Below are positions 1 to 64,000 of a stretch of DNA of 64,000 nt, piece by piece (the first letter of the stretch is position 1; every line of letters starts with the position of its first letter). Under the pieces are notes generated by a model. It saw nothing but the letters and a program-made list of their open reading frames with translations. It was not told the DNA's origin and ran no database searches. The DNA is from Macrostomum lignano (taxonomy: Eukaryota): assembly GCA_002269645.1 (NCBI GenBank), contig NIVC01000201.1, forward strand, positions 620,001-684,000. Reading direction: 5' to 3'. The position numbers were made by a program, and so were the translations under genes.

Positions 1-119
1 TGAAGTGAGTTATCTGTTTTGGCCTACGGGCTAAGGTCTGCGATCCTACACACCTGCACCCCCTCTATTCTGGTGCAGGAATGGCAGGAGAACTCTCTCC
101 AAGCTGACTCGCAAGCCGA

Positions 120-179
120 CCCAGGGGTTCACGTCCCGAATGTGTTCAAGGCAGCCCTAGGGCTGCTGGACTGACTGGG
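120..179 (+). ncRNA. Candidate HDV/CPEB3-like self-cleaving ribozyme core in LINE 5' UTR
   Basis: P2 CCCAG(120-124)/CTGGG(175-179); P3 GGG/CCC around L3 TTCACGT (128-134, same as CPEB3 L3); G144-T145 then CAA (147-149); P4 GCAGCCC/GGGCTGC (151-166); J4/2 CTGA (171-174). No perfect 5' P1 strand inside the window. Confidence 0.6.
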
Positions 180-576
180 CTCCGGCGGCGGCAACCCATC
201 CGTGGCCTTTTGGCCAAATTGGGTACGGGCTCCGCCCGGAAGTGCACCTGTGCGTATCAGGTACCTCTGGCCACGGCTCTGAGGAACAGGTACCACCCTC
301 TGACCTTAACAGGGTATGCGGCCAGTCCGCAGGCTCCGGAGGCAGTCCTCCTGCTTCCCTCAAGGGCCCAGTGTAGTACCGTGCTGTTGGTCCTTTGGTT
401 CGGCCTCTGGTTTTTCCAAGCCGGGCTCTTAGCCGGGGAGTTTCTCGGTTGCTAGCGGTCGGGCCGGTACGGGCTTAAGCCACCCCCCGGTCGCTACCTC
501 TTGGCCTGGTTGTTGGGTTTGGGGTTACGGCCCAGCGGCTTCTCACCTTCAGTCCCCACTCGCCTTTCAGCGACTC

Positions 577-2042
577 ATGGAGTATTCTTTTACCTCCGAC
601 ACGTCCGAGGCTGCTGGAGCACCAACCGAGGTTGGCACCGCGGCCCAGCCGGACATTCGCAACACCGGAACCCCCGGTGCCTCTCAATCTGCCGCTGCCG
701 CCGCTCAGGATAATACCGGAGTGGCTGGACAAGACAGCGGACCTCAGATTTCAAAAAAGAAGGCCCGTAGCATTGCTCGCTACAAAGCCTTTCTCCAGCG
801 CAAAACGGAGGAACGGAGGAATGCGAAAGCCGCCCCTCCGGCCACCTCTGAGGAGGGTGCCGGTAACTCTGCGAACCCCGCGGAGGAGCCGACATCCGAC
901 AAGGGGGTGGACCCCGCACGCCGGTCTGATGCGTCAGGTGCCGCCGAAGCTCCTGGTGCGGCTGGCCCCTCCCGTGACCGGACCTCTGCCCGTGTGGAAG
1001 CTCCCACGGCCGTGGAGGGATCCAAAGCGGGGGGCGCTGGCCAAACAACAAAGCCGAAGCGAACCTACGCGGCTATGGCCAAGAGGCAGCCGGCCCTGGT
1101 TATCCAAGGCCAGGAGACGCCTCTTACGGCCGAACAGCTCGACCTTATCTGGCGCAGGTTGGACTCCCACCTGGTCAAGATGGCCTTGAGCGGCACTACC
1201 ATTCGAGTCCAAAAGACGAAAGTCGAGGACCAAGCCCTCTATATCCAGCCCGCCGACAGCCAGTCAGGACAGCAGCTCCTTGAGCTGCTGAAAACCTTCG
1301 ACTGGGGTACGGAGCTGGAGAACCTGTTCATCTACAGGGAGGACGAGCGACCCCGGACACACCGGCACCGTGCCTGGATCCCGGCTCGCAGCTGCATCAC
1401 CAAGGCCGACGAGCTGCGTCACCTGCTAGTGGCTTCCAACCCGGAGCTACCGGCCAACGGTGTCGTAGTTCACGAGACCATCTCCAAGCCGGGCGGAGAC
1501 GGTTTCACGGCTATTCTTGGACTGTCGGACAGCTGGATGCTCCGCTACCCGGACACGTCCATCATCTCTGTCGGGCTGTTGCAGATTCAGCTCTTTAGCT
1601 TTGAGTCTGACGCCACCCGCCCACCGCCCCCGGAGAAGCGTAAGCGGGCAGTCGGGGGCTCTGCCGGGCGGAAACGCCCAGGAAAAGAAGCTCCCGGTCG
1701 TCACGACCCCTCCGAGGACGTGGACCCTGTCAGAGGGAAAGCCGCGAAAGCTGCAGCAACAGGCGGACGTGGAAAGGGCCGGAAACCCGCCCGGAACACT
1801 ATCCGCTCTGGTCTGACTCAGCGCGCGAAGCAGCTGCTGGACACCGCCAAGGCCCCCAACCGCAGCCACCCCCAGCCCAGTGTCACCACTGCGGCTCCCC
1901 CGGAAAACCGGGCCGAGAGCGAGAATGCCGCCCAGGTAGCGACATCGCCCTCGACCATGGAATCCATCCGGGAGGAGCCCATGGAGCTGGAGCCTGGAGC
2001 TATCGGCGAGGCAGAAGAGGCAGCTCTCCTGCACAACTCGCC

Positions 2043-2046
<4 letters not shown>
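577..2046 (+). CDS. LINE ORF1 (gag-like), 489 aa
   Basis: Long uninterrupted ORF upstream of the APE/RT ORF. Low-complexity ends flank a core (AWIP...L..LL..SNPEL...G...ILGL) resembling LOA-type ORF1 (DUF4780-like, by eye). Confidence 0.8.
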
Positions 2047-5789
<3,743 letters not shown>

Positions 5790-6524
5790 CTGCCCGTGGT
5801 CGCCAGGGGTTAGCGAAATGGGCGGCAACGCCTCCTCGCTGTTTCCGGACGCACGGAGCCCCCTGCAGCTAAGTCAAGTAAGTCAAGTAAGTACCAATGA
5901 GATAAATGAGCCAATCCTGTCCCTAGGCCTGAACACCATTTGGAGCTAACAATGAAGAGGGCCTTATAGTATGGATTTCAGACTATTTAACCCACTTCTT
6001 ATCGTTTGTCCTAACTCGACGAGTAATGATACGAGCTATGATTGCGCAAAAGCGATTCGCGCATCTGGGAAACTTGGAAAAGAACTCAACAAATCGAGAT
6101 CTTTAATATACTCTGTACAATTTTGCAACAAATATTGCGCAACAAATCGGTTGAATAGGGAACTGCTTATTGTCAATTCATTTCCCTAAACATATATTCC
6201 TATATTTTTCCCATAGAGATATTTTGAGCTTTGGAAAATGAGCAGCCAAACACTTTAGCACGTTTTGGTTTGCTATTATGTCACACAGTTCGCACGTTAT
6301 GTGCGAATATAGCACCTATCCCTTTGTCCAACACCCTTGGCTCCTCTTTTTGCAGCGTAGATTCCACAGATATATTTATCGAAATACCCTACACGTGTTG
6401 CATAACATGATATTGAACCATAAATTGGGAAGGTCAAATTGAGCGTTCTTTCTTATCTGTTTTGCTTGATCTGACTTCCACCTTTAGAATGTGCGAATGG
6501 TGCAAAGGCAAGATTGTTGAACCG

Positions 6525-6980
6525 TTTCGTTGAACCGACCAGCGTGCGCCGCGTCGACTTGAGCCTCGAGCGAGTCTGTCAGCGTCCAGGTAGTCTGTCA
6601 GCGTCCAGGCACGCTGGCCTGCTGCGCGCCGCCTTCAAGATCGGCAACGAGCAAGTCACCAACACGGCGCTCTATCATCGCGCCGGCCTCGCCCGTCCTA
6701 GCGATCTGCTGCGCCGTCGGTGACTCCAGCTGGCAGGCCACGTCATCCGCGCCGAGGCCTACTGTCCGGAGCCGGTGCAGGAGGTGATGCTACTTACGTT
6801 GCAGGCACCCTACCGGCGGGGACAGGCGAGGACTCGGCGCTACGTCGACTGTCTGCTGGCTGACGCCAGCGCCCCGGACTCTGCCGGCGGTGCGGCCTTT
6901 GTTCGCGCCCAAGCTTCGAAGCGCGCCATCTGACGCTGCTTTTGCGAACTGACAGCGTACTCTGTTGTTGTTGTTGTTGT
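6525..6980 (+). mobile_element. 5'-truncated RTE-like LINE fragment
   Basis: Encodes ...LYHRAGLARPSDLL..R.QLAGHVIRAE...RRGQARTRRYVD (RTE-type C-terminus); (TGT)n tail 6963-6981; TTGTTGAACCG at 6514-6524 and 6977-6987 is a probable TSD. Confidence 0.75.
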
Positions 6981-7329
6981 TGAACCGAATTTTTTTTTCT
7001 AAAAGTTAAAACTTGTGTGGATGTATTATATCTAGCTATTGAACAACTCTCATGGGACTCATTCCGTATTAGGCCTGGACTAGCCATTTAGCCCCCCTCC
7101 GGGTGGCTTCTTAGCAGTTTAGCGCTTGTCTATAAGCAGTTTTGCACAGTCGCTGAGCAAATCTCACTAATCTCCGAGAAGTTCTGCAGTAGCAAATCTC
7201 TAAGCAGTTGTACACCAATTTTACTGAGACTAAAAAGTTGTAAAAGGTTACATTTCTTAATGTTTGAAACTTTGCAATGTCAATTCATTTATAGTTCTTT
7301 TATGATTATTCGTTATTTTCAAATCCTCA

Positions 7330-8150
7330 CCAGATTAGCACTATTCTCCCACATTAGCCCTACACCCCCAGATTAGCCCCACTTCCCCCAGATTAGCACT
7401 ACTCCCCCGTATTAGCCGCACACCCCCAGATTAGCCCCACTTCCCCCAGATTAGCACTACGCCCAGATTAGTACTGCGCCCAGATTAGCACTGCGCCAAG
7501 ATTAGCACTCAGCCCAGATTAGCACTCAGCTCAGATTAGCACTCAGCCCAGATTAGCACTCAGCCTAGATTAGCACTCAGCCTAGATTAGCACTCAGCCC
7601 AGATTAGCACTCAGCTCAGATTAGCACTCAGCCCAGATTAGCACTCAGCCTAGATTAGCACTCAGCCCAGATTAGCACTCAGCCCAGATTAGCACTCAGC
7701 CTAGATTAGCACTCAGCCCAGATTAGCACTCAGCCCAGATTAGCACTCAGCCTAGATTATCACTCAGCCCAGATTAGCACTCAGCCTAGATTAGCACTCA
7801 GCCTAGATTAGCACTCAGCCCAGATTAGCACTCAGCCTATATCAGCACTCAGCCTAGATTAGCACTCAGCCCAGATTAGCACTCAGCCTAGATTAGCACT
7901 CAGCCCAGATTAGCACTCAGCCTAGATTAGCACTCAGCCCAGATTAGCACTCAGCCTAGATTAGCACTCAGCCCAGATTAGCACTACTTCTCCAGATTTG
8001 CACCACTCCGCAAAAATTCGCACCGCTACTTCCTCCAGATTAGCCCCAATCCCCCAGATTAGCCCCCCCACTCCTTTATAGTATTATAATTACTCCTTTA
8101 TATTAGCCCCACTCCCTTAGATTAGCACCGCTCCCCAGATTAGCACCACT
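7330..8150. repeat. 17-bp minisatellite (CCCAGATTAGCACTCAG), homogeneous core about 7490-7985 with degenerate flanks
   Basis: Direct tandem periodicity. Confidence 0.95.
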
Positions 8151-8514
8151 CCCAAACTGCTAAAAGGTGACTACTATTATCGCCTCAGAAGTTTAAAGTT
8201 AAACCCTCCCCAGAAATTGGCAGTTATCCCCACAACAACCCGAAATTATCCCTTCTAATTCCGCAAAACAGACTGCAGTCATACAACTCATTTGCACTCT
8301 ACAACTTTTATTATTATTATTCATTTTTCCCTCAGGGACCCAGAATTGTCCCTTCTGCAAGCTACAATTATTCACAGTTAGATATCCTCCTCAGAAGTCT
8401 GCCATTATTATCCTAGCAGTCTGCAGCTATCCCTCGGCAGTTTGCAGTTTATACGCTCAATGCCTGCATGACAATGATTATTCTCACAGGTCACAAAGAT
8501 AAATTCGCTGCTTC

Positions 8515-8600
8515 AACGCAGACTCGAACTGCCGACCTTCTGCTTAGCCTATGCCTGTTATTGCCTGTCTACAGTAACAGGCATAGCTGGGCTGCCTATT
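8515..8600 (-). mobile_element. Degenerate tRNA-derived SINE head
   Basis: Minus strand AGGCTAAGCAGAAGGTCGGCAGTTCGAGTCTGC: B-box-like and similar to the 9300-9376 copy. Confidence 0.45.
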
Positions 8601-9299
8601 GACAGATGGTCAAAAAATCCTTATACTATTCAAAAAGTTCAGCAACTTCAGCAGTTCGAAGTTAACCTTTCCCGCAGAACAGACTGCAGTAATACTCTTA
8701 GCAGCCTGCAGTTGTCCACTTAGCCGTCTACAACTTTCATGCCTGCAGTTATCCACTTTGCCGTCTACAACTTTTATTAACATCAGCAAACTACAATAAT
8801 TCACTCAGCAGTCTGCAGTTATCGCCTCAACAACTTGCACTTAATACTTCACCGTTATTATCCACTTAAGACTCTCTAAATAGTTATCCCCTCAGCAGTT
8901 TGCAGCAATACACTCATAAGTCTGGAGGAACTACGAGTACCTCAGCAATCAGTATCAGTATCAGAATCCTCAGCAAACTGCAATGATCCTTTCAACAATG
9001 TAGAAATTAGCTCAGCATTGTATGGCTTGCTAATCGATTTTCGATACATATCGGCAATCTTTTGCACCACTCAGCATTTAGCAATACCTCAGCAGTTTAG
9101 CAGCATCGTCTGCAGTTAAGTAATTTAATTAATACTTCCATAGACCTAGATAATAACAATTATTGGGATCTTAGGATTTTACAAAATAAATTATTGTAAT
9201 TAATAAAAAAATTTCAATTACAATTAATAAAAAAAATGTTCAAAATAGTCGAGGCAGAAGCTACTAATAAATGAATTTATTTAATTTTAATTATCCGCT

Positions 9300-9376
9300 G
9301 GGGAGGCGGACTCGAACCTTGGACCTTACGCCTAGCCTAAACCTAGTCCTAGTGCCTACACTGCGGCTCTTCCGCC
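9300..9376 (-). mobile_element. tRNA-derived SINE head
   Basis: Perfect B box GGTTCGAGTCC (9308-9318, minus strand), weak A box, no intact cloverleaf. Confidence 0.5.
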
Positions 9377-9544
9377 TACTGATCGGAGGGCGCAAAAATC
9401 AGCCATATATGCTTCGGCACTGCAGTCAAATACATAGCAGTGATAGGCTGCTCAGTGTGCACAGGTTGTATGCAGGCAGAGCCAATGCACAGTTGAGCGA
9501 AATCTATTAATAGCAATTGTCTATGCAGTCCGCCAGTCAGCCAG

Positions 9545-9908
9545 GGTCAGAATGTACACACGCAGCCACTGAGCATTATTTTCCTCTCCCTTATTGCAGC
9601 CAGTATTGAGGCGTGCACAGTGAACAGAGAAAAGTTGTGGCGCAATCTTAATTGGAATTGAAATTCAGTTAGTGAGATTTTGACCTTTTCTAGCCTCCCA
9701 TTGAAAGCATTAAAAAAACTCGTTTTTCGAATATTTAACCATCTTCCCATTCGAATTTTTTAAATGCAATTACACCCACACAATCTCACAAGAATTTGCA
9801 ATTGAATAAAGCAAGTTTGAAAAAAATCGGTTCAGGCATTCAGGCTGTGGACTGGAATACCGGTCAGACAGACAGACAGACAGACCTTAGAGATTTATTA
9901 GTATATTG
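9545..9908 (+). mobile_element. DINE-1/Lep1-like non-autonomous Helitron/HINE
   Basis: AAAAATCGGTTCAG...(GACA)n...TTTATTAGTATA 3' architecture typical of these elements; an inverted related copy lies at about 21550-21790. Confidence 0.5.
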
Positions 9909-10179
9909 TGATGTACGTGTGGCTTTACTAGAAATGTTAAAATAGACCAAAGCTAGGATAACTAAGAAATTGCCTAAATAGAAGACACGAGTGGCTCTCT
10001 TTTGTTTTGAAGTTTGATCTTGTATGTATTTACTAGCCAATTTTTTGGAAAATACAAGTATGGTTCATCCCATCGCTGAAAGTCAAAATAGAAACTATTT
10101 TCATAAAGCAAACTACTCGTTCATTCATCCCAAAAGAAGCATTTAGATATTAAATAATAATAAGCACTATTACAAGCAA

Positions 10180-11060
10180 ACAAGACAGTCTGAGAGCAAG
10201 ACATACTGACATCAAGACAGACTGACAGCATGACAGACTGACAGCATGACAGTATGGCAGCAAGACAGACTCACAGAAAGACAGACTGACAGCAAGACAG
10301 ACTGACAGCAAAACAGACTGACAGCAAGACAGACTGACAGCAAGACAGACTGACAGCAAGACAGACTGATAGCAAGACAGTCAAAACAGCAAGACAGTCT
10401 GACAGCAAGACAGATTGACAGCAAGACAGACTGACAGCAAGACAGACTGACAGCAAGACAGACTGATAGCAAGACAGACTGACAGCAAGACAGACTGACA
10501 GCAAGACAGACTGAAAGCAAGACAGACTGACAGCAAGACAGTCTGACAGCAAGACAGATTGACAGCAAGACAGACTGACAGCAAGACAGACTGAAAGCAA
10601 GACAGACTGACAGCAAGACAGTCTGACAGCAAGACAGATTGACAGCAAGACAGACTGACAGCAAGACAGACTGATAGCAAGACAGTATGACAGCAAGACA
10701 GTCTGACAGCAAGACAGATTGACAGCAAGACAGACTGACAGCAAGACAGACTGATAGCAAGACAGACTGACAGCAAGACAGACTGACAGCAAGACAGACT
10801 GAAAGCAAGACAGACTGACAGCGAGACAGTATGACAGCAAGACAGTCCGACAGCAAGACAGTATGACAGCAAGACAGACTGACAGCAAGACAGTCTGACA
10901 GCAAGACAGACTGACAGCAAGACAGTATGACAGCAAGACAGTCTGACAGCAAGACAGACTGACAGCAAGACAGTCTGACAGCAAAACAGACTGACAGCAA
11001 GACAGACTGACAGCAAGACAGTATAAGAGCAAAACAGACTGACAGAAATAGCCTGACAGG
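10180..11060. repeat. 16-bp minisatellite (CAAGACAGACTGACAG), GACA-derived
   Basis: Tandem periodicity; it explains the spurious LSVCLAVS ORFs. Confidence 0.95.
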
Positions 11061-11476
11061 AAACTAAATTAGTTTGCAAAAAATTATCTACGAGTAAAAT
11101 GCTTCAATAATGAACTCCATAATGTCCATAATTTAATTTCATTAAAGGCGTCCAAAAACTATGTTCTTGTAAAATCGACAAAACGTACGAAGAGTATTCC
11201 AATAATCTCACATCATCGTTATTTCAAAAGGGTTCTCTCATTAGCTGGTAGAGTGCTTCTCAAAATTATGGAGCACCTGAGGTGGATGGAAAATAATGGC
11301 TTCAATTATTGCTTCCTCAATATGACCAACTGATTTGATTGGATCCCCGCTCCTTTTATTTCTTATTGGATAGGCCACCACTTGGGCTTTGGATTTGTGC
11401 TCCTCAAATAGTGCCGCAAAAATTGTGGCTCGCATGTATTACAAATACGAGTATTCTTATACTACAAATTAGAACT

Positions 11477-13850
11477 ATGGACTTCAATATACAAATTGAA
11501 AAGCAAGTGAATTTAGAAGTTGAATTTCAGCAGCCAAATGAATCGCAAAAAGTAAGCAGCAGCGAAAATGCTACAGAGAGCCGTTGTAGAGCCTACAGAG
11601 GGCTCTCAGGCCCGTCAAAGCGCCAGCAGCGGCGACAATACTTCTGAGAGCAGCCGCTCTCAGTCCCCTGAAAGCGCCAGCAGCGGCGCAGCGAATTACG
11701 GCGCCAGCTACGGCGCCAGCTACGGAGCCAACAACGGTGGCAGCTACGGAGCCAACAACGGTGGCAGCTACGGCGCCAGCTACGGCGCCAACAGCAACAA
11801 CCAGCCGTTAATCGAACAGACATCCAGTAGCACGCCAACTTTGGCACCGATGCAAACCGGAAAGACCGACAGCCAGCCAATCCGGCGAGCGAGAGCTGCG
11901 CTGAAAGAGTCCGTAAGAGCTGGCCAGGACTACAAGTGCCCTTTCCGTACAGGATGCGTCGTGCGCAGGTCGAGGTTTGCGCAGCACGTTAAAGTGGCAG
12001 CGAGGCACCGGCCAAGGCCAGCCGTAGTCCGCTGCGCGATTCCGCAGCCTCTGGCAGCGAGGCACCGGCCAAGGCCAGCCGCCGTCCGCTGAGCGTTGAA
12101 GGAAGAAGTGAAAAGGAGTTTGGGCAGTCTCATCGTCCATCCTCCGGAGTCTAATCTCCTATGTCTCCTACTCAACTAAACTAACTTAATTAATTTGTGT
12201 GATTGCTTGTATTGTACTGAGTATGTGAGCATGCATGGTGAGAATGCAATATCGGCCGGCCGGAGCGCGTGTCGATCGCGGGCGCGGGTGAAGGCGACCC
12301 GGGGTCTGCCCCCCTGCTCAAAGGTGCGAACACCGGGAGCGGCGAAGCCAGCCAATCGGAGCCCCCGAAAAGCGGGTCGAGCAGTCCCAAACCAACGGCG
12401 ACCCCAACCTCAGCCTGCGTGCCTCCCAGCCTGCTTAACCAATGAAGAACAAGGCCCCAATGCTATAAGAATGCCAGCCCCTCCAACAGCTGGAAGACAT
12501 CAATCAGAAAAAGCAATCCTATGGATCAACTATCGGATTACAAGAACGTCAAACTGCGAAGTATGGAAGCTAAACCCAGCGTCAACCGAATCCAGTTGTG
12601 CTAAGACTCACCGCCAGAGCGTCTCGCCAGTTCGGCCTGCAGGAAGCGGCCTCGGGACGACTCCCAAGGAGACGAGGACGGGCCCGAGGCACCCGCTGCG
12701 CCCTCAGCCGTGGCCGCGTCGGTCGAGAAAGGCGCCGAGGCCGACAGTCCAGCCAGGGCTGATGGCAGCGCCGCCGACACCTCCGGAATGGCAGCAGAGT
12801 TCGCCGAAGCTGCCAGCCGCCTACGGGAGGTCCTGCCAAGCAGTCGGCGCAGCGTAGACATGGCTCTGCAGTGAGACGAGGTGGATTGGGGGCAATCAAC
12901 AGGCGAGCCCTCAGCAACGGCCATGCACCTCGTTCACTGGGTGGGGCCCGAGTCTTACTATGGCCCCCCTGCAGGCTGATGCCAGACATGACTCTGGAAC
13001 GCCAGATGAGGGACAACCTCGATCGGCCCTGCCTGCTGATTCTATCTAAGGCCGCCCTGCTCGGACTAGTAGATGGAACTCTGCTAATGTATATCGAGGC
13101 AGCGGCCCAGCATGTGTACAAACATGCTCTCAGCGATATTGTTTGGCAGGCCGCTAAATTCCTACGCCGGGTCGTGGACAAAGAACCTTCACATCTGACA
13201 GCTCGGCCGCCCTCCTGTGACCTCATAACGACCATCTTCAGCCCCGGCGAGCGGCCCATCTATAACAAGGTCGTCGTCAGCTGAGCGGCCTCCTCCCAGA
13301 TGAGCCGGCAGCTCTCACCAACGCGACGGGCTCGGCTGCTCATCGCCTTGACCAACTTGGCCAGCCGCTGGGGGATGCTGCCAGCTGATCTGCCCGGGTT
13401 TCTCTGGAGGTTCCTATGTGAGTGCGCCGAGTGGGAGGATGCCCTCATCGTCCATGACGGCGTTCTCGCAGCCTCCGCCCCGGCTGCCACGCCGCTGCTT
13501 TACGCGCCGTTCGCCACGGTGGCCTGGGCGGCCGCCCTCTCGCAGAAATTCAATCATCGCTGCGGATGGGTGCTTGCGGCGCTAGGCGATGTCGAGCCCG
13601 GCTACGCGGGCCTCGCCAAAGTGCCTCGAGGCACCATGGACAATTTCGCCATCGCACAGCCGCCCCTGTCTGCGCCGACGCTGACTCTGGGGCCCTCTCG
13701 AACGAAATCCTGCCAAGCCGCTGTCACCGCGTAGTATTAACGGCAGCGGCGGCCCAGCGCTACGTGCAAGCGTGGGTCGGTGCCGTGGCCAAAGTGGAAG
13801 CCTACGGGCCCTACCGCCTAAATCGCCACGCCAACTTCGAATGAGGCCGC
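11477..13850 (+). pseudogene. GC-rich intronless coding-like island broken by frameshifts, unknown origin
   Basis: Consecutive + strand ORF pieces (11477, 11568-12092, 12871-13284, 13300-13734, ending 13844); YGASYGANNGGS repeats; CPFRTGC...HV possible Zn-finger. No family recognised. Confidence 0.4.
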
Positions 13851-14789
13851 CACGCGTCCTGCTGAGCGGCACCCACTGGCTGGCGGGCCCGAACTGCATT
13901 TTCACCCGTCTTGCTCATGCGTGCTTTATGAATCGTATGCTATGTTGTGTGCGTGAGACTGATTTTCTAATATTTACTATTTTATAATATAATATGCATT
14001 TTAATCAGATCCGGCTGCCCTGTCTCGCCCTAGCACGCTCAATTATATTGTCCCTCCTTTGCTTTTAGTCGTCCTTTTGGAATTGAAGGCAAATAACCTG
14101 TCGTGTCAGATTATATTAGCAAGAGGGGAGTCCGAAGGTGGGAAGTCCACCTTAATTACTGCCTGTTTTACGATTTTATTATCTGTTCTCTGTTTCAACA
14201 GGTGCGCACCTATTCAGCCTTTAAAGCCTTTTTATACTTTATCATATCCTTGTGTGCAACTCTTCCAAAATCATAGCTTGTCTTGTCTTAGGATTAGGGA
14301 TTCCTTGGCCAGTGGCATTTCCAGATATAGAGGTTTCCTTGCCTAAACAAAGCGGGACAAGACAGGGACTTCTAGAGGTAGCACCACAAGTGCGTGGAAG
14401 GAGTCCATGGGGACAGACTGCCTTGGGGCGGAGTGCACTCTGCAATGTTTATAATCATTTCCTAAAACAAAACATTGTGGCAAAGTTATAACATAATAAG
14501 TATCTTGCTAAAGCTAAAAATGTGTTCTACTCGTAGTGACACCAATATTTTTCAAATATTAATTCTATAGTAATAATATACTTTGCAATGATTTGATTTT
14601 TTCTTTGTTACTGTGTATTCCAGTGAATTCACATAGCAATTACTTGTCGCTTTCAGGCACAATATACTCGTATATGTCGTTTTTTTAATAAGCAATTTTA
14701 CATTATTATTACTGAAGTAAAAAACCTTTTACATTGCAGCAAAATGGCATCACTTTTTGAATGCCCATTGTGCAGAAAAGGTGCTCCTA

Positions 14790-15270
14790 CGCGGTCCGAC
14801 GTCATCGGCAGTACTCCTGCTGCCTGCCGGTGCCTCTAGTGAGCAGCTCACCGAGCTCAATGCGCTTTTCGCCACCGAATTTGCTGCCCTGAAGAAACTG
14901 CGCGATGATCCTTCCATAGGTGGTTAGGAATGCTGACAAGGGCAACGCCATCATCGTAGCACACATTAGAGACTTCACTTTCGATTTTGAAGCCCTCGGC
15001 CAATTGGGAGACAAAAACTTCTACACCTAGATCACCACTCCCATTTTCTAGGAAACCAGAAGCCTAGTCCAATCCACTAAAAAATAACGGCTTCCTCACG
15101 GCCAGACTGCACTCTGACCTTTCTCCAATCAATCCAATCCCCGTCCCAGACAATTCTTCACCCTCCCAAAAATCCACGAGACCCCTCCTCCTGGCTCATT
15201 CCCTATCTCATCCTAAAAGGCAGACCGATCGTAAGCCAATGCTCCTCTGAGACGATTAGGTTATGCTCCT
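14790..15270 (+). mobile_element. Degenerate Penelope-like element RT fragment
   Basis: EFAALKKLRDDPSI.VRNADKGNAIIV and FFTLPKIHE...KGRPIVSQCSSE motifs, with stops and frameshifts. Confidence 0.75.
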
Positions 15271-15504
15271 CCAAGATGTCATAATATCATAATAGATTTC
15301 CCTCCAATCTACTGATTTTGCGTAACAGTGCTATTTGCTTATATTATTTGTTTATTTAATTGTCTACTAGAGTTTTTATTAATGAAAGTGCCGAAACGCG
15401 GTCGAGGAAGTCTTTCCTGTTCTACATGCGCTGTATTGGAAGCCAAGAAGCGCAGGGCGTTGGATTGGGGTGTCACAGTTAAATTAATCTAGAAATTGAA
15501 GTCG

Positions 15505-16198
15505 AAAATGTCCAAGTCAACAAAGTCCGACAACAATCTTGAGAAATTCAAAAGACTGCAGAAAGACATGGAGCAGCACTTCAATTTGTTCATGAGAATG
15601 ACATCTGAAATGCTTAAGGAGGAGCAAAAATCGGCGCAACATGAAGCAAAGCACAAGTCCCCCTCGAAGTAGTTGTAATAGAGCAACGACAGCAGCTGGA
15701 CTGGACTGGAAAGAGAGACTGAAAAGAGAAAGTGTAGAATGTGGAGAAACGGAGGATAAATTCCACTGGTGGAGGTGCGCGCAGTGGGACGGTCTTTGTC
15801 AGCGTATTAGAATGGAAGAGCTTGGAGATCTCAGGAAGGAGAACATGGTGGTGAGGTTCCTCAGGGCGACCCATCCGCAGTGGATCGCCTGAAGGGGACC
15901 TGTCCGAGGTCACACATACACTCGAAATCAGCTGGACTGCTACAAGCAGCGATTGGCCGACACTGAAGCCGAACTGGAGAGCAAGAAGAAGGAATGCCTT
16001 CCTGAAAGAACAGGACACTGCAATACTCTCCTGCGTCGAGGACACCGCTTTAAGCCAGCCATGCACCTGCGAAGCGACTTTGCAGTCAGGACGATGGCTC
16101 TGCTCAGCACCCAGACGAACTGCGGCTATGGAGCTGCAGCCCGGAGCGCCAGCGGACTGGCGAAGACAAGCGAAACTGACTATAGTATCTACCGGTAG
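15505..16198 (+). pseudogene. Decayed coiled-coil coding sequence
   Basis: MSKSTKSDNNLEKFKRLQKDMEQHF... and ...KQRLADTEAELESKKKE pieces in different frames, with stops. Confidence 0.3.
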
Positions 16199-18449
16199 TT
16201 AACTTATATTTTCTGCTGGAATTCCAACTGCTTAGACACCCAAAAGTAGAAATAATAAATCCACATCTTGGACTTAGAATTTCACAGCTTGCAAACATTA
16301 TTTTTAAGAACTAAAAATTAATATCCTTTCTTGCAGTGGGGTAACCAAGCAGTAGCATTCCTTCTCCTGACACTAAAACTGTGTCGACTAAAAACAAATA
16401 TACTATGAATACAAAAACGTATTTGATTTTTTCATGACTTTATTTTCATTGCATAATTTGAACAGCTCATGGATTGTTGAGAAGTGGCACCGTTTTTTTA
16501 AATATAGAAAGAGTGAGTTTCACAGAGCTCTAACCCCTTCTCTTCTAATGGAGGAGTTGGCTTCGTTGCTATACTATAAAGGCTCATAGGGGAATTGCTC
16601 AAATGCTGTGGCTCAAGGCTCATGCATGGGGAAATTGCTGAGACGTCTAAGCTTACTATGTAAATTGCTGATTTGGCGCGGCTCTTTCGTGGTATTGCTG
16701 AAATTTTGAGGCTCATAGGGGGAATCGCCGAGATATAAAGGTTTATTTGGGAAATTTTAAGACGTCAAGGCTCACCGGGGGATTAATTAGATGTTAAGGA
16801 TAATTGGGGTAGTTGCTGAGATGTCAAGACTCCTTGGGAATCGCTAAAATGTTGTGGCTCATAACGGTTTCTAAGATGCCAAGGGTTAATTCAGAGTTTT
16901 TTGTAGGGAAGTAACATGTATCTAAGCAGAGGGAGGGTTACAGAAAGCCATGGGTTTAAGGGAGGCTTTGATGTAAAAGCTCAACGCTGATGTTAATTGC
17001 TAGCTTTCAAGCCTTTCTGCTTTAAGCCTCATTGTCCTTAATAATATACTCTAAGATAGTAGGACTCCAAAGCGTTACTACAAAAATCAATTACTACAAT
17101 ATTTATTGTATTCAATAGTTTCTCGAATACTGAAAATCCTGCATGGTTCATTATGATTACGCGATGTGAATTAATCTCCGTTACAAATATTTTGTTTTAA
17201 TGCACCGCGAAAACTATTATAAAACATCGCGCACCTAAATTTAATTTTTCGTGTGTGTGCCGTTGTTTGCCCTTGTGTTGTTTGATTTGTTCTGCCCGGT
17301 CTCGTGTCAGTTGGGTCAGACAATTCTTAGACTAGAATAGGTAGACATCGAATAATACTAACTTGTCTGAATACGATTATAAGTAATTAGAATTATGGAG
17401 AATGAGTAGATTTGTAAATTTTGATGAAAATAAAGGAAGAAAAGAGCTGGGCGGTGGTTCTTATTTTATTTGGTTTGTATAACAAGAAAGGCGGAGGAAG
17501 AAGGTAAAGATTATTTGCGGTGGGCACCGTATATTTATAGTCATCAGGAGCAGCGCCGGAAACTTCTAGAACATTCTGTGCATTATAACAAACAAATATT
17601 AATTATTCATTCCTATTGGATCTGCATTAATTGTAGTGCTAACTTACTGTAACTAAATTATACAAAAAATATTTATAAATGCGAGTATTAAAATTAGTTA
17701 ACGTAAGAGAACTTTCTAGAGTTTAATTTGAACTCTATCAGGGAAATTTCTAGAAATAAATAATTATCATACTGTATCGAACTTTCGCGAAGGTCACTAC
17801 AGATTCTCCTAAATCATTATACTCTAACAGACTGCGTTGGTAAGGACGTTGGAGGACGAGTACTATTTCGTGTTTCTCTGACTATGTTTTTGGGGAATAA
17901 CTAAGTGTAACTTGGAACTCTTTTTGCCTAATAACTAGTTAATTAATTGTCTAATCAGCGAATATTAATAAGTAATAATTAAGTTAATTAATGTCAGACT
18001 CTGATTTCATTGAAGAGTTCGGGGATATTTAGCCTAATTTGTATTTGTGTTAGACGCTGAGTCACCACTGGTTTAAGGTCCGGAGACGTTTAGCCCGGTT
18101 TCCCGGATAAACATTCAGTGAGTCATCACGCGACATTTAGCCGATTTCGGATCAGAGTTCGAGTGGGGGACAATTAGCTCTTTTCTGGAGTCTGTCAGAG
18201 TTGCAATTTCCCAGAAATTCCGGTGAGCGCCAAGGGATGCTACTCATTAGTACCAAGTTCAGGTTCTCTAACATTTGTATAGCAGCGGTGGAAGTTAATA
18301 CAGAATTTTAACCCATAACAATTGGTATCAGCGTTGAGATTATCATAAAGTCTTATTAATTATAGGCCTACTACAACTGTTGAGCAGCGGTGAGATTCTG
18401 GTTCCCCCCCGACTTTGAGACCTATTATAATAGTGGCTGACGGCAGTAC

Positions 18450-20760
18450 AAGGTCAAACTTACTGTAGTTCATTCAAAAAACGTATTTTGACTGATGGCT
18501 GGCAAGCATACTATGCGCTTCCCAACCATGTATTTGTCAATCACCACATGCAGGGATTCCCTGAGCGATATTCAAAAACAAAATGCTCCTCCATGGTTAT
18601 GGAGCTCGGGAGCAAGATCGATAAGGTGGATACGAAGGTGGCTCGGCTGGAAACCATGATGGCTGGGATCACCCAGCAGCTACGTGCTCAGACCACGGCC
18701 TTAGACAGCATCCGGAGCTTCGTTGCTGGAGCTGCTGCCGCGAGCCAGGCCTCGTCTGGGGTGGTGATTCCCAGGACTCCAGCGTCAACGATCACGGTGT
18801 GTTCAACTGGAGGCGCTTGGCCCAACATGACTGTCACCGGACCACCTCCCGCTGCTGCTGCTCAGTCCGGCCGGATCGTAGGAGTGAAGATCTAACTGTT
18901 CCTCCTACCTCACGACAAGTTGCATCCCTGCAAATAACAAAAATCTTTGCTTTTAAAGCACCAAACACCATGATTTTGTACAGAAAAAACATCACACACG
19001 AGATAAACCGACTTGAAAAAAATTACGGCTACAGATTGAAAGGATTTTTTACAACTTGCAAAAAACTGGTGCTTCCCTATCTCCACAGTGTATTAGATTG
19101 ATATTCGATTTCGAGTACTTCTGCTTGCTCTCTGTCGCTGAAAATTGACATGCAGGACTTCACCCAGACACTAATCGATTACTCAAACTGAACTAAAGCT
19201 TAATGGTCGAGAACTATTCGAGAAAAACTGATGTTCCTATCCCCACAGTGCATTACATGTAGATGTAGATATTCGATTTCGTTGTTCGAGTAATCAGCAA
19301 AAACGCCGTCGATAGCAACCAAGTTTCTTGTGCCATTTGTCAAGCAGAAGAGCCACCAAAAGCAGACGGTGCAGCAGCAATTGATTGGGTGAGTTGTAAA
19401 ATTCTTGTACGTATAAATACCTGCTGCAGCCTCTGTGCCAAATATCCATACACACGTAACGCACTTTACTTTTAATTCTTGTGCATGCACTACTGGTAGA
19501 TCGAGTGCTCATCCTGTCTGGACTGATCCACTGCATCTGTGCATCGACAACGCAAGAAGAGGCAAACTTCTGCTGCTCGAACTGCATCAATTTACTCAAC
19601 TGATTGATTAGCATACAATTCAAAGGCTTAACTCTGTGCAGCATTAAGTATGCATGACGCGTACGCTATTCAAGGACTTCTAGACTATAAGGACGCACCA
19701 CTCCAAATTTGTGCAAAAAGTTTAGAAGGCCAAGTTTTTGTATTTTTTTTCGACCCTGACTTTTCAGAAGTAGATGCAGGTCTTGCATTTTTGGTCTATA
19801 GAGAAGCATGTAACGATACATGAGAATGTATAAAAAGTTTTAGCTGCACTTTCCACCAGTTTACTGAGTTTTCTAGAGAATTTTACAGTCAGTATATCAG
19901 CAGGTCCAACTGTCATGCTGAATCTGAGTAGTCAACTTCTTCGTTCTCTTTTACTAGACAACCAAGACATTCCTTTCGGATGATGTCTTACTTCGACAAG
20001 CAGGATAAAATTATGAAGATAGCAATTCTTGAGACAAATGCATTTGGTCTATAATGTGACCCATACGCTCGTAGAATGCATTTAACAGCAGAAAGAAACA
20101 AAAACTGCTTGTTTTGCTTCATTTTTGCTAGACGAAAATGCGCGTGCTATGCTGTAACATACATTTTAAACTTTTTCCACAAACGGCGAGTGTTCCAACA
20201 TCAGTTTTTCTCGAATAGTTCTCGAGCATGAAGCTTTGAGTTCAGTTTGAGTTATGATAATCGATTAGTGTCTGGGTGAAGTTCTGCATGTCAATTTTCA
20301 GCGACAGAGAGCAAGCAGAAGTACTCGAAATCGAATATCAATTTAATACACTGTGGAGATAGGGAAGCACCAGTTTTTTGCAAATTGTAAAAAATCCTTT
20401 CAATCTGTAGCCGTAATTTTTTTCAAGTCGGTTTATCTCATGGGTGATGTTTTTTCTGTAAAAAATCATGGTGTTTGGTGCTTTAAAAGCAGAGATTTTT
20501 GTTATTTCCGAATATCGATCTTGAATCGCTCGGTGAATCCCTGCAAAATCAACACCTGCATTTTGTTGATCCGAACGATCCAACTGAGCATACAAACAGC
20601 ATCGAAGGCGCTGGGCACAAGTGAAGGTGAAGTTCCACAGCCAGCATGACACTTGTGACGACCTTTTTGACTCCCATCTTAGCAAGTTCCTCTGGTGCCA
20701 ACCTATCCAAAGAAGTGCTTTAGCAACTTTCTGTACTGCGTGACCCATTACTACGCTGTG
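18450..20760 (+). mobile_element. Merlin/IS1595-type transposase remnant split by a 2-kb insertion
   Basis: TDGWQAYYALPNHVFVNH (18490-18545) continues after the insertion as HFVDPNDPTEHTNSIEG...FDSHLSKFLW (20550-20700). Confidence 0.7.
18549..20545. mobile_element. Non-autonomous long-TIR DNA element
   Basis: Outer imperfect TIR TGCAGGGATTC.../...GAATCCCTGCA; about 305-bp inverted repeats at 18932-19235 and 20197-20507; imperfect target duplication AATCACCACATGCA/AATCAACACCTGCA. Confidence 0.7.
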
Positions 20761-21896
20761 TTGTGTAATGCTATTTTTAAGACCTTAGGCCTAAGACCTT
20801 AAGTATGCATTGGTAAATTTGTTTTAGTTTGTTTGTACAAAATCTAGTGTCAAAATAATTTAAAGTGGGAAACTAGGACATTACCCAAGAATGATTCCTT
20901 TCCGATTGTGATTGCTAGTTTGCATACCATTATCTATGAAAAATGGAATGCCTTTGCGAAGAAAGCTTCCACATAAATAAGACATGGTAGAATCAGTCAG
21001 AAATCAAACTCACCTCCACCTTAGGTCCATATTACATACCTATCTGGGCTATCGCATGTCAAATCTGCAGGCTGGCTTCATAGTTCTTAACTTGAGTCAA
21101 CTTATTTATCGAGATAACACGCAGCTCTTCGCTCAGCGCCCAGGCTTTGTAATTAACCGCCCTTAAATTACCATATAAAAAACTTCACAAATCGATAATT
21201 TTCAAACGAAAGCTGAGAAACGTACATTGGCTGGCCAATCGTGCTAGCAAGGCCGCGGGGGTGCTTGCCCCGCCTCTGTGTTTGGGGTTCCACCAGTGGG
21301 GAGGGGGTGCGCCGCGGCTTGGGGTGGGTGTCTGTGGGGGTCTTTTAGCCCCGTGTCCGCCTCGCCCTGTCTCGATTCCCTGGCTTGCGTTGCGTTTTTT
21401 GCCTTTGCGTTTTTTGCGACTTTTAGCTGGCTCACTAATTCAACTTTCTCTTGGCACAACGAGTTTGCGTAGGATGACGAGTCTAGAGAGATAGAACCGA
21501 GTGACTAAGCGAATACGAGTTTGAGATGTCAAGGCACTACTGAGTAATTTAATTTAGTTGAGTATAACGGAAAATTGTGGTGAGAAATCTGCAAAACACG
21601 TGCGTGATAAAATTTTGCATTGAGAATTCAGTAGTCAGAAAAGTGTGGGTATAATTTTCCCAATAAAAAATTTGAATGGGAAGCGGCTTAAATATTCGAA
21701 AACGATGTTTCTTAATGCATTCAATGGGCACTCAAAAGCCATTTCGATTAGCGAACCATTCGGACTTGAATTGTAAATGATTGCGTCGTAGGTCACATTG
21801 GCTTGAAATAAAAATACTCCTCAAAAAACTGCACATTTTAGATGTACACTGATTGCACAATGCTAAAAAGGGTAATTCAATTTGTATACTCAGCAA

Positions 21897-22812
21897 CAGT
21901 CAAAAGTTCCACCCTCCAAATTGCGAAAACTTCACACACAATTCAACCCTCAAGTTACGCAACTAAGCCGCCGCGAGGAAGGGAAAGTTGATTGACTATC
22001 AATACTCGTAGTAAAATCATAAATTTTTTATGCAATATTCAGTTAGAATCGCGATGCGTGTAGGATCCCCTCGCACGCAGAAGTACGACGACTCTGCGGG
22101 GCATCCCAAGGATGAGGCAGCGCAGAAAGTCCTGAGGGAGCTGCTCCGAAGCGTTTTCAATGGCATGACGCAGAGCTCTCCGCAACATTCTATAGAGTGT
22201 TGCAATTTCAATGCTCGGCGACCAGAGTATCACCTACATAGGTGAAACTACCCGACACCTGTACGTGAGAAGTAGAGAACATAGGCAAAAGATGTCGGCC
22301 GTGCACGACCACCTGATGATATGCAAAGAATGCTGTGACAGCCAAATCGATAAAAACTTCTCAACTATCCATACGTGCTCAAATGAGTACAGACTAAAAG
22401 TGCTTGAAGCCCTGTATATAAAATCGCGTAAACCAATCCTTAATAAGCAACTTGCCAATCACGGTGCCAGTGCCCTCCTTAGAGTATTCTAGGCGTACAT
22501 TCTATAGAGGATTCTCTTTTCGAATGCTACGTTTTAGGAAGTCCCAGACATGTTCGATGGGATTCATGTCTGGGGACCGGGAAGGCCAGCGCAGAGTGCG
22601 CAGCTGTAGCTGTTCCTTCAGTTGACTAACAGCATCGGCTTGGTGTGGCGGGGCGTTGTTCCTGGGCTTGGGTCTGCTTAATGTCCAGGCCTGGACCATT
22701 AAGCAGAGCCAAGTCACCCCCAAGCGGCAATAAGCTTTGCACGTGCCGTAGGTTGCGTCACTCGCAATAAGTGAAAAAATCATCTCGCTTAGTGGGGTGG
22801 AACTTTTGACTG
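21897..22812 (-). mobile_element. Internally deleted Tc1/mariner element
   Basis: 18-bp TIR CAGTCAAAAGTTCCACCC (21897-21914, 22795-22812, TA after the right end); transposase NNAPPH...WPSRSPDMNPIEHVWDFLKR...LRHAI...GMPRR...ARGSYT. Confidence 0.85.
22198..22496 (+). mobile_element. Penelope-type GIY-YIG endonuclease fragment nested in the Tc1 transposase
   Basis: TYIGETTRHLYVRSREH...SAVHDH...LKVLEALYIKSRKPILNKQ; 13-bp direct repeat ACATTCTATAGAG at 22185-22197 and 22497-22509. Confidence 0.85.
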
Positions 22813-23344
22813 TATAACATGAATCACAAACATAAGTCATGAACATAAGTCAAATATTCCATTCCAGGTGGGTGAAATATGTTCAGTGTATTTGGAAAGA
22901 CAGGAAAGATGACACGAGTGTTGCATTTTATTTGCATTTTTTAAAATCATTAATCAATCGTTAAAAATCGTTATTCATGCTACATGTACTAAATCAAGCA
23001 ATTCAGAAACTTTATGAAAACAAATTTAACACCAGTTTAAAAGGAATATTGCCTAAAGAGGACATGATTTCATTGAAGATTTCTAAGTTTCAAAGTCAAC
23101 ATGTAACTGTAAGAACAAAGCACTTTTAAGAGTTTTGAAGGCCGATAAACATAGTAAATGTGTCCTAAAAACTAATCTCGTATCGTTGTAACGGAACAGA
23201 TAACCACGGAGAGTCGGGACAGAACAAACTATTTTCCTAAGTATAACCAATGAAACTTTGAGCGACAATAACTTAAAAATATTGACCTTCAAAGCTATTG
23301 TTAGCTTCGTCAATGTATAAAAGGGTGTCAACAATAGTCCCTTA

Positions 23345-44034
<20,690 letters not shown>

Positions 44035-44494
44035 TCCCGAGGATTGCATACAACAGCCAGGAGGCCTTGAGACAGATATTTGGGCTGCAAAAGTTCCAGA
44101 AAACAAGAAACAACTCGGCTTTGCAATTCAAAGTCCCAGTTCTACTAAATACCGAGCCTCCAACTCTCAGCGCCACCGAACTGCCAGCTCTCTATTGGCG
44201 GAGAGCTGCTCAGCCAATCAGAGCCGTTCGCTGAGTTTGGCCAGCTTGATTGAGCCGCTGATGGCACCGCAGCTCCGAGTTGAGCAGACCAGCTTCTTTG
44301 AGGTGGCGCCAAGACCAGCAAAAGGCCTCTATAAAAAATTGTTTAAGGTTTCCCGCAAAAAATAAAAAATTAATTATAATTTTCTATGGAATTTATCGTA
44401 TTCGAATATTTGCCTTTTATTAAGGAATTTCCAGTTGTATTTGAATACGAACTTTCGTTTTTTAGCGCATTTTTCTTTAAGATCGAATGACTAT

Positions 44495-45285
44495 GTGTAG
44501 CTGCACAACTCAGTCACTCTATCTGCACAACTCAGTCACTCTATCTGCACAACTCAGTCACTCTATCTGCACAACTCAGTCACTCTATCTGCACAACTCA
44601 GTCACTCTATCTGCACAACTCAGTCATTCTTTGTGCACAGCTCAGTCACTCTAGCTGCACTACTCAGTCATTCTTTGTGCACAACTCAGTCACTCTAGCT
44701 GCACTACTCAGTCACTCTAGCTGCACTACTCAGCCACTCTATCTGCACAACTCAGTCACTCAAGCTGCACTACTCAGCCACTCTAGTTGTAAAACTCAGT
44801 CACTCTATCTGCACAACTCAGTCACTCTATATGCACAACTCAGTCACTCAAGCTGCACAACTCAGTCACTCTATCTGCACTACTCAGTCACTCCATCTGC
44901 ACAACACAGTCACTCAAGCTGCACAACTCAGTCACTCAAGCTGCACAACTCAGTCACTCAAGCTGCACTACTCAGCCACTCAAGCTGCACAACTCAGCCA
45001 CTCTAGTTATAAAGCTCAGTCACTCTATCTGCACAACTCAGTCACTCAAGCTGCACAACTCAGTCACTCAAGCTGCACTACTCAGTCACTCAAGCTGCAC
45101 TATTCAGCCACTCAAGCTGCACTACTCAGCCACTCAAGCTGCACTACTCAGTCACTCAAGCTGAACTACTCAGCCACTCAAGCTGCACTACTCAGTCACT
45201 CAAGCTGCACTACTCAGTCACTCAAGCTGCACAACTCAGTCACTCAAGCTGCCCTACTCAGCCACTCTAGTTGTAAAACTCAGCC
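44495..45285. repeat. 22-bp minisatellite (GCACAACTCAGTCACTCTATCT variants)
   Basis: Tandem periodicity. Confidence 0.95.
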
Positions 45286-45731
45286 AGCTGAACGCCTCCC
45301 AGGCTGCAGCGCTTCAGCTCCGGTTGAATGGCGCGCGAGTCAATCTTGAGCACGAAGCTGCGGCCCAGCACGAAGTCAACAATGTAGATTCGAACCCCGG
45401 TGAGCAGCTCCCGGGGAACCAGGTTGGAGTTCGGCAGGCATCGCTCGCAGTAGAACAGCTTGCAGTGGTGCGGGTCCACCTCGTACTGGAAGTGCTGAAT
45501 CTTCAAGCAGAACTTCTCCAGCAGGTTGAACACGGTGTCCACCTCCTGGTCGACCCACAGGTCCGCCACCAGCATGCCGCAGTACTCGTAGGCGTCCACC
45601 GTCTCCCAGCAGCACTCGCGCATCAGGAAGAACTTCTCGCTGTTCTTCAGCTTCGACCGCGCCTCGATGTTGTCCTCGACAAAGTAGCGATCAACCACCT
45701 CCTCCACGGTGTCAGCGTCTGCCATCATCAT
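45267..45731 (-). CDS. Orphan single-exon ORF, 154 aa, unknown function
   Basis: GC3-rich codon usage like the other exons; acceptor-like CATTACAG about 28 nt before the ATG; no recognised domain. Confidence 0.65.
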   Translation of the reverse strand: MMMADADTVEEVVDRYFVEDNIEARSKLKNSEKFFLMRECCWETVDAYEYCGMLVADLWVDQEVDTVFNLLEKFCLKIQHFQYEVDPHHCKLFYCERCLPNSNLVPRELLTGVRIYIVDFVLGRSFVLKIDSRAIQPELKRCSLGGVQLAEFYN

Positions 45732-45945
45732 GACGGAAGTGAACTCGAAATCAAACTGTAATGAGAATCGACAGCAACTGAGTTGATGATCAGGTAATTA
45801 TGTAATTATCGCTTGAAGTATGAGTGATGGATGCCTATTGAATGTGTTGCAGTGCTTCAAGCCCGCCAGTGTCTGTGGTAAAAAGGATAAAATTACAGAA
45901 AATTAATGCAAGAATGAAAAGCTAACGCAAGGAGTTCTATAATTA

Positions 45946-46168
45946 GCATCTGGAGTGGAAACTATTTTTTCATTTTTACCTCATGAGGCCTCGCAGTTTT
46001 AATTTTAAACCTCATTTAGTATTTTTGCGAGTAGCATAGACAGTCAGCCAGCGTCATAGACATTCAGTGCTGGCCATTGTGGTGCTGGCTCCATGCGGTG
46101 AAAATTATCTTAACAATTTGCGTGTCCTCATGAGGTAAAAGTGAACAACTCGTTTCCACTCCAGATGC
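45946..46168. mobile_element. MITE (Tc1/mariner-like), 223 bp
   Basis: TIR GCATCTGGAGTGGAAAC perfect for 17 bp, imperfect to about 45 bp; TA on both sides. Confidence 0.85.
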
Positions 46169-46899
46169 TAGTCATACGAGCCGTAGATCCTTGGCTGAGA
46201 TAAACATTCCAGAGTTGGCTTAGAACATTTTATGAAGGAAAGTGTCGTCTATGGGCCAACCTGGGCCTGGGTTGAGTGGAATCTCAAGAGGCAGAAATCA
46301 GATTGAGTACAGGGTGGGGGCTTCCACTTTTGAGATTAGCTGGCATTTTTTGTCTTACTGTAGCACTTCGCGAAAACTCGATGTCTAGAAGGAAAATGAA
46401 CAAGTGCACAAAAAAGATGCAGACTGCGTGATCAACGTCCTGACAAAACATCCGATATTATTGACTAAGAGAAGCACGCTGGTCGTAAAACGGCAGAAGA
46501 CGGAAGCCATTACTCGTAACAGTAGAACTACCAGGAGGGGGGAAAAATTCCCCCCCCTGACAATTTTTTTTGCTGCGCCGGAACGGAGCAACGCAGGCAC
46601 ACGAAATTCAAGAACACGGGCTAACTTTTTGTTGTGCACCTTCGCAAACAAGAATCAAGTCGCCAGCCCTCCGGACCGTCGAGATATTCGACCATTCTGC
46701 CAGAAGGTCGGATTTTTCCCATAAGCGCTAGTGTATTCAGTACACCCATGTGCGCCAATCAGCACTGCGCCTCAGTGCAGTCTTGCCAAGTCTCCAAATT
46801 TCATCAGCACGTCGACCACATGTGTCTGCATCAGTTCTGACTTCGTTGGTCACTAGCCTTCACCCAGGTGGAGCTTCTGGACCCTCAACAGCTGTGGCA

Positions 46900-47512
46900 C
46901 CAGGTGACTATGGACACCCTGATGCGGATTTCTCTATTTTCGCCGATCAAGCCTCGACAGTGGGCAAGAATCAACCGCCAGACATTCTCAGTTAGTCTCT
47001 CAAGCATTCCGTCATCATCCCGAAGCCGTTGGCACCTTCAACAGATTACACCAGGTGACTATGGACAGCCTGATAAGAATTTCTCTAGTTTCGCTGATCA
47101 AGCCTCGACAGTGGGCAAGAATCAACCGTCAGACATTCTCAGCTAGTCTCTCAAGCATTCCGTCATCATCCCGACGCCGTCGGCACCTTCAACATATTAC
47201 ACCAGGTGACTATGGACAGCCTGATAATAATTTCTCTAGTTTCGCTGATCAAGCCTCGACAGTGGGCAAAAATCAACTGCTGGACATCCTCAGCTAGTCA
47301 GTCAAGCATTCAGCCATCACCCCGACGCCGTCGGCACCTTCAACAGGTAACACCGGGTGACTATGAAGATCCTGTTGCAAATATGTCAGGTTTTTCTTAT
47401 CAAGCTTCAATGATGGGCAAACCTCAACTGCCGGACATTCTCAGCTAGTCTCTCGAGCCTTCAGTCATCACCCCGACGCCGTCGGCACCTTCAACAGATG
47501 GTACCAGGTGAG
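46900..47512 (+). repeat. 151-bp diverged tandem repeat, about 4 copies
   Basis: CCAGGTGACTATG... units at about 151-bp spacing; coding-like but each has a stop. Confidence 0.9.
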
Positions 47513-47654
47513 TAAGGACACCTGAGCGTGATTTTTCATCATGCTCTTGACATTTTGAAGCTCTCAAAATTTTTAAGCACGGACATTGCTATAGTTAAGC
47601 TTTAACTCATGTTGCTGTGTATTTATATTATTATTACACATGCTTTGTCTGTCC

Positions 47655-47937
<283 letters not shown>

Positions 47938-48789
47938 AATGAATGGCCAAGTATGTAGTAATATTCATTGCACCTCGACTCGATTCCTGTTGTAAACAAT
48001 TACTTTTAAGCCACTGTTTAGCCTACTGTTTTTCATGATCTCCTATCAAATTTTAAGTTTTTAAAGTTCAAATTTGTGCCACAATGAACCAAAAATTTAT
48101 AACGTCAAATCGGGTTTTTCTACACTCAACTCTCAGTTGCAATGGATTGGCTGAATTCTTTCTGGCGTGAATTTGAACTGATTCGCTGTTTCTTGGGCTT
48201 TAGACGAGAATTTTTAAAGTCGATTTAAAAAACACCGTTCGTTTATCGAATAATCATAATTGCATTTCTATATCCGTTAAAACAAAGTTTGCGCAAATTT
48301 ATTGATTTTACGATTTTCGGCACAGTCCATGGATTTTAAATGTTGCAGCATACAATTTTAAAGCGACTCCTCCAGCTATCCAAATATATTTGTCTGTTGT
48401 GGTGGTGACTACACACTACGGCTCATAATTGGGTCACAGGTTTTTGTAACTGAACTTTGCTGCAATCAATTTTTTGATATAATTTTTTCATGCAGAAATT
48501 GCGTTTTCTAAATTAATATTTTGGAATCAAAGAAATCATGCCTTTTTTGCTACTCTCAGTAGACAAAACAAAATTTAGTAAATATTTTAAATAAAAAAAA
48601 TCAAGAATTCGTTAGATATTTGTTGGTTATATTAATCATTGAGTGAAGTACAGGTGCACTACGAAATAGATTTATGAAGCGATTTGGGCAGGCGATTAAA
48701 ACTGGTCGCTAATAACTACTAACTATTCTGATTGTAACGAGAAAAGCTCAGCAAATGAACTCGTCAAAAGTGGCAGTTTCGATAGGATT

Positions 48790-50257
<1,468 letters not shown>

Positions 50258-50333
50258 GGCTTTCTGTTCGAGCTGATCTCGGTGTGTCAGTCCGTCTCGA
50301 ATATCTGCCCGACTGGCCTGAAAACCTTTCTTA

Positions 50334-50339
50334 TTTATA
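50334..50339 (-). promoter_or_regulatory. Possible TATA box of the lectin gene
   Basis: TATAAA about 77 bp upstream of the ATG; motif only. Confidence 0.3.
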
Positions 50340-50824
50340 GAGCTCAGATATCCGCATACTTGCCCGTGAAATATCCGCGTTTGTTAGACGCCAGAGGGGG
50401 GGGGGCGGAGACGGATTTTACTGCGGATTGAAAATGATTAAAGCTGCTCGGGCCGCCGCCCCTACGCTCGTATAGTCAGTGGTTTCTAGCCGAGCGCAAC
50501 TGTCTGTTATCTGCTTGGAAACAGAAAAGCAGCAATGTGGAAAGACGCAAAAAAAGAAAACCTGGCACTTAGCTGTCATTCGCCGTGAAAAAAAAACAGA
50601 ATTCCTAAGGATATTCGAGACAGCACGAGGTCCTTGATTTTCATTATTTTTTCGATTTTAATTTCTGACTTAATACTCGTATTTTTAACGCTCTTTTTCA
50701 TTAACAATTTTACGTCATCTTCCTTACGTTGTCCTCCAATTGTCTTTGACAAGCTCTTTTATTAGAAGTGGCGATGGAAATTTCCACCTGAGACATCGAA
50801 AACTCCCTGTTTGAGGCGCCAATT

Positions 50825-52548
50825 TGTGCAGTTTGACATGACAATTAGTGCAGTTTGACATGACATGACAATCAGTGCACTTTGACATGACAATTAGAGC
50901 AGTTTGACATGGGGATTAGTGCAGTTTGACATGACAATCAGTGCAGCTTAACATGCCAATTAGTGCAGTTTGACATGACAATCAGTGCAGCTTAACATGC
51001 CAATTAGTGCAGTTTGACATGACAATCAGTGCAGCTTAACAAGCCAATTAGTGCAGTTTGACATGACAATTAGAGCAGTTTGACATGACAATCAGTGCAG
51101 TTTGACATGAAGATTAGAGCAGTTTGACATGACAATAAGTGCAGTTTGACATGACATGACAATCAGTGCACTTTGACATGACAATTAGAGCAGTTTGACA
51201 TGGGGATTAGTGCAGTTTGACATGACAATCAGTGCAGTTTGACATGACAATTAGAGCAGTTTGACATGACAATCAGTGCAGTTTGACATGACAATTAGAG
51301 CAGTTTGACATGACAATCAGTGCAGTTTGACATGACAATTAGAGCAGTTTGACATGACAATTAGTGCAGTTTGACATGACAATCAGTGCAGCTTAACATG
51401 CCAATTAGTGCAGTTTGACATGACAATCAGTGCAGCTTAACATGCCAATTAGTGCAGTTTGACATGACAATTAGAGCAGTTTGACATGACAATCAGTGCA
51501 GTTTGACATGAAGATTAGAGCAGTTTGACATGACAATAAGTGCAGTTTGACATGACATGACAATCAGTGCACTTTGACATGACAATTAGAGCAGTTTGAC
51601 ATGGGGATTAGTGCAGTTTGACATGACAATCAGTGCAGTTTGACATGACAATTAGAGCAGTTTGACATGACAATCAGTGCAGTTTGACATGACAATTAGA
51701 GCAGTTTGACAAGCCAATCAGTGCAGTTTCACATGACAATCAGTGCAGTTTGACATGACAATCAGTGCAGCTTAACATGCCAATTTGTGCAGTTTGACAT
51801 GACAATTAGAGCAGTTTGACATGACAATCAGTGCAGTTTGACATGAAGATTAGAGCAGTTTGACATGGGGATTAGTGCAGTTTGACATGGGGATTAGTGC
51901 AGTTTGACATGACATGACAATCAGTGCACTTTGACATGACAATTAGAGCAGTTTGACATGGGGATTAGTGCAGTTTGACATGACAATCAGTGCAGTTTGA
52001 CATGACAATTAGAGCAGTTTGACATGACAATCAGTGCAGATTGACATGACAATTAGAGCAGTTTGACATGACAATCAGTGCAGTTTGACATGACAATTAG
52101 AGCAGTTTGACAAGCCAATCAGTGCAGTTTCACATGACAATCAGTGCAGTTTGACATGACAATCAGTGCAGCTTAACATGCCAATTTGTGCAGTTTGACA
52201 TGACAATTAGAGCAGTTTGACATGACAATCAGTGCAGTTTGACATGAAGATTAGAGCAGTTTGACATGGGGATTAGTGCAGTTTGACATGGGGATTAGTG
52301 CAGTTTGACATGACATGACAATCAGTGCACTTTGACATGACAATTAGAGCAGTTTGACAAGGGGATTAGTGCAGTTTGACATGACAATCAGTGCAGTTTG
52401 ACATGACAATTAGAGCAGTTTGACATGACAATAAGTGCAGTTTGACATGACAATTAGAGCAGTTTGACATGACAATAAGTGCAGTTTGACATGACAATTA
52501 GAGCAGTTTGACATGACAATCAGTGCAGTTTGACATGACAATCAGTGC
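50825..52548. repeat. 22-bp satellite (AGTTTGACATGACAAT.AG.GC) with higher-order blocks
   Basis: Tandem periodicity; variant clusters recur every 290-400 bp. Confidence 0.95.
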
Positions 52549-52788
52549 GTGATCTCTTCGTGATCTCATTTTCAACAGTCGTATTTTTAGAAAGCAGGTG
52601 AACAGCAATCTCAAAGCACATGGATTTAATCTTATCGGTCAAGCCTCTCATTTAGCCGCGTCATTTCGCTGTAGCAACACTCGCATGTGTTTGTGCCGTA
52701 CAGGCAGCCTGTGAAGCCTTCGTGTAGCTTTTTATAGTTAGACGATTTGCAATGAAATGCATAAATTGTGTTAGTTGGGTTGATGATT

Positions 52789-54310
52789 CAGATCCTCAGT
52801 TGCTGGGCCAGCCTCCCAGATTCTCAGTTGCTGGGCCAGCCTCCCAGATCCTCAGTTGCTGGGCCAGCCTCCCAGATTCTCAGTTGCTGGGCCAGCCTCC
52901 CAGTTTCTCAGTTGCTGGGCCAGCCTCCCAGATTCTCAGTTGCTGGGCCAGCCTCCCAGATCCTCAGTTGCTGGGCCAGCCTCCCAGATCCTCAGTTGCT
53001 GGGCCAGCCTCCCAGATCCTAAGTTGCTGGGCCAGCCTCCCAGATTCTCAGTTGCTGGGCCAGCCTCCCAGATCCTCAGTTTCTGGGCCAGCCTCCCAGA
53101 TCCTAAGTCGCTGGGCCAGCCTCCCAGATTCTCAGTTGCTGGGCCAGCCTCTCAGATCCTAAGTTTCTGGGCCAGCCTCCCAGATCCTCAGTTGCTGGGC
53201 CAGCCTCCCAGATCCTCAGTTGCTGGGCCAGCCTCCCAGATCCTCAGTTTCTGGGCCAGCCTCCCAGATCCTCAGTTGCTGGGCCAGCCTCCCAGATCCT
53301 CAGTTGCTGGGCCAGCCTCCCAGATCCTCAGTTGCTGGGCCAGCCTCCCAGATCCTCAGTTGCTGGGCCAGCCTCTCAGATCCTAAGTTTCTGGGCCAGC
53401 CTCCCAGATCCTCAGTTGCTGGGCCAGCCTCCCAGATCCTCAGTTGCTGGGCCAGCCTCCCAGATCCTAAGTTTCTGGGCCAGCCTCCCAGATCCTCAGT
53501 TGCTGGGCCAGCCTCCCAGATCCTCAGTTGCTGGGCCAGCCTCCCAGATCCTCAGTTGCTGGGCCAGCCTCCCAGATCCTCAGTTGCTCGGCCAGCCTCC
53601 CAGATCCTCAGTTGCTGGGCCAGCCTCCCAGATCCTCAGTTGCTGGGCCAGCCTCCCAGATCCTCAGTTGCTGGGCCAGCCTCTCAGATCCTAAGTTTCT
53701 GGGCCAGCCTCCCAGATCCTCAGTTGCTGGGCCAGCCTCCCAGATCCTCAGTTGCTGGGCCAGCCTCCCAGATCCTCAGTTGCTGGGCCAGCCTCCCAGA
53801 TCCTCAGTTGCTGGGCCAGCCTCCCAGATCCTCAGTTTCTGGGCCAGCCTCCCAGATCCTCAGTTGCTGGGCCAGCCTCCCAGATCCTCAGTTGCTGGGC
53901 CAGCCTCCCAGATCCTCAGTTGCTGGGCCAGCCTCCCAGATCCTCAGTTGCTGGGCCAGCCTCTCAGATCCTAAGTTTCTGGGCCAGCCTCCCAGATCCT
54001 CAGTTGCTGGGCCAGCCTCCCAGATCCTCAGTTGCTGGGCCAGCCTCCCAGATCCTCAGTTGCTGGGCCAGCCTCCCAGATCCTCAGTTGCTGGGCCAGC
54101 CTCCCAGATCCTCAGTTGCTGGGCCAGCCTCCCAGATCCTCAGTTGCTGGGCCAGCCTCCCAGATCCTCAGTTGCTGGGCCAGCCTCCCAGATCCTCAGT
54201 TGCTGGGCCAGCCTCCCAGATCCTCAGTTGCTCGGCCAGCCTCCCAGATCCTCAGTTGCTGGGCCAGCCTCCCAGATCCTCAGTTGCTAGGCCTGCCTCC
54301 CAGATCCTGA
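52789..54310. repeat. 28-bp satellite (GATCCTCAGTTGCTGGGCCAGCCTCCCA)
   Basis: Tandem periodicity; it explains the LGQPPRSS ORFs. Confidence 0.95.
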
Positions 54311-54545
54311 GTTCCCACTAGCAGTCGGACCTACTAAGAAATTCGCAGTTTCCCATCATCGGCAACCCAGACTCAGCAATCTAGTTCCAGGTCTCACTCT
54401 CAGGTACTCGTACTAATGTAAAATGAACAAAGACTGCTAAAATCAAAAGTTTTGTAAAAAACAAAAAGGAACTGAAATGAAGCAGCTCGATGGCGGTGCC
54501 CTCTAATTGAATATTAGTATGAGCATTTAAATATTGGCATCGGCT

Positions 54546-55076
54546 TCAGGCCTCCGGCTGGTCAGTGCTTGGCTTGAAGTCTCTCTCGAACCACTTCATG
54601 GACCAGTACGGCAGCAGGCCCAGCTCAGTGGAGGCGACGTTCTGCGCCTGCGGCAGCACAGACAGCAGCGCCACGGGCTTGCTGCTGGACGGGTGCCGCA
54701 GGCACAGCAGGTACTCGCGCCCGACTTCGTAGGCCAGAGGCTCCTCGGGATTGTGCGCCGGCGCCTCGTACACCTTCTGCGGCGCCGGCTGGTCGTCGCT
54801 GCCGTCGCTAGCCTGGCGCTGGGGCATCAGGTAGATGAGCAGCTGGGTGTTGTCCTCCTCGGCCAGGCCGACCACATTCAGCGGCTGCAGCTTGCACTCG
54901 GCCAGGTCAAATGAAAGTCGAACTTCGTAGTCTTCGGGATCGTTGGGCGATGGAACTCGGACAACGTGCTGCTGCTGCTGCCCGTCCGTGGAGCTGTTGT
55001 TGCCGACCGGCTGGACAACCAGAAATCCCAGCGGCTTTGACTGACCGCCGAGAAGAGAGCGGAATCGCTTTAGCAT
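54546..55076 (-). CDS. Orphan single-exon ORF, 176 aa, unknown function
   Basis: GC3-rich codon usage, ATG to TGA; no recognised domain. Confidence 0.65.
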   Translation of the reverse strand: MLKRFRSLLGGQSKPLGFLVVQPVGNNSSTDGQQQQHVVRVPSPNDPEDYEVRLSFDLAECKLQPLNVVGLAEEDNTQLLIYLMPQRQASDGSDDQPAPQKVYEAPAHNPEEPLAYEVGREYLLCLRHPSSSKPVALLSVLPQAQNVASTELGLLPYWSMKWFERDFKPSTDQPEA

Positions 55077-55334
55077 GCTTTCTTTGCTTGGCTTCTGCTA
55101 CTGAGAGTCCTGGCTGTTTAAATCTGCCACTGCTGTTTCCGCTCTGCTACTTGATAATAAGGCGGGTTTTGACATAGACTAAAGTGGGCGATAAGTGATG
55201 GCAGCTAAGCAGTGCACTTTTCAAGCAGAGCACTAAATCTATGCGACTCTAAAATTTTACATTAATTTTAAGTGGGTAGCGCGCCAATGCTTGCTTACTG
55301 AATGAGCGCCAATGCTTGCTTACTGAATGAGCGC

Positions 55335-55630
55335 CACTGTCTCTTGGTGGGCACCCCTGTTTGGCGCCCCCTGTCTCTTCGTGCGAGCCCCTGTCTCTTG
55401 GTGGGCGCTCCTGTCGCTTGGTGAGTGTCCCTGTCTCATGGTAGTCCCCCGGCTCTTGGTGAGTGCCCCAGTCTCTTTGTAGAATCCCCTGCCTCTTGGT
55501 GGGCGCCCCTGTCTCTTGGTGGGATCCCATGTCTCTTGGTGAGCGCCTCTGTCTCTTGGTGGGCGCCTCTGTCTCTTGGTGGGCGCCCCTGTCTCTTGGT
55601 GGGCACCCCTGTCTCTTGGTGGGCACCCCA
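55335..55630. repeat. 20-bp minisatellite (same family as 29300-29700); mirror copy at 62655-62950
   Basis: CTGTCTCTTGGTGGGCGCCC units. Confidence 0.9.
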
Positions 55631-55631
55631 C

Positions 55632-56000
55632 TACTAAGGGATTCCGAATGGCTCGATTTTGGAGGTGAGGTGGGTGTCAACCCTCCGCGCCTCTCATTGG
55701 CTGGCGCCCCGATCACTAGGTGATCGATACCCGTATCGATATCGGCGCTCGGCGCGCGCGCGCGCCGCAGGCGCCAAGCGCCGCAGGCGACCCTCCCCAG
55801 CCGCAGGCGCACCTACCGATATTAGATCCCAATAAATCAATCAGATCCCAAATCAATCAGATCCCAAGCGCACCCTCCCGAGCCGCAGGCGCCCATGCAG
55901 CAGGCGCCCATGCCGCAGGCACCCCGAGTGTACACTCTACCGATATGTGTGTACACCGATATGTAGTCATCGATACGGGCCTCTTCCCCTCTCTCACCTA
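55632..56000. other. Non-coding hairpin/iteron module (further copies at 62287-62655 and 63635-64000)
   Basis: Clustered palindromes, 6 GCCGCAGGCG-type repeats and AGATCCCAA(AT)CAATC repeats. Confidence 0.8.
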
Positions 56001-59000
56001 CATCTCAACTAGCGAAATCGAACCCAGGTCGCGCCCATACTAGGACACTACACGGTTGTGGGGTATAGGGAGCGAGAAGTTTCAACCCTAACGCTGACGC
56101 AGCCCTGTACAGTGAGAGTGTACGGGCAGAGAGGGGTGGGGCGGACAGAGAACCAGCCACTAGGTTGTTATACTGTTGAAGCATAGGGAGCGAGAAGTTT
56201 TAACCCCGATGCTGACGCAGCCCTGTACACTGAGCGTGTACGGGCAGAGGGTGGGTGGAAAGAGATGTGAATAACACAGCCTGCTGCAGGAGCCGGATAG
56301 AGAGGCGCATGCTAGGACAGAGAGGTAGTGTGAGTCACACACACCCCACAGAGAAAGCCATACAGAGGATAGAGAGCTCCCTCCCCAGTTGCAGGGGACA
56401 GAGAGGCAGGCAGGGTATGCAGGGGCATGCGAACCGTCAAGGGGCCACGCGAGGATAGAGTGGAGGAGCAGAGATGTGTCTGGACAGAGAGCCAGCCACG
56501 TGTGCGTAGTGTGAGGGAACAGAAACATATGGAGCAGGAGGGAGATAGGAAGCAAACGCGCAGGGTAAGGGAGCCACACAGGGCGGTACAGTGAGACACG
56601 GGCAGGGGTGGAGCCGTGCGTGGACAGAGCTGAACGGCACGGTCAGCTGCAGGAATAGGATGATAGAGAGGCGCGGAGGGGGACAGAGAGCAGTGTGCAG
56701 GGGTAGGCAGCCACGCAGGCTGGGGAACAGAGAGGCGCGTGTCAGCCAGTTGCAGCCCGGGACAGAGAAGTATGAAGGGGGGCCTGGGACAGAGTTCCGA
56801 GCAAGGCACAGAGGTAGGGTCCTGTAGCTATGTATAGGCAGGGAGCCACGCGAGGGCAGGACAGGGGAGCAGACATGCAAGTTGCATGCAAGGCCAGAGA
56901 GGTGTGCGCGGAGGGAGACAGAGAGCAGTGTGTAGGGGTAGGTAACAGCAAACTTTAGTAGCGGCGCGTGCGGGGACGGAGAAACCAGTCAGAGCATACA
57001 GAGACGTTACAGAGAGGTACACAAGCAGAGACCAAAGCGAGCAGAGCACATGTGTAGGGACAGAGACGTGAGGGAGAATCGACCAAAACACGCTATGTAT
57101 TTTCAAAAGTTGGTTTTAGTGCAACATGTTTAATAGTGGGTAGTATAATAGTATGTACATAGTAGGTATAATAGTAGTAATAATAGTAAGCATATTAGCC
57201 CAAAAGGTAGACTAAAACAGGCTAAACTGTGTGTACGCATCCTCATCACCCCACAAGCCCCCTCTCCCGCCAGACTCACTCTACCAAACCCTCCTGTATT
57301 GCTGCATGAAGGAAAATATAGTGTAAAAATACAGATCTTAACCGTCAGACCGCTGAAATCAGGGCACACTAGAGGGGGTTTCGGGGTCTGCATGCTCTAT
57401 GTAAGCTGCTTGAGGAGGTTCCAAGGGCGTTGGCGGGTTTCCATTATGTTTTGAAAAAAAACTAGAGGCTTAAATACAACGTTTTATTCAAAAAGTAGGT
57501 TATTTTAATGAAATAGCTGACACAATCATTGTCGAGAGTAGACATTTTTATAAGAAACCAGGCATTTTAGCAAAAATAAACCTTCAAACCACATAAAATT
57601 GAATAAAAAGCAGACATTTTCAATTATAAACCGCAAGTATTTTAATAGAAAAGTAAGCAAACAAGGCACAAAACCAGCAAATTTTACCTTTTTATTTTAA
57701 TGTTACTGATAAGGTAGAGAGTAGAAACTTGTGAGCTGTACGGAGTTAGAAAGTATTAACCATTATGTATCGTATGAATTATTAGTTCAGTACCAGCCAT
57801 TGGTCAAGCGAGCATTTATGAAGTTATTACGAGTGATGAAGGGATAGAGAGCTATATACAGGAAGACAGTATCCTTCTAAACCACCACGAACAGATTGCT
57901 AATAGAGATAAGCTTTGTCTGTGTGCAGTATGAGTAAGCGAAGGCGGGGCAAATACTTTTCCACATGCCGGACAGAACAGTATTGTGCTAGGATTTCTCT
58001 CGAAATCGCGGTACGTTACTAGTTTTTATCACACCATCCAGATGCGTCAACTAGTCAGCAGTAGTCATTTATATGTTATTAGAACTTACAAACCCAGGTC
58101 AAGTAAATATTACAAAGAGTATATTACGTACACACGCCAACTCCGAATACCAAGCCATACTAGTCTACTTGCAGTGCTCCTGGAGGGAAGGGACGGCGGG
58201 GTGTACATCCGGCAGGGTGGGCGTCCAGCGAGTGTACATCTGACAGGATGGGTGTTCAGCAAGTGTACATCTGACAGGGTGGGCGTTCAGCAAGTGTACC
58301 TTCAGCGTCGAGTAGGTGTACACCCGTCAGTGGGAACTCAGCCCCTCCCACCAATGTCGTGTGCATGCGGTTAGTCAGTATAGTGGTGGGGTAGACGGTG
58401 CAGGAAGGAAACCCAGATGCTGACGCTGCCCTGTACAGCGAGCAACCAGCCCTCCTGTAGCAGGAGGGGGACAGAGAGTGCGTGGAGGCAGTAGGAGATA
58501 GAGGACGCTACCCGGCATGTCGCAGCACGCGGCGCGGGACAGAGAGGCAGTGTGTAAGTCACCCCCACAGGGAAAGCTGCCCTGGCAGGAGGCGCGGGAC
58601 AGAGAGGCGGTGAATCACACCCCACGGAGAGAGCCGTACAGCGAGCTTCCCCACCCGAGTCCGGTAAATATTACAGAGTATTACGTGCACACGCCAGCCC
58701 TGAATACCAAGCCATACTAGTCTACCTGCAGTGCTCCCAGAGGGAAGGGATGGTCAGGAGTTACACACCAAGAATGCATTCATACAAAGAGTACACAACT
58801 CGAGCCCAGACACCAAGTCACAGTCTACTTACAGTAGAGATGGTAGATTAATAGCAAGATTATATTACAATTAGACCTCCCTAGCACATGAGGAGTGAAA
58901 TTCAATAATAATTGAATTCAATAATAATACAACATTTAGACGTAGTAATTTAATTACAAAATACCACTAACACTGAGCCAACGAATTGTAGGTTACAAAG

Positions 59001-62000
59001 GAGTTGCCACTCATATGGAAAGCCAGTATAATGCAGGTGTATATTATTAAAACATAGACAAAAACGATGCAGACGTATATACACACTATTGATTTTGTAC
59101 ATGTACATTTCGGCATATTACCACACATCGCAGGCACATATTATATATCGGGGATAGGTTAAAATACACACATCGTAGATGTAGAAGCAGACACAATGCA
59201 GGAAAATTATGATACGAGTGTACATATTAGTGCGTAAAAGTATCATATTATGACACCCTGTAGCACATATTGACATAATGCAGGGGAAAATATTGACAGA
59301 AATAGTACACAATTGTAGAGGTAACAACCCGCCAACTAGTAAGGACATCCAGCACTTGTTCAGGTTTTTATTATTTCGAGACGAGTGTCATGCCCCCGCA
59401 AGAGATCTTATCAGAAATTTGTTGAACTCCACTGCAACTCTCCCCAGAGCCTCCAAATGTGAGTTTTTAACCCAGGGTCGAGTACAAAGGACCCGCCCAC
59501 TCTTAACCCCAAGGGGTGATCGTAGCGGAGACCAAGTACAGTGCGGACGGAGAGGGGTAACAGAAAGCGCTGCATCAGACCGCAGGGCTGCATTCCTCCC
59601 CCGAGGTAGGCGCGTCAGCTCCCACTCCTCATTTAACCATCAAGTAAACTAAAGAAGTCAAGCAGAAAGCCTTACAATCACCCGCAACCAGCACAAGTAA
59701 GAGTACTTTCCACTAGAGAGCCATAGTGCAAGATTCGCGAGCCAAGTTGAAGAAGCACACCAAATTACACTAAAGACATATGTATTAAAAAGCATACCGG
59801 CACCTCTACAAAAACACAGTATGTACCGATTAAAGTTGCTTTTGGTGCAGTGTATTTAATAAAAAGCAGGTACCTAACACAAAAGTAGGCATCAATGCAG
59901 TGCACGGGCTAAACTGTATTTACAAACGCAGGGCAACGAACTACACACAATGTAGCGCATAGACATAATTGTACGCATAAATGTACGCAATTTCCGGTAT
60001 ATAGGACCAAATGTACACAATGTACACAAACACACACACACACACTCAGGCGCATCCTGCAGCGCATCCTGCAGCACCGATCGCCGCAGGCGATGGCGCC
60101 ATCGGCAGGAAGCTCTTGCTGTGAATACGCCTGAGTGTGTGTGTGTGTGTTTGTGTACGTAATATACTCTTTGTAATATTTACTTGACCTGGGTTTGTAA
60201 GTTCTAATAACATATAAATGACTACTGCTGACTAGTTGACGCATCTGGATGGTGTGATAAAAACTAGTAACGTACCGCGATTTCGAGAGAAATCCTAGCA
60301 CAATACTGTTCTGTCCGGCATGTGGAAAAGTATTTGCCCCGCCTTCGCTTACTCATACTGCACACAGACAAAGCTTATCTCTATTAGCAATCTGTTCGTG
60401 GTGGTTTAGAAGGATACTGTCTTCCTGTATATAGCTCTCTATCCCTTCATCACTCGTAATAACTTCATAAATGCTCGCTTGACCAATGGCTGGTACTGAA
60501 CTAATAATTCATACGATACATAATGGTTAATACTTTCTAACTCCGTACAGCTCACAAGTTTCTACTCTCTACCTTATCAGTAACATTAAAATAAAAAGGT
60601 AAAATTTGCTGGTTTTGTGCCTTGTTTGCTTACTTTTCTATTAAAATACTTGCGGTTTATAATTGAAAATGTCTGCTTTTTATTCAATTTTATGTGGTTT
60701 GAAGGTTTATTTTTGCTAAAATGCCTGGTTTCTTATAAAAATGTCTACTCTCGACAATGATTGTGTCAGCTATTTCATTAAAATAACCTACTTTTTGAAT
60801 AAAACGTTGTATTTAAGCCTCTAGTTTTTTTTCAAAACATAATGGAAACCCGCCCAACGCCCTTGGAACCTCCTCAAGCAGCTTACATAGAGCATGCAGA
60901 CCCCGAAACCCCCTCTAGTGTGCCCTGATTTCAGCGGTCTGACGGTTAAGATCTGTATTTTTACACTATATTTTCCTTCATGCAGCAATACAGGAGGGTT
61001 TGGTAGAGTGAGTCTGGCGGGAGAGGGGGCTTGTGGGGTGATGAGGATGCGTACACACAGTTTAGCCTGTTTTAGTCTACCTTTTGGGCTAATATGCTTA
61101 CTATTATTACTACTATTATACCTACTATGTACATACTATTATACTACCCACTATTAAACATGTTGCACTAAAACCAACTTTTGAAAATACATAGCGTGTT
61201 TTGGTCGATTCTCCCTCACGTCTCTGTCCCTACACATGTGCTCTGCTCGCTTTGGTCTCTGCTTGTGTACCTCTCTGTAACGTCTCTGTATGCTCTGACT
61301 GGTTTCTCCGTCCCCGCACGCGCCGCTACTAAAGTTTGCTGTTACCTACCCCTACACACTGCTCTCTGTCTCCCTCCGCGCACACCTCTCTGGCCTTGCA
61401 TGCAACTTGCATGTCTGCTCCCCTGTCCTGCCCTCGCGTGGCTCCCTGCCTATACATAGCTACAGGACCCTACCTCTGTGCCTTGCTCGGAACTCTGTCC
61501 CAGGCCCCCCTTCATACTTCTCTGTCCCGGGCTGCAACTGGCTGACACGCGCCTCTCTGTTCCCCAGCCTGCGTGGCTGCCTACCCCTGCACACTGCTCT
61601 CTGTCCCCCTCCGCGCCTCTCTATCATCCTATTCCTGCAGCTGACCGTGCCGTTCAGCTCTGTCCACGCACGGCTCCACCCCTGCCCGTGTCTCACTGTA
61701 CCGCCCTGTGTGGCTCCCTTACCCTGCGCGTTTGCTTCCTATCTCCCTCCTGCTCCATATGTTTCTGTTCCCTCACACTACGCACACGTGGCTGGCTCTC
61801 TGTCCAGACACATCTCTGCTCCTCCACTCTATCCTCGCGTGGCCCCTTGACGGTTCGCATGCCCCTGCATACCCTGCCTGCCTCTCTGTCCCCTGCAACT
61901 GGGGAGGGAGCTCTCTATCCTCTGTATGGCTTTCTCTGTGGGGTGTGTGTGACTCACACTACCTCTCTGTCCTAGCATGCGCCTCTCTATCCGGCTCCTG

Positions 62001-63211
62001 CAGCAGGCTGTGTTATTCACATCTCTTTCCACCCACCCTCTGCCCGTACACGCTCAGTGTACAGGGCTGCGTCAGCATCGGGGTTAAAACTTCTCGCTCC
62101 CTATGCTTCAACAGTATAACAACCTAGTGGCTGGTTCTCTGTCCGCCCCACCCCTCTCTGCCCGTACACTCTCACTGTACAGGGCTGCGTCAGCGTTAGG
62201 GTTGAAACTTCTCGCTCCCTATACCCCACAACCGTGTAGTGTCCTAGTATGGGCGCGACCTGGGTTCGATTTCGCTAGTTGAGATGTAGGTGAGAGAGGG
62301 GAAGAGGCCCGTATCGATGACTACATATCGGTGTACACACATATCGGTAGAGTGTACACTCGGGGTGCCTGCGGCATGGGCGCCTGCTGCATGGGCGCCT
62401 GCGGCTCGGGAGGGTGCGCTTGGGATCTGATTGATTTGGGATCTGATTGATTTATTGGGATCTAATATCGGTAGGTGCGCCTGCGGCTGGGGAGGGTCGC
62501 CTGCGGCGCTTGGCGCCTGCGGCGCGCGCGCGCGCCGAGCGCCGATATCGATACGGGTATCGATCACCTAGTGATCGGGGCGCCAGCCAATGAGAGGCGC
62601 GGAGGGTTGACACCCACCTCACCTCCAAAATCGAGCCATTCGGAATCCCTTAGTAGTGGGGTGCCCACCAAGAGACAGGGGTGCCCACCAAGAGACAGGG
62701 GCGCCCACCAAGAGACAGAGGCGCCCACCAAGAGACAGAGGCGCTCACCAAGAGACATGGGATCCCACCAAGAGACAGGGGCGCCCACCAAGAGGCAGGG
62801 GATTCTACAAAGAGACTGGGGCACTCACCAAGAGCCGGGGGGACTACCATGAGACAGGGACACTCACCAAGCGACAGGAGCGCCCACCAAGAGACAGGGG
62901 CTCGCACGAAGAGACAGGGGGCGCCAAACAGGGGTGCCCACCAAGAGACAGTGGCGCTCATTCAGTAAGCAAGCATTGGCGCTCATTCAGTAAGCAAGCA
63001 TTGGCGCGCTACCCACTTAAAATTAATGTAAAATTTTAGAGTCGCATAGATTTAGTGCTCTGCTTGAAAAGTGCACTGCTTAGCTGCCATCACTTATCGC
63101 CCACTTTAGTCTATGTCAAAACCCGCCTTATTATCAAGTAGCAGAGCGGAAACAGCAGTGGCAGATTTAAACAGCCAGGACTCTCAGTAGCAGAAGCCAA
63201 GCAAAGAAAGC

Positions 63212-63637
63212 ATGCTAAAGCGATTCCGCTCTCTTCTCGGCGGTCAGTCAAAGCCGCTGGGATTTCTGGTTGTCCAGCCGGTCGGCAACAACAGCTCCAC
63301 GGACGGGCAGCAGCAGCAGCACGTTGTCCGAGTTCCATCGCCCAACGATCCCGAAGACTACGAAGTTCGACTTTCATTTGACCTGGCCGAGTGCAAGCTG
63401 CAGCCGCTGAATGTGGTCGGCCTGGCCGAGGAGGACAACACCCAGCTGCTCATCTACCTGATGCCCCAGCGCCAGGCTAGCGACGGCAGCGACGACCAGC
63501 CGGCGCCGCAGAAGGTGTACGAGGCGCCGGCGCACAATCCCGAGGAGCCTCTGGCCTACGAAGTCGGGCGCGAGTACCTGCTGTGCCTGCGGCACCCGTC
63601 CAGCAGCAAGCCCGTGGCGCTGCTGTCTGTGCTCTAG
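63212..63637 (+). pseudogene. 3'-truncated duplicate (141 aa) of the 54546-55076 gene
   Basis: Identical sequence up to 63633, then fused to the module copy, which supplies TAG. Confidence 0.85.
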
Positions 63638-64000
63638 GTGAGAGAGGGGAAGAGGCCCGTATCGATGACTACATATCGGTGTACACACATATCGGTAGAG
63701 TGTACACTCGGGGTGCCTGCGGCATGGGCGCCTGCTGCATGGGCGCCTGCGGCTCGGGAGGGTGCGCTTGGGATCTGATTGATTTGGGATCTGATTGATT
63801 TATTGGGATCTAATATCGGTAGGTGCGCCTGCGGCTGGGGAGGGTCGCCTGCGGCGCTTGGCGCCTGCGGCGCGCGCGCGCGCCGAGCGCCGATATCGAT
63901 ACGGGTATCGATCACCTAGTGATCGGGGCGCCAGCCAATGAGAGGCGCGGAGGGTTGACACCCACCTCACCTCCAAAATCGAGCCATTCGGAATCCCTTA

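What the first reader, a model, noticed from the sequence alone, without database searches (positions are those of the whole stretch)
55632..60127. Candidate non-coding hairpin-ended element (about 4.5 kb) with shared GCCGCAGGCG iterons at both ends
Seen: the left module has hairpins CGATCAC-TAG-GTGATCG (55710-55726) and ATCGATAC-CC-GTATCGAT (55723-55740), perfect palindromes CGGCGCGCGCGCGCGCCG (55750-55767) and GAGTGTACACTC (55926-55937), an 11-bp inverted pair (55730-55740/55969-55979), and GCCGCAGGCG x4 plus 2 variants. The palindrome-centre loop holds the same GCCGCAGGCG (60083-60092), the palindrome CGATGGCGCCATCG and a TCCTGC/GCAGGA stem, giving a Y-shaped fold. Known: iterated binding sites plus T/Y terminal hairpins mark rolling-hairpin and rolling-circle origins (parvovirus NS1/Rep, HUH endonucleases), and tail-to-tail dimers form through the terminal hairpin. 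Inference: this may be an undescribed non-autonomous element mobilised in trans. No Rep, NS1, transposase or capsid ORF is visible.
Basis: partly seen in the sequence, partly recalled or inferred. Interest (0 to 1): 0.75.

Follow-up and report, generated by a model that had tools for sequence, protein, structure and literature searches.

The report
Rearranged transposon-like insertion, flatworm gene upstream
The flagged stretch is one arm of an 8.4-kb non-coding insertion upstream of a flatworm (Macrostomum lignano) orphan gene that looks like a non-autonomous DNA transposon later folded into a large palindrome that also copied host gene DNA, and not a hairpin-replicating virus-like element.

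Summary

- **Source:** the window is Macrostomum lignano assembly Mlig_3_7, contig NIVC01000201.1.
- **Extent:** the flagged 55632-60127 is the left arm plus centre of an 8,376-nt non-coding insertion (55630-64005). It sits in a 20-bp minisatellite upstream of an orphan gene (54546-55076, minus strand).
- **Empty sites:** two paralogous loci have the satellite uninterrupted and no trace of the inserted DNA.
- **Ends:** the insertion ends in identical inverted 371-nt modules (5'-ACTACT...AGTAGT-3'). Each carries four GCCGCAGGCG repeats, and the ends are flanked by a 6-bp direct repeat, GGGGTG. This fits a non-autonomous DNA transposon with terminal inverted repeats.
- **Right "end":** it is not a terminus. 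It is the axis of a 3.5-kb-arm inverted duplication.
- **Host DNA in the arms:** they run 976 nt beyond the element into satellite, promoter and the first 140 codons of the gene. This excludes a tail-to-tail replicative dimer.
- **Coding:** no Rep, transposase or other coding remnant was found.
- **Untested:** genome-wide copy number could not be measured with these tools.
- **Unexplained:** solitary motif copies lie exactly at the arm boundary and at the palindrome centre.

The parts
54546..55076 (-). Host orphan gene: a 176-aa copy of Macrostomum lignano Mlig029755. The left arm of the inverted duplication begins inside it, at 54655.
   Evidence: The ORF and its translation are. It is on record as a called gene in GCA_002269645.1. 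The only homologs are two 98%-identical M. lignano paralogs, and Pfam gives no hit.
54645..54654 (-). Solitary GCCGCAGGCG inside the gene, directly abutting the arm boundary at 54654|54655.
   Evidence: Located. The motif is ancestral coding sequence: it is the only copy in each paralogous locus, L002 and L003.
55077..55330 (-). 5' flank and presumed promoter of the gene, including a 25-bp x2.2 repeat.
   Evidence: Sequence and tandem repeats. The region is collinear with L002 and L003.
55331..55629 (.). 20-bp minisatellite, gene-proximal part (S3), which is the target of the insertion. Its last 6 nt (55624-55629, CACCCC on the + strand, GGGGTG on the other) are one copy of the putative target-site duplication.
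   Evidence: The satellite is uninterrupted (about 570 nt) in L002 and L003.
55630..56000 (+). Terminal module M1 (371 nt). It starts ACTACTAAGGG and holds three hairpin/palindrome sites and GCCGCAGGCG x4 plus 2 variants. GC is 0.61 and CpG observed/expected is 1.12.
56001..58134 (+). Arm segment X: a purine-rich block with GACAGAGAG-type sub-repeats (56001-57080), then an AT-rich part. No coding signal.
58135..60020 (+). Segment Y (1,886 nt), present only in the left arm and bounded by 7-bp GTACACA (58128-58134 and 60021-60027). It is native rather than an insertion, so the right arm carries a deletion.
   Evidence: A repeat pair, 58122-58196 / 58679-58753 (89%), spans the X|Y boundary. Sequence.
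60022..60158 (.). Palindrome centre: a 34-nt (CA)n/(TG)n inverted repeat (60022-60055 / 60125-60158) with a 69-nt spacer. The spacer is itself a degenerate palindrome centred on GCCGCAGGCG (60083-60092).
   Evidence: 3 of 500 shuffles reach the observed self-complementarity. The Rfam hit here is only a sub-threshold CA-repeat hairpin match.
60152..62286 (-). Inverted copy of X, forming the right arm.
62287..62657 (-). Module copy M2, part of the right arm.
62658..62959 (.). Inverted copy (S2) of the host 20-bp satellite, now inside the insertion.
62960..63633 (+). Inverted copy of the host promoter and the first 140 codons of the gene (CDS 63212-63633). It is followed by one untemplated nucleotide at 63634.
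   Evidence: It is identical to the adjacent gene copy, whereas the paralogs are only about 94% identical.
63635..64000 (-). Module copy M3, the outer right terminus. It runs to 64005, 5 nt beyond the window, and is followed by GGGGTG/CACCCC and the distal satellite part S1.
   Evidence: L001 shows the 1,076 nt beyond the window.

Best explanation
An 8,376-nt non-coding element (window 55630-64005) inserted into the 20-bp minisatellite upstream of one copy of the Macrostomum lignano orphan gene Mlig029755.

**What the element is (inferred).** It most likely belongs to a non-autonomous DNA transposon family with terminal inverted repeats.
- It has identical inverted 371-nt terminal modules (M) ending 5'-ACTACT...AGTAGT-3'.
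- Each terminal module carries four same-orientation GCCGCAGGCG repeats 135-260 nt from the tip, plus short palindromes. These would be the binding sites of a transposase or integrase supplied in trans.
- Insertion duplicated 6 bp of target, GGGGTG.

**How the palindrome arose (inferred).** The large palindrome is a secondary chromosomal rearrangement, not a replicative form. It copied 976 nt of host satellite, promoter and the first 140 codons of the gene. It was then rejoined non-homologously, with one added nucleotide, to the inner side of the right terminal module. This gave a third M copy. One arm also lost the 1,886-nt segment Y between 7-bp GTACACA microhomologies, which makes the palindrome asymmetric.

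**Shown versus inferred.** Shown: the anatomy, the junctions, the empty paralogous sites, the flanking 6-bp repeat and the absence of coding capacity. Inferred: transposition as the way in, the binding role of the repeats, and the order and mechanism of the rearrangement.

**What the confidence covers.** The stated confidence is for the whole statement. That the palindrome is a chromosomal inverted duplication containing host DNA, and not a replicative dimer, I hold at about 0.85.
For: **Source and gene.** Identified.

**Insertion relative to paralogs.**
- L002 and L003 show flank A, then satellite, promoter and gene, with no match to M, X or Y.
- Joining the two flanks while keeping exactly one GGGGTG recreates a 34-mer that occurs three times in the L002 satellite. 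No other overlap length from 0 to 12 does so.

**Defined terminus.** The ACTACT terminus is joined to satellite DNA at the same nucleotide in two different contexts: ggggtg|ACTACT at M3 and cacccc|ACTACT at M1 and M2.

**Repeats and hairpins.** The three M copies are 100% identical. The motif occurs 14 times against 0.13 expected. Hairpins are enriched in M.

**The arms contain host DNA.** They span 54655-58134 / 60152-63633 and differ only by two 1-nt homopolymer indels. The copied gene part is identical to the adjacent copy, whereas the paralogs are about 94% identical.

**Junctions typical of repair.**
- 7-bp GTACACA microhomology at the Y deletion, with Y shown to be native.
- One added nucleotide at 63634.
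- A 34-nt short inverted repeat with a 69-nt spacer at the axis. This matches the substrate described for fold-back priming into large palindromes (PMC7999016).

**Non-coding.**
- No ORF longer than 165 aa lies wholly inside the element.
- No Pfam hit in six frames of 57081-60020.
- No protein homologs.
Against: - No second, independent copy of M, X or Y could be found, because no tool here searches the M. lignano genome. Mobility therefore rests on a single insertion.
- The 6-bp flanking repeat lies in a 20-bp satellite, where a short phase overlap of the two flanks is not very improbable.
- M is CpG-island-like and carries an inverted CCAAT (ATTGG on the + strand) and GCCN3GGC-type sites. 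It could be a captured promoter rather than a transposon end.
- All duplicated parts are essentially identical, which is also what a long-read assembly error would give.
- The model does not explain why solitary GCCGCAGGCG copies sit exactly at the arm boundary (54645-54654) and at the palindrome axis (60083-60092).
Confidence: 0.5

Rival explanations
1. The structure is a purely chromosomal complex rearrangement with no transposon. A stretch of single-copy DNA from elsewhere, perhaps a CpG-island promoter region, was captured during break repair in the fragile minisatellite. Serial template switches of the fold-back / MMBIR type (microhomology-mediated break-induced replication) then duplicated and inverted it.
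For: - The junctions show microhomology (7 bp) and a 1-nt insertion.
- The arms include host DNA.
- M looks promoter-like: GC 0.61 and CpG observed/expected 1.12.
- No other copy was found in the 104 kb examined.
- The region directly upstream of the satellite differs among the paralogs, with a LINE 3' fragment in L002 and L003 only. This suggests an unstable spot.
Against: - Two independent junctions use exactly the same terminal nucleotide of M, in inverted orientation.
- Both are flanked by the same 6-mer in direct orientation, and removing one copy restores a paralog-like satellite unit.
- Random breakpoints would not coincide in this way.
Confidence: 0.25
2. Assembly artefact. Part or all of the palindrome and the third module copy was created by mis-joined or chimeric PacBio reads in a very repeat-rich neopolyploid genome.
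For: - The arms are identical except for two homopolymer-length indels, the typical residual long-read error.
- All three M copies are 100% identical.
- The genome is described as hard to assemble (PMC10733133, abstract).
Against: - The structure is asymmetric: 1,886 nt are missing from one arm, and the centre is non-palindromic. Missed-adapter artefacts do not give this.
- It has unique junctions, one with an added nucleotide.
- It lies more than 100 kb from either end of a 792-kb contig.
Confidence: 0.1
3. The region is a hairpin-ended, non-autonomous replicon copied by rolling-hairpin or rolling-circle replication. An HUH/Rep-type nuclease recognises GCCGCAGGCG iterons, and the palindrome is a tail-to-tail dimer.
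For: - The motif is iterated in M and also sits in a small stem-loop at the palindrome axis.
- A solitary motif copy abuts the outer arm boundary. A motif-directed nuclease could explain this.
Against: - The arms extend 976 nt beyond the element's terminus into host satellite, promoter and coding DNA.
- The terminal 80 nt of M are not self-complementary.
- The element has inverted identical ends and a flanking 6-bp duplication.
- No Rep, NS1 or HUH signal was found in the ORFs tested or in six frames of 57081-60020.
- Pattern scans of the viral contig collection found nothing.
Confidence: 0.05

Closest known systems
Long-TIR / Foldback-type non-autonomous DNA transposons (Drosophila FB and MuDR-related long-TIR elements)
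   Same: - Non-coding.
- Long, near-identical inverted arms (M+X, about 2.5 kb) containing internal sub-repeats.
- Subterminal iterated short motifs.
- A flanking target duplication.
- Associated with local rearrangement.
   Different: - The duplication is 6 bp. FB is 9 bp from memory, and MuDR relatives give 4-10 bp (PMC10045372).
- The arms are not simple tandem arrays.
- Part of the 'arm' is host DNA, so the present palindrome is at least partly secondary.
- No family copies are known.
Maverick/Polinton elements and their derivatives
   Same: A 6-bp target-site duplication and terminal inverted repeats of hundreds of bp (PMC8097293; PMC10045372). The tip is a doubled trinucleotide.
   Different: - The reported tips are 5'-(AG)3 or 5'-(AGT)2. 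This element has 5'-(ACT)2, the complement.
- No polymerase, integrase, ATPase, protease or capsid remnant.
- It is 8.4 kb, including duplicated host DNA.
Large palindromes / fold-back inversions formed next to short inverted repeats after a break (yeast, CHO and tumour amplicons), and inverted-repeat-guided template switching
   Same: - A short inverted repeat (34 nt) with a non-palindromic spacer at the axis.
- Kilobase arms of essentially 100% identity that include unique host sequence.
- Microhomology and 1-nt-insertion junctions.
- An asymmetric deletion near the centre.

The mechanism is described in PMC7999016.
   Different: The rearrangement is interstitial and small, with no chromosome-scale consequence. 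It is nested in what looks like a transposon insertion. The outer end is rejoined to a third copy of the terminal module.
Parvovirus telomeres and HUH/Rep origins
   Same: Short hairpins and iterated GC-rich motifs, with a motif in a small stem-loop.
   Different: - The hairpins are internal, 80-140 nt from the tip, so the tip is not a fold-back telomere.
- The ends are inverted copies flanked by a target duplication.
- The 'dimer' contains host DNA.
- No Rep was found.

Membership tests
TIR (cut-and-paste / integrase-type) DNA transposon, non-autonomous | Two termini that are inverted copies of each other | tested here: met
   M1 (55630-56000, +) and M3 (63635-64005, -) are 100% identical over the 366 nt held in the window. 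The tips were read from L001.
TIR (cut-and-paste / integrase-type) DNA transposon, non-autonomous | Target-site duplication of fixed length flanking the termini | tested here: met
   GGGGTG lies on both sides. Only removal of exactly 6 nt restores a satellite unit seen in a paralog. The evidence is weakened because the target is a 20-bp repeat and only one insertion is available.
TIR (cut-and-paste / integrase-type) DNA transposon, non-autonomous | Empty (uninterrupted) site at homologous loci | tested here: met
   L002 and L003 have a continuous satellite and no M, X or Y.
TIR (cut-and-paste / integrase-type) DNA transposon, non-autonomous | Multiple dispersed copies with the same termini, and an autonomous relative encoding the transposase | not testable with these tools
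   No searchable M. lignano genome is on hand. There were 0 hits in the rest of the window, L002 and L003, in metagenome and viral scans, and among proteins.
Foldback (FB-like) elements | Long inverted arms built of tandem sub-repeats, with little or no unique middle | tested here: inconclusive
   The arms M+X are about 2.5 kb and identical. The sub-repeats are dispersed or degenerate rather than tandem arrays. About 2 kb of asymmetric middle is present.
Foldback (FB-like) elements | 9-bp target duplication (Drosophila FB, from memory) | tested here: not met
   6 bp.
Maverick/Polinton | 6-bp target-site duplication and long terminal inverted repeats | tested here: met
   The defining features are taken from PMC8097293.
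Maverick/Polinton | Terminal motif 5'-(AG)3...(CT)3-3' or 5'-(AGT)2...(ACT)2-3' | tested here: not met
   The tips read 5'-ACTACT...AGTAGT-3'.
Maverick/Polinton | Genes or remnants for protein-primed polymerase, integrase, ATPase, protease and capsid proteins | tested here: not met
   No ORF longer than 165 aa lies wholly inside the element. No Pfam hit at E <= 0.1 in six frames of 57081-60020. ORF searches were empty.
Rolling-hairpin replicon (parvovirus-like) / HUH-Rep mobilised element | Self-complementary telomere at the physical terminus | tested here: not met
   The terminus is at 55630 and the first hairpin starts at 55710. The predicted fold leaves the tip largely unpaired.
Rolling-hairpin replicon (parvovirus-like) / HUH-Rep mobilised element | Dimer junctions made of element sequence only | tested here: not met
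   The arms include 976 nt of host satellite, promoter and coding sequence.
Rolling-hairpin replicon (parvovirus-like) / HUH-Rep mobilised element | Rep/NS1 (HUH plus helicase) encoded by the element or by relatives | tested here: inconclusive
   None was found in the element or in the window ORFs tested. Relatives elsewhere in the genome could not be searched.
Fold-back inverted duplication (chromosomal palindrome) | Arms contain ordinary host sequence and are near-identical | tested here: met
Fold-back inverted duplication (chromosomal palindrome) | Short inverted repeat with spacer at the axis, and microhomology or small insertions at the other junctions | tested here: met
   A 34-nt inverted repeat with a 69-nt spacer, 7-bp GTACACA and a 1-nt insertion.
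Fold-back inverted duplication (chromosomal palindrome) | Junctions supported by raw reads | not testable with these tools
   No read data are available.

The most novel reading that the evidence does not exclude
GCCGCAGGCG, an interrupted palindrome of the form (C)GCC-GCA-GGC(G), may be the recognition site of a sequence-specific DNA-binding or cutting protein that belongs to an undescribed Macrostomum transposon family. That family could be a non-coding derivative of a Maverick/Polinton-like element, given the 6-bp duplication and long inverted ends. Under this reading, binding or cutting at solitary motif copies directed where the palindrome began (axis, 60083-60092) and where copying stopped (54654|54655). 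The motif would then drive local palindrome formation.
Probability: 0.1. Interest if true: 0.6.

Novelty: new member of a known kind. Interest (0 to 1): 0.3.

Why it matters
If dispersed copies confirm it, this defines the termini, target duplication and candidate binding repeats of an uncharacterised non-autonomous DNA transposon in Macrostomum lignano, a flatworm model whose very large repeat fraction is mostly unclassified. It also gives a clean, nucleotide-resolved example of a transposon insertion seeding an inverted duplication that copies a neighbouring gene's promoter and 5' coding part. The event is dated as very recent by near-zero divergence. The coincidence of a rare 10-mer with two rearrangement landmarks is a small but concrete lead on sequence-directed fragility. 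It does not reveal a new replication mode or a virus-like replicon.

Tried and rejected
- **Rfam and tRNA scans.**
  - Rfam at gathering thresholds on the whole window, and tRNA search, found nothing.
  - Rfam at permissive E-value on 55300-60300 gave only a sub-threshold mir-3149 match. It is a CA/TG-repeat hairpin at the centre and was rejected.
  - A tRNA-like T-arm I thought I saw at 56013-56055 was not called by either tool and was dropped.
- **Searches for other copies.**
  - blastn of 55630-60160 against the rest of the window, L002 and L003: 0 hits.
  - Exact-pattern scans with the terminus, the hairpin core and the spaced motif triplet in metagenome contigs and viral contigs: 0 hits.
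  - Protein search with the 107-aa ORF across M: nothing.
  - Exhaustive representative search with the 165-aa ORF in X: one weak low-complexity repeat ORF, rejected.
- **The host's own repeats are not in the protein collection.** The best match to the window's LINE ORF is 41-44% identical, so ORF-based copy finding cannot work.
- **Pfam.** The 10 longest window ORFs found only LINE domains. Ten further ORFs found only C-type lectin. Six X-marked frames of 57081-60020 found nothing.
- **A local blastn self-comparison** of the monomer returned only the centre hit. I used the repeat finder instead.
- **Y as a nested insertion with a 7-bp duplication:** considered and rejected, because a repeat spans the X|Y boundary.
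- **A simple 1,348-bp tandem duplication on the right side:** considered and rejected, because the satellite next to M3 has the opposite orientation to that next to M2.

Full report
**1. What the window is**

The window is eukaryotic and extremely repeat-rich. It holds many minisatellite arrays, two non-LTR retrotransposons with endonuclease, reverse-transcriptase and RNase H domains, no Rfam family and no tRNA. An exact-protein look-up of the 176-aa ORF at 54546-55076 (minus strand) placed the window on contig NIVC01000201.1 (791,733 bp) of GCA_002269645.1. The coordinates of that look-up put the window at record positions 620001-684000. Papers identify this accession as the Macrostomum lignano Mlig_3_7 assembly. 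Locus L001 is the reverse complement of window 44546-65076, so it shows 1,076 nt beyond the window's right end.

**2. Check of the observation**

- GCCGCAGGCG occurs 14 times in the window against 0.13 expected, and no shuffle reaches 14.
- The 371-nt module has three hairpin or palindrome sites with stems of at least 7 bp. My count scores a site once per loop length and gives 6, against 0.16 per dinucleotide shuffle.
- As single-stranded DNA the module folds with z = -3.5.
- The centre folds into a 31-bp stem with small hairpins in the loop, z = -10.6.

**3. The larger anatomy**

The flagged stretch lies inside an inverted duplication with arms 54655-58134 and 60152-63633. The alignment is 3,482 nt long, and the only differences are two single-base homopolymer-length indels.

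I name the parts as follows.

| Part | Window coordinates | Notes |
|---|---|---|
| S3 | 55331-55629 | 20-bp satellite, gene-proximal |
| M1 | 55630-56000 (+) | terminal module |
| X | 56001-58134 | left-arm segment |
| Y | 58135-60020 | left arm only |
| Centre | 60022-60055 / 60125-60158 | 34-nt inverted repeat, 69-nt spacer |
| X inverted | 60152-62286 | right-arm segment |
| M2 | 62287-62657 (-) | module copy |
| S2 | 62658-62959 | inverted satellite copy |
| Promoter + gene start | 62960-63633 | inverted copy, first 140 codons |
| Extra nucleotide | 63634 | untemplated |
| M3 | 63635-64005 (-) | module copy, outer right end |
| S1 and flank A | beyond the window | seen in L001 |

Y is native to the left arm. 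A repeat pair, 58122-58196 / 58679-58753, spans the X|Y boundary. The right arm therefore carries a 1,886-nt deletion bounded by 7-bp GTACACA.

The 69-nt spacer is itself a degenerate palindrome; only 3 of 500 shuffles reach its self-complementarity. It is centred on the motif copy at 60083-60092.

**4. The arms contain a host gene**

The ORF at 54546-55076 is a called gene. Its only relatives are two 98%-identical M. lignano paralogs, BOX15_Mlig029755g1 and g3. The left arm starts at 54655, inside this gene. The right arm holds an inverted copy of the satellite, the 5' flank and the first 140 codons. That copy is identical to the adjacent gene copy, whereas the paralogs are about 94% identical.

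A replicative tail-to-tail dimer of a mobile replicon would contain element sequence only.

**5. Comparison with paralogous loci**

I fetched 20 kb around each paralog, as L002 and L003. Both show flank A, then a LINE 3' fragment, about 570 nt of uninterrupted 20-bp satellite, the promoter and the gene. Neither has any match to M, X, Y or the centre, and nor does the rest of the window. Window 55630-64005 (8,376 nt) is therefore an insertion in the satellite that is specific to this copy.

Its outer ends are M3 and M1 in inverted orientation. The junctions read ...caaacaGGGGTG|ACTACTAAGGG... and ...CCCTTAGTAGT|GGGGTGcccacc.... Joining the flanks with exactly one GGGGTG recreates a 34-mer present three times in the L002 satellite. 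No other overlap length from 0 to 12 does this.

The same terminal nucleotide of M is thus joined to satellite DNA in two independent contexts. That argues for a defined end rather than a random breakpoint.

**6. Coding capacity**

- No ORF wholly inside the element exceeds 165 aa.
- ORFs from M and X have no homologs, apart from one low-complexity artefact.
- Six frames of 57081-60020, with X at each stop, hit no Pfam family at E <= 0.1.
- The window's other ORFs give only LINE and C-type lectin domains.

The element is non-coding, and no Rep, transposase or capsid gene lies nearby.

**7. Most likely mechanism**

The evidence so far is identical inverted termini, a 6-bp flanking duplication, an empty site in the paralogs, and subterminal same-orientation repeats 135-260 nt from the tip. 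Together these are the anatomy of a non-autonomous terminal-inverted-repeat DNA transposon. On that reading the GCCGCAGGCG repeats are the likely binding sites for a protein supplied in trans. This last point is inference.

The palindrome is best explained as a secondary repair product, and two variants fit equally well.
- **(i)** The element had short ends (M only). A break beside the pre-existing 34-nt inverted repeat led to fold-back priming. Copying ran back through X, M1, the satellite, the promoter and the gene to 54655. The end was then joined, with one added nucleotide, to the inner side of the right end. The fold-back mechanism beside short inverted repeats is described in PMC7999016.
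- **(ii)** The element was natively a long-arm foldback type. A template switch within the inverted M copies carried synthesis out of the left end into host DNA, followed by a non-homologous return.

Both variants need the Y deletion in one arm. Such an asymmetry would limit hairpin extrusion beyond the 34-bp stem (inference). The essentially zero divergence means that the events are very recent, or that the arms are homogenised, or that the assembly is wrong.

**8. What remains unexplained**

Outside the three M copies, the 10-mer occurs only twice in the window. One copy is in the centre spacer. The other is at 54645-54654, directly abutting the arm boundary. This second copy is ancestral coding sequence, present once in each paralogous 20-kb locus.

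With a flanking C, the motif is an interrupted palindrome, CGCC-GCA-GGCG. It also fits the GCCN3GGC pattern of AP-2-type binding sites. That resemblance is from memory and is a lead only.

A protein bound at the motif that blocks synthesis, or a nuclease that cuts beside it, would link both coincidences. I cannot test this here.

**9. Comparison with known systems**

- **Target duplication length.** Six bp is characteristic of Maverick/Polinton and of IS3EU/GingerRoot. The latter have TA..TA tips (PMC10045372; PMC8097293).
- **Tips.** Maverick tips are reported as 5'-(AG)3 or 5'-(AGT)2. This element has 5'-(ACT)2 and no gene remnants, so membership is not supported.
- **Foldback elements.** They share long arms and non-coding nature, but Drosophila FB makes 9-bp duplications (from memory).
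- **Rolling-hairpin and HUH systems.** They fail on terminal structure and on dimer content.

I file the element as an unclassified, non-autonomous transposon-like insertion with terminal inverted repeats, which carries a secondary fold-back duplication.

**10. Limits**

No tool here searches the M. lignano genome. The protein collection lacks the host's own repeats: the best match to the window's LINE is 41-44% identical. Metagenome and viral pattern scans were empty. Copy number, family termini and any autonomous partner therefore remain untested, and read-level support for the junctions could not be checked.

**Verdict**

The feature is a new member of a known kind, of modest interest, with one curious loose end: the motif at the rearrangement landmarks.

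Noticed in passing
window 577-5685 (+) and 33077-37776 (-): Two non-LTR retrotransposons with endonuclease, reverse-transcriptase and RNase H domains. The second has a long open 965-aa ORF. The nearest database proteins are only 41-44% identical, and the named ones are from the barnacle Amphibalanus.
   Followed up: partly
window 62960-63633 (+), CDS part 63212-63633: A second copy of the orphan gene that carries the promoter and the first 140 codons, reading into the inverted module M3. It could give a truncated or chimeric transcript.
   Followed up: no
window 29301-29697; also 55331-55629 and 62658-62959: The same 20-bp satellite family (GGCGCCCCTGTCTCTTGGTG-like) occurs at a third, unrelated place in the window at about 84% identity. 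It is therefore a dispersed minisatellite, not specific to this gene's upstream region.
   Followed up: no
L002 8550-9150 and the matching part of L003: Both paralogous loci carry a LINE 3'-end fragment directly upstream of the satellite, with a reading frame for the cysteine-rich C-terminus of a retrotransposon ORF2. This locus lacks it. The spot just upstream of the satellite has therefore been hit independently.
   Followed up: partly
window 18932-19235 and 20197-20507: A separate 311-nt inverted repeat pair at 95% identity, about 960 nt apart, in AT-rich DNA. It may be another small element with inverted ends. Its ends do not resemble module M.
   Followed up: partly
window 43500-43965, 47646-47937 and 49180-49580: Arrays of a short-period (4-8 nt register) repeat occur three times at 96-98% identity, one of them inverted relative to the other two. 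They flank the C-type lectin gene at 48790-50257 (-).
   Followed up: no
window 50809-52548 and 52789-54313: Two large minisatellites lie directly downstream of the orphan gene: a 22-bp unit (about 78 copies, with a 401-bp higher-order period) and a 28-bp unit (about 54 copies, 96% matches). Both are conserved in position in the paralogous loci.
   Followed up: no
window 60022-60158: A sub-threshold Rfam match to mir-3149 on both strands (47 bits against a gathering score of 100). It is produced by the (CA)n/(TG)n inverted repeat and is not evidence of a microRNA.
   Followed up: yes
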